A program made the translations under genes and the position numbers. A stretch of 64,000 nucleotides of DNA from Lophium mytilinum (lineage: Eukaryota). The first letter of the stretch is position 1. The number at the start of each line of letters is the position of its first letter. Where the stretch lies: NCBI GenBank assembly GCA_010093605.1, contig MU004202.1, forward strand, positions 383,560 to 447,559. The letters are read 5' to 3'. The notes beneath the pieces are model-generated. The model saw only the letters and a list, made by a program, of their open reading frames with translations. It had not been told where the DNA came from and did no database searches. Shown one piece after another: positions 1 through 64,000 of the stretch.

Positions 1-1853
1 GGACCGATCTTGAATCTTATCCCAAACTGCTTTGAAGATCATTCTGATAAGCTTCAGCTAGGTTTTACGATGCTCCGAGGAGTCCAATTGGACTCCATGG
101 GCGAAAGGGGATATTGTATCAAGCTATACGGAAGGATCGTGCTCTCTGCCTTATTTTTCCGAAGATGCGTTCCAATTTTGAAGATTAGAAAGGATCGTGA
201 TGAATTACATGGTCATAAAAACGAAGCACCGAGTGCAGCACATGGCTTTTATTGAAGATGGGGTGGAATGCCGTGCTCAGCACAACGGTGCCGTGCAACC
301 GCTCTCCTTTTTCTCCGTTGCGAGATCCAACACTGAAACCCACTTGTGCATTGTGGCGTCTGCAAGAAGGCGTATAATTAGCCTCATCCCTGGACCCACC
401 GCTACTCGGCAGATAGCAATCTTAATACTCTTGGCGAAATGTCACGACGGGCCGAAGCGGAGCTGAAGGAAAGAGTACGATGTTCAAAGCCATACACGAG
501 CGTAAATGGGGGTTCTCATCTTTTTATACGCAGTATACGGAAGCTGAGATGCAGCTTGGAATAAGATAACCCCGGTATGTGCATCTGGGTGACGGGCCCA
601 GCAGAGGGCCCGCACCTAGCGGGTCGGGGCAACACTCCGATTGCTTATTTTGACCTCCAATAAGGCCTCGTCTCATCTTATGCATGCATCCAAGGCTGGC
701 AGCTAACGGCGCGTCAACTGGACCATTCGGATAAAGCGGGACGAATGCTATTTGTGCTGTGAAGGTCGCGCTGGGGATGGGCAGCCGACATCAGAACAAC
801 TCATCAGCACCCTGCTGTGTGTCATGCTCCTGATCAGCAACCTCTCACCGACAGCCTGCCGACTCTTGCGTACCCAGGACCGTACGGCTGTCAGGTGGAC
901 GAAGGCATCAGCATCGGCGTGGAGTCGTGCTCGCGACAACCAAGCTGCCGAGGGTGGAATGGAACAGGTCGGCAACCTCCACGCTGCACCAAGAGATTAA
1001 CGGCGCCGAGAGCGCCCAAAGCACTCGGGATCGTGCCCATCTGCCAGTCAGAGCGGTCGATTTCAGCCCGCCAAGCAGGACTGATGGCCGCCTTGCCGCC
1101 CGCGACTCTCTCGCGTTTTTCCCTTCACACGACCCACGACTCGTATCCCGCAATCTCTGCAGCCAGGGTCGGTCGCGCAGCCACACCTCACGGCGTCGAA
1201 CAACACCACCTGGGCAGAGCAGCAGCACAAGAAACGGGCACCTGCGGAGCACAGCCTGCGGTGCGTGGTTGGGCTCTGCGATATGCTGCCGTCCTGAAGT
1301 GCAGAAAGGGGCCCGTGACCCCATGTCTTGCCTGCATTCACGAAAAAGGCTGCAACCCCTGGCCCCCCCTCGGTGCTGTCGACTCACCAACAGCCTCGCC
1401 GGGCGCCGCGGCTAGGCTGTATCCAGGGCTGATAGCAGAGGCGGGGCCGTGTCATGGGTCTCGAAGCTGTGATGGGCTGCGCGTGGCGTGCATAGCGGAG
1501 CGAGATTGGGAAGCGCGAGATGATACGAAGGGCTGAGGGACGCAGGCTTGGGACCATGGCGTTTCTTGCTGGTGAGAGCCAGAGCGCAGGGGGTGCCGAC
1601 AAAGAATGTTGGGGGCTTATATAGCTATCGGGCGATGCTCCTCACAGCTTCTTCTTCCCTCTATCCTCGACAGCTACCATTCGATCTTCAACCCTTTTAA
1701 TCCGCAACCTATTCTAATATCTATTCACTCCTTCTCTTCAAGGTACGAACCCCTGATATTCGCTGCTAAAGCTATCTGCTCTTCGCTGTAGCTGTCAGAA
1801 TCTTGCTGCCTCATAACTCATCTGACACCTCCCAGCTCTCCCAATTCCACGAA

Positions 1854-2129
1854 ATGGCTGTCACCAAGGAAGACGTTCTCCACCACGAGGATGCTGCCAA
1901 GCACTCCGGCACCGCCGCTGAGACTTTCGCGAAGAAGGCCGGCCTCGGCGCCTTCAGCAAGCAGATCGGCGAGTTCGTGAAGAAGCTCGTTGGCAAGAAG
2001 CAGAAGGCTGCCATCGACGCCAAGGCCAAGAAGGAGGGCATCACCCCCGAGGCTGAGGTCGCCGCCGCCGGTGCTCCTGCTCCCGCTGCTGCCCCGGCTG
2101 CTGCCCCGGCCCCGGCTATTGCTACTTAG
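1854..2129 (+). CDS. Small (91 aa) Lys/Ala-rich protein with an amphipathic helix and Ala/Pro tail, function unknown
   Basis: ATG at 1854 in gaaATGg context. Extreme C/G-ending codon bias (AAG, GCC, GAG). TATA-like cttatatag at ~1617 and a probable 5'UTR intron (gtacga 1743 ... ctgac ... cccag 1835). Confidence 0.75.
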   Translation: MAVTKEDVLHHEDAAKHSGTAAETFAKKAGLGAFSKQIGEFVKKLVGKKQKAAIDAKAKKEGITPEAEVAAAGAPAPAAAPAAAPAPAIAT

Positions 2130-3253
2130 ATGAAGGATTGAAGAGGTTGTTGTGCTGGTCAGTTGCTCTTCCTATACTACTATCAAATGCTTCGCTAATA
2201 CTGTATCAGATACTGCTCTACTTTGAATTCGAAAGCCATGTCTCTCCACCAGGGCCGCCATGTATTTTTGTCGACACAAGCGATCAGTATCAGCAGGAGT
2301 AATGGGAAGCAGGAAGGAGAACGCGCGAGGGAGTCTTTGATACCATAATACCCAAATCGGTTTTGCGCGGGAGAATACACAAGATCTACGGATCGTTGTT
2401 CTGAAGAATTTCGTCCTCTTTGCTTCCTTTGACGTGCTTTTGCTGGTGACTAACACCATCGCTTCGCCTTCAGGGTCCGCTTCGCTTCGTTCGCGCCCTT
2501 GCTTCCCGCGAAGGATGCCGATCGTGGGTCCGCCCGGGTTGATATTGGGTGCTCGGACCACCGATCTTTATTGATTTTCGCAATGCACGCGACGCGTGCT
2601 GCACTGGTCTCATGTTTCCGGCTCTGTTCCGACCCGATGTCACGGGTCTCCGAGCATTTGAGGAAAGAATCCGAGGAGGGTTTCACAGGATGAGACCTGG
2701 CACGTGGGATGAACTTGTTCATAGCGGCGGGATCTTGAACCTACAGTGTCGTTGAAAGTTCTTTGGGGTTGGATAGCAGCAAAACCACTTCTCCGCATTC
2801 AACGGACTGGTATAGTAGTATGAAAGACTGATGATGCTAGTCTACACTGCATTCCCATAGTTACCGCCATCACAAGATCGAAAAGACAGTCATATCCATT
2901 GAATCGTTCTCATACCCTTCAACTCTCACATTCTCCAAAAACCTTCCTCACCGAATTCACCCATCGAATATCAGACTCCATTCGGAGACGCGCCGTCGCG
3001 TATTTGCACTCATACCTCCCCTTCTGCTCAAGCAATGAGCATTTAGCATTTGACGTCTGAACCACTCATCGTCCGCCGTCTTGGACGTTGTTCAATCATC
3101 TGATCATCCATTTCTTTGAACCGTCCGTCCGCCCGCTACTAGCTTCGGTAGTACCGCTTTTCCCTCTTGCTACTCTCCCACAACCCTGTTTACAAGCTTG
3201 CTATCTTTTCTCCTCATACTCGTTGCTCTTTTATGTCGAAGGAGCTGGTTTGT

Positions 3254-3292
3254 CACGTGCACTGCACGTGGCCGCCCCGTGCAAGTCACGTG
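3254..3292. promoter_or_regulatory. Cluster of three CACGTG E-boxes (two as TCACGTG) upstream of the FMO gene
   Basis: CACGTG at 3254, 3265 and 3287, about 550 bp upstream of the ATG; matches the bHLH (Cbf1/Pho4/SREBP-type) core. Function not shown. Confidence 0.35.
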
Positions 3293-3841
3293 GCGGTCTC
3301 CGCGTCTGTTTCTGAATGTTGATAAAATAGTATAAGCTTTCTTTCCGTATAGCTCTCGGGTCCCAAAGTGTTCAATGGAGCGCTTTGCGTTTTCTTTTGC
3401 CGCCTTTTGTTTCAGCTTCAAACGTCTCAACAAGAAAACCGTCTATCATGTTGAGCAATCTGGAAGCCCGTCAGGCGACTTCAAATAAGGAAATGTAAGA
3501 AAGAAGACCAACATCAATCTGTCACTAATCATGGAACATCATGAACCGACTGCTTCTTTATTAAGGTCGTCGTCAGTCCGTATGCCGCCTAGTGCTTACT
3601 ACCGCAGGCTACCTAGGTAGCTTGATCGACCGACACTATGTAAGGTCTATGGGCGCCCCACCTCTCTCGTCTGACCTTGTTCCCCATTACGTCCTTTTAC
3701 GAGATATTCAACTCACGACAATGCGTACTATCTGAATTCTGTATACATACTCCGACATCGGCAGGCTTGAATTCCTCACATTTCTTCTTATTCTGAATTC
3801 TCTACGTTATTTCTCTATCCTTCCTCATTCTCAACTGTATC

Positions 3842-5443
3842 ATGCCGCCCTCTCCCCAAAAGCCTCCTTCTGAAACCAAAGTTGCCGTAATAGGCGGCGG
3901 CCCCCAAGGCCTGTGTGCCCTCAAGAACCTCCTCGAAATAGGCTTCGATGCCATTCTACTCGAGCAACGTGACCGTATCGGCGGGCTGTGGGCGTATTCC
4001 GACGATCCCAACACCGTCACCGTGTTAGAAAGCACTTTAGCAAACGTTAGCAAGTACAAGAACTGCTACAGCGACTTCCCAATCGGGAAAGACGAGCCCG
4101 TGTACTACACCCAAGCCCAATTCCTAGATTACCTAGAGCGTTACGCCGACTCGTTCAACCTCCGCCCCCAAACCCAACTAAACACAACCGTCTTAAGCAT
4201 CTCAAAGTCAAACCCGCATGGCTGGACCATCAAGACCCAGAACTCTTCACAAGAAACATTCTCACATTTCGACAAAGTCGTCCTAGCAACCGGCGCCTAC
4301 CACACCCCCTCCATCCCCACCCTCCCAAACGCCCCCCTCTTCACCGGCCAGATCCTCCATTCCAGCGCCTTCAAGCACCCCGCCTCCTTCATCAACAAAC
4401 GCGTCCTCGTTGTCGGCTTCAGCAACACCGCCGCTGACATCTGCGCCGAGCTCGTCGCGCACCACGCCGCCTCGGTCCTCGTCTCCCACCGCCGCGGCAT
4501 CCACGTCCTCCCGCGCATCGTGAACAACAAACCCGTCGACCTTTTCGCCTCCCGCCGCGTCGCCAGCATCGGCGCCGCCATCGCCGCGCTCGCGCCCGTG
4601 AAGTCGCTCGGGCTCGTCGAGAAAGCGGTTGCGGATCTTAGCGAGAAATGCTGGGAGTTGGATCCGGCGTGGGGGTTCCGGCCCGCGCCGCCGCGGATCA
4701 CGAATCGGGTTATGTTGTCAGATACGTTTGTGCCGCAGCTGCGCGATGGGTCTCTCAAGTCTGTTGCGAATGTTAAGCAGATCGTGGATGGGGAGACGGT
4801 GGAGTTGGAGGATGGGGCGCGTGTTGTGGTTGATGCGATTGTGTTTTGTACGGGGTATCATCGGCGGGATCCGCAGTTCTTGGCTGAGATATTAGGGGGT
4901 GAGGAGGGGGGTTTGGTGCCGCATCGGTTGTATCAGAATATCTTCCCGCCGAAATATGCGGAGTCGGTTGCTGTGTTGGATAGCTGGCAGCTTGGGAGCG
5001 GGATTTGTGAGGTGGCGGATTTGGCGTGTATGGCTGTCGCGCAGGTGTTCAAGGGGGCGTTTGAAATGCCTGAGGAAGATTGCATGAATAAAGAGATTGA
5101 TGCGCATCATCGATGGGTGGATATGGTGCTAAGCAAAGAGCCGGCGGCGGCGCCGAAGGTGGTGCAGGAGGGGAAGTGGAGAGCATGGTTGCATGCGGCG
5201 GCGGGGACGGGGGTCAACGAGAACCTGGGGTATGGGTGGAAGGGGTGGTGGTTTTGGGTGTGGCAGCCGAGGTGGTGTAGTCTGCTCATGGGTGGAATCG
5301 ATTCGCCGTATATTGCGCGGCTGTTTGAGAGGAGGAGGAGGAAATGGGAAGGGGCAGGGAGGGCGATCGTGGAGGCGAATGAGGATTTGGAGAGGAGGTT
5401 TGGGAAGGGGCATGAGGGAAAAGGTGGGAAGAAGATAAAGTGA
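3842..5443 (+). CDS. Flavin-containing monooxygenase (FMO-like, class B flavoprotein monooxygenase)
   Basis: Intronless 533 aa ORF. FAD Rossmann motif VIGGGPQG, GGLW, FMO fingerprint FTGQILHSSAFK, NADPH motif VVGFSNTAAD, DAIVFCTGY. Confidence 0.93.
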   Translation: MPPSPQKPPSETKVAVIGGGPQGLCALKNLLEIGFDAILLEQRDRIGGLWAYSDDPNTVTVLESTLANVSKYKNCYSDFPIGKDEPVYYTQAQFLDYLERYADSFNLRPQTQLNTTVLSISKSNPHGWTIKTQNSSQETFSHFDKVVLATGAYHTPSIPTLPNAPLFTGQILHSSAFKHPASFINKRVLVVGFSNTAADICAELVAHHAASVLVSHRRGIHVLPRIVNNKPVDLFASRRVASIGAAIAALAPVKSLGLVEKAVADLSEKCWELDPAWGFRPAPPRITNRVMLSDTFVPQLRDGSLKSVANVKQIVDGETVELEDGARVVVDAIVFCTGYHRRDPQFLAEILGGEEGGLVPHRLYQNIFPPKYAESVAVLDSWQLGSGICEVADLACMAVAQVFKGAFEMPEEDCMNKEIDAHHRWVDMVLSKEPAAAPKVVQEGKWRAWLHAAAGTGVNENLGYGWKGWWFWVWQPRWCSLLMGGIDSPYIARLFERRRRKWEGAGRAIVEANEDLERRFGKGHEGKGGKKIK

Positions 5444-5701
5444 ACAGATCTGATATCTTGTCGTAAATCTGCAATTACGCCCATTTTTACTGCTTGTAGT
5501 CTTTCAACATGTCAAGGGAGTATATATAGAGTAATGTGCCACTACTCTGAGGTATGCGCAGAGAGTCGTCACGTGACCCAAAATGCTTAATCTTACCACT
5601 TGTCCTGTCGTAAGCTCTTCTTATATTAGCACCCACGGATACAATGCTATGCCAATACAACAGTTTCAAATCATCAGTATGTACCCACTCACTTACCACT
5701 A

Positions 5702-5928
5702 CAGTGACAGGCCACAAGTCTGGGCACACTGACACGCCACTGCCTGGGGTACCCCCACAGGGTTTCGGAGACATAAGGGCGATGTCAAGCTTCAAGCAGT
5801 ACAGATTAGACATCCTCTTGACGTATTGCCTGTTCAGCAACCAGGCTACCCCGAACAGTGGTGTTGAGCGGGCAAGGTGGAGCCGAGCTGTAGTGAGTCC
5901 GTGTGCCCAGACTTGTGGCCTAGGACTG
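5702..5928 (+). mobile_element. 227-bp non-autonomous DNA transposon (MITE; Tc1/mariner-type CAGT...ACTG ends, TA target duplication), copy A
   Basis: Terminal inverted repeats cagtgacaggccacaagtctgggcac and gtgcccagacttgtggcctaggactg. TA at 5700-5701 and 5929-5930. Homologous over its full length to 11275-11501 in reverse orientation. Confidence 0.88.
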
Positions 5929-6102
5929 TACATAGGGCAATCCCGAGTGCCCTCAAAGGTAAGCTACGAAGCTAAGTTTTATACTGCGTAAATGCTCCTG
6001 ATAATGGTAGCTAACTACTATCGTTGTACCTAAATAGTAACATAACCGTACACCGTGTGTTAAGGCTTACAACTCAACGCTAAAACGTACAGAATAGTGC
6101 CT

Positions 6103-7540
6103 TCAACGAGTATTGTAAGTAAAGTCTCGCCCAGCATTCACATTCCCGATAAAAACGGCTCCTCCGCCCGATGACACGGCTCTCCTCTCGTTCTGCGGTG
6201 TCTTCCGTGTGTCTTCCTCCCGAGGCTGACTAGCATCTACCTCTTCGGGTGCTGAATTAGGCTCCGGTTCATCCTCGCTCTGTATCTGTGATTGGACCGG
6301 AGCCGCTGCCACCTCCGGCTTCTTTTTAGGTACCGCATCCGCCCACAGCCACAGTTGATCGCGAACTCGGATGTATCCAGCATCCATTTCGCCGCTAAAC
6401 TTCGTCATTTCAGAGTGATTTTGATGTATACTGGCGTTGGGGTAGTCTGGTAGGATGGCGGATTGGCGGGGAACGATCTGGTTCATAGTTAGCTCTTCCT
6501 TTGATGCTGTGTATTGATTCCTCTATATCGTTCCGAAAGCTTCACGTAGTCATCTCTACACCAGGTAAAGGCTTGACACGGCTCGACCCGAGCAGTGCGT
6601 AGTCCTGGTCATAAAGGAGGGGGTGTTTACGTACGTCGCCGATGCCTGGGTAAGACAGCTCTTCGTAGAAGCAGAATATATCGATCCACATCCCATCGTT
6701 CCTCCTTCTATCCTCTATCATGGTATGGAACTCTTGTTGAAGATTCGCTAGCATCTCTGATCCAGGGCTCAAAACCGCGACTATCTCTTTATTTGTCTTC
6801 CGCAGCAGGTTCGAAAGACGGGTGATCGGGCGTGCCCAATCGGCTTTGCTTGATCCAAGGTGCGGCGTGCCAATGAAAGCTATGGCAATGGTGCTTGGCA
6901 GAAGCGATTTCACGTACAGTTGCGAAGAGCCGCGAGCAATAAGCATTGCCTGCTCAACAACGAGCCCCCCAAGGCTATGGGCGACGAAGATGATTGGACG
7001 GTCGCTCTATTTCAATTAATGTTACATCATTCAAAACATATTGTTTCTTGCTCACTGATTGAGTCCGTATTCTGCGCATCGAGAGATCTTGAGCCAGGGA
7101 CTTGCCATGGTCGCGGATAGTATTCGAACCAGCAGTATTCAGAACGCGGATGACATCTGCGTCATATCCAAACGCGAGGATGCGCGCATATGGAAGTTCT
7201 TTAGTGAGGAGATCTCGGGGCCAATAGAGGGTTTTGTTGTATGTCCACGTCGTTTCGCGATTCCCGGTGAGGCCGTGGACGAAGACAATGCTGAGAGGAG
7301 TGTTAAAAAGACTTCATATATGTGACCGCATTGAAGAGAAGGGGTTGGCTACTCTACAGTATCTTGGTCGCTTTCTGCTAATGTTTTGAGTCCATGTTCT
7401 CCTGCGGTAGAGAACAGCGGCACGGGTGGTTCAGTTGGTTCGTGTTGATATTCCTCTTCCGGTTTCTTTTCCCCTTGCGGGGCTTCATCCTTTTGCGGCT
7501 TTTTACCCTTATTTCGGCCGAAAACGTCCCATACTGGCAT
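6103..7540 (-). CDS. SesB/SERAC1-like alpha/beta hydrolase (putative lipase) with a disordered linker and a C-terminal candidate amyloid motif
   Basis: Four exons (7353-7540, 7056-7290, 6635-7006, 6103-6477) splice in frame to ~389 aa. Motifs DIVFVHGLTG, WPRDLL, ARILAFGYDA, RPIIFVAHSLGGLVV, FIGTPHLGS, CFYEEL and IHQNHSEMTKF are typical of the SesB-type fungal NLR effector hydrolase domain. Confidence 0.88.
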
Positions 7541-8512
7541 TTTCCAATGTACAGACCTAGGATAGTACCGTTCGTGCTCCACAGATCCTTGTCAAGTCAC
7601 AAAATGGGGAAAGAGACCCTCTGTATCTTGGATTTGAACGGTTTTAGACTTGCTCGTCGGAAGGTCAGCTTCTTATGTTCAGATAAGACTGTCCGTGCCA
7701 GTCTTCAGGCTGCGGCTCAAGGCGGGGTACAAAAGTAAGGCTTGCCTAAATATAAAGTGGTAGCCTAACGATGTCGGAGGTGGACGAGAGAGCTATCAGG
7801 CTTTCCAAAGTTATTGCATTAAACGTCTGCGTTATATAGCAGAGGACATCCAGCACTGCCAGAGTTTTACACTACTTTGCTAAATGATATCTCAAGATCA
7901 AGTCTCCGGACTAGTAGAATGCCACTTTTGTGTTGACGGGAGCCTGGGGCTGAGCCCGATTCTATGACGTGCATGGCGCTCAGCCGCACCCTTCATCAAT
8001 AACAACCTTCACGAATCCATCGCAACGCCTATATGACCAGACGACGTTGCAGCACGTGTAAAGATATCTTAGATGTTTGAAACAGATATAGGCTAGTCTT
8101 TATCCTAACGGATGGCTCAAGTAGCGGTTGAAAGCGGGGGTGGTGCGGTGTTCCAAGGGGACATCTCCGCAGGCAGAGATATTACCATTAGTGAGTGCAA
8201 AGCTGAGAAAAGGCCTCGAAAATGCATCAGTGTTTAGGAATGTCTGTTTAAGTGACAGACTTTCGCTAGAGTTTAGGCGCACGGATATACCACCGCTCGG
8301 CCTCTACTTCTGCTCCTACGATATCACCGTGAAGAGTACTTCAGCTAGCACGCAGCGGGTCACTTAAGAGACAGTCCGATCTTCACTGCGCAAACCCTTG
8401 CAGTGCGTTCGGGGTCTCAAGAGCCCGTAGAGTCCGCCCGAGCAGCGATAAATCAGAAGTGCCCATACTTTTGGCAAGACATTATACTCGGAGGCCCTTT
8501 GCCGAGTCATGA

Positions 8513-11009
8513 ATGTCTGAACTCGCTGACCTCGTCCGCCAGATCATATCACGGAGATACGGCAAGTCACAGAACATCTATACAACCGTTCCGGTGCTGT
8601 AGAAGATGTCTCGGATCAGCTGCTTGGCCGTTTAGATGTGCTGAACATGACCGCGGAGCTTGTCGAAGAATACGCAAAGGACGTCCAAGCCAGTGTTCCA
8701 CCAGACGAACCTCGACTGCAAATAATCTTCCGGGAATGCGCCTCAATCCTGTCAGACCTGCGCCGACTTGGAGCTTTGATTGAAGCTGACGGCAATGGGA
8801 ATAGTTCAGATAGTACTCGGCATCCCAGCTTCTCGATCAATGAAGAGATAATGGACGTCAGATCTAGACTGATGAGTCTTCAATTCAACCTCAGTCATGT
8901 TCACAACAGAAAAAAAGCAGAGGAAAGAGCGAAGGATAACGATACGATCAAGAAAGTGGTTACCGAGCTCATGAACGGCCCCGCAAATGCAGACGACACA
9001 TCGTCTATCCGGACCTTCTACACGGCATCATCAATCCCTTACGTAGAAAGAAAAATGTGGGGAGAGGTCGAGAGAGCTTTACGCTCACGTTTCACAGTGG
9101 AATTCGTGCGGGACAATTATGCCTTGATCGTGGCCACAGTCGAAGAAACCGTTTGGGAAAAAACCACGTTTGAATCGGTAGACATCGTACGTGTCAACAC
9201 CGCTGGCAGTTTTGAATCGTTAGATACCACTCCACCTGAATCTGCTTCGTCATACGATTACTTCAGAGGAAGCAGGCGTGGCGGGGCCGATAAGACGGGA
9301 CGTAGCTGGGCGAGCAGTGTTGATGACCATGACGGCGAGCGCCTGTTGACTCTCGGTTCGTAACTCCGCCGTCATCTTGTTGCTTATAACTTACATTTTT
9401 ATAAGATGGAGGAGGAGTGCGGTCTTACTCTAGCGTGCTCATCATTCAGGAGCTCATAAACGAGATCGCACGATACGAAGATATTTTTGAGAAAGAATTC
9501 ACATTCTACCCTCGAAAATTCGACCCTAGGAGCCTCCGGCCATGTCACTACTTCGACAAGATGTATGGTACATCGACTGGAGGGTGAGTACGCCTGATTT
9601 TTACACTGTCTCGAAGTCTTATAGTAAACGCTTTATTGACTTCCCAATTGACGTTACCGATTCTTTACTTGAGTTCACTATCTATGCTTTAGATACTTAG
9701 CTAAGACCTGTCTTCAGAATATTGGCCATAGCCCTCAGTCGCCTCCGAATGACCGTTCCTGAAACGATTGGCGCGTTTCGCAGGCTTGTTACCGCTATGT
9801 TCACGAATAGCCGAAGCGCGATTCCTCTCGCCACAAAGTACAATCACAGGCCTTTCGAAAACACTCTCGAGGAAATGGTTCAGTTTTACTGCAAACAGCA
9901 CCGATCAGGTACTTGCAACCGCACAGAACAGTTTCCATGGGAATCAGCGGAGGATCACGATACAGACCCACTTTGCCAAACGTAAGTGTATCAGCTTTCC
10001 TCTAGAAGCGATTATCAGCCATGCCCTAGGAGATTAGAACGCTAACCAGGGGAGCTTTGCTTGCCGAGGGAGGTATGATTTGCACACTCTCAGTATGATG
10101 TTGACTTCTTGTAGGATATGTCTGACCAGTGACGCACCCGCCACCGGCATATCCGAGGCGTATCTTCTCCGCACCTACGATCATACATACTTTCAGGCTC
10201 CCAGCTGGGTAACACAGTACAATAGCGGGGTGGCTGATATGTCCATCGGGCAAGTTGCTCGAGCAACGACTGCTACACCCTTTTACTTCAAGCCGGTTCA
10301 AGCATTCATTGGCGACCCGCCAGTCCTCACTACACTCAAAGACGGTGGTATTAGAGAGAACAACCCAAGTGCCTGCGCATGGATGGAGAACGCGTCGTTC
10401 CACGGAAATGACGCAAGACCAAGTGTTCTTCTGTCCATTGGCGCAGGCAAATTCAAACCCCAATCAGAGGGAGGGTCATCGTCTCGAACCCAACAGTACG
10501 CAAAGCGATTCGCTGGGTTCATAAGCGTTTTCCTCCAAGCGGTGGAGGGGGAGGAGAGGCATAAAGTAATGCGGACCCTCGCTGGAGGCGACCACACTTG
10601 GTACAAGCGCCTCAACGTCACCACCGGTCTTGAAAACATCAAACTCGATACGTGGGAGTCAGGATTATGGGAACCCCTAGGAAGCGATGGACGGAGTAAA
10701 AATTATCGTGGAGGAAAGACGATGAACAGGATACAGATTGCGACAGAGGCATACCTAAATGATGATGCGCACCTAAATGAAGATGCGATCGGAGAGATCT
10801 CGCCAAGAGAAATGTTGAAGCAGACTGCAGAGAAACTGGTTCGATCCCGGAGGGCTCGGGAGTTCGAGGCTATGACGGAAGGTGGCGAGAAACGTGAGCG
10901 ATGGGAGACGTACATGGGCAAGCATCTCGCTGGCGAGCGAGACTTTTTCCAGGAATACCTGGCGCAGTGGGACTATGCATTGCTGGGTCGAAAGGAACAA
11001 CACGACTAG
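8513..11009 (+). CDS. Patatin-like phospholipase with an N-terminal helical (HeLo/SesA-like?) domain
   Basis: Introns 9356-9405, 9584-9717 and 9982-10114 give LLTL-DGGGVRS, nucleophile GTSTGG, ARATTATPFYF and catalytic DGG (LKDGGIRENNP). The 5' end is uncertain: ATG 8513 is out of frame with the main ORF, there is a possible acceptor at 8542, and an in-frame ATG at 8647. Confidence 0.82.
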
Positions 11010-11151
11010 ACGGCGTTGAAAACTCGAAGCGCGTAACGGCTGTTGCAAAGACACGAATCCCGAAGCCTTGATATGGGGACGGTCATATGAACGACTGCAG
11101 CCTTCAATATCAGTCCCCATCCATACTATGAAGTTAACGCTGCCACTTATT

Positions 11152-11600
11152 CAGTACTAGGTCATTAGTGTAGGCACACAGATTTGTCACTGCTTCGGTC
11201 GAATCTTGCTTACTCGACTTCACTGTTAGGAGTAGCTTGGCTACTTATTAGCCAGTCAGCCAAGCGGCAGTCTACAGTACTAGGCCTTAAGTCTGGGCAT
11301 ATCAACTCATTACAGGTTGGATCCAGTTTGCTCACTCGATACCACTGTCCGGGGTAGCCTGACTACTAAGTAGCCAATTAGTCAAGAAGCAGTCTAATTT
11401 ATACTGCTTGAACCTCGACATCACTCTTAGATCTTCATAATCCTACTGGGGAACCCCAAGCAGTGGCGAACCAAGGTGCCCAGACTTGTGGCCTGTGACT
11501 GTAATTCGCATTGCTAGAGACATCACTTCGGCCTTGGGTTTTCGAAACTCTGTGGTGGTACCCCAAGTAAATGTCAGTATCCCTTAGCCCGCACTCTGCC
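11152..11600 (-). mobile_element. Older degenerate copy of the same MITE, interrupted by copy B
   Basis: 11152-11274 (cagtactaggtcattagtgtaggcacac...gcagtcta) matches the first half of the element. After copy B the sequence resumes with second-half-like sequence (gacatcac...cgaaactctgtggtggtaccccaag). Right end approximate. Confidence 0.65.
11275..11501 (-). mobile_element. 227-bp MITE copy B, inverted relative to copy A
   Basis: cagtactaggccttaagtctgggca ... gtgcccagacttgtggcctgtgactg, with TA at 11273-11274 and 11502-11503. Same length as copy A. Confidence 0.88.
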
Positions 11601-11994
11601 GCTTTCTCCACATTCAGATTCTGAGGCCACTCCGCAGCCTATATACTGATATTAACTCACTGAAACACTTCAGAAGAAGTAGGTATAGGTTAACTTACGT
11701 AATAGCAACGCTGGCATTTTAATGGAAATCGTTATTTTTAGACTCCGGTACGGAAATACTTCTGACCCTTGGTACCATGACGTTAGCGCGAATGTCAACC
11801 AAGGGATTCCTGAACGTCAACCATCAAGAGAGTAGCCGGTATTTACTACACCTAGGGGACACATATAGCGTTGCGCTCCATTCTCCATAAGGACTACGAT
11901 CTCCTTTCCTCTGTCGACACGCAGACAGTATCCATCACCTCCACCAGATCTGTTGTGCTACGGTCTCTTTTCACACAGCACACTTTTCAGCACC

Positions 11995-13221
11995 ATGTTT
12001 CTTCTAAAGCCACGTGTGCAGCCTAACCCAAGAGAAGGGCACGAGAAAACCTCCGACAACTCCCCGGCACCTCAAGCCGTACCTACTCAGTCCTCTCCCT
12101 TTCTCTCGTTACCCGTCGATGTGCTCTGGCTCTTCTTTGACGAACTACCTCTTTACAGCATCGCCGTTGTTGCTCAAACTTGCAGCACCATGCGTTGTCT
12201 TCTTCGTGCCAAGTGTGCAGTCGCATTACCCAAAGTCAAACGTTGCTCACTCGAGAAACGTCTGGATTTTCTCGTCGGACTCGCAAAATCCTTACCGGAC
12301 TACCTACTGTGCTCAAACTGTATGGTTCTGCACATTATAGATCCTTTAGATGGTCCGCGCAGCCCTCGTGGGCCACATCCACATCGCAACCTTTACTATG
12401 CCTGCAAGAAAGAAGTGACACCGTGGCATCGCGATTTCCATCCTTTCGGAATCGGTTACCACTTGGGATACCATCACGTACAGCTAGCCTTGAAATATGC
12501 GCGTCTTGGCAACGTTCATCAGAAGTATCTTGCAAGAATTCTGGCACCTTACCGCCGTGTCATGAGAGAAGGCTTGCGGCATTTCCCATCTTTCGCGAAA
12601 GTCTTAGCCCGTCCAAAGATCATCGACGGCCACTTTATTCATTGTTTGGAGTGGGAGTTCCGCTATGAACCCTCTTCTTCAGATCACCTCCACACTATCA
12701 TGACAGTCGTCGATGCGCTTCCAGAATATCCCTTTTGTCCACACCACAAGTTCAACGACATTCGGATTCGTACCCAACTGTTAGGAGCCAGGGTCTCGAC
12801 TTTACAGAAATTTAAATTCAGCTGTGCCCGTTGCCCCACGGACTGTCGCCTTGAGGTTTGTCTTCACTGGATATCGTTTAAGGTGTGGCAGGACCTTGGA
12901 TCCGAAGGCTCACCTCTGGATCCTCCCTGGCGAATTTACATCCAGGAAAACGGAAACTGGCCAGATATCACCGTGTACCACGCCCCTGGTAGCATTCGAG
13001 ATATGTATGAGAGGGATACTGCCATAAACTGCACAAAATCGATTAGCCGGACTTCGGGATGTTCCAACGGGCCGTCCCAGAATGTTGCTTTCCCTGCGAC
13101 ACGTGTTAGACAATCAAAAACCACACTCGCTGTAATGTTGGCACTAGCACAGCTAGTTGTCTTACTGATTATTCTACAGGGTACCAAACTCCTACTCAAC
13201 CTACTCTCTACGTCGGAGTAA
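11995..13221 (+). CDS. F-box-like protein with a Cys/His-rich C-terminal domain (paralog 1)
   Basis: F-box-like SPFLSLPVDVLWLFFDELPLYSIAVVAQTCSTMRCLL, then CxxCxxLH, HHVQLALK, FCPH, SCxxCPTD, VWQDLGS. Hydrophobic C-terminal tail. Confidence 0.75.
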   Translation: MFLLKPRVQPNPREGHEKTSDNSPAPQAVPTQSSPFLSLPVDVLWLFFDELPLYSIAVVAQTCSTMRCLLRAKCAVALPKVKRCSLEKRLDFLVGLAKSLPDYLLCSNCMVLHIIDPLDGPRSPRGPHPHRNLYYACKKEVTPWHRDFHPFGIGYHLGYHHVQLALKYARLGNVHQKYLARILAPYRRVMREGLRHFPSFAKVLARPKIIDGHFIHCLEWEFRYEPSSSDHLHTIMTVVDALPEYPFCPHHKFNDIRIRTQLLGARVSTLQKFKFSCARCPTDCRLEVCLHWISFKVWQDLGSEGSPLDPPWRIYIQENGNWPDITVYHAPGSIRDMYERDTAINCTKSISRTSGCSNGPSQNVAFPATRVRQSKTTLAVMLALAQLVVLLIILQGTKLLLNLLSTSE

Positions 13222-14054
13222 AAACGCACCTTTGTATGGCTCCTGCAGACCAACACTCAACCACGTCGGACTCTTTCAATATTTGACCAATCATTTTTAA
13301 AAAGATACCGAAGTGCAGCCTTGATTTGGCGCTTCATTGTTATTGAGAAAATTATATCTTCCAAGCTTGGATGGTGTGGTCACCTTGCGTTAAAGCTGCC
13401 ACGCACGGTTCCATAAACCAGGCACTTTTTTCTCATGTAGAGTGAACCTACTTTCTAGAGTGCTGGATGAACTCTAAGGATTCAAAAGTTCGCCTGCTAC
13501 GCACTAGGTACCGAGAATGGTTTGATACGCCGCCGCTAGTCCCAACTTTCTTCAGCGTGATCAAATATGCGCGCAAAGCCCTGCACCAGTTCTCGGTAGG
13601 CGAACTCGGATGTGGGTGCCGAACGTTAGCCCACCTGCCCCTTGTAGCGCCCGTGGTCAGCATTATGGTCGAGTAGGATTCAGCCTTGCCCCCGCATCGT
13701 AACACCCACATGTGAATTGACGTCACGACCACGCCGCCAAGTCCGGCTGCTGCCGGGACCCCGTTGTCAGGTGCTGGAGGCCTTGCAGCTCCTCCGCAAA
13801 TGTACGTTTGTTTCCCCAGGCAAGAAATGTGGAACCTCCTTGGAGATGGGCATCATCGCTTGCACAACTGCACATCGCTGCCAACACGGGGAAACCGTGC
13901 TTACGGCGACATGGAACACACGGTGGGGCCTGAACCTATCCCTCGTCTCCCCAGAAATAGCTCTCCGCTCTATTTATTGGAGCGCGACGTGCCCGCTTTT
14001 TGAGCGGCTATCGATGTATTGCACTTTCTCAAGAGTTTGATCCATTTCGTTACC

Positions 14055-16255
14055 ATGGCGTCCGAGGTCTCCGAGAAACAAGATCACGTCGAGAAGCAAG
14101 ATCACTCCGAACGGCTGTCCAGAGACGCGCCTGGACAGGACGAAGCAGTCCGGAAGGATGTCCTTGACCTGGATGTCAACGACAGGAGCAAGCTCAATGC
14201 GGTCTTCGAGAATCCGCTCGCCGATGTCCAGAAAGAGACCTTGTTGCAGAATGTGGAAGACTTCTGCAAAGAGCACGATCTCATGGAGCATTGCGATGTC
14301 ATGAAAAGGGGCGCGTTGGCAGCCCAGAATCCGTGGAACATTGACGAGATACCTGAACTCACTCAGGAAGACAGAGAGATCCTCGAGCACGAGAAGACAC
14401 ACAAGTGGGATCAGCCATGGATGCTGTACTGGCTCGTCTGTAAGTCCCTTGTCGAATCCTGCTGTCGCGGATGGCAGAGGTTAAGTTTTTGTAGCAATGG
14501 CTTCTCTCGCAGCTGCTGTCCAAGGCATGGATGAGACCGTCAACAATGGCGCGCAAGCGTTCTATCTCGAGGAACTTGGTGTCACCTCCGATCGCTTCTC
14601 GGCCGATATGCAGGACAACCTTACAGGTCTCATTGTCGGCGCTCCGTATCTCGCCTGTGCACTCCTGGGCTGTTGGCTCACCGAGCCTTTGAACAGGGTG
14701 TTTGCCCGACGGGGCACTATCTTCATCTCATGTTTCATCGCTGCGGTTGCGTCTATCTGGGAAGGAGTCGCCAACTCCTGGGTGAATTTATTCCTTGCAC
14801 GCTTTGTCCTTGGCCTAGGTATTGGTTCGAAATCGAGCAGTGAGTTCACGTACCATCAACCACTTTCAGCATGTAACTAACGATCTTTCTGCAGCTGTCC
14901 CTATCTATACTGCTGAATGTGCGCCTGCTGCGATCCGAGGTGCTCTTGTGATGCAATGGCAGGTTTGGACCGCTTTTGGGATCATGATGGGAAACATCAT
15001 GGGTGTCGCATTCGGTGGACTGCGACCGGACCTCGCATGGCGCCTCATCCTCGGTTCAACCGTTGTCCTCCCGATCATCGTCTGCATTCAGGTCTACGTA
15101 AGTGGGACCAACTGAAGACTACTAGGACGAAAGAGACGAACTAACGGTTTTGATTCATCATAGTTCTGCCCCGAGTCTCCTAGATGGCTGATACAGCACG
15201 GGAAGGTCAAAAAGGCCTACCAATCATTCCGACTAATCCGAAAGACGGAGCTTCAGGCATCGCGAGATCTTTACTACACCTTCATCGGAGTCGAAATCGA
15301 AAAGCGGATCAACAAAGGAAAGAACCTCTTCACCCAGTTCGCCGAACTCTTCACCATCCCTCGCAACAGGCGTGCGACGCTGGCCACTTGGATCGTCATG
15401 TTCGGCCAGCAGTTCTGCGGTAAGTCTGAGTCTAACATATCTAAAAGACCAACTACTGATCTTCACGAAAGGTGTGAATGTTATCGCGTACTATTCCACG
15501 ACCATCTTCCAGCAAAGCGGCTACGGCAGAAACCCAGCCTTGCTCGCCTCCATGGGCACGGGCATCTTGAACTGGGTGTTCGCGCTCCCAGCCTTCTTCA
15601 CAATCGATACCTTCGGACGCCGCAAGCTCTTGCTAGTCACATTCCCGTTCCTGGCAATCACACTCCTGTGGACCGGCATGAGCTTCTTCATCGATCCTCC
15701 ACCTGCCGGATCCGAAGTCTCGAAGAGTAAAGCGCGGCTTGGTATGGTCACCACCGGCATGTACCTCTTCGAGGTCTTTTACTCTCCTGGCATGGGCCCA
15801 GTACCCTTCTCATACTCTGCCGAAGCATTCCCGATGCAAGTCCGAGATGTCGGCATGTCGTGGGCTACTGCCACGACTTGGTGCTTCAACTTCATCCTTT
15901 CTTTTACGTGGCCGCGGCTCGTACGAGCTTTCCAGCCCGAGGGTGCCTTCGGTTGGTATGCAGCATGGTGTGTGGTGCTCTGGTTCCTGGTTCTATTTTT
16001 CTTGCCCGAAACGAAGGTCAGTCTCCTGCTTAGCATCTTGCTCCCATTATCTTTCAAGAACACGAAACTAATTTATCGTAAAAGGCTCTCACCCTTGAGG
16101 AACTGGATCAAGTGTTCTCCGTGCCGACATGGAAGCATGCTAGCTATCAAGTCAAGAGCTCCGTATGGCATATCAAAAAGTATGTCTTCTTCCAGAAGAA
16201 CCAGGAACCACTGCCGCCATTCTACGTTGGGGCAGAGAAGCTCTCAACGGATTAG
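14055..16255 (+). CDS. MFS sugar porter family transporter (polyol/inositol-like)
   Basis: Multi-exon gene. Motifs QGMDETVNNGA, ARRGTIF, YTAECAPAAIRGALV, PESPRW, QQFCGVNVIAYY, IDTFGRRKLLL, PETKALTLEELD. Confidence 0.93.
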
Positions 16256-16805
16256 CAGGACTTTCACGCACTGATAGGTACTATTCCCGGTGTCTATGCT
16301 GCTCCTGCTTCCTATTTTGGAGAATTCGGATGGACGATATTTGCGTGTAGTCACGTCACCCTCGCCGTTATCATGAATATAACCGCACTCATTGATTCCA
16401 ATATAAGCTCAGATTCGATTCAAACTATCTTGTGACATGTTTCTACAGGTATCTAGGCGTGGTGTCAATTTCCAGGCAATATAGATTAGAGTGCTGTTTA
16501 ACTCACTCGCTTAGGACTAGCTAGGCCACTCCTGCCAGTGGTATAAAGCTAACAAGATTGAAGCCGAACAGTATTAATCCCGGATATCTACGTTTGTGAA
16601 CTCCCAGCCTTTCCGCAAGTAATCAGCCAACGTGCCAAACCATCTCCACTACCTCGTGCACGCAAGCGGCTCCAAATTGAGACAAAGAAGCCATGAGCAA
16701 TTCATCGGCCTTTAACCAAGCTACTCCCATTGTTCCAAAAGCGTATTCAAAGTCCCAAAAACTCAAAAAACCCACACATAAACCACTCATCGGAGCCATC
16801 GCGCA

Positions 16806-18278
16806 CTAAAACCCCTCCAAGCCCTTCCTACCCCCGTGCCCAAACCCAAACAACCGTCTCTCCGCCTCCTGAAAGCTCTTAAGATCAAACACCGCCGCAT
16901 CATCATAAACAAAACTCTCCCTAACACTCCCAGCCTTATGCGTCACGCTCCCTTTCCCAAAAGCGCACGCCTGCCAATGTTCCTCCGTCGGCGGCCCGTT
17001 CGAGCCCAGGTCCTGCCATACCTCAAACACGACCCGATCGGGGAGTAGCTCGACGCAGTAGTCCGTCGGGCAGTGCTCGCACGAGTGGTATGCCTTTTGC
17101 TGGCCGACGTTGCCGCCGTGCGATGTTCTGGCTAGGCCATCTTTGACGTGTTGGGCGTCGAATTTCAGATGCGGGCAGAAGTTTCTGGGGGGTAGGGTTG
17201 CCTCTAAGGAAGGGGGGACTACAGCGGTGTCGTAGTAGGTCTCCTTGACGCTGGTTCCCGTGGGGGAGGTATTACCAGACGGGGTGTCGTAAGCATGTAG
17301 GCTCACGCGGCGCCGACGGATTAGATACTGGGGTCTGATGTCCGCGATATCCTTTTCGAGGCCTTCGGGGCTCGTGTAGTAGAACTCCCATTTCATGGAG
17401 AGGAGGAAGTGGTTCTTTACGACTCGAGGTCGGGCGATGAAGCTGTTGATTTGTCCCGGCTTAGCGAAGGTAGGACGTTTAGCAGCGACCAACTTTTTCT
17501 GCGGCTTGTCGCCGGTGTAGGTTGCCAGTAGATTTGCCAGGTAAGCCGGGTTTGCGGTCTTGAGTCGAGAAAATTTGAGTGCGAGTTGCACGTGGTGGTG
17601 CGCGAGGCAGTATCCCTCTCCAGCACTCGCGTGACGATCGAAGTTGTAGATACCAAAGCGATGATGTGTGTCCTTCCACTTTTTTGAATCCAGGCAGTTC
17701 TCGTGTGATAGAATCTGGCAGGGGTAGTGACGGGTTAAGTACGGAGGACGTGGGGTATCTCTTGTATCCACGCTGTGCAGCATGTTGCAGAACGAGCAGG
17801 AGAAAACGTCCGCTCGGCTGTTTGCAAGGCCCGCGAGGAGCTCGAGGCGTTCCGCGTTGTGTGCTGGAACGGCATGGCGTTTGAATTTCCGCGCAGCCTT
17901 CTCGCAATCTGGTTGGAAGGTGTTTCGCAAGACCTGGGACGTCTGGGCGAGGGCGATGTTGTCCGCCAATGGAAGCTTGTCGGTTACGCACAGCAGGAGG
18001 TCCAGAGGGAGTTTTAGGAGAGGAAAGGCTGGTAGTTGTCCCTGCGCGGCGTTCTCGGTAGTTGAAGGTGCGGCTTCGGAAGAGTTTGGATCGGACGATA
18101 GTTCCGGAGGAGAAGCCTGCGATGAGGTATGATCAAGAAGCTGGCGATGACGAGTTGCTTGTTCCCGGGACTCCTGACGTTGAGCTGCAACCTGATCGGG
18201 GTCATATTGGGCCTCGCGACGTTGAGCTCGATTACCAGCACGACGAGCAAAGCGAACTTGACGGTAAGACGACTGCAT
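16806..18278 (-). CDS. F-box-like protein with a Cys/His-rich C-terminal domain (paralog 2)
   Basis: First ATG at 18278. FPLLKLPLDLLLCVTDKLPLADNIALAQTSQVLR. Shares CxxCxxLH, GYxLxxHHVQLALK, ARP, FCPH, SCEHCPTD and VWQDLGSxG with paralog 1. Confidence 0.75.
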   Translation of the reverse strand: MQSSYRQVRFARRAGNRAQRREAQYDPDQVAAQRQESREQATRHRQLLDHTSSQASPPELSSDPNSSEAAPSTTENAAQGQLPAFPLLKLPLDLLLCVTDKLPLADNIALAQTSQVLRNTFQPDCEKAARKFKRHAVPAHNAERLELLAGLANSRADVFSCSFCNMLHSVDTRDTPRPPYLTRHYPCQILSHENCLDSKKWKDTHHRFGIYNFDRHASAGEGYCLAHHHVQLALKFSRLKTANPAYLANLLATYTGDKPQKKLVAAKRPTFAKPGQINSFIARPRVVKNHFLLSMKWEFYYTSPEGLEKDIADIRPQYLIRRRRVSLHAYDTPSGNTSPTGTSVKETYYDTAVVPPSLEATLPPRNFCPHLKFDAQHVKDGLARTSHGGNVGQQKAYHSCEHCPTDYCVELLPDRVVFEVWQDLGSNGPPTEEHWQACAFGKGSVTHKAGSVRESFVYDDAAVFDLKSFQEAERRLFGFGHGGRKGLEGF

Positions 18279-18438
18279 GGCGATGTAGCGAAGTGCGCGG
18301 TATGGACGGTTAGTACGTCGCTTTGGAGGAAGGTGCGTGAGTAGTTGGGAAGCTGTGGAAGTTACGACTTGGAGACAGTGGTGGAGAGGTTGGAGAAGTG
18401 GAAGGACAGAAGCCAAAGGCTTTGCTTTTGTACTAGGA

Positions 18439-18486
18439 CGCTCTGATGTTACGGCGCTCTGATGTTACGGCGCTCTGATGTTGCGG
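18439..18486. repeat. 16-bp tandem repeat x3 (cgctctgatgttacgg)
   Basis: Two exact copies and one with a single mismatch, about 160 bp upstream of the F-box paralog 2 ATG. Confidence 0.9.
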
Positions 18487-20381
18487 GGCTCTGGCTCTGG
18501 GCTTTACTCGTTTTTGGTTCTGGTCTGCGTTCCACGGCTCATGATAAATTTCAACTCTGGGTCATTGGTAGAAGCCAAGAACGGGGGACTCACGCTGAAA
18601 GGAGAATCAATACTGTGCAATAAACCTTTGAAGAGGTCTACAGTGACATCCTCATCTTAAAGAGCTAACAACTGATGAACAGTTGTATGCGAAGAAAGCT
18701 GAAGACGTGCCGATACGGTAATGCGTGACGATCTTGAGCGAAATCTAACCAAACGCAAAGCTGTGGAGAAAACTGAGAGTATTCTAATAACTTGACTTAA
18801 CCACCATCTTTCTATAGAGCATCAGTTCCGCGGTCCCATTGGTTCGTGTAAGTGCCCTGAAGTTCAAGGGGAACTAGCGCTGGACGCTTGTTGTCTTATC
18901 TGGAAGGTCATAGGATGCTAATAGTTGGCATCTACACCTGGCACGTAGATGGGACTATACTACCTATCGTTCTTAAGTTCCTTTCTTCTTATATCTTGAT
19001 CATCCACTGTTGACAAGATCAGCATAAATCTTTGCAAGGAAAGAATCAGTCACGTGCCTACAACGCTAGGGCTCGTATCCTAATTCAACCTCAACCCATC
19101 ATTGCTCCATTCTCTCTCAGATCAACTCCATCTTTTCCATCACTACTAAGCCAAGGAGCTTCCACGTGGGCCTTTTGCAACGTAAGGTAGCAAGAGGGGC
19201 GCTTTTTCTGCTACCATTCGCACGCCTCCCAATTTCGAAGGCACGCTGCTGTTACCTGACAGGCCTTCAAAAAGTGACGGGCGATGCGCATCTTAGCACT
19301 TACGAGTAATCTAATCTATCATCTTTCAGAAGCCATCTTTAGAGTGTATTATTGACTGTTCAACCTTGAAGTACTTCGGCACGTTTGTACCGCGAGGAGA
19401 AGAAAGCTGAGAAATGACCGCGGCTGTGACGAGGCCACGCACGCCTAGACTCCGCAGCCGCTTCCCAATCCGCAGCAATCATGAAACAAGATTGCTATTG
19501 GCGACGAGAAATGTGCGCATACGAATGGCCATGGAGGATATCGACTTCCAATACTAATCGACGTGGACACAAAACCTTCTCCACACCGGAATAAAGATCC
19601 CGGCCTCCCCGCTTCCGCTGTTGCTCTTTTCTCCTCTTTGGCGCAAATTTCTGCTATTCAACGGTCTGAGGCCCGCAAGTACTGGAGTCATGGAACGAGG
19701 AAGCCCTGGAAAAACGTGTTGCGACGCTTAAACCAGTTTCGTACTTCGACTTTCTGCTTACGACGCCTATCAGCACGGGCTCTCTCGCTTGCCGGATCTT
19801 CGTTGGCCGAAACCGGTACATATGCCGTTCGAAACCAATCAGGAGACGCGCGTTATTAACATCTCCAGGGGCCTTGCAGCGACACCAGGAAAGGCTATCT
19901 TGGCGTGTTTTGGCAGCAGCTTGTTCTGTCCTCTTCGCCGTAGACTCCACCATTCACGGCACATCAGATTCAGCTCTTTCCGAGGGCGAGGCTAGGATCG
20001 GCAGTGCTCTGGAAGCTTGACCCTGCTCAAGCACATCTTTTCCCCACACTGGGCGCCAAAGCAGAGGCCGGGAACGGCCGAACAAACGTACCTTCCAAAC
20101 ATTAGACCAAATTGCATCTGTGTTACCATCCTGTCTTTTCAAGATGCCAAGAAGGCCAAGAAATATTCCTTGTGATTTTCATATACTGTATACTATCTGT
20201 TACGCGGCCTATCACAATACCATAGAGCAAGCCTGCTGAATGTACAGGATATGTCCGTTGGAAGTTATGCCGGAAGTCTGAGCATATAAAGCGCACTTTT
20301 AGGTTCTACAACCTTGATATTCTGTTAACTTCAGCGTTTTACTTCAACCAGAGAAGGTATTTTCGCTTCAATTCTTTCATC

Positions 20382-21644
20382 ATGGTTCTATTCAGCAAAT
20401 CACTCATTGCCTTTGCAGCGACAGTGTTCGCTAGTGGTATTCTTGCCCATCCAGGTCATGACCCTTCCGAAGAGATCGCTCAACAGGCAGCATACTTTGC
20501 CACTGGCGGAAAGCGCTCACTCGTCCATTGCTCTGAGCAGCTGAAAGCAAGAGGGCATGAAGAGCGTTTGATTGCTCGGCGTCGATTCATGCTCGAGAAG
20601 CTCCGCAAGAAGAAGCGATCTCTCGAGACCCGCGACTTCACATCCGTCTTGAATACGGATCACCACTCGACTCTCGACGTGTCCCCGGAAAGCCCTGAGA
20701 ATGTCATATTCGCGGGCAATAACTCCTGCATCCTTTCTCCTGACGTCACCGAAGGACCATACTGTAAGCGAATTCTTAAGAAGGCCTGGTATAGATTTCA
20801 GCTCACATCCTCCTAGACGTCTCCGGCGAACTCGTCCGCAAAAACGTTACTGAAGACGAAGTCGGTGTTCCCCTGACCTTCGACGTCCAAGTCATCAACA
20901 TCAACACCTGCGAGCCCATGCCGGGCGTCCTACTCGAAATATGGCATTGCAACAGCACTGTGTGTCTTCCCCGCCGCCCTAATCCCTCTCTCAACATACT
21001 AAACACTCCCTAGGGCGTCTACGGCGGCGTCGTAGCCAACGGCAACGGCAACATACTCGACCTCGCCAATATCAACAAAACCGCTTTCCGTGGCATCCAG
21101 CCCAGCGACGCCGACGGCGTTCTAAGCTTCGACACCATCGTCCCAGGCCACTACACTGGCCGGACACCGCATATCCACGGTTCGAATACCCCTACTCCCT
21201 CACTCCCAAGCACCCAACTAACTAACTCCTCCCCCAGTCCTCGCCCACCTCAACGCGACCCTACTCCCCAACGCCACCGTCTCCGGCGGCACAATCTCCC
21301 ACGTCGGCCAACTCTTCTTCGACCAGACCCTCTACGACGACGTCCGCACCGTCTCACCCTATAGCGAGAACACGCAGGCGCTCACCACCAACGCGGAAGA
21401 CAGCATCATGGGCGAAGAGGCCGCGACCTCGGATCCCGTACTCGAGTATGTGTATCTAGGGGACTCGGTGGACGAGGGGGTGTTTGGGTGGATCGCCTTC
21501 GGGGTTGATCCGAGCGTGAATAAGACGGTGAGTGCAGCGGCGAGCTATGGGATCGGTGGGGGTCATGCGAATAATAATACGGGGGGTGGAGGGCCTGGGG
21601 GGGCACCACCGAGTGCGGTTACGAGTGCGGCGACGACGTCTTAA
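20382..21644 (+). CDS. Secreted intradiol ring-cleavage dioxygenase-like protein
   Basis: Signal peptide followed by HPGHD and a propeptide with KR sites. TEGPYY across an intron, EIWHCN, FDTIVPGHYTGRTPHIH, HVGQLFFDQ. Three introns. Confidence 0.9.
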
Positions 21645-21918
21645 AAGGTGATGTGGGAGGAAAAAGAGAGATGAAGCTTGTAGGAAGGAAAGGAAAAGTG
21701 ATACTAGTGAAAGAGTTTTTTGGGTAGTTATAGTGAGGTGGAAAGGTTGTCATGGATGACATTTCGCGCAGTCGATTTTTATAACATTTGCACCTTTCAA
21801 TCCCTTTCCCACAGACAGAGTTCCGAGTAAAGGACTACATGCTACAAGATGGAAACAAGCGATCTGTGACGTTGACCGCCTGTACCTACATATGCCATGT
21901 TTCCCGAAAGGAAGTCCG

Positions 21919-22515
21919 CACGGTCAATTCCGTTGATACTTGTAACCAAAGCAGGCAAGATGTCCAGGAACTAACCACGATGGGGTGCTATACAACCTCA
22001 CGTCTACACCACATCTACGCCACACCTCACAAGAACTGTGCTCACGCGGTCAATTCCGTAAGTGTTTGCTACTAAAGTGACCAAAAAGTCTATGAAGTAA
22101 CCAGGGTCCGTGCTAAGGACTTGCTGTACCCTTATCTACGCCCATAAACTGAAAAATAGGATCGCACGGTCAATTCCGTCAATATTCGTAACTAAAGCGC
22201 GCAATACGTCCAGGAAGTAACCACGATTTGGTGCTATGCCACGTCTACCAAATTTACAAGGCCAGTCCGCGAGGACTTAACCTCCCTCACGCCGTCAATT
22301 CCGTAAAAACTTCCCCTTAAAAGCCTCAGCAGGTACCCTGAAAGCACCTTCACCCCGGCCCGCCTCCCGTCTATCAAAAACTGCTTCACACGGTCGATTC
22401 CGTGGTAAAGACTCGTACATAAACCACGCAAAAGGTGCCAAAAAGCAACTACAAGACGTGCCACGCCGCGTGAGACTACGAAATCACCATATCTTTTCTC
22501 GTGCGGTTGATTCCA
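21919..22515. repeat. Degenerate ~100-126 bp tandem array with a conserved palindromic core (A)CGG-TCAATT-CCG(T)
   Basis: Cores start at 21921, 22047, 22167, 22292, 22391 and 22504. Units 1 and 3 also share downstream sequence (gtccaggaa-taaccacgat-ggtgctat-cacgtctac). Confidence 0.8.
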
Positions 22516-23132
22516 CAACTCGTGCAAGACGGAATGGGTGGAGGGGGGGGGGGGGGCCCAGCAACTCCTGCTTCACCTGGCCGTATATGCCGTTCCCATA
22601 CATGTTACGATGCGTGACCGCTCTACCCATCTCATCTCCATCACAGCGAACTTTGCTTACAGCCTCTTCTACGCTCACCTACATCTTCTCTATCAAACCC
22701 AGCAATCGCGATAAAGTCACCTCATATCCCAAGCCCAGTGATCAAATCATACAGTATAATATCGTATCCATTCATTCCTACTATAACTACATTGCAACAA
22801 CTGCCTCCCCGCCACGCCAAAAACGCCCTACCCAACCCAACCACAACCCATTCATCCACCCGTATCATCCAGAATATACACAAATGCCACCCTCCGACAT
22901 ACACCCCCAAAATCGCATTGATAGAAACACGTCGCCACCTCTCCAGACATCAACAGGTTTAGACGAAAAGCTCAATCAAAAGAGAAATTTTGATACAGAA
23001 AGATCTTCAGAGTCTCAAAAAGGTGAGCAACAGGGGGTAATCCAGCCCCCGTGAACAAGAATCCGCCCATACGCCTCAAACCCCAAAAACCCCACCGCCT
23101 TACAAACACCATCTGTTCAACACACCACCCAA

Positions 23133-26100
23133 CTACCGCCCCTCCCCCCTCCCCGGCAACCCCCTCGTCCAATCCATCGGCCCGCCCCCCGGCCCCACCC
23201 CGCCCTGCCCCCGCGCCACGCGATACAACTCCTCCCGTCTCAGAGTCTCCTCACGGATCCGCTGCTCCTCCCTTCGCGCCATCTCCTCCCTTTCGCGCTC
23301 GCGCTCCCGATACCTCGCCTGCTCGTCCGCATGCCGAAGAATAACATGGTTGTGATCGACCACCAGCCCGCCCTGCGACAGCGAATGCTGGTGATGCCCA
23401 TGCTGCGGCTGTTGCTGCTGCTGTTGATGATGTAGCGGATGATGCGCCATGCCAAGCGGCGTGCTGGTCCTCGGTGGTTGTAGAGGCGGGGCCGCGTACC
23501 CACCGCCGCGCATCTCCGGGGGCCCGGGGGTGTGCTGAGCGTGGCCAAAGCGCGGGTCTACCGCCGGAGGTGGTGGTGGTAACCGGCCGCCGCGCATCCG
23601 CTGTTGCCTGAGCAAGTCCTCGTGCTCCTGTTGCTCCTGTAACACCTTCTCTTCCATCATGCGATACTTCAGACGCTTATGGTTCAAGGCTTCCAGCTTC
23701 ATGTCTTCCACGATGTCGCGTGGGTGACCGCCATGCGGGGGGTGCGCGTCCGAGGGCGTTTGCGGGTTTGAGTAGCTGTAGGCGGCGTTGTGGTGCTGGG
23801 CTCGTTGCGCTTCCTCCTGCCGGGCTTGGAGCTCGCGCTGTTGCTGTTGCTGTTGTTGGAGTTGGGAAGTTAGCAAGTGCGGGCTAGGGCGCATGCCGCC
23901 GGGTCCTTGGGGTTGAGGGGTGGAGCCTGGCGGGTCGATTTGGCCGTACGGGTTTGGTGCAAGGATCTGGGCGGCGGCGGCCCCAGCGCCCGCTTGCGCC
24001 GCTTGGAGGGGCGTCTGGTGTCGGGATTGCGGAGGGGGAATGTGGGTGAAGCTCGAGTTCCGGGAATGAGGCGAGTGTGTGAATACAGGAGGGGGCGACG
24101 GGACGTGGCGGCCGGTGTTGTGCTGGCTAAAGGCTTGCGCACGATGATTCGGGAAGAGGCTGGAGTCGGTTATGATGCTAGGCTGGGGGTGAGACGGGTG
24201 TGGCGAGCTGGTTTGTGGTGTAGTTTGTCCTTGTGTATGCGGAGGCTGGAAATCTTGGCGAGGAGGCCAGCTTTGTCGCGGACGCGTGCTGGGTGCGGGA
24301 TCGCGGCCAGTAAGATCCACAATTCGAGGCCTACTAGAAGGTTGAGGCTGTGGTTGCTGCTGGCCATATTGGATCCGAGAAAAAGGTGGCTGGCTTGCAG
24401 CATGGTCGCCATAAGGCTCTCTACGTGGAGGCTGAGAGACCGACGGAGGAGGCGCAATAGGGTGATTCTGCAGCGGCGTTGGCGTATGTGAGGATCCACC
24501 TTGGTCGCTCAGCTTCTTGCGTGGGCGAGGTTCCTCGGGTTCTGAAGGCTCGGGATTCAGGATAGACATTAAGTTTGATTTCCGGACCTCCTGCGCTGGT
24601 CGAGGAACAGGCGGTGCAGGCTGGCTTGGAGGTAATTGCGGCGGCATGGAGTAGGGGCGAGGTTCCTCCTTGGGCGGGGGAGTTGGGACCGATTGCCGGG
24701 ATGGCATGTGATGAGCCATGGAGCTGGCAGCAGGGTTAGGGGAGTCAATCAAGTGCTGCATAATAGACGGCTGCTGCTGCTGCTGTTGCTGTTGGGGTGG
24801 ATACATGGGATTTGGCTGCAGAGACAACGCGCGACTCTCCGGGGAACCATGTCCGGCATGATCTGATCGTAATTGGGACATGATCTGCGCCGTTGACGTA
24901 GCATGCGCCTGGTATTGGCGCTGTTGTGCGATTTCCTGTGAGATCCTTCGGGAATGCTGTTGTGCCTGGTAGCGAGATTGATGGTCGCGTTCCTGTTGGC
25001 TCTCAAACCTGGATTGCATCTCCCGATCCTGGGGATGGATCGATTGCCGATATGTCGAATCTTGACTGGGCTGTTGCCTATGCAGATGGTCTTGAACATG
25101 CGGGATGGAGCGCGTGGGTTGCGGTATGGACGATGATTGCGATTGTGGACGAGCCTCAGCACGGGTGTCAGAGAAGTAACCTGCACGTGGGCCTGACAGG
25201 CTTGGCCTTTGGGGCTGATGCTGGGCATGGTGGTGGTGATGATGCTGTTGATGCGCTGGCGCAGGCTGCGGCGGTGGTTGGGGCTGGTGGACAATATGCG
25301 GAGCTGCTTCACTAGGTGGTGACTGGGCTGACTGCTTGGTTTGCACGGGGGCAGCTTGGGCGATGGCCGAGTATCTCGTCGAAGCAGGGAACATGGGGGG
25401 CGAAGCTTGCGTTGGGATGGCAGGTTGCAACACTGGCGAGTTAAGCAGATCCACAACATCCGGTGTAGGCGCAATAGTCCGAGGCACCGTAGTCTGGGGC
25501 TGGTCATACCGCCTTTTCACAGCTGGAGTTGGAGTAGGTGGTGGACCAAGGTCTGCGCCGTCATGTTTCCGTTGGTCCGCTTCCTGGGCCGCTTGCAATA
25601 ATTCAGGCGCATTACCTTGCTCAACTAATCTTTGATATTGATTTTTCACCTTGATGTAGTTAGGACGAAAGTTGGAGGTGCGGGAATACAGCTTAGAGAA
25701 AACTCTCTCACCATTGTATGCGTTTTTGTGCCCATGTGGTTGGCGATAGCGACGAAATCAGTACCAAAGTGCGCAACATTTCTTTTGAAGTCTGTTTGCT
25801 CCATCACAGACCAATAGCTGGAGGGCCCACCTCTCGAGTGGGCGGTTTGAATCCTTGGTCTATCGTTCAGAATGCCGCTCGGTCCGTTTCGAGCAAGCAT
25901 TTCCTCCTGGTAGGCTATATGATCGTCCATCCCTGGACCAGGCTGAATGTTGGACAGCATCCGTGACTCCTCAATCGACCGCTCTCTACCATATGCATCC
26001 TCGGTCTTAACCCCCAGGAGCTTTTCTTTCCGATCAATCTTGATCGGGGAACCGGCAGACACAGCGATCAGAGGTGGTTGGTTCTTAGCTTTTCTCCCAC

Positions 26101-29100
26101 CCTTCTCCTTCGCCACCTTCTGTCGCTTCCCTGCCTTTTCGCCCGTTCCTTCGCCGTTGTCTTGCCGTCCTGCGCCTCGAGCTCTCGCGGGGGTTGGCGC
26201 TGGGGTTACTCCGTCTACTTCACTCTCCGCGCCAAACGTCGGAGCTGCTGCTCTCCGAGGACGACCGCTGTCCGTCGTCATATTCAAGTGGGACTGGGAA
26301 GATTTGTCAACTATGTCGTCGGTAAAAAGATCTGGCCGGTCGGTATTCGCAGCGCTCGCGCGTCCGCGACCTGCGGCTCCACCACCTCGCTTTCTGCCCT
26401 TTCGATATTTTCGCCTACCCTTGTACTCTTTCGACCACTTCGTTGAGTAGTAATGATTGATACACTCTTTATAATCCCGTGGCTTCCCTGTCTTCTCGGT
26501 GAGAATCTCTGCCAACTTGCCCCATTTCTTCAGGTACATATCGTGGTAGTTCTCCACTAGAATCCGGTGCTCTTCATCGGTGAAATCGTCTGGTTGAGGG
26601 TCGTAATGGAAGACGTTTATGCCTTGGCCTGGCTGTCGTTGCCAGTTTGTATCGGTAAACATCCGTCGCTGCGCTTCGTACGGACTCCACTGATCCCATA
26701 TGGCCGCCTCTCGCTCGGGGTCAGGTGCAGACTTCTTGGCGTCGCGCTCCTTTCGAGCCTGCGCTTCCTCGGCGTCTTTCATAGACTCCTTTAGTGCTAA
26801 CTGAAGATCGTACTCGCTGTTGAACCGGTGACCCCGGCGAATGGGCTGTTCTAACATATTCACTACAGTGTTAGCAGCAGTGGCATCAGGCGTTGTAGCC
26901 TTCAGAGCAGGCTCAATAGACTGGTCTCTGGCCTCACTCTCACGCTCCTTTGCATCGTCTAGCTCTTGTATTCGGTGTCTCCATTCCTTGTACGCACGGG
27001 CATATTCGTCTTCTGCTGTCTCTTGGTTCTGCATCTCGGTTTCTTCGAAATCCTGTAGCACATCATGAACAGCTTGCGCAACATCCTCCGTTGGTGCAAA
27101 CTGATCTAGATCAAGCTCGGAGACTGGAGTTGGAGGTCCTTCGCCGTCAGGCAGGTAGGGGAGAGTATTGATATCTGGCGTGTAACCTGGATCAAGCGAA
27201 TACGAACGCTGCGGGCGTAGTATCCTAGCCTCTGGAACGGGGACCTCTCTTGAGTCTTCGATTACTTCTGAGTTGTCGGCATCGGCCACTTGGTCTGCCT
27301 TTGGAGTGATTGGCTCTTGCTGAGTTGGACCAGAAAGTTCCGCAGGTGGTTCAGGCGAGGCCATTCTCACTTCAGTAGTTTGGGGACCACTGATAGAAAG
27401 CTGTTCGATCGGGATGCTTGCAACAACGGACAAGAGAGAAATCTCCTCCAAAAGCGAGACTGCCCGATACTCTGAGGCGCTGAGGTCGATCAGCTTCGCT
27501 TCTAGCGCTGCTTTATCCTTGTTGAATTTCGCCTGAACCTCTGCAAAATCGGCTTCATCAAGATCAATCTCGTTCTCCGACTCTTCTGCCATAGGATCAG
27601 GCACGGAGGACGTAGCGGATACCGGTGGTCTATCCGTATACGGAGAGGCGTCGGTCATAGAAACATCAGACAGCCGTCTCGTTTCTATTTGTTGAACTTT
27701 GGGCGAAGCTTGTTGTGGCCGTGGCCCAGGGGCGCTATCGATTTGTCTCTGGGTGTCGGCTTTGAATTGGTCCGCTGGTGGTAGTTCCGGTTTTGACGAT
27801 TCCCATGGCCGCGAATCAGCGGCTGACGTCGATCCCTCCATTCGAGGAGCCTTTGGAACGTTCCCAGACATTCGATCTCTTTCATCACCGGCAAATTCGC
27901 GCTTAGTGGGAATAGTTGCGGGGCGATTGTTGAAAGGCATAGCCCCTGGCCGTATCCATGTATTCCGCTGTGGAGCAAAGGCTGGACGGTCAGGCGTTCC
28001 ATAGATTGGGGGCCTGGCTCCTATCACTTGACTTCTCTCCGCTCGGGGGCCAGTTGGTATATTTGCGCCCACGCTCTTCGGGGAGGTGTTCATCAATGCT
28101 GGCCCACGAGGTCCGATAGGAAGAGCATTGGGAGAAGCATCCCTTGGTGGCAAGGGAGTCTGGGGTGTTCGTGCATAAGGTTGTGATGGGGATACATTCG
28201 GTCTTAATCCTCCTTGTGGCCCTGTTGGAGGTGCTCGCATTTGCGGTGTAACGCCTACAGCAGGGGAAGCAGCTTGTGTCAGCAAAGAAGACTTCAGCTC
28301 GACGCTTTCTGCCGGAACGGTGGGAGGATTTATGGTACCAGCAGGAATCCTGGACGGAGGGTCAAGTCGCGATTGATCGACATTGGGTGGCCGAGTATCC
28401 TTGTTTTCGATTATAGGCCTGTCGGGTGCCCGCTGTGCTTTGGGGCCAGTAGGAGGAAAAGCTGTTAAACCCGAAGGGACAGGAGGAGGAGCCTTTGATA
28501 TCGTTGAGGAGGGCGACGGTATAGGTGGTGTAGGAGTAGATACTGCTGCTGATGCAGATGGCACAGGCTTAGAGCCAAGTGCTGATTGTGCAGGTTTGTC
28601 CAGGTTCGGATTTCGCCAGACGTTTGATGCTTGGGCAGGGTATGTCGGCGGTCGCGCTGAAACAGAACCAAAAGCCGGGACCTGAGGTGCTGGCGATGCT
28701 GCTCGCGGACCATAGCGATCTCGAGAAGCTTCAGCACGGCCAGCGAGGAAATCGGGTTTGTCAGATTCTCTTCGCGACTCTTTGGGCCCAAGCGTGTCTG
28801 TAGCAATTGATGATCTCCTGGAGTACAAGTCGTCCCGAGGAGGATCAGATCGATCACCGACAGACCGATGGGTAGATATTCCAGAGTAAGGCGCAGGGAA
28901 TGGCGGCCCTGCTGACGTGCTTCCAGAAGGGGCATGTCTAGATTCCGTAGCTGGCGGTACGTGGCGCGGCTCTACATTCCTCGAATCCGCTGTGCTCGCT
29001 GGCCCTTTGTAACTATCCCAGACTCGTGGCCGTGGCTCCTCGTTACGGTCGTATCTCCGATCATCCCGTCTGTCCATGTCCCGGTCATCTCGAAGAGGCT

Positions 29101-29767
29101 CTCGTTCCCTGCGGAGCGGGGGTCCGCGTGATCTACTCCGGGGACGGAACTGTTCGCGCTGATCCCTGTCGTCGAAAGGGGGTCGGCCTCGCCCACGGAA
29201 ATCCCAGTCAGGGCCACCTCTCCCACGCCCTCGAAAGCCACCTCGGTAAGGCTGTGAACTAAGAGGCGGGTCAGAGAAGTTGGACCCTGCTGAGAGGGGA
29301 CCGTCGCGAGAGTTTCGTCGAGCACGGCCAATGTCGACCTGTGTGGGGCCATGGTAGTCCCGCGAGTCTCTGATTGGCGAACGCGGTCGTGGAGAGGGTC
29401 GTCGGTCTCTGAAATCGCGATCACGATCCGTGGCGCGCCAGCGGCCGAGAGGCTCTGACAGCGGAGGCGCGTCTCGTAGTTCGCGAGTGAAGCCTCGTCC
29501 ACCAGGTCCACGGGGTCCGGAAGGCACGCCAGGGCCAGAGCCTACACCGGGGCCCCGTGGCGGGTCAAGAGACTTGGGACCACGGGGGACATCGCGTGAA
29601 GAGGGAGGAAAGCCGTTGCCAGAGTCGACTGGTCTGCCACCAGATTCGGTGTTGCGTGGGGTGTAGCTGTTGCCATATGGAGGGGCTGCGGACGGCCGCC
29701 GGTCGCCGTAGCGGGGAGGGGTCCTGTCTCGGGGCGGGTACCGGTTGTCAGGGTATCGTGAAGTCAT
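23133..29767 (-). CDS. SNT1: Large SANT/Myb-domain corepressor, Snt1/N-CoR-like (Set3C HDAC complex subunit), ~2190 aa
   Basis: Exons 25712-29767 and 23133-25649. Two SANT repeats (DDFTDEEHRIL...KKWGKLAE...ECINHYYSTKW and SSYWSVMEQTDFKRNVAHFGTDFVAIANHMGTKTHTMVKNQYQR) within long Arg/Pro/Gln-rich low-complexity regions. Confidence 0.85.
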
Positions 29768-31346
29768 AACGACAGTCGGGGGTCGGCGGGGTTATGAATG
29801 ACACGGTCGAGACCCACATGGGCAACGGCAGCCGCAGAGCGGAGTGCAGTGGGTAGCGGGAGGGTTGGCCTGGGTTTCTTTGATGTTTTGTTTCCAATGG
29901 CAGTCTCCGACTATTGGCTGCTTTGGGACGCAATGCAGATGTGGAGCAATGTGTGAGGCAATTGTCGCGTCACAGAAGGTTCCGAGTCCCAAGCGGTGCC
30001 CACGCGAATCTAGCGGCGGACGTGGTGCAGTCAGTGAAGAGGTCGGGTTCGTGGGTTGATGGCGATCCAAGGTCGGGAGTTGAAGATCGCGTGGCTCGTG
30101 CTTGCCCGCCAAGGGAGATGGCACTAGGGCCCGGGACGGTCTAGCCGGTAGCGTGTTTTTGTGGAGCCTCACCAGGGCCGAGTCTGCGATTGACGATGCG
30201 GACGAGCTGACAGTCAACGCACCGCAAACAACCACCCACGCGCGGCCAAATCCACGGAACGAGCTGTGGCAAGGACCTTGCGATGGAGTGCTGCTGGGCG
30301 CGGTACTGGCGTCGAGCGGTCCCGGAGGCGCAGACAGGCTGCCGCGTCGGTTCGATTCGAGGTGAGTTCGATCCCGGTTGACGTGGCGCGGGACGGGGTG
30401 GGCCACGTGATAGAGCGGTCGCAGACAGGCGGAGCAGGCAAAGGAGTGAATGAGGACGGATTGATGGAGTCGGCTGCAGTGCTGCGGGCGGCCGTTGGTG
30501 TCGTCGTCGTGGCAGAGGAAGGGAGAGGAGACGAGAACGAGGAGCGTCATGCCCTGGCGGTAGCGGTGGCCTGCGCAAGGCCCAGCCGACGCCGTTGCTG
30601 GAAATCCCGGGCTTGGGGCGGCGTGAAGGGCGAATGCGTTGGGTTAGCCTGGCCTTGACCCGCATGCTGTTCCCCTTCAGTGCATGACAGACGCTTGCTG
30701 ATTCGCTGCGATTTCGAGATGGGCTGCCCCAGCGCAGGGGACGGCGTCCAAGGCTCCATGCACGAAGCACCGCCCACACACACACGGCCCACCTCCCGCT
30801 GAAACGTTGCGCCTGTGTCAGGTTTGCCCATAGGGACGCCATCGTGCACCTCTGTGCCTCTGTGCCGCCTCGGGACGGAGCGAGTCGGGCGCCAGGCCTG
30901 GAGTCGGGCCAAGAGCTGTGAATTGCCGTGATGATGGAGTGATGGAGTGATGTAGCGCGGGCGAGGTTGTGGTCTAGCACATCAGTCACGCATCGCAGTC
31001 ATGGTCCCCAGGCACACTCCGCCAGCGTTCCAAGGTTCGATCGGCCCCCTCCACGCGGATCCGTGATGTGGCGCTTTGATCGCTTAGCGGCCCGACTATC
31101 TCCAGCCTGGAATGCGACTCGAGGCAGAAGTTTCCGTGCAGCTTCGAGACAGCCAGCCCGCGCAATCTTCATGACTCTGCCACTGCCAAACTGCAGCCCC
31201 ATTCGCGTTTGATGACCTAGCCGCCGCGGGGGTACCCTGAGAACGTCCAAGACTCGGCGCACGACTGTCAACTTTCTAGCCTCGCGCGGAGGGGTGTTTG
31301 ACGCCTTCTCTTCTCCTCCAAACACTCACCCCATCAAGGCTGCAGC

Positions 31347-32628
31347 ATGTCAGACTCTCACAACGGTCCGGTAGCTCCCTCTGGCGCCACGGATGCTGTG
31401 TTGAAGCCCTCAGACCCCGTGCCTGATGGTGCGCGCCAGGTCGAGGGCATTGACTTCAACAAGTACCGCGATCGGCCTATCACCGTTGAGGAGCTGGTGG
31501 CGGGCATGTCCAGCATGGGATTCCAGGCAACGTCCGTGGGCGAGGCCGTGCGGATCATCAACGACATGGTGAGCCATTTCTCCCAGCTGAATCGGGTGTG
31601 GCTGAGCGATCCAACGTGTCGTGTCGGCGTGCGCGTCTGACGTGTTCGACGCACTGCAAAATAGAGTGATCGGAGCCTCAAATTAGAGCAGTCGAAAATT
31701 CCGAACGATTCGCAATGGCGCCGAGCGTGAATCGACGTAGACGTTTTGATATTTGGGTGCTGACGATATATAGCGAGCTTGGCGCGACCCTGAGACGTCC
31801 GACAAGACTACCATCTTCCTGGGCTATACCTCTAATCTCATATCATCCGGCCTCAGGGAAACTCTCCGCTACCTCGTGCAGCACAAGCACGTCTCCGCCA
31901 TCGTCACCACAGCCGGCGGGGTTGAGGAAGACTTCATAAAATGCCTTGCACCCACCTATCTCGGCTCATTCTCTACCCCGGGCGCAGCCCTGCGTCTGAA
32001 AGGTATGAACCGCATCGGCAACCTCGTCGTGCCAAACAGCAACTACTGCGCCTTTGAAGACTGGGTCGTTCCGATCCTCGACAAGATGCTGGAAGAGCAG
32101 GAAGGGAGCAAGAAGACCGACGAGCCCATCCACTGGACGCCCAGCAAAGTGATCCACCGCTTAGGAAAAGAAATTAACGACGAGCGTTCCGTGTACTACT
32201 GGGCGTGGAAGAACGACATCCCAGTGTTCTGTCCCGCACTCACTGACGGCAGCTTGGGCGATATGCTGTACTTCCACACCTTCAAGTCGTCGCCGGAGCA
32301 ATTGCGGATAGACATAGTCGAGGACATCCGCAAGATCAACACGATCGCGGTTCGTGCGAAGCGGGCGGGCATGGTGATTCTGGGCGGTGGAATTGTGAAG
32401 CATCACATTGCGAATGCGTGTCTGATGCGGAACGGGGCGGAGAGTGCGGTGTACATCAACACAGCGCAGGAGTTTGATGGAAGCGATGCGGGTGCGAGGC
32501 CGGATGAGGCTGTTAGCTGGGGGAAAATCAAGGCGGACGGAGACAGTGTGAAGGTGTATGCGGAGGCCACCGTGGTGTTTCCGATGATCGTGGCGGCAAC
32601 CTTTGCTAGGCCGAATAGTGCTACATGA
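31347..32628 (+). CDS. DYS1: Deoxyhypusine synthase
   Basis: Intron 31569-31773. Motifs [57 protein letters not shown] and [20 protein letters not shown] (catalytic Lys). Confidence 0.97.
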
Positions 32629-33473
32629 TGGACTCGAGACTATAGATGCATGACTGACGAGACTCATGGATATAAAAATAGAGGGCTTAGATAAAAGGGC
32701 ATTGAAGCTGAGAAAGACTTGTGATTACCATCCTTTTACCTATTTTGCACTCGTATATCACAAATCACCCTGGTTGCCTGGCGGCGGCAACATCAGATTG
32801 AGTCTTTGTAGAGGCTGAAGGGCGTCGATCCTAGAACTGGGATAGACTTCGGAGGACAGGCTTCAGGACCCCCAAAAGCTGCCTGGATTGCCCCTCGATC
32901 CATCAAAAGGGCGGCGCAGTCGTCCTCGCAGCTGTCAGCCACTGAACAGCAGTATTGGACCCACTCTTAGCTCCAGTCCCCAACCGGTGCGGGCCTAGCC
33001 CGGCGCGGCTGGTGTGGGGATGCCCGTTAGCGACACGGGTGCCTTGGGCAAGTCGCAGAATGAGGCTGGAAGACGAAGAGACGTGAGAGGCCGGCGTTAG
33101 GCCACCGCACAGCACAACCCTTCATAACCGCGCCACGCTGCCCTTGCCTGCAGTTCAAAGTGTGCCCAGGTGCAGAAACTCGACTCTTCCCGCTGCTCTC
33201 CTCCTCGTCTGTTGCACCCGACAGCTGCTGCTTCTGCTCCTCCACGAAGCTCCATTATCCAAGATCAGCTAGCCGCATTCAAGCTCACCTAGACACGATA
33301 AGCCGTGCCATCCCGCCAACAGCTGCATCCTTACGTTCAACCACCTCACCGACATATCCATCCCAACATATACCCGTCCGCGCCTCTGCGCTGCCCCCTT
33401 CGTTTGTCTCTACCATTCCATCTACTGACTCATACTTGGAATCTACCGTGTCTGCTCTTGTATTCACCTCACC

Positions 33474-36400
33474 ATGAGCGTCACCACCAGCTCCCCGAAC
33501 GTCGAACCGCCTCCCCTTCTGTTCGGCCAGCGCTCTCCTTCGCCGCCTTCCTTCTCCTCACCACCCCAATCACCAAATCACATACACCACTCGCAAACCC
33601 CTCTTGCATCTCCACCCCCACACACAGCCGACGACATCGACATGAATGCGTCGACCACACTACCGCCCACCGACGGCCAAAACCACGACCGGGACATCCC
33701 AATGGAAGTGGATGGGGACGCTCTGCCGAATGGCACTGCGGGAGAGGGGACACAACCAGGAGCTCCCATACCGACAAACGGGGTGGCAGAGGCGGTCACT
33801 GCTGATGACGACGCTATGGACACAACGCCGGACGGCACACAAGAGGAACAGCTTCCCAATGGCTCAGCCGACGCCTCGGGGGCTGTTGAATCTCTGGCCG
33901 CTGCTCCCATACAAAATGGTGTCGATCAAGACGCGCCCACATCTCCAGACCGACACTCAACCCCGCCCACCGTGAACGAAAACCTAGTACGACTGAACTC
34001 GAATGGCAGCTCCGTAGCATCCGCAGTCGACCCTCCCCCACCACCAGAAGGGACTGTGGCCCCAGTCGAGCCTCCTCCTCCGATTGCGGACCCAAACGCG
34101 GAACAGCCCCCACCTCCTCCGGCTGAGCCTCCGGCCGATGTCACTGACTCGTCTGACGAGGACGACGGTGCTCAGCCCTGGCATCCGATCATCGAAGACA
34201 CTTCGGCACCAGATGAAGGCGAGCTGAAGGAGATCGAGGAAGGTACCGAGGTTAGCGCTCTAGACCGTAAGTTCAACTTTCCGCTTTTGCATGATTATGC
34301 TCACGTAATGTGTAGATGAGCATTGGGAAGAGAAGACCTTTCTCCCCCTCGAGGAGACCGAGTACGTTGCTGGTCAGACTGGCCGCATCAATTGGGTTGT
34401 AGACAACTACAATGGTACTAAGGAAACACCAAACCGGGACCTTGTCATGAAGTCACAACTAGTGACAGTTGGGGGATACGATTGGCAAATAAAGTTCTAC
34501 CCCAAGGGCAATGACTCGGATTATTTGAGTGTATATGTCGAGTGCGTCAGCGTAGTAAAAGAGGAGAAAGAGAAGGCCTCGCCTAACGAGAACACGGAAA
34601 AGCCAGAGGAAGCGGGTTCAGACGAGGCGAAAGCCCCATCTAATGATGAGATGGCCACAGACGATGTTCCAGAGCCCGCCCCGCTAGAGCCTCAGCATGC
34701 GCCTCTCCCTCTGCTTGTAGAAAAGCCCCTTTCGAAACGCCCGAGTGTCGCTGCACAAGTTTCAGTCGTCTTATACAACCCAACCGAACCGCGAGTAAAC
34801 TACATCCGAACTTGCCTACACCGATTTTGCACTGGCTCGCCGGATTGGGGATGGACTCGGTACCATGGACCATACTATGAAATTCAACACAGGCAGCGTG
34901 GCCAGCGCCAAGCCCTACTTCGCGATGATAAGCTCGCCTTCACTGGCTACATCCGAGTAGTTGACGACGAAACCGCATGTCTCTGGGAGCATCACAGCCG
35001 AGACAACCCATGGGACAGCTTTGCCATGACCGGGCTTCAAGGAATGAGTCTAGGTGAAACTCAAATCACCCCCGGAGGCAACCTCATTTCTGCGATTGCT
35101 TCTTGGATGCTTTTCAAGCCTTTCCGTCAATTTTTGTATAATTTCAAATTACCCGACTCTCTCAAAGAGCCCTTCGTGCGGCCAAAGCTTCTGATTGCGG
35201 CGTTTCAAAAAGTGCTCTATCTGCTGCGGACACAGGTTAAGCCGGGCGCAGGCCCCGTTGGGCTAGAGGACATCATCGATGCACTTGAGTGGTACGGCAT
35301 TCAAGACGGCTTCGACAAGATGGATGTCATCGAAGTCTGGGAGACGTTGAGGACTAAGATGGAGGACGAGCTACAAGACACCTCGTACGCATCCATCTTC
35401 GACGAACTATTTGGAAAGAAGAAAAATTACGTTACTGGGATCCCAAGCTACAGGGCCCCTGTGCAGGGCGCCTCTACCATGCAAGAAGCGATCGCAAAGT
35501 CTACCGATCTATTGCATCCTAGTCAGTCTCTACCGCAGCTGCTGACAGTGGAGCTTGATCGGCAAGCTTTCGACTCAAATTCGCGGACGTGGCTCAAGTT
35601 GGTGAACAAGGTTACCCTGGACGACAACATCACCGTTCGCGGTGTGGGCTACACACTATATGGGATGGTAGTACACAAAGAAAATCTCCAGTCCTATTTG
35701 TACCACCCCATCATCCGACCAGAAGGGCCGAACAGCAAATGGTATAGCTATACAGACAGTAAAGATGAGAACCGGGTACTTTGCCTGACAAAGCGGCAAG
35801 CTGTAGACGCACACGAGGGCAAAGCTGGCTCGGAGATGAATGGAGGGAAAGACCCAGTAGCATACATCGCCATGTATGTACGGAACGATGTAGCAGACCT
35901 CGCCTTCAACAGCAGCGGCGCAGACGAGGCTTGGGACGTACCAGAATGGCTTTTGGACGAAGTCAAGAAGGCTGAGGCGACCACCGCACGTGCACCACCA
36001 GCGCCATTCGGTGCCTTACCAGAACCGCCGGCAGCACCCAAGACTGACGCAGAGAAAGAAGCCGAGGAGACGGAAAAAGAGGCACAAGCCACAACTCACG
36101 AATTCTACGTCATTGATTCCAAGGCATTCATGGAGCACGAAGGGCCGGGAACGATTGACGCCTATGATCCTAAGTGGAATCCGGAAAACTCGAACCTTGT
36201 CTACAAAGTACAGCTCAAATCTAACGACGGGTGTAAGGAGGTGCGGGATAAGCTTGCGGCGGTAGTCCAAGATATCAAGGATCCCCGACAAATCAAATTT
36301 TGGTTCTCGGACGCTCTACGAGGATCAGCTTACCGGCCACATCTGTTGGGGACTGGAAAGATTGAGTACTCCAGCGGTACCAACGATCACTTTAACGACA

Positions 36401-37794
36401 AGGGAGAGGAGTGGTCGCTGAAGGACATCGAAGACAGCTTGTCTTACTATCGTATCTGGATTCACGTACTTGATTTTGACAGTCTCCCCGAGCTACCAGT
36501 CGAGGAGCCGCCAAAAGAACCGGAAACCACACAGCCTGTCCCAGAAGCCTCTACTCAACCTGAAGTCCCATCCGAGCCGGTTGTTGAAGAAATCCCACCA
36601 CCGACCGAGGAGACTGTCACCCCGGCAGAGCTTCCTGTGGCGCCTGTGCCAGAGGCTATTCCTGAATCGGAGGATACGCCGATGAGCGAGCCTGACGAGC
36701 CCGAACCGGAACCAGCGCCAGAGGAACCGCCCGTCGTCCCGGTAGTCGAAGAAACGCACCCAGACGAGGTCATGGAAATTGAGGCTGCTATCCATGCTTC
36801 TCTTACAGAAGCAACCGCTACAGAGCCTCCTGCAGTAGAAGTCGTGATCCCGATTCCACCTCCGCCAACAGACACCGAGATGGGCGGAACCGACGCGCTG
36901 CCACCACCTCCCCCGCCGGCTGAGTTCACGCAACCACCACCACCTCCACCTCCAGCGCCCGATGAAATCTACTTCTTCCTCAAATTCTTCGACGCCGAGG
37001 CCCAAACCCTCACACCCCGCGGCTCGCACATCGCGGTAAAATCCGCCCGCGTCGACCAAACAATCCTCTCCCTCCTCTCCCTCCCCACCGATACCTCCCT
37101 CGAGCTCCACGAAGAGCAAGAACTAACAACAACCCACTCCCTCCGCCTCCGGCGCTCCTTTGCCCAAAACGACCTCCACAACACCGCCATCATTATCGCC
37201 ACGGTGCCGCTAACCGAAGACCAGCGCGCCGCGCTCGCCACCCGCGCCGCCTTCGCCGACCCCCAGGCCTACCTCGTCCACCGCGCCCTGCTGCGCAACT
37301 CCCCCCACAAAGCCACAGGCCACTTCACCCTCAACTACTTCTCGGCGCAGATGTACAAGGGCGACCTCGTCGCCGGCCACAAGCACGGCCACGGCACGCG
37401 CATCTACCACACGGGCGCCGTGTACAGCGGCAGCTTCCGCCTCGGGCTGCGCCACGGGCACGGGCTGTTCACGTACCAGAACGGGGATACGTACGACGGC
37501 GACTGGGTGGCTGGGCAGCAGCATGGCACGGGGACGTTTGTGGAGGCGAGTAGCGGGAATACGTATGTGGGCGGGTGGAAGAACGATAAGAGGTTTGGGG
37601 AGGGGGTGACGCATTGGAAGGTTGCGCAGGAGACGGAGAGGTTGTGTCGGATTTGCTGGGAGGAGGGGGCTGAGGCGGCGTTTTATGATTGTGGGCATGT
37701 GGTGGCGTGTTTGGGGTGTGCAAGGAGGGTGGATCATTGCCCGGTTTGTAGGCGGAGGGTGTTGGCGGCGATGAAGTTGTTTTATGTGAGTTGA
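33474..37794 (+). CDS. MATH + degenerate UCH/USP-like + MORN repeats + C-terminal C3HC4 RING protein
   Basis: Intron ~34267-34315. MATH (VGGYDWQIKFYPKGNDSDYLSVY...HRF...DWGW), USP-like middle region, MORN repeats (YSGSFRLGLRHGHG, YDGDWVAGQQHGTG), RING CRICWEE...CGHVVACLGCARRVDHCPVCR. Confidence 0.9.
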
Positions 37795-38790
37795 GGGGTG
37801 GTGAGCGGGAGCGAGCTAAAAGGGATGTTGGGGGGAGGTGTTGGGGATGTGAGAGGGGGCGGTTGACTATGATCCCGAAAGCAAATTGGAGTATTATGAT
37901 CTCTTTGGTAAAGTTTGTACCAGGTTGTCTTTTTTTCGGGGGCTTTTTGGAGCACGGGATTTTGGGAGCTTGGGTGCTAGGGTGCGGTGCATAGGGAAGC
38001 CGAGGAAGCGAGTTTGTGAGTATGTAGAACCATGACTTTTTTTCTCCTCTTTTGCTGTTATTTCGGGTCGTGGGGTTTGGGGGTGGAGTCTGTAGCAGAT
38101 TAGCTTGATGATGAAGTGGTTACATATTCAACTCGTTTTTTCAGAGAGGCTTTGGGAATTTTGGTGCGTGTACGTGTGATGAGACTTGATAACATACTTC
38201 GTCGTTTAGTTTCGTCTAGATGTGGCATGGCGACGGTGAGGATGGGTTTGTAGCCCGCCTTCAAACATACAGAGCAGGTAGAAGCATCGAGGAATGATGC
38301 GAGTCACGTGACTAATCTAGGGATTCATCTCGTCTTCGCCGGGAGGGGAAGGTCTTGGCCACATACCCTGGTCGGTGTTGAGGACAGTCACATTCCTGCT
38401 GCGCCAATAAGCTTTAAAGTGAGGCTGAAAGAAACGCGCGCTGGGTGGGACAAAGCGGGGCCGGGCCATCGCCGGCTGGGTTAAAGTGGAGACGTTTTGC
38501 TATATTCTATAGAACAGGTAATCTAAAGAACGACTAGAGTACAGGCTTTTAAAAGACGCGGCTACAAAGCATTACTACTACTTAGTATAGCTCCCGGAGG
38601 AGGTAGTTAGTAGTTGGTGGGTGACTAAGCCATACTAGCAACTGCGTCATCGATAGGCCGCGACATCCGATCGTCCCCGTCCTACCATCAAGCCTGCCGT
38701 ATCATGGACCTTTCCTTTTCCTTGCCTCAACTGCGACTCCAACCAACACCTGCCCGTTTTATATCTTGCCGTGGTCTCCGTTCTTGAACC

Positions 38791-40648
38791 ATGATCCGTC
38801 CTTTTGGCCGCCGGTCGTGTAGAAATGTCTCGGTGGTGCTGATCTTCAGCGCGATCGTCGCTCTCTTTTTTGTTAAGATGTCGCCGCTCTCAAACCCGCT
38901 CCCTTCGTACTCCGGCGAGCATCAGGTGGGGATTATCGATGTAGAGGCGGATTGCGAAACGCGGGTGCTGCATCCTGCGGTGTTTAGGGAGGGTGGGGAG
39001 GTGGCGTTGAAGGTTCGTCTCCAATTCATCCTCTATATCATGCCATCTTCATATTCCTCTTCATAAACTATCCACGTGACTTTCTTCACTTTTGCAACAG
39101 AACCTCCAAAATATCTCTCGTTTTCATATGAACGAATCAGTACTAACCACCTCCAATAGCTCGAATCCGTCTTCTTCACCCTCTTCTACCCCGCAACCCC
39201 CAACCCCATCCACTCGCCACCAAACCACTACTGGGTCCCACGCCCCCTCTCCCTCACCGCCGCCGGCTACGCCCATCTCGCGCATGTCTCCTCCTCCCTC
39301 CTACGCCGCGTCTTCACCTTCGGCCTATGGCTCTTCGCCGGCGCCACCACCATCCCCGCGCACGCCGACGCCGCGCTTCTCTCCCGCCTCGAGCACGAGC
39401 TCGGCGGCCTGCGAGACGGATCCGCAGCCGGGCGCCCAAGTCTTTCGCTGCTCGCGTACGGGGCAGGGCTCCCGGTAGTCGTGTTCTCGCATGGTATGGC
39501 GGGCATGCGGACGAGCTACTCGCATTACTGTGGAGAGTTGGCGAGTCGCGGGTTTGTGGTGGCGGCGATTGAGCATAGGGATGGGAGTGGGCCCGGGAGT
39601 GTGGTGATGAAGGGGGAGGGTGGGGAGAGGGATATTGTGCATTTTGATAGGGAGGATGTTGTGTATGTTTCCCCTTCCCCGTTCGGCGCTTATTGTAACG
39701 CGTATTTGAGAGGGTTGGTGGGTTGGAGCTAATTGTGTTTGTAGGTCTGATCCACCGATAACTTTTGAGGAGTTTAAAGCTGCGCAACTCGCGTTCCGGG
39801 AGGCGGAGGTCGAGGAGACGATTCGGGTGCTACGCGCGATTAATGAAGGAGAAGGCGAGCGGGTGCTTCAGGAGAATCCAAGAGCGGAGGGTCGGGGATT
39901 CGCGGACTGGGAAGGGCGATTGGATACGGACAGTGTGACGATGGCAGGACATTCGTATGGCGCTACGCTTGCTGTGAGTGCCCCCGAGACTCTTCCATAT
40001 CCATACGAAGATCAATTATCTAACTTTCAACAACAGCTCCAAACCCTCCGCGACGCGCCCTCCAAGAACCTACCCATTCGATCCGCAATCATGTTCGACC
40101 CGTAAGTTCACTTCCTCGCCCCACGGTCCTTAAAACGCGCGGAGCTCTAACAAGTCTCGTCATCCAGAGGAAAGGAATCGGGCCCCCTAAATTCCCTCAT
40201 CACCGTCCCCACCCTGATCATCAACTCCGGCTCCTGGACCTCCTCCCCGGCCTCCTTCTACGGCCGCCCGCACTTCGCCGTCGTCAAAGCCGTCGCGCAG
40301 TCCGTCCTCGACCGCGGCGTCCATGCCTGGTTCCTCACGCTGCTGCACACCGCCCACCCCTCCATCACCGACGCGCCCATCTTGCAGCCCCTCCTCTTCC
40401 GCCTAGTGACGGGGACGCGGTTGAATGAGCGGCTGGCGCTGGACGCGTATGTGGGGGTGAGTTATGATTTTCTGCGGTTTGTGAGGGATGGAGGTAGGAG
40501 GGGCGTGTTGGGGAGTGGGGTGACGAGCGAGGATGGGCCGTTGGGGAAGGTGGGGGAGAGGGGGGTCGATGAGAGTGGGTTGTGGGAGGTGCATGTTGCG
40601 CCGGAGGTGGAGGAGGAGGAGGGGGGGGAAGAATGGATCGAAACGTGA
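38791..40648 (+). CDS. PAF-acetylhydrolase-like (group VII PLA2) serine hydrolase
   Basis: N-terminal hydrophobic segment, LPSYSGEHQVG, VVFSHGMAGMRTSYS, LASRGFVVAAIEHRDGSG, nucleophile GHSYG, FDP and TAHPSITD. Several introns. Confidence 0.88.
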
Positions 40649-41284
40649 AGAAAGGGGGGGTTTAGATGTAATGTATATTATATTTGGTTATGATGGGACG
40701 AATTGTGAGCAGGGCGGTGGAAAGGGAGGGCGATGAGGTGCGCGCCGCGGCCTTCATATACTAACTGCCGCAGTTCGATCGGGGAGTGTTTGTATATGTC
40801 TGGCCGCTACGTCGGCGTTTTGTAACCACGACGCGGACACCCACTGCTGCTACCAACCCGCCTCTCGCGCACTCAACCTCGTGACATTCCCACCCTCCCT
40901 CTATAGAATCATCACACAGTTCGCATTGGCCCGCAAAGCCCTCTCTGCCCCCTTTAAGCACAACTTCTCACGGATCCAACCGCCTGAAACCACTTTCCTG
41001 GACGCAGCGTGTCCGCACCGCACATCTTCTAGTTGTTTCCTAGCCCTCATGTCGTCTTCCAAGAGCAAATAACCCCAGAATCAGCCGCGTGAGGAATGGA
41101 GTTATAGATGTCGTGGAGACGCGGGGTGGGACGGGGTGTAGTTACTTTCTAGCACTTGTTGGGTCTTTGAAAAGCACGTGTTTACGGAATTGACGGCGTG
41201 AGGAAGGGTTGGGGTTGCATGAGTTGGGTTGTGCTGGGGATGTTTTTGTTGGAGGAGAGGGATGGGGGGTCTAGCGCTGTATAG

Positions 41285-41400
41285 CTTTACAGCTTCATAT
41301 TTTTATACCTTCTTACTGTCTTGACTTCTTACCTTCTTACATTTTTAGCGTCTTGTCTTCTCATCTTTTCACCTGCACAGCTTCTTACCTTCTCACCTTT
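41285..41400. repeat. Degenerate pyrimidine-rich ~8-mer repeat (cttcttac-like)
   Basis: Multiple imperfect copies of cttcttac/cttctcac in an intergenic region. Confidence 0.5.
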
Positions 41401-42050
41401 AGACGAAGCTTATGTAGTTTCTTAGTCACGTGCTCATCTCTCACCATTCTCAGACCTTTAAATAACGTCAGCGATAAAACGAGATTGCATCAAAACACTC
41501 AAGCCAGAGGCGTATGGAAGCTGCCTTAAGTGACGTTGAGCTCGTAATCATGTTTAGTCTTGTAGAAGGGTGAGCCTTGCGGTAAGGGTGTGGGGGCGGA
41601 TTCGTGGGCGCTTATATACTGGGCAGCGTTTCAGATGATATTTCCAGCACCAACCATCTTCAGGCTAGCCTTGCCAACTCACAGCATGTCACCGAATTGA
41701 CCTATTATCCTCTCTATGCGCCGGCTGCAAGGCTGCGGCGTTGCGAAACGGTGTGTCGGATTAGGCGATATCGGGATGAGGGTACATAAGGGAAGTGGAT
41801 GACGAGTATACCCATAGAGGGGGCATATTCCCAGCCGCCATCGATTTCCAGGAGATTAACACCCGGCTAGTTCCTTCGATGTTTGTGTGCGTGTAGAGGC
41901 GCGTTTCTCGCCAAATTCTTCCAACCTATCCACCTCCCGCCGCATCAAAGACAGAATCCACGCAACGCGCCCGGACGTCCCCAAATTGACCCTCCTCATT
42001 ATCGACCTGCTACCCCAGCTCCACCGTCCCATCCTCGCACATGCCCCAAA

Positions 42051-42391
42051 ATGGCCCAGCAATGGTACCCCGTCCCCTCCCCCTTCCTCCCCCCTACTAA
42101 CACCCCAGGCCAATCTCCCAACAAGATCTCCAAAGAGTTGAGAACTACTACGATCCCCGCAATCTCCCGTCGGTACGACCAGAGAACTACGAGCTCTACC
42201 TGCAGGCGATGTATGCCAGACGTATGAAAGCGGAGGCAGCCGCCGCCGCTGCAAAAGCGCGCGAGATGTATGCGCAGAAGTGGATAGAGCACCAGAAGGC
42301 TTTGTTGGTGTTTAATCAGCAGCAGGCGCAGCAGCGAGCGCAGGCGGGGTCGTCGGATGACGACTGTTGTGGGTGTTGCGCGGTTATGTGA
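42051..42391 (+). CDS. Small (98 aa) protein ending in a CCGCCAVM CAAX/palmitoylation-type tail
   Basis: aaaATGg start. 44-nt intron 42065-42108 (gtaccc...ctaac...cag). Spliced product MAQQWPISQQDLQRVENYYDPRNL...QAGSSDDDCCGCCAVM. Confidence 0.72.
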
Positions 42392-42856
42392 GATGGGTAG
42401 CTTTGGCTAGGGGGTGGGGTGGGGGACGAAGGTGGATGGTTTTGGTTCTGGAGGGCTAATTGAAGGGATTTGAGTATTAGGATAGAGCGAAGGTAGAACT
42501 CGGAAGAAGAGATGGAGCGATGAGATCACTTTGGCATTGGATTTCTGGCGCTTTTCGAGGAACGTAATGAGATAGGGAGACGATGTGATAATTTACGGTT
42601 TTACGTCGCACTTCATCTACCAGCAGTATTTCGGGATGGGGAATAACTTCGTTTCGTAGTGTAAACATTTCAAACTACCTTCGATCGACAAATATGCGAA
42701 CATTGGCAATTATTGGTGAACGACGGAGAGATTTTCTGGCGGATGGTGGCACAGCAGAGGATTAATCCGTCGTGCACGTCCCAGCCCTTTTCTAGGCAAT
42801 CTTCGCTCACCTCTAAACTCTTCTGTTTTCTCCTTTCTATCATCAGTCCCGCCAAC

Positions 42857-44853
42857 ATGATAGTGCGACTCCAATGGCTACGTCAAACTCCACACGCAAC
42901 GCGAGTCGCTGTTAGAGCCATCAATACGGCTGCCTCAATACCGCGACTCCCAAAGGAGACCCAATTACGTACGGCTCATCCCTACTCCAAACGAACGCGC
43001 TAACCTCCATCTCCGAACTAGCCACAGGTCCAGATCCATATGCCTACACTAGCGACCGCTGGCTCCATCGTGACGATATCCAACGTAAAGCGCGGCATGT
43101 CGCGTTTGATTTTGTCGCGCTGTGCGCCAAGGCCGTCAAAGCATGTGGAGACCGCGCAACGAGGGTGGTGAGGTACGAGAAGAAAGAGAGGGGGTTCAAT
43201 CGAGTATTCATTTTAGAGATGGATAGTGGGAGGAAGGTGGTTGCGAAAGTGCCGTTTGGGATTGCGGGGCCGAGGAGGTTGATTACGAGCTCTGAGGTTG
43301 CGACGATGGAGTATGGTACGTACTATCGGAAGTAACATATAACTCACAAGGAACAAAAGCATCCGTGAGATTCTCGGCTCTTACTGACCCGCTACAGTAC
43401 GGCAGAACACAAGTTTACCAATTCCGAAAGTTCTGGACTGGAGCGATGGCCATGAGATTGGGACTGAGTATATCATCATGGACCACGCGCCTGGTGTCTC
43501 ATTGCACAGCAGATGGCCCGATTTGAGTATGCCTGAGCGTAAGCTTTGCGCTCAGTTTTTGGTATTAAAGACGGAAACGATGAAGAAGTTGACGTTCCCG
43601 GCGTATGGGAGCATCTTCTTTGCTGATGCGCCGATTGATTCAGAGTCGAAGATAAAACTTTCAGATCGTTTCTGCGTTGGACCACACGTGGGTACGCGGT
43701 ATTGGGACTGCGATGCCGGAAGGCCCAGGTTCTATGAAGAGAGGCCCCCTGATAGAGGTCCTTGTATGTTGAATCATTTCTTTTTATTGATTGAACGCTA
43801 TACCTACAGTATTGGGAGTTGGCAGTGGCGAAATGAAGTTGAAAAGGCCACTTCACAGCTCGTATTAACAAATCTCACCTAGGGCATGATCTCGAGTCCT
43901 ACTGCACCGGTCTCGTCAACGCTGGCTTTTCCCGGATCCCAAAAGATGACGGTTCGTTGACATTTACGCATACACATTGGGACTCTAGGTCTATTCAAGA
44001 GCACAACCGTCTCATATATATCTCCACGAAGATTCTGGCAGAACTCATCAACCACCCCTCCATCCGATATTCCACTAGGCCAACTCTCTTCTATCTCGAT
44101 CTTCACAGATGCAATATTTTCGTGTCTGAAGACGATCCTACGCGAATAACCGCAATCATTGACTGGCAGTCCGCTGCCATTGAACCTCTATTCACCTCTC
44201 TGCCTGAAACACCCGTAATGGCTGAGGATTCAGTTGCGGACATCCCAGCATTGAAGATTCTAGAGGGACGGTCTCCGAAACATATTCTCTATTCACAACC
44301 AACTGGGCGGCTGCCAGTAGAGAGCCCAGAAGGGAAGCTAGCGAGAAGAAGATACAAGCTGGATGACTCATTTTTCCAGCCAATGTACGAGGCCCTCCTC
44401 CTCCATTGGGCGCTGCGCAAACGCGATGCGAGGAGAATTGACGGCACTCTCCTCCGGCTGTTCACTTCTTGCGCCAACGATAACACAGCAAGACTCCGGG
44501 AAGACCTCATCAACCTCTCCAACCGCTGGGAAGAACTTCAGCTAAACGGCTCATGTCCATACCAGCCCACACCAAAAGAGCTCGCCGAGCACGCCAAGAC
44601 GCTCCAAGATTTCAGAACCACCCAGCATCTGATAACGTCCCTCAAGCGCAATATAGGTGTAGACTCAGACGGTAGGATCCCTGCCGAGCACTATGAGGTC
44701 GTAAAAGCGGAGCACAGAATACTCTTCAAACATTTTGTGGAGCGCTTCGTCGAGGGTGGGGGTACTATTGATGAGGCCACGAGGCATTGGCCGTTTGATG
44801 AGGGCTGGCGTATGATTCTGGATGGCTGTTTTCCGGAGTGGGATGACTATTAG
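42857..44853 (+). CDS. AIM9-like / aminoglycoside phosphotransferase (APH) kinase-fold protein, possibly degenerate
   Basis: Arg-rich N-terminus (possible mitochondrial presequence). YTSDRWL, GFNRVF, SEVATMEY, LPIPKVLDW, EYIIM, PAYGSIF, DLHRCNIFV, IIDWQS. Three introns. Confidence 0.8.
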
Positions 44854-45631
44854 TATCGTCATGACGGTAGGGTGTTATAATCTCGTGTCTGCCTTGTGGG
44901 CTATCGTGCGAGCACGTGAAGTTTTTGCTGGTAGTATACGTGCTCTCTTCTTACTACACGTCCATATTTTTTACCACACGTGCTTGTTTTTACAACACAA
45001 GTGCAGCACGTGCGCCTCTGTTTCTAATCTTCCAGCCACCTATAAAGCCTTCCATGCACATCTCTTTACTAGAACGAAGGGGCGGACCTGGGTGCAGATG
45101 GAGAGTGCAAAACTTGGCGCTAACAAAGCGCGATGGCTGCGCGTGCGTATTTGTGCTCTTTCAAATAAGGCGTCGCAAACCGTGTTAAAGGAACTAAGAG
45201 TGGGTGGATTTAACGTCACCAAGGAACCTATTCATGGCAGTTGGTGTCCCTCAGGTGCCTGTTTGTAAGATGGCCCAACATCAAACCGGTCCCAGCGACC
45301 CTGATATCTCTGATGCGGCCTTTCTGGGATGCGATTTAGCGAGGTGATGTGCAAGAGCAGCTACAACCGCAGTGATGAGAATCTTCGCGCGACTGAAATG
45401 GCGCTGCTGGCATTCTCCGTGGGTTCGGGCTCTCACAGTCATGCCGGCTGTCCTGTAAAGCATGGGGAGAAGCATGCCGCGGAATGAAAGGCCGATCTTG
45501 TCACAGCGGGAGTACAAACGTTGCAGCACGAGAATTTCCAACACTCGATGAGGCCCAGGTACCCGGAAAAATAAGCGCAAACAGGTCTTTCTTTCAAGCG
45601 TCTAACCAACCTCATCCTCCATACGATAGGA

Positions 45632-46250
45632 ATGTCGTCGGAAAGATCGGAAAGACCGAGGATTGTGGTTGATGAGGTGGAAGAAATGGACGAGATGACT
45701 CCGGAGTTTTGGAGGATCAAACTGCTGCGGCTTGTAGGACTTGCGCCACGAAAAGAGAATCTCAGCCAAGGATTGAGGGTCTTAGAAGAAAAGCGTTAGA
45801 GGAGACTTTCTAAAAGCCGTTAAACGGGTAGCAAGGCGCTTTGCGGATGTAACGCGATCTATCAGCACGAGAACCTAACCGTCTGAATGGTTACAACGTC
45901 CTAGAAGAGTAATGCGCAAACTCCTAGCCTCTAAATTTCCGTTCAACAAGATTACTACCCCTCGATTTACCGCCCCTTCTAGTTAAGTGATACTCCGGTA
46001 GAGCATTATATTAGGATTAGTATCGAAGTTAGTTGATGTAGAGAAGCAGTTCCCTTTCCAGCGATTAAATATGGACATTACTGCAATTTCAACCCGCGCA
46101 GAGGAGGAGCTTACTAACGGATCTATATCGTCCTTTATCGGAAAGGAGTTAGAGGAGTAAGTTAGATAAGTGTGAGTCCTAAATCGGAGGCTATGCTAGA
46201 TCATTGAGGAGGTTCAGGGACGTGGGACATTGCATGTTGAACAGTGCGAA
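45632..46250 (+). pseudogene. Probable RIP-degraded ORF remnant
   Basis: Reads MSSERSERPRIVVDEVEEMDEMTPEFWRIKLLRL... then repeated in-frame TAG/TAA/TGA in TpA-rich sequence. Boundaries approximate, product unknown. Confidence 0.35.
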
Positions 46251-46324
46251 GGTCAAATCAGCTTTACATCAGGCAGAGGCACTTGTTGGAACAATCATTC
46301 CATTCTCTATCAAGCTAAAAGAAA

Positions 46325-46499
46325 TCCAGTGTCAATTCACTAGTCACAGAAGTTCCGGCGCCATTTCGCCAGATCAGAAAACACCTAGTGCAAGCCCACT
46401 AGGTTACGAAGAGATATTCCGGTGCTAATTCACCGGATCAAGAATACCTAGTGCAAGTTCACTAGATACGAGGCGGACACCTAGTGCCGATTCACTAGA
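46325..46499. repeat. Array of six hairpin/palindrome units, ~30-bp period (YCYRGYG-N6-CRCYRG)
   Basis: Left arms start at 46325, 46354, 46384, 46418, 46447 and 46480. Examples: cctagtg-caagcc-cactagg and tccggtg-ctaatt-caccgga. Confidence 0.82.
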
Positions 46500-46561
46500 T
46501 TCAAATGGCTCCCCAGTACAAACATGAGTGTCTTGTCTAGCTGAGGCCAAATCGTTTGAGA

Positions 46562-48254
46562 TCAGCCGCGGAAAGGTCGTCTTCTTCTTGAGCTTCTTTC
46601 GTTTCTGTCCTCGACAGTGAGTTCAGTACCGAGGGCTCTCTTCATTGTATTGGACTCTCCTAGAGTATGCTGTGTTTTGTTGATTTCGAAAGAGGCCCCG
46701 GAGCTGTCTTGTCGGCTGGGATTCTCAGCCGCTTTGGAGGAGGCCATTAGATCCCAACTTTGCTGCGGGGGCTGAAATCTCCCGATATTGAGGTCGCCAT
46801 GGAAATTGCCTCGTCCATGAGCTCGGGCGATATATGCTTGCTCGTCTGCTCGGCTGAGTCGACCGCCTCGGGCGCCTCGGGGTGCTCGGTTTCTGGCAGC
46901 TTGAACGGCGCGGGCTGTGTTAACAATTGCTAGATTGGCCGCGTATAGCTTGTAGTTCTCTGGATCGAACCAATCGGAGACGCAATCCCACGGTGTCAAC
47001 TCGTCTGCGTGATCGCATTTGTCTCCTTTGGGGCAAATCTTGGCTCTCACGAAAATGAGGTAGCATAAGCCACAGTCTGTCCAGCAGGTGGCTCCATACT
47101 TGCTTGGGTTGACGTAGGCAGTGTCTTTCTCGTTGTTTGGGCACCAACCATAGTCATTAGCCAAGTCATCTGCTGTCCGGCCCCAATAGATGCTCTCTCC
47201 TGCATTTGAATGTCCCGGGGGGTGCCAATGCTCGTCCATCATGTAATGAGGCTTGCCTGACTTATGGGCCTTCCATTCCCGAGGCTCGGTCTTCTTCGAA
47301 GAGGTTTAGGTCGTAGGCTTAACCTTCTTTAGAAGGTCTTAGGGTGGAGCTTAGGGTGGAGCTGGAGTAGCTGCAGAAGGTAGCCTAGTAAACCTGCTCT
47401 CCGCGAGTATCCGTATGCTTTGCGTCGGGTTGGAGGTCTCGGCCTTAATCTGTGATGTCTCGAGCTTTGAGGTCTCAGGCTTCGATTCGCGAGTCCGGGT
47501 CGAATCGGAACTGAGGTCCACTTTGCCTGGGCTCTCCTGCAGGACGTCCACGGCCTCATTTCCCATCGCTTGCTTCTGGCTCCCGTAAGCTTCCTCCACA
47601 CTCCTGTACTCCTCTTTGATCTTGTCCATCATCTCGGGGCACCACCGCAAGATGTCGTTCTCCAACTCTCCAGGGAGCGGAGGAATCTCGACCATTTCCT
47701 GGTTGGTCAAGCAAGGCTTGCGAAGTTGCCTGAGATTTGCATGCCACCTCAAAGCAAAGTCCATAGTAGCTTCCTCGTCCTGCGCGGCTACTCCTACAGC
47801 ACCAGGCACGTTAGCAAGCATCTAGATTGTAGGCGGAGCTCATCCGCTTACGTTCCGCTATAGTTATCTCTCGCAGAGGTAGTCTAACTCTATATAGCTC
47901 AGGGGTTCTATAGCGCTGGAGGCCTCTAGATCTAGCAGCTAGTTAATCTTAGGAGTATCCAAAGTCTTAATGCTAGGCTTATAGCTTCCTCCCACAAAAA
48001 CTAGAGTCCATCTAAGGCTGGCGATATCCCGGAGGCGGGCTATAGCTTGGAGGCTGGCTATAGCTTAAGGGCGGGCTATAGCCTCAAGGCGGGCCTTGTC
48101 TAGAAAGAGGCGGCTCTTAGTAGTAGTTCTCTTTGTAGTACTCTTCTAGAAGCTAGCTTTCTTGTCTTAGGTTGTAAATATTACCGTGGGTGTCTTGGTA
48201 GGTTTGTCTGTAGGTGCCGCCTGGCAGCAGGTTTGTTGAGCGATGCCCAGACAT
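46562..48254 (-). pseudogene. RIP-inactivated gene with GY(G/S)PP-type repeats and a degenerate CCCH-like zinc finger
   Basis: ATG 48254 and intron 47794-47851 (gtaagc...ctaac...tag). The frame is preserved, but I count 9 in-frame stops in exon 1 and 3 TAA stops at ~47306-47353, all explicable as C>T (CAA/CAG/CGA). CYLIFVRAKICPKGDKCDH in the 3' part. Confidence 0.8.
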
Positions 48255-49405
48255 CTTGAGGGCTTAAGAAATATCAGTATGAGGTCTCTCGATGATGGAG
48301 CAGATGCTGGCGCAGCGTACCTTGGGTGGGGGTGGGGATGGGGGTAGTAGTAATGAGGTTGTTGCAAGAAAGTGGGCAAACTACTCACGAGAGACCTTTC
48401 AACAACACTCCGTGACAACTTTATTCTAAAGCGCTTCACCCCCTCCGTCACGCAAAGCAAGACTCCGATTTTCTTCGCCTTGGTACGCCCTTTCTCATCA
48501 CTCGTCGCTTGCAGACAAGTCCAGATTCCGCGTATCACGTCTTGCGCTCCATCTTCACCATTGAGTTCAAAGCGGACAGCCAGTAGAAACGCGGGTTGGA
48601 CTTTGGTACATAATTGAAACAGTATAGAATGAGAGAACCTTCCTATCTTCCTACATTGACCTCCCATCGCTAGTTTCGCACTTCTGGCAGGCGTTCACGG
48701 CCATGATAACCACAAGACCGGCTCTGCTCTAACATTCAGACAACCACAACCTCCTAAATCCCCTCACGTCAATCACGGCGCTGTTGAACGTCGCGTACCG
48801 GTGCTCGTGAATTATCCTGCTGTCCACCGTCATGACACGAAGAGATACTCCCCGGGGCCATCTTCAAGCTTTTCCTGGGTGGGCCATGGGTGACGGCGTC
48901 GCTGTGCAAAATGGCTCGTCAGAGGAGCTCGAACGCTCCACAATATGAATTCAAGTAGGTAAGAAGGAATCATGAACTGCTCACACAAGACGGAGCGGAG
49001 GGCGGGATTCTCCTTTTTACCGGTAGTTTGATGCCTGCGTAGTTGGTTGTTGAGTTCTAAGCAGATTATGGATGTGGGTCCGGCGAATCTCTCCATCGCC
49101 CACTTCTATCCGTCTCTGCTTCAGTCCTGCGACACAAGAGAAGTCCATGGAAATAGCAATCCGTTTGATAAAAATTGGGGCGCATCAGGCGGTCCGAGCC
49201 GTAGTGGGGCAGGAGTGGCCTCGTTCCAAATTTCAGGACGCTGCATCGTTCTGCCGACTCTTGTCCCTTCCTAGCGTTAGTGCGCGACTTGTACACCAAT
49301 TTCATGACCATACACGTCTGCCGGCGGATTGAAACTCTGAGAGCCTCTATAGTAAGCCTAATCAGCTTTGAAACTGAGCCTTCTTGAAGATCTCCGGCCT
49401 CCACA

Positions 49406-50636
49406 ATGGCGTCCTCCAAGGTGTACGAAACCTTCCCCGTCCACCCCGGAAGCATGGAAATCCGATTCCTCGAACTTCGCCCCCCTTTCTCCGATGTTCT
49501 CAGCTGCAAGCTCTCTGTCGTTACTCTCAAAAGCGGACCCCCACCATTCATTGCACTCTCGTACGAATGGGGCGCCGACGACGCGAACCACGTCATGTCC
49601 CTCGACGGCCACGACGTGAGTATTCGACACAACCTGTGGTTGGCACTGAAGAACATCACGAAACACCACGCAAGGCTCGTGCAAGATTGTCAGAATCACC
49701 ATCAACGACCCCGTCAAGATTTTCAAAAAGTAGGTCGTTTACCCAGCGGCGTCCGGCCCCGGCCTCTTCCTATTTGCCAATCCGCCTTCACAGATCCACT
49801 GGAAGTGGGCAATCCCCACCGTACCCCATCCCACGGACTCCCTATTCATATGGGTAGACGCCATCTGCATCGACCAAGACAACATCCCAGAACGCAACCA
49901 CCAAGTCGACCTCATGCGAGACATATACTCCAGCGCGGCTCTCGTCTTGGTCTGGCTCGGCCCAGCCGCCGACGACAGCGCGTTCGCGATTCGGAACATC
50001 CGCTACGAGAAGCCCGGTACTGGGCTCGTACGCAAGGAGTTCCTCGCCGTCCATCGCTTACTATGCCGCACGTACTGGGAGCGGATGTGGATAGTTCAGG
50101 AATTCATCCTTGGCCGCAGCGTGCTCGTGCATTGCGGCGACGGGTACTTCTATTGGCGGGAACTCTGGAAGTTCCTCCAAGCTTACGAGGCTCTTGCTGA
50201 ACTTTCGGAAAGACATCGGAATCTGTACGCTGGTCTTGAGAGCTCGCTCGGCGTGAAGGTCGTGCGCGCGAAGCAAGATTTCTCGGACTCTGCTTGGGCC
50301 CTAGATCTCCCCGAGTTGGTTCTGCAGTGGTCGGGTCAAAAGTGCATGGATCCTCGAGACAGGGTCTTTGCATTGTTGGGGATACCCGTAAGCGCTGCTG
50401 TTTGGAGAGATGAAAAGGCAGAGGGGTTTCGGGTCGATTACTCAAGAAGTGCCGAGCAGGTTTACTCTGACGTTTGTCGTTGTTTTGGCTCTACTTTGAA
50501 GCCTGTCGCAATGGAAGCGTTCTCCACGAAGTTAATGGGGATCCTGGATGTGCAGTCATCTCACGAGATTGTTGAACGAGCTCATTCGTGGACGAAGACT
50601 TCGGCCAGGGAGAACGCTACCGAGTTTTCACAGTGA
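49406..50636 (+). CDS. HET-domain (heterokaryon incompatibility, HET-6-like) protein
   Basis: EIRFLEL, FIALSYEWG, NLWLAL, IWVDAICIDQDNIPERNHQVDLMRDIYSSA, YWERMWIVQE, DPRDRVFALLG. A probable intron 49730-49793 joins the two frames (weak branch site, so a frameshift is not excluded). Confidence 0.9.
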
Positions 50637-50779
50637 ACAATCTAGTGGAATGTTGGTATATGTTCCTTTGAACGGTCAATATATGCTACGTCCCTACTTC
50701 CAGAAGACAGAAAACGCCCGCTCTAGCTGTACATGACACGTCTTTCATAGGACCACCCGTCAGCCGCCAGTCTAGTCAT

Positions 50780-52222
50780 TTACACCATATCCCTCGGAGC
50801 CTGTGGAAGGCGGCCCGGCGAAGGGTCTCTCGACAAACGCCCCTCCGCTCCACCAGCCCTATAATCATCGTATCCCAGCGACTGCTGCTCCGCAAGATCG
50901 CCATAGGCGTGCGTCTCTCCGTACGACTGGGGTCTTGTCGCAAGTTCCGCATAGGCGTCCGGTGCGGGCGGCGAAGTGCTGCGAGACTCCTCCGTTTTCA
51001 ATGGTTCCCGCGCCATGTCGTCCATCTCGTGGGTCCGCTGGCGCTTAGGGCCTTGGCCGAAACCATGGCCTGTAGGCGAGCGCTTCTGGGTCAGAAGAAC
51101 TGTAGCATGAATAGAGCCGCGGATGATATCTGAGAGGTTCATCGCATCCAAAATTGCGCGCCACGTAGGCATGCGGTATGCGTCTGGGCGGGTATCGGTG
51201 TGGTAGACACGTGAGCGGAAGCCGAAGTGGAAAAGGAAAGAAAAGATCGTGGCCTCGAGACAAGTGAGGGTCGCGGGGATGCCATAGTAGATGTCGTCAA
51301 ACGTGAGGGTCTTGGTGGGCTTGAAAGTCGCGAAGCCAAAGATAATCATTTGGAAGAACTGGAAGAAGACAATGCCTTTGAAGCAGAGGAGCTTTGCGAG
51401 AGCGTGGTGTTTGGGGTCCATCTCTTTTTTGAAGCGACCGAAGAAACGCAAAACGGAGCTGATGGCGAGGCTGATTAGGATGTTGTCGGCGAGGAGGAGC
51501 TGGATTTGTTAGGCGATTGTGAAGTAAAAGTAATGGAACTGGACGGGGCGTACCCAGATGTGAGCGTACTTCGGGCTCAACGTGTTCATGCAGTACTTGT
51601 TCGCAGCTTGAGTTGCGATCTCAATAATGCAGAATATTGTCTTCATGAGGGGGTATTGGAAGACCATGATCCACGTGCGCTAATCATTGTATCAGTTCAA
51701 ATGTCTCCATGACGGTCTGAGTTATCTTACATTGAACCACGCGAGACTGCCTCCAGAGATAGTTTCGCCTTTCCTGGTCTTATTCACGACGCCATTGAAG
51801 TAGGCGTCCCGTATCTGCTCATCCGGACACATGTATTCGACATAGAGTAGATAAAGCGCCGCAATGCAGAACCCTTGGTAGGTTTCTTTGAGGGGTGACA
51901 GATATATGGAGTCGGTGTAGAAGATGATGGACATCAACTCCAGCACGCATGATGCGACTGGCATAAAGATGATGCGGACGTTTTGGCGCTGCTCCTTGGG
52001 GCAGGTGTATCGGTGGAGATGCTTCCAGATGAGGAATAAGGCGCTTATTGTGGTCAGGGCCACGCACACCCAGGATATAGATTCCATCAATCTTTTGGAC
52101 GTGATCCCGATGGACAATTTCTCGCCATGTTCGTGTGGTAGCGGTCGCAGGCAGGTGAACTTCGCGTCGGCGCGTGGGAAGAGGCTTCGGATCAGACTTC
52201 GAGGCTCGGGGTGTTGGAGCAT
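50780..52222 (-). CDS. TMEM184 / OST-alpha (DUF300) family membrane protein
   Basis: LIWKHLHRYTCPKEQRQNVRIIFMP, VFQYP and KLLCFKGIVFFQFFQ; multiple hydrophobic segments; two introns. Confidence 0.85.
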
Positions 52223-53572
52223 GTTGGCGAGAATATAGGATAGAACGTCGGCAAGGGAATAGGATATCGAACGCAGAAGGGAATAGGAAGACGCGATGCA
52301 GAGCTATCGGACGCGGGGGGATGCTGGAGGAGTAAACGGATGTGATGAAGAGAAATAGAAACGCTGGGGGAAGTGGGGTTGGAGCTGTTGCAAGATATGG
52401 GATGTGGAGATGAGAAGAAGAAGCCGGTGCTTTATACGCTACCCTTGCCAGCTAAGATGGCCGACTACACGGTGTTATAGCAGCACGGCCTCATTGCACG
52501 CAGGCGTAGCATAGGCATCTCCAAAACAGTCAACGTCGCGAAGAATCTCAATTGAGGGTTCCTCTTCATTGGCTGCGATGGCCGAGATCGTCGTTTGAGA
52601 TCGGCGGGAGCTGATGAGGCTTGGGTGAGCTTGTCGTGCGCCTCCTCCAGGTTCGAAGCTTGATTCTGCACCGCCGACACCAGGCGGTGGAGACAGCCTC
52701 GCTTGCATCGCGACGTTAGTGGTAGTATGGACCGAACGTCGCAGCTCTGCATAGGACATCCCCTGGGCAAGCAGGGGGTTTGGAAGGCATGAGTACAGCT
52801 CTTCCTCCCGCTTATTCACGGACGAACGGCCCATCAAATGCTCGCTCTCATTCTCTAGGCCAAACTGCCTTGCTCGAAGTGTCTTCGGCGGCGCACGCGA
52901 GATGACCACGTCAACGCCTGACAATGTGCTTAGCTGAGGAGATGTCGAAATACGTCAAGCGGGCAAGGGAAGAGGAAACGGAAGCCAGGGTCGGGAAACA
53001 GTGACTCGCGCAATGGGTACGAATTGGGCAGATCTCTGTGTTAGCCCTGGAATAGAAATAGATAGGAAGCAGAAGAGTTAAGAGTTGCAGAAGCGGTGGT
53101 CCTGGTGGTGCAAAAGCCGGAGAAGCACCAATCATACCGTCGGCCTAGCTTACGAAGAATACTAGAAACAACCAATCGCGAAATGCACGTCGTTTTCGGA
53201 GTAGTCGGCGACAGGGGTTTTCCGAACTCCATGCCTCTTTGCGACTTCGTCCAGGCATTCTCTCGCCATGATCCAAGCACCCACTCCTTCAGCCACCAAC
53301 ACTGTAGCGTCCATGCACCATTTGTTCTTGACCCGGCCGTAGAGTGAAAAGAGGCTGTGTCCCCTAAAACCTTCCAAGGTCGCGTCCCTCGAGACCGTTT
53401 TTTTCGGGTTTTCCGCGTCATCTCGCAGGGGTCCCGAGATCCCCAATGCTTATTCTCTGGCCCCCGCCCCCGCTTCTCGTTCTCTGCTTTCTCTCCAGCG
53501 ACTGCCTTGACATGCTTTCTAATCTTTAGACTTCACCATTCTTCCAGCCTGTATCTCGCCGCATTCATAAAC

Positions 53573-54283
53573 ATGATCGTTACTGGCAAATACGTCTACA
53601 AGAAGTACAAGAAGAGAAAGCAAGCAAAGGAGGACCTCCTAGCCGCCGATTCTGCCCATCACGACGAGATGGTCAATGCAATCCAAGACCCTAGCCTACC
53701 AACACTGATGACCGGCGATGCCTCAAACCCAACTCCCGCATCGTACCAGGCACATCCACCTCCTTATTCAGACGTCGAGCAAGCCATGTTTGCGCAAACT
53801 CAGCCCCAGTATGCGCCATTCAGTCCACCGCACCCGCCGCCATCTCCCTTGTCGCCATCTACTTTATCACCCTCGTCACCCTCGCCCTATCTACATCAAC
53901 AGCAGAGTCTTGCGCCTACCGAGATCGCGGTTAGGGGGCGATGGGTATGGCAGCCGGATACGCCCCAAATACCCACGCCGGTGGCCACCGACTCCTCGTA
54001 CATGGTGTCCTTACCTGGACAACCGCTCAAACATCAGGCCGTGGAACTAGAACACGAAAGGGCGCCTGCTGAGCTCGCAATTGGCAAGACATTTGCATTT
54101 GAGAAGGAAGTCGAGAATGGGCCCGTGGAGCTTCCAGCTGACCTGCCATCATCGGATGACAGCAGCGATGGCGAAGATCGTTCGACAACGACGAGGCCGG
54201 ACATGGAAAAGCGTGCGCAGAGTGATCCGCCATACGCCATGTCTTCGAAACTTGATCAGTACGGCCCGTTACGAGGATTCTGA
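53573..54283 (+). CDS. Hypothetical Pro/Ser-rich protein with a basic N-terminus
   Basis: ATG 53573, KYVYKKYKKRK, PPPY motif, and PAEL/PVELPA repeats common in fungal disordered proteins. Confidence 0.6.
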   Translation: MIVTGKYVYKKYKKRKQAKEDLLAADSAHHDEMVNAIQDPSLPTLMTGDASNPTPASYQAHPPPYSDVEQAMFAQTQPQYAPFSPPHPPPSPLSPSTLSPSSPSPYLHQQQSLAPTEIAVRGRWVWQPDTPQIPTPVATDSSYMVSLPGQPLKHQAVELEHERAPAELAIGKTFAFEKEVENGPVELPADLPSSDDSSDGEDRSTTTRPDMEKRAQSDPPYAMSSKLDQYGPLRGF

Positions 54284-55644
54284 ATGGGGACCATGGACAG
54301 AATACTGGCCGGCCATCTTGGTTAGCTAGATGAAGAACTTGAGGGGCGTTTTGGGGGAATACCATGCTTTTCATTTTCAATCTCATCATTACGTTTCAGC
54401 ACTATTTCATGTCTTGCTCTTTACCACGTGACCAACTACCACGCCCCCATTTCTAGCTTGCACCTCTTCTCATTGTGCATTCATGTCTTCATGGCACATG
54501 CTCCACGGATAGATTATCTTTGCCACCATCGAAGCGCGAAAGGTCAAAGCGGCAACACGTGACGCTACCCCCTCGAAGGAAGGTAGATTGAAGACACCGT
54601 CCCCACAGCTTCAGCTACCTCGATATTCATTGCTTGAAGCTAGTTTTCTTTCGCTAGTGCAGTTTGTGGCATTCTTGTGAAGCGAAAGGATAACCGGAAG
54701 GGTCGACGAGGGGGATGAGGATCGGAAAAGCGCAAGCGAACGACCTGAACTTCAACAGGCCAAAAGCTGATCACAATGAAAGAGAAATAAAGTAAAGAAC
54801 GCGGTAAGCTACAGGAGATCTAAGTTCAAGAGGGCTGCGAAGGTTGAAGAACGTAGAGCGGGAAGAACGCGTGTGTATGTGCAGGGATGACAAACCACGA
54901 CTCACGCAATATCATCTTTCGATGTAGGAGCTGGGTGTATGCTATCTCGTATTGCCTTCGAAGTTTCCTCGGAAGGATTCTCAATTAACTCTTGTGCGTA
55001 CATCTAGACGCCTTCCACGCATCTTGTGGTGATGTACGACGCAAGGTTGTACGACGAACGAGCTCCTTCGTACTTCACCGCAGCATTCAGCCACTGGAAT
55101 CGCAACCCTAGCCGTTGAAGGGCGAAGCGTCTACTAGCATGCCATACACTCTAGATAGAAGAAGGAGTCGAGTAGTACGTGTGCTTTCTCTTGGCATCGT
55201 ACCTGACAACCTGCCAGGTTATTCATTTGGGCTGTGGTTACCAAATTCAACCACTAACGAGCCGTGGAAGACTCCGCCCCTGTATCCAAGCTGTAGCTCA
55301 GAGTAGGAATCACGGCCTGGACGAGATGCTGAATCGAAACACAGCCCTGTTCTTGCTTGGGAGTATACGCGTTTCTCTGCGCAAGAGCACTAACGCCTCT
55401 ATTGTCGCCCATGTTATGGTCAGGGAACTGTAATACCGGGCTGAGGTGCTACCTATACCCTATGGTACCATATAAAAGCAAAGACCGATAGCTTTTTCAA
55501 TCTTCACCTCATTCCAACATTCTCATTTACCTTCAGTCTGCAACGCCGGCCAGCTTTCCCACATCTGCGTAGTACTTTGCACAATCGCATCGCACTCTCC
55601 TCGTTGAGTTCTGGAAGTGTACAAAGCCGCGACTAAACCGCATC

Positions 55645-56625
55645 ATGTCCACCGGAAACATCCTCCTGCCTCGCGCAAAAGACTTCGTCTACTACCACTA
55701 CGACCCCTCAAAGGCCGCCGCCATCATATTCCTCGTCCTTTTCACCACCTCTACCCTACACCACTTCTACCAAATGATGCGAACACGGACCTGGTACTTC
55801 ATCCCCTTCTTCATCGGCGGTGTCCTCGAGACCATCGGCTACGTGGGCCGTGTAATCAACGCCAACGAAACCCCGAACTGGACGCAAACCTGGTTCATCG
55901 TTCAGTATATGGGGATCTTGCTCGCGCCCGCTCTCTTCGCGGCTTCGATCTATATGATACTAGGGCGGATCGTCCTTCTTACAGACGCGGAAACGCACTC
56001 GTTTGTCCGGCTGAAGTGGATGACTGCCACGTTTGTGTCTGGAGATGTACTTTCCTTCCTCGTGCAAGCACTAGGTTCGCCAGCTCTTTCTATAAAGCAT
56101 ACATCATCTCAACTAACACGGCGATACCTAGGCGGTGGCATGAGCGCGTCAGGCTCCAACGCCTCAACTGGCCAAACCGTCCTCGTCATCGGCCTCTTCA
56201 TCCAAATCGTCTTCTTCAGCATGTTCGCCATCAACAGCTGGGTCTTCATGCTGCGACTCCGCAAGTCACCTACCACAAAGTCGAAGCGCGTGCCCTGGAT
56301 GAAGTTCCTTGCAACCCTTTACGTCGTTTCAGCGCTGATTCTAGTCCGTTCGATCTATCGTGTTGTCGAGTACATACAAGGTCAAGATGGAAGCATCATG
56401 GACCATGAGGTGTTTCTTTACGTGTTTGATGCGACACTGATGTCTATTGTTATGCTGGTGTTCAATGTGCGGCATCCGAGCGAGATCACAGCGTTGTTCT
56501 ACGGTGGGAGGGTGGCGCGCCTTTTCTCCACTTATCGCATTCTAGAGGAGGGTGGAGAGAGTACTGTGGAGCTTGGGACGCATACCTCTCATCGTCGTTC
56601 CCATCGTGAACAGTCCCATGCGTAA
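55645..56625 (+). CDS. RTA1-like (lipid-translocating exporter family) 7-TM protein
   Basis: YHYDPS, ETIGYVGR, LLAPALFAASIYMILGR, FVSGDVLSFLVQ, RSIYRVVEY, HEVFLYVFDA. In-frame 57-nt intron 56075-56131. Confidence 0.92.
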   Translation: MSTGNILLPRAKDFVYYHYDPSKAAAIIFLVLFTTSTLHHFYQMMRTRTWYFIPFFIGGVLETIGYVGRVINANETPNWTQTWFIVQYMGILLAPALFAASIYMILGRIVLLTDAETHSFVRLKWMTATFVSGDVLSFLVQALGSPALSIKHTSSQLTRRYLGGGMSASGSNASTGQTVLVIGLFIQIVFFSMFAINSWVFMLRLRKSPTTKSKRVPWMKFLATLYVVSALILVRSIYRVVEYIQGQDGSIMDHEVFLYVFDATLMSIVMLVFNVRHPSEITALFYGGRVARLFSTYRILEEGGESTVELGTHTSHRRSHREQSHA

Positions 56626-56636
56626 GAAGGGAGGCG

Positions 56637-56700
56637 GGATGTGGGATGAGTTTGGAGAGTGGATAGGATGTGGAACGAGTTCGGAGAGTGGATAGGATGT
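56637..56700. repeat. 29-bp tandem duplication
   Basis: ggatgtgggatgagtttggagagtggata followed by ggatgtggaacgagttcggagagtggata. Confidence 0.8.
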
Positions 56701-56808
56701 CAGGGGTGGTGTATTGTTCATACCGTGATTAGTCATATAAAACCCTTAGCTCGATCATGCAGTGTTTGGAAACACCTACCTAAAACCCGAATAACCACTC
56801 TTCTAGCC

Positions 56809-57786
56809 ATGAACAAAGTTCCATCGACTCCACCCTCTTACTTTGTATCTTCTCGCAACTTTCCCGTCTCTGTTGGAACCCACGCGCTCCATCTCGCACT
56901 CCACGGGCCCCCTCGTACCGCCTCCACCCCCATCACCATCGCCTTCCCCGGAGCCGGCGACATCGCATACTCCTGGCTCCCCACGGCTCGAACAGTCTCT
57001 GCCACCTCGCCTATCCTCCTCTATGACCGCTCCGGCCTCGGTCTTAGCGACGACGCCCCTCCGTCGAGTCCCGTCAACGCCGTCACGGCGGCTACCGAGC
57101 TGCAGACCGCGCTCCGGAATGCTGGGCTGGAGCCGCCATACATACTGTGTGCGCACTCGTATGGCGCGATTGTGGCCCGCGAGTTTCTAGAACTCTGCCA
57201 GGACGAGGTGGTGGGGATGGTGCTGGTCGACCCGTCGGGCGAAAGGCAGCCGGAGTACTTCAAGCTGCCCGACGAAAACATCGTCGCGGTTACGGGGGCG
57301 CTGAGGACGGCTGTAGTTACGGGGCTTAGAGCTGATACGGTCCTGACTCCAGAAGAGTGGGCGGAGCGAGCAGCGCTGGTTCGGCGAGGTGCAGACGCAA
57401 CGAGAAAGGAAGTCGGCGCGTTCGTCGAGGTCTGTGAAACGCTGGGGGCGAAGAGACAGCTCGAGCGGAGGTTGATGGGAAGCAAGCCGTTGAGTATAAT
57501 CAAGGCGAATAGCAAGAGGGATTCGGAGCGGATTTATGAGAAGGGAGTCGAGGTTGGGAATGGCACGGTGGAACAACAGCGAGGGTTCCGTGAGCTCTTG
57601 GATTCGTGGGATGAGGCTGACAAGGTCATCAAGGAGGGACAGCTGCAGCTGTCGAACAACAGTCAGCTCATTCATCTGAGTGACTGTGGACATTACGTCC
57701 ATCTCGTCCGACCAGAGATCGTAGCGGGTGCGATTCGGTGGGTGTTGGAAAATCTCGCTGCGAGTGGTGATTCTAGTCGTTTGTGA
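56809..57786 (+). CDS. Alpha/beta hydrolase (Abhydrolase_1/6 type)
   Basis: YDRSGLGLSD, PPYILCAHSYGA nucleophile elbow, MVLVD, CGHYVHLVRPE. Confidence 0.88.
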   Translation: MNKVPSTPPSYFVSSRNFPVSVGTHALHLALHGPPRTASTPITIAFPGAGDIAYSWLPTARTVSATSPILLYDRSGLGLSDDAPPSSPVNAVTAATELQTALRNAGLEPPYILCAHSYGAIVAREFLELCQDEVVGMVLVDPSGERQPEYFKLPDENIVAVTGALRTAVVTGLRADTVLTPEEWAERAALVRRGADATRKEVGAFVEVCETLGAKRQLERRLMGSKPLSIIKANSKRDSERIYEKGVEVGNGTVEQQRGFRELLDSWDEADKVIKEGQLQLSNNSQLIHLSDCGHYVHLVRPEIVAGAIRWVLENLAASGDSSRL

Positions 57787-58312
57787 GGATGAACTCAGTA
57801 TTTCTCAATCGTTGGAGTACCGTAAGTCATTTTATTCAGGTGCGTGTCTCATCTTTCACACGTCTTCTTCTTCTCATCCTTCATCGATTCCAATTGTTCT
57901 GTGAATACTGCGGCCTCCAATTCAGCTTTCATTCTTTCTCTCCTCTACTTCTCTAGTTCAAACCTCGTCCGCCTCGTCAATTTGGTGTGAGCACAAGCAG
58001 TTATTGGGCTACGTACAAAATACCCCATGCATCAACAGCCAATTTTCTTCGGTACGACAGGTTTATCAATTCAGATCACGCCAGCGCCACAGCGCGGGAA
58101 CTTTCTTTCAGCTCGTGAATGGAGAGGTGGCGGTGACGTCTTCGAGTCATGTGATCTCACCCCAGTGCACGGAAGCTAGATTATGAAGATGTGCCGTTTT
58201 CCTGCAAGCTGCCAAGAGAGCAGCACTACCAGGCTTGTCTGTGGACTATTGGCACTGCCCTAATTATCTAACTACTCTCGATTTTCAAATACCTCCGCGT
58301 CCACTCGCATTT

Positions 58313-59954
58313 CTAGAGCGCATATCTATACTCCGGCCTCTGTTTCCCACCACTAAAATGCACAACCTCCCCGCTTTCCAACTTCTTGTTCTCTCGCCTA
58401 TAGTATTCTCTCAATGACAGGCAGACGACAATGAAAGCCGCCTGGCAAGACGCAACCGTGATCAGAGCCGGCTTGTAGATGGGAGCGTCCTGCGCCCTAA
58501 ACGCCACCGAGCTTACGATGCCCGCAAGGTTCTGCCCCATGAAACTAATCCCCAGTCTAAGAGCCCGCCCAGTAGTAGTCGTCGTGTTTGAGGATAGCCA
58601 AACGGGAACTAGAATTCCGGGTGTGAATGTCCCAAAGGTAATTAGGTAGGTGAGGAAATAGCCGACTTTGACGTTATGAACCAGGTCAAGGGTGGCGAGC
58701 AGAATCCAGGCCAAGAATGAGACGAAGAGGGTGCCGCAAGCGATAGTGGCGCGCTGCTGGAAGTGGTCACTCAGGAAGGTAGTCGAGAGTTGAACAGCAG
58801 CTGCCACGAGATTGGGACCAACGGTGTAAAGGTTTGATTTTGACGGAACTTTTGCGAGCCGTTTTACCATTGTCTACACAGCCACTGGTTAGTCAACGGC
58901 CTGGGCGTACGAGTTATGCACGAAGCCACTAACCGGAAGGAAGTTGGAACTACTAGCAACGCCGACGCCGTAAAACAACGCCATCACGAAATAGACCCAG
59001 GTGATCTTGTCGCGGAGCTGGACTTTGGCATCCTCCCAGTGAAAATTCTTGTCTTCATCCTGCGAGTCTTGTGCATGCCGGGCGACAGATACGCGTTTCT
59101 CGTCTTCTGAGAACCAGCGCGATTTCTGGACACTGTGTGGGAGGATTATGAAGAGGAGCAACCCTATCCCCACTGTGAGTGCCCCTTCGATGATAAAGAG
59201 GTATTGCCAGCCCTGGGACGACATCAGTAACTTTGAAGCAAGCATCGCGGTTAATCAGACTTACCTTGAGAGCTTTGTGCCACTGGAAGACGCTGAAGGC
59301 AATGAGGCCGCTGATAGCGCCCTGCGGTTCATCCGTCAGCATCACCAAAAACATACCTCCGAGAAGGGTAAACTCACAGCAATGAATCCCATCATTCCGA
59401 AGATCGAAACGCGGAATGACAGCTCTCGTCGAGTGTAAAAGAGAGAGCAATAGAAAATGGCACACGGGAGGAAGGCCGACTCCACGCAGCCCATGAGGAT
59501 TCTGCAAGCAAGGATGCCACCAAAATTCTTTGTGCCCGCTGATGCCATAGCCATTATGCCCCAAATCGACATGACGGAGGGAATGACGACGGCGGGATTG
59601 AACCGCTTCGAGAGAAGGGTGAAGGGAACATTCATGAGGCCATACGGGACATAAAATAGGATCAAAAGCAGGCTAAATTGGTTGCCCACGAGATGAAGAT
59701 CTTTTTCTAAGGTATCTGTCTTTGCATTTCCTAAGTTGGCACGATCTAACGTATGGGTTAGATAGGCAAGTGCTGGTAGATGCTGTTAGCAAATCTTCAG
59801 GGAGTCTCACACACGAACACATACCAAGGCCCGGCATCAGGATAAGATCTTGCTTTCGGACGAGCGATCGTTCGATGGCTGGGTCAATCACAACTAGGGC
59901 ATCCGAGTCCACAGTCACGGTACTGCCACTTACATGCTTCTCTGTGTCGGACAT
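58313..59954 (-). CDS. MFS anion:cation symporter (Dal5/Tna1 allantoate/nicotinate/dipeptide-type permease)
   Basis: LVRKQDLILMP, LDRANLGNAK, FYVPY, RILMGCVES, FYTRRELSFR, GWQYLFIIEG, DAPIY, YRYAL. Four introns. Confidence 0.9.
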
Positions 59955-61108
59955 GGCAGCGGTAGCTGTTCAACTTCTGGCCACTGATCGAATTGTGGAA
60001 AGTGTGGCACACTTCAAGAGGAATACCGGGAGATACTTATGGACGGCAGCAGTTAGCCGAATCTCTTGTTCATGAGTTCCATATCCACTCCTGGGGAGGA
60101 TCATGGTTGCAATCGTTACTGGCCTGCACGAGGCTATATTCACGCTATGTCGAAGCTATGTCCAGTAACCTAGACCATGTTCACTAGAGTACTGAGAGCT
60201 AACTATATCGTGCCATCTCCGGTTTGCTGTCGCGCCTTCTAGACACACGTCGGGCTGTATTGACTCAGTCGTGCGTGAACTGAATCTCGGAGAGATGTCC
60301 TCAGGTGTGAAGTTCTTTCCCGCACGACATAATGGCGTGTAGCACGCAAGAAATATCTCCACAAGTGATATTGACTATACTGCTAGGTTATCAGTAGACA
60401 CGATGAATCGCTTCCTGGTGGATCGTCTTCTTTTCTCGAGTCAAAAATTCACGGGGCTGACCCGCTCCATTGTGGGCTTTGCTGAATCGTGGGCAGCAGA
60501 GCATTACAAAATAGCGACTCTTGGTGCTGCACGGAATTGTGGATGTCAAGCACGCAAACTCCGCAAGCATGCTCCCGATCTCGCGCACGAAAATCGGGTT
60601 GGTGAGGCCCACAAGGCAACGAGGCATCAAGGCATCTGAACGCCCATCCAAACCCCGCTCGCGAGCACGCCCCGAATGCCCTACATTATGGGCAACGAGG
60701 CGCTCGAGGCAAGCGGGCAACTGGACAGCCCTCACACTGTCGCCTCACTGTTCTAAGCAAGCCAAAAGCATATCGAGACGAGTGTATAAAGCTACACTGC
60801 TGCGATACAGCTGCTGTTCTCGCGGAACTCTTGCATTCCTCGTCAGCTTTACTCGACAACTCGGCCTCTATCGCGACCGCAATTTATCCCAGTAGCCGTT
60901 GGACTGGTATTCCCGGACGCTTATCCACATCCTTGAAGCATTGAATAGCGGGGCCCCCACTCTTCGAGCCTCTGGCCCTACCTCCCTAAGTACATACCTA
61001 TACACTAGCGAACATAGCTCTACCTTAACTCCATCACGCGTCTAAACGTCACGTTCGACTCTCAAAATCCTGCCTCGTCCGGACCATTCCTGGCCACCGT
61101 TTCTGATC

Positions 61109-62647
61109 ATGTCTGACGTCGAGCCGGCTGTAGCTAACCGTGGCGAAGACGGCGAACTCAGGCTATCACCATCAGCTACGGATACAGCTTCAGACTCGAG
61201 TACAGCGGTAGAGTTTTCCTTGATCTTGCACCCGCATGCACGTCCATTGGGCTTCCTTGCCCGATTCCGATATTCTCTTTATGCTGCTGGAATCGCGCTT
61301 CTTTTCACTCCTCTCACCTACCTATGGACTGGACAGGCACCCATCGATCCTTCGAACTACGTTGAGCGCACGCGACGAGTCCTGAAAACCACTCCTCTGA
61401 TTGATGGCCACAATGATCTCCCATGGCAGCTTCGCATTGAGCTGCAGAATCGAATCTACGATGACCGCGTGGACCTCACTAAACGCCTGCTAGGCCACAC
61501 CGATCTTGTACGGATGCGTGAAGGCATGGTAGGCGGGCAATTTTGGAGCGTCTACGTTGACTGCGACGCAAACCAACAGCATTTCGAAGATCCGTCGGTG
61601 CGTTTATTCGACTCCCCACAGTTGCCGTGGCATGATTTACTGACGCCTAAGCAGTGGGTCATTCGCGATACCCTCGAGCAAATTGATGTAACCAAGCGCT
61701 TCATCGCAGAGCACCCCAATCATCTACAGTACTGCGACTCTTCCGCCTGCGCCCGTACTGCCTTTCAAGCCGGCCGCATCTCCAGCATGATTGGCATCGA
61801 AGGTGGCCACCAGGTCGGGAGCAGCATTGCTAGCATCCGCCAGATGTACGAACTCGGTGCCCGTTATATCACCCTGACTCACAACTGCGACAACGCCTTC
61901 GGAACTTCAGCGAGCACAGTCGCCGGTGGAGGGCCGGACGAGGGTCTCTTTAAATTCGGCTACGAGGCAATCAAAGACATGAATCGATTGGGAATGATGA
62001 TTGACCTGTCGCATGTTTCACATCAAACGATGCGAGATGTCATCTCCGTCGCACGCGCGCCGGTGATCTTCTCGCATTCTGGCGCGTACGGCGTGCAGAA
62101 GCATCTCCGCCACGTCCCCGACGACGTGCTGCGGTCGGTGAAGAAGAATGGCGGTATCGTCATGGCAGTGTTTGTCAGCCGCTTCCTCAACATGAAGCAC
62201 CCAGAAGAGGCCACGATTCACGATGTCGTCGACCACATCCTGTACATTGCAGACGTGTGCGGCTGGGAGTGCGTGGGCATCGGCAGTGATTTCAGCGGGA
62301 CACCAAATGTGCCCATTGGACTTGAAGATGTTTCGAAGTTTCCAGATCTGATACAGCTGTTGATGGAACGTGGTGCCACAGATGATCAGGTCAGGCTCCT
62401 TGTAGGCGAAAACATTCTGCGGGTCTGGGGGAACATCGAGCAGCGGGCACATGAGATCCAAGCTGGGGGTGAACTTCCGGTAGAGGCGGAGTGGGAAGGA
62501 AGGCAGTGGCACAAGGGAATTCGCGGCTCGCCATGGATGCTCAGAGGAAGCCGAGAGAAGGCTGCGGAGAATGGCGCGGCGGAGAAAGCTTTCCAATGGC
62601 ACGTCGATCAGGATGGGAAGCACAATGCTCCGGTGAAGAACATTTAG
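61109..62647 (+). CDS. Membrane dipeptidase (peptidase M19, renal dipeptidase/GliJ-like)
   Basis: N-terminal TM segment, [49 protein letters not shown]. In-frame 57-nt intron 61598-61654. Confidence 0.93.
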
Positions 62648-63248
62648 GTCTAGGACAAGGTGGCTGATCAGTATGAGAACTATATGCACTATATGAAGAT
62701 AGAGGCATACAAGGATCGACGTATTGTACGCGCTGTCACGTGTCCACATACTTGGTTGCGTTCTTTCCCACCCCACCATAAAGCCCTAGCAGAAAGATTC
62801 AAGGAAGCCGATTATGTGGAGCACCTAACGATAGGGTGGTCAAGGGTCGCTGCTAGACCACCATTCCCCTCGGAGAGAAGTCCTATCCGGGCTTAAGACG
62901 GGAGGAACATCATTTAAGTGAAGATTGCGAATGTGGCACTTGTACCAAGTGTTCAGCAGAACCGAGCTCTGACCCACAGTTCCCAGGGACTAGGAGACAA
63001 CCCCTGTGCGCTATAAGACTCCACCTCTACAAGACCAAGCCTGGAAGAATACAGAAGCAAGGCATCTTCAGCGGTGGGTTTCTAGTTTTTATCACGCCAT
63101 GGCCCGCAGTTGAAGACTGCTTTCTGACACCGTTAGCTTGCTTCATGCTACATTTAAAGCTCGTAGGCGCGTGAACAGAGTAGCCAGAGCTCCAAAGCTC
63201 ACTCAATCTCCTACGAAGCTACCTTCTGCAGACTAATGCGCAGAAGAA

Positions 63249-64000
63249 ATGGCAATACTAAATTACCTAAGCCCGCTGGAGGTATTGAAATGGCTTTTCA
63301 TCGCTCCAGTACTAGCATTCGCCGTTTATATCCTCCAAAACGAAGTCGATCGCTATCGAAAGCGTATCAAGAACCTCCCAGGTCCTATTGGCTATCCAGT
63401 CGTTGGCAATCTTTTCCAGGTAATTTATTGCCTTTACTCTTACCAATTTTCGTGAACTGAATGCTTCTGTTTAGGTTCGCAACAAGGTCACTGCTCAGCA
63501 GTATCAGACGTGGTCGAAGACATATGGCGACGTCTTTCAAGTTCAACTCGGCAACACCACAGCCGTAGTCATTAACAGCTCTAAAGCCGCGAAAGCCTTA
63601 TTCTTAGGCCAGAGCCACGCCCTCAACTCGCGGCCGACCTTCTACGTCTTCCATGGGAAGCTGTCCAAGGCCGGAAAGTCTGTTACGAGCATTGGCACCA
63701 GCCCTTGGGATGACAGTTGCAAGCAGAGGAGAAAGGCTGCTGCGGGAGCTTTGATCAAGTCCAAGGTTGAAAGTTACGCTCAAATTTTGAATTTGGAATC
63801 TCGCGAATTTCTGAAAGACCTTCTCGCGGATTGTCAGAATGGCGAGGTCGATCTGGATTTCCGTCCTGCTGTGAGGCACTTCTCGCTCAATCTGAGTTTG
63901 ACGCTTAATTACGGGACCAGGTAAGCATCACGTGGGGTCTTTCGAGAAGATTGAGAGCACTCTAACTGATTCTAGGGTTGCGAGCGTAAAGTCTCTGAAT
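63249..64000 (+). CDS. Cytochrome P450, CYP504-like (phenylacetate hydroxylase-type); 5' part only
   Basis: TM anchor, LPGPIGYPVVGNLFQ, WSKTYGDVFQVQLG, and SRPTFYVFH...IGTSPWDDSCKQRRKAAA resembling CYP504/PhacA. Truncated by the window end. Confidence 0.82.

Follow-up and report, generated by a model that had tools for sequence, protein, structure and literature searches.

Two adjacent, divergently transcribed genes of Lophium mytilinum, referred to here as A and B, encode lipid hydrolases that share a conserved motif of about 22 residues, which stands at the C terminus of protein A and at the N terminus of protein B. We put at about one half the probability that A and B belong together as a conserved two-gene module whose shared motif physically couples the two hydrolases in an amyloid-like manner. 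On the best reading of the sequences, the motif would represent a new amyloid-signalling-like family linking two lipases, presumably by cross-beta assembly. By analogy with HET-S/NWD2 and with the sigma, PP and PUASM systems, the patatin protein encoded by gene B appears to hold the place usually taken by an NLR. Both genes lie within the 64,000-nucleotide stretch of DNA that was analysed (the window).

Two divergent hydrolase genes

Gene A (6103..7540, minus strand) encodes a SesB-like/DUF676 serine hydrolase of 389 residues in four coding exons (7540-7353, 7290-7056, 7006-6635 and 6477-6103, including the stop). The joined exons translate to a protein with 100% identity to P0001, which its source names a Lophium mytilinum hypothetical DUF676 protein. 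A 1458-nt contig from run X1, presumed to be RNA, lacks all three coding introns (6478-6634, 7007-7055 and 7291-7352) and extends over 6030-6477, which places the motif-coding end of gene A in a spliced, transcript-like molecule. Pfam scores exceed the cut-offs for both PF05057 DUF676 (33.6 bits against 20.3, E 3.6e-8) and PF12697 (26.9 bits against 26.3, E 9e-6), and the nucleophile elbow AHSLGG (GxSxG; 6965..6982, minus strand) is present in every homologue covering the site in alignment A1. A Pfam match above the gathering score together with GxSxG, both found in gene A, identifies the SesB-like alpha/beta-hydrolases (the DUF676/PGAP1/Abhydrolase_6 set of PMC9815663).

The original prediction described a SesB-like lipase ending in an acidic, proline-rich linker and a terminal motif, and the last exon (6477-6106, with the stop at 6105-6103, minus strand) reads as claimed, ending in ...TPQNERRAVSSGGGAVFIGNVNAGRDFTYNTR. 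The linker (residues 313-362; 6187..6336, minus strand) holds 12 D/E and 8 P per 50 residues, varies in length and sequence, and is gapped and poorly aligned in alignment A1. It gives way to a C terminus that reads ...AVSSGGGAVFIGNVNAGRDFTYNTR. The 29-aa terminal stretch marked in the prediction lies at 6106-6192 (minus strand), and the motif core AVSSGGGAVFIGNVNAGRDFTY at residues 365-386 (6115..6180, minus strand).

Gene B (8112..11009, plus strand) is predicted to encode 742 residues comprising an N-terminal motif, a helical domain and a patatin-like phospholipase, in exons 8112-8190, 8543-9355, 9406-9583, 9718-9981 and 10115-11009 (including the stop). The joined exons form an open frame with a lone terminal stop, all four introns are bounded by GT..AG, and every exon is covered by tblastn with the Alternaria homologues P0013 and P0014. 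A contig of X1 bridges the intron 9356-9405, and run X1 gives no cover over 7881-9077, where exon 1 and intron 1 are predicted from homologues. The 352-nt intron 8191-8542 is placed there because the homologues read ...ITINHITEIRQ unbroken. Insertion of a MITE was considered as its origin and rejected, as blastn finds no similarity between this intron and the flanking MITE-like element. That element is a 231-nt palindrome with one copy directly past the 3' end of gene A (5700..5930, unstranded) and a second, inverted and 77% identical to the first, directly past the 3' end of gene B (11273..11503, unstranded).

The motif QVAVESGGGAVFQGDISAGRDITI occupies residues 3-26 of protein B (8118..8189, plus strand) and fills exon 1; the N terminus reads MAQVAVESGGGAVFQGDISAGRDITI, with 15 of 24 residues identical to the gene A motif. 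When the window is scanned in six frames with the gene A motif, this copy, 1.9 kb from the first and on the opposite strand, scores 75, against 30 for the runner-up and 34 for the best of 30 shuffles. The original prediction had overlooked the motif at the start of this divergently transcribed patatin-like gene. In homologues of B from Alternaria and Bipolaris the motif also comes first and is followed by INHITEIRQ.

The patatin-like domain (9403..10700, plus strand) carries GGGVR (residue 299), GTSTG (352) and DGG (521). PF01734 scores 49-50 bits in the homologues P0013 and P0014, above the cut-off of 27.7, and 16.6 and 20.2 bits, below it, on single gene B exons of the window. Assignment to the patatins rests on the Pfam match in these homologues and on three elements of the joined gene B model: the oxyanion motif GGGxR/K, the serine of GxSxG and the aspartate of DG[GA]. 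The catalytic motifs are complete in the hydrolase domains of both genes. Patatin is the only domain detected in gene B and its homologues, which show no NACHT or NB-ARC.

Between motif and patatin lies a helical region (8545..9192, plus strand) modelled by AF2 as an antiparallel three-helix coiled coil with a smaller helical sub-domain (model ma33d8d035f1e, mean pLDDT 76; helices 22-50, 56-83, 94-144, 165-182 and 192-216). It has no Pfam match at E<=10, and at the same threshold 31 members of the B family yield only scattered coiled-coil-type noise outside patatin, with no HeLo-like, SesA or PigL_N match (PF17111, PF17107). Foldseek against the PDB returns nothing at E<=0.001. VIA-align wide returns generic three-helix and coiled-coil bundles only, and its best match, a designed bundle at Z 14.6, falls within the common range for helical models, so that no family is assignable from the fold searches. 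A language-model lead places the domain near one cluster with 39% PF17111 (score 0.90) and another with 28% PF17111 and 15% PF17107 (score 0.87), with no profile match alongside. For homologue P0014, AF2 modelling at full length gives a mean pLDDT of 51, with the patatin part poorly folded owing to shallow alignment depth. The motif is modelled there at low confidence, its final residues being drawn as a helix start that merges into the first helix.

The two genes are separated by 7541..8111 (unstranded), which may act as a shared divergent promoter region. Pieces of contig record 1 of run X1 extend the 5' UTR of gene A to at least 7852 and show an intron within it at 7649-7745; no more than 260 bp then remain before the gene B ATG.

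Conservation and distribution of the motif pair

Conservation among homologues had been set beforehand as a check on the predicted motif, and the tail is retained in 10 of 11 gene A homologues. Across the 10, any two sequences agree on average at 74% of motif positions, compared with 31% for the linker and 84% for the catalytic core, with S368, G369-371, F374, G376 and A380-D383 near-invariant in alignment A1. The motif is under selection and its surroundings are not. Together with the second copy 1.9 kb away, these figures lift the motif beyond chance. Gene A and all its homologues hold one copy per protein. The sequence is rich in Gly and Asn with alternating hydrophobic residues (G, N, V, I; a G-[ND] turn), and the joint consensus over about 22 residues is S-G-G-G-[AP]-[VI]-F-x-G-[ND]-[VI]-x-A-G-R-D-[FIL]-x-[YI]. 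Each side has its own form, F-[MI]-G-N...F-x-Y in A versus F-Q-G-D...I-T-I in B, and these forms hold across Mytilinidiales, Pleosporales and 10 paired loci.

The pairing of the genes is conserved as well. A homologue of A lies head-to-head beside B in all 10 informative metagenome contigs, defined as those that extend upstream of B by more than about 500 bp, and the tail motif is kept in all seven loci that contain the 3' end of A; as 13 of the 15 metagenome loci are named in one series, these samples are not independent. The named species all belong to the Dothideomycetes. Flanking genes vary by locus (Uso1/p115, a carboxylesterase and, in the window, FMO and F-box genes), and no gene other than A and B travels with the pair.

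Database searches with the motif profile recover this pair and little else. A word-indexed search at E<=10 gives 65 matches, comprising 35 A-type C-terminal copies, 27 B-type proteins with the motif kept at the N terminus, and three weak, unrelated matches. An HMMER scan across all 1.84 billion representatives gives 42 matches at E<=1e-3, and every eukaryote-like match whose sequence was inspected is of A or B type. Weak non-fungal matches (P0085, P0094 and P0064) are beta-helical proteins with repeated rungs G[ND]-x-T-A-G-R-D. In the bacterial CHAT-FGE-sulfatase protein P0090 a near-identical string joins two domains in the interior of the chain and so resembles a linker or adaptor more than a prion-like tail at a terminus. 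Literature searches, motif-logo figures and bioRxiv supplements aside, found no patatin protein with an amyloid motif and no mention of the A/B motif; SGGGA, SGGGP and AGRD in motif context are absent from 9 of the 11 supplementary files of PMC9815663 (all but files 9 and 10).

The original prediction expected an NLR with the motif at its N terminus, and neither database-wide profile search finds NACHT or NB-ARC among the motif carriers. An E value of 1e-3 in 1.84 billion sequences requires about 35 bits, so an NLR-side motif of about 50% identity could escape detection. The accompanying statement that the window holds no NLR agrees with the scan of 91 of its 101 ORFs of at least 130 aa, in which NACHT and NB-ARC are absent; they are also absent from the 13 scanned of 82 listed flanking ORFs at related loci.

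Relation to known amyloid signalling systems

In every amyloid signalling pair known to have been characterised in fungi or bacteria, an NLR carries the N-terminal motif and is the nucleator. The A/B pair shows the generic features of NLR-associated pairs, namely an effector that ends in the motif after a variable linker and a motif at the N terminus of the adjacent gene product, except that the N-terminal-motif protein is a patatin and not an NLR. Likeness of the gene A tail to HET-s repeat 2, as put forward in the original prediction, finds no statistical support: the Pfam HET-s prion models (PF11558; HET-S PF17108) match neither the tail at E<=10 nor full-length P0001 at E<=1, and the motif profile A3 retrieves no HET-s chain from the PDB at E<=10. 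The sigma and PP models PF17106 and PF17046 likewise give no match to the A/B motif, and no amyloid-motif family in Pfam matches it at E<=10. By reading, the motif also lacks the G-phi-Q-phi-G core and FxGxGxQxxGxGxF, family patterns taken from PMC9815663 and 10.1101/2020.01.06.895854. A single-repeat motif that fits none of sigma, PP, PUASM or Pfam HET-s sustains the earlier suggestion of a possible new motif class. Its composition agrees with descriptions of amyloid signalling motifs and beta-helix rungs in 10.1101/2020.01.06.895854 and PMC4518210.

The HRAM family comes close in part. Like A and B, HET-S/NWD2 and the HRAM1-5 pairs are adjacent divergent genes with one N-terminal copy on the partner and phi-x-phi ahead of a G-[ND] turn. 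Under the HRAM rule as given in PMC4518210, G19 and the hydrophobic/Q positions 16 and 18 are found on both sides (V/I16, I/M18, G19 and N20 in A; V16, Q18, G19 and D/N20 in B), and the Q of gene B falls at the HRAM4 Q position. The hydrophobic residues at 5, 8 and 10 and R/K15 of the same rule are missing; in both families position 15 is A or P, 12-14 are GGG and 3-10 are variable or polar. A register with the AGRD glycine at 19 was rejected as a worse fit by reading. The A/B core is about 22 residues long against 21 for the published HRAM motif, and its conserved part runs further C-terminal (A-G-R-D-phi-x-phi). The gene B motif is more acidic than that of A, the opposite of the charge-poor NLR-side HRAM motifs described in PMC4518210. 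The HET-S effector combines two pseudo-repeats with a HeLo domain and an NLR partner, whereas gene A and its homologues have a single copy, a hydrolase domain and a non-NLR partner.

On the effector side the closest parallels are the sigma locus (Nectria haematococca SESA, SESB, HET-eN) and the PP cluster (Chaetomium/Podospora HELLP, SBP, PNT1). SesB-like lipases that end in an amyloid motif, such as sigma in SESB or PP in SBP, are an established effector class (PMC5485727); as in A, the motif lies at the extreme C terminus of a SesB-like hydrolase, and as in the A/B pair, the product of a neighbouring gene carries the same motif, giving more than one motif-bearing protein per cluster. The differences lie in the motif, which is another sequence, and in the neighbour, which is HeLo-like with a C-terminal motif in the sigma and PP clusters; gene B encodes a patatin phospholipase that starts with the motif, in a cluster with no NLR. 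The recently defined PUASM (PNP_UDP-associated amyloid signalling motif) has the same discovery signature of a C-terminal motif on an enzyme effector and an N-terminal motif on its neighbour, and has an ARD or GND triplet near the motif end where the A/B motif has A-G-R-D; its effector is PNP_UDP and its partner a NACHT NLR (PMC9815663). For gene B itself, PLP-1 type fungal NLRs (patatin-NB-ARC-TPR) share the patatin-like phospholipase, which according to PMC12881547 serves fungi as a module for cell death in non-self recognition. NB-ARC and TPR are missing from gene B, which has the N-terminal motif and the coiled-coil domain in their place. A 2017 review states that patatin had not been found in two-gene (amyloid) architecture (PMC5485727).

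A proposed coupling mechanism and its alternatives

We infer that A and B bind one another through the motif. Each copy would fold as a single beta-arch rung, and rungs from B and A would stack in register to form a cross-beta, beta-solenoid-like spine. Templating may run from B to A: assembly would start on B, where the coiled-coil domain would gather the N-terminal motifs, and the B assembly would then recruit, concentrate or activate hydrolase A. The outcome may be a joint attack on membrane lipids in a cell-death or defence response. A complex prediction with two copies of B(1-45, P0014) and A(345-389) scored 0.02 in a run with controls absent and speaks neither for nor against binding. 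A more specific proposal, possible but doubtful, is an NLR-free amyloid system in which patatin B would nucleate a new beta-arch motif class via coiled-coil oligomerisation and template the adjacent SesB-like lipase, an enzyme-to-enzyme, prion-like activation; linker elements in CHAT-type conflict proteins of bacteria would belong to the same motif class.

Coupling without amyloid is unlikely. The motif could serve as a beta-hairpin or beta-augmentation tag in a stoichiometric A-B heteromer, or as a docking peptide by which both proteins bind some third partner (a chaperone, a membrane anchor or a protease, for example), with no open-ended templating in either case. The single copy per protein, the conjectural cross-beta fold, the linker-like string of P0090 and the merging of part of the B motif into the first helix of the AF2 model all accord with such a tag. 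Against it, the motif is terminal in A and in B, is rich in G, N and hydrophobic residues, hangs in A on a long disordered tether and is encoded by head-to-head genes, which together make up the discovery signature of amyloid motifs (PMC9815663), and the only other matches are rungs of beta-helical proteins.

An improbable alternative is a canonical NLR-dependent system in which the receptor is unlinked and its N-terminal motif has diverged, A and B both being downstream effectors like SESA/SESB or HELLP/SBP. Multi-effector clusters are known (PMC5485727) and unlinked NLR/effector pairs, with genome-wide motif co-occurrence, are suspected in fungi (PMC9815663; PMC5485727); a receptor motif of about 50% identity could fall below the search threshold of about 35 bits. 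Neither database-wide search produced a motif-bearing NLR, however, and none of the scanned window or related-locus ORFs encodes NACHT or NB-ARC. The N-terminal motif of gene B is in the receptor-side position, unlike that of known effectors, and the module changes genomic context as a pair only. Of the original idea of an amyloid-triggered lipase effector, the conserved C-terminal motif on a variable linker holds up; activation of the lipase by an NLR finds no support, the motif partner being the patatin neighbour. With no motif-bearing NLR in either database-wide search and the motif on the adjacent patatin gene, an NLR-less A-B pair fits better than the canonical model.

Chance resemblance, or recent local duplication or gene conversion without function, is highly improbable and effectively refuted by the conservation data: in its favour are the short distance of 1.9 kb between the copies and the MITE-like elements on either side, but the score of 75 is far above the shuffles and both copies are conserved with side-specific differences.

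Motif discovery pipelines search beside NLR genes, so that a conserved pair lacking an NLR would be invisible to such screens, even though the hydrolase domains of A and B both belong to types already known as effector domains associated with NLRs. If the proposed amyloid-like coupling of A and B is correct, amyloid-like templating would operate outside NLR signalling, and patatin would join the motif-controlled effectors, with gene B encoding the first patatin protein in a two-gene amyloid architecture and filling the gap recorded in the 2017 review.

A SesB-like hydrolase ending in a single motif

Gene A comprises four coding exons on the minus strand (7540-7353, 7290-7056, 7006-6635 and 6477-6103). 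Their joined translation is an exact match to P0001, a 389-residue database protein recorded for Lophium mytilinum (Dothideomycetes, order Mytilinidiales) under the name hypothetical DUF676 protein. This gene model is confirmed by a 1458-nt contig from X1, a sequencing run taken to be RNA, which omits exactly the three coding introns and a 5'-UTR intron and covers 6030-6477 at the 3' end, so that the motif-coding end is found in a spliced molecule. The 5'-UTR intron (7649-7745, minus strand), bridged by this contig, has a GC..AG boundary.

Assignment as a SesB-like hydrolase is supported by PF05057 (33.6 bits against a Pfam cut-off of 20.3), by a match to PF12697 and by the AHSLGG nucleophile motif; the two Pfam models are among those by which SesB-like domains are assigned in PMC9815663. 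The acidic, proline-rich linker described in the original prediction is present at residues 313-362, with 12 Asp/Glu and 8 Pro in 50 residues, and the protein ends, as had been read, in ...QNERRAVSSGGGAVFIGNVNAGRDFTYNTR* with one copy of the motif. The possibility that the motif is not conserved was contradicted by an alignment of eleven homologues from Cucurbitaria, several Alternaria and metagenome proteins: S-G-G-G-[AP]-[VI]-F-[MI]-G-N-[VI]-x-A-G-R-D-[FL]-x-Y stands at the extreme end of ten, the exception being P0011 (311 aa), which ends early. The motif is evidently under selection: over 45 pairs, mean pairwise identity reaches 74% within it and 84% across the catalytic core, against 31% for the linker.

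A divergent neighbour with the same motif

In an ungapped BLOSUM62 scan of the 24-residue gene A motif against the six-frame translation of the whole window, the motif's own site scored 123, a single further site 75 and the next best 30. The score-75 site is an ATG-initiated exon on the plus strand (8112-8190) reading MAQVAVESGGGAVFQGDISAGRDITI, identical to the gene A tail at 15 of 24 aligned residues and followed by a GTGAGT donor. Beyond a 352-nt intron the frame resumes HITEIRQV.... The start codon and first splice are fixed by P0012-P0014, proteins of Bipolaris maydis, Alternaria alternata and A. burnsii that begin M-x(7)-VVDSGGGAVFQGDVTAGRDITINHITEIRQ. The joined model (8112-8190, 8543-9355, 9406-9583, 9718-9981 and 10115-11009, plus strand) is an open frame of 742 aa with GT..AG boundaries at all four introns. 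In tblastn, Alternaria proteins align to each of the exons, and intron 9356-9405 is bridged by an X1 contig; exon 1 and intron 1, which lie outside X1 read cover, are a homologue-based prediction. On this sequence basis gene B is the motif-bearing partner of gene A, missed by the original prediction. Among proteins of at least 477 aa, a database search returned none identical to Lophium gene B in this region, so public annotation may lack the motif exon.

The 352-nt intron (8191-8542) falls exactly at the boundary between motif and helical domain; in 15 metagenome loci (L001-L015) the junction, ITIN-[HQ]-ITEIR, is intron-less except in L013. The homologue at L012:312-420 has in-frame stops where the others have Gln, directly after the motif (ITIN*ITEIR*V), a possible sign of a pseudogene or of C-to-T mutation.

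Beyond the motif, gene B continues with a helical domain of some 215 residues, modelled by AF2 (mean pLDDT 76) as an antiparallel coiled coil of three helices together with a smaller helical sub-domain, then a low-confidence linker and a patatin-like phospholipase domain. None of 31 family members gave a Pfam match for the helical domain at E<=10, and fold searches gave generic helical bundles only. A protein-language-model look-up placed it near fungal PigL_N / HeLo-like and SesA clusters (scores 0.87-0.92), a weak hint of relationship that serves as a lead only. PF01734 scores 49-50 bits in gene B homologues and falls below cut-off when the window exons are scanned singly; gene B carries all three catalytic motifs, GGGVR, GTSTG and DGG. 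By motif content, A and B are two catalytically complete lipid hydrolases sharing a conserved terminal motif, with side-specific differences that are fixed (F-[MI]-G-N...F-x-Y in A, F-Q-G-D...I-T-I in B).

Arrangement and surroundings of the pair

In the window the genes stand head-to-head, with at most 260 bp between the end of the gene A 5' UTR and the gene B ATG, and are flanked by FMO and F-box-like genes. A B-family scan of metagenome contigs yielded the 15 loci, which are not independent, since 13 of them bear contig names from a single series. Ten have upstream sequence of more than about 500 bp before B, and in each of these an A homologue stands head-to-head with B; the other five (at most 394 bp) are uninformative for pairing. 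The tail motif is kept in all seven loci containing the 3' end of A. Flanking genes, from a scan of 13 of the 82 listed ORFs, encode Uso1/p115 in four loci, a carboxylesterase, P450 and M35 peptidase in one and an alpha/beta-hydrolase and PfkB kinase in another. Since the flanks vary, it is the A-B pair that stays together, and no NLR accompanies it in the ORFs scanned.

Two inverted copies of a 231-nt palindromic MITE-like element (5700-5930 and 11273-11503, 77% identical, with terminal inverted repeats of about 44 nt) bracket exactly the A-B module, and partial copies lie near 11152-11274, 11512-11565 and 16451-16544. Its 18-nt repeat core has five window matches with up to three mismatches (0.07 expected), four of them in the full copies. 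Elsewhere, a HET-domain ORF (49734-50636, plus strand; PF06985, E 1.1e-19), another gene of non-self-recognition type, carries no motif copy. A single 1161-aa frame (34309-37794, plus strand) combines MATH, UCH, USP7 ICP0-binding and MORN-repeat regions with a C-terminal RING finger, a set unusual for a USP7-like protease that may represent two fused gene models.

Motif class and proposed coupling

According to PMC4518210, HET-s-related amyloid motifs (HRAMs) have G19, hydrophobic residues at 5, 8, 10, 16 and 18, R/K at 15 and N/Q/H at 3, with two pseudo-repeats on the effector and one copy on the adjacent NLR. When the motifs are numbered with the F-x-G-[ND] glycine as 19, this rule is followed in part: both motifs satisfy positions 16, 18, 19 and 20, and gene B has Q18, as described there for HRAM4, whereas position 15 is A or P, 12-14 are GGG, 3-10 are not conserved, a single copy replaces the two pseudo-repeats and conservation runs on C-terminally (A-G-R-D-phi-x-phi). 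No Pfam amyloid-motif model was matched, and the motif profile retrieved no HET-s chain from the PDB at E<=10 (ten matches, antibodies and chance); the specific likeness to HET-s repeat 2 in the original prediction thus drew no statistical support. The cores G-phi-Q-phi-G of PP and FxGxGxQxxGxGxF of PUASM, as patterned in PMC9815663 / 10.1101/2020.01.06.895854, are absent, in agreement with the original view that the motif does not obviously fit the sigma or PP patterns. That view had raised a possible new class, and the motif is indeed best described as a new family, one with the features typical of amyloid signalling motifs in general.

The motif might instead serve for interaction without amyloid, as a tag or a shared docking peptide, an unlikely reading that ranks highest among the alternatives. 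The gene B motif is more acidic than that of A, whereas the NLR-side HRAMs described in PMC4518210 are charge-poor, which weighs against amyloid coupling, as does an AF2 model of a homologue in which, at low confidence, the final residues of the motif open a helix.

Slightly less probable is an unlinked NLR with a diverged motif, the NLR being the usual partner in HRAM systems. As originally noted, the window lacks one: NACHT, NB-ARC, WD, TPR and ANK domains are absent from 91 of 101 ORFs of at least 130 aa, the other ten being antisense or MITE ORFs or already scanned as exons, and Pfam finds none of these domains in gene B or its homologues. The suggested NACHT/NB-ARC carrier was sought database-wide with A3, a profile of 11 motif instances. 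A word-indexed search of 5.8 billion proteins, in which longer ones were included up to 2000 aa and 7,999 candidates were scored, gave 65 matches at E<=10: 35 at the C-terminus of A-type hydrolase fragments, 27 within the first 37 residues and followed by IN[HQ][IF]TE, hence B-type, and three weak and unrelated (E 0.026-4.6). A full HMMER scan of 1.84 billion cluster representatives gave 42 at E<=1e-3, 33 of them new (14 inspected as sequence, 27 scanned against Pfam). No match from either search carried a NOD domain, with 27 of the 33 new HMMER matches Pfam-scanned. More distant A-type tails (P0063, P0087, P0088, P0097) and B-type heads (P0062, P0084) indicate that both families reach beyond the named species. 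Only four HMMER matches exceed 400 aa: the B-type P0091 and three bacterial-looking proteins, P0094 (TPS/haemagglutinin-repeat) and P0085 (Gly/Asp-rich repeat), in which G-[ND]-[VI]-T-A-G-R-D-[VI] recurs as a repeat unit, and P0090 (699 aa, representative library), a CHAT and FGE-sulfatase protein with an internal ...DSGGGAVFEGAVTAGRDI.... This element is nearly identical to the fungal B-type motif and is followed by GD-rich short repeats; it may serve as a linker or adaptor in prokaryotic conflict systems. Chance likeness between A and B is highly improbable, the maxima of 30 composition-preserving shuffles averaging 27.5 (sd 3.6, highest 34).

In the preferred reading, amyloid-like coupling, the motifs of A and B would fold into stacked beta-arch rungs and so join B to A, in an assembly that is open-ended or at the least heteromeric. 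The weak profile matches P0085, P0094 and P0064 are beta-helical repeat proteins (TPS/haemagglutinin type, LbH-like) with repeated rungs G-[ND]-[VI]-[TS]-A-G-R-[DQE]-[VI], as might be expected if the motif encodes a single beta-solenoid rung. Proximity would come from the coiled coil of B, whereas in HET-S/NWD2, sigma, PP and PUASM systems it comes from NLR oligomerisation. Both hydrolase domain types are tied to regulated fungal cell death in PMC9815663 and PMC12881547, and the output could be a cell-death or defence response in which phospholipase and lipase act together. According to a 2017 review (PMC5485727), patatin had not been found in the two-gene architecture. A literature search covering text passages and nine of the eleven PMC9815663 supplementary files turned up neither a motif-bearing patatin protein of this kind nor an account of the motif itself; SGGGA, SGGGP and motif-context AGRD were absent from those nine files. 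Because the screens published so far examine the neighbours of NLR genes, a pair such as A and B would be missed.
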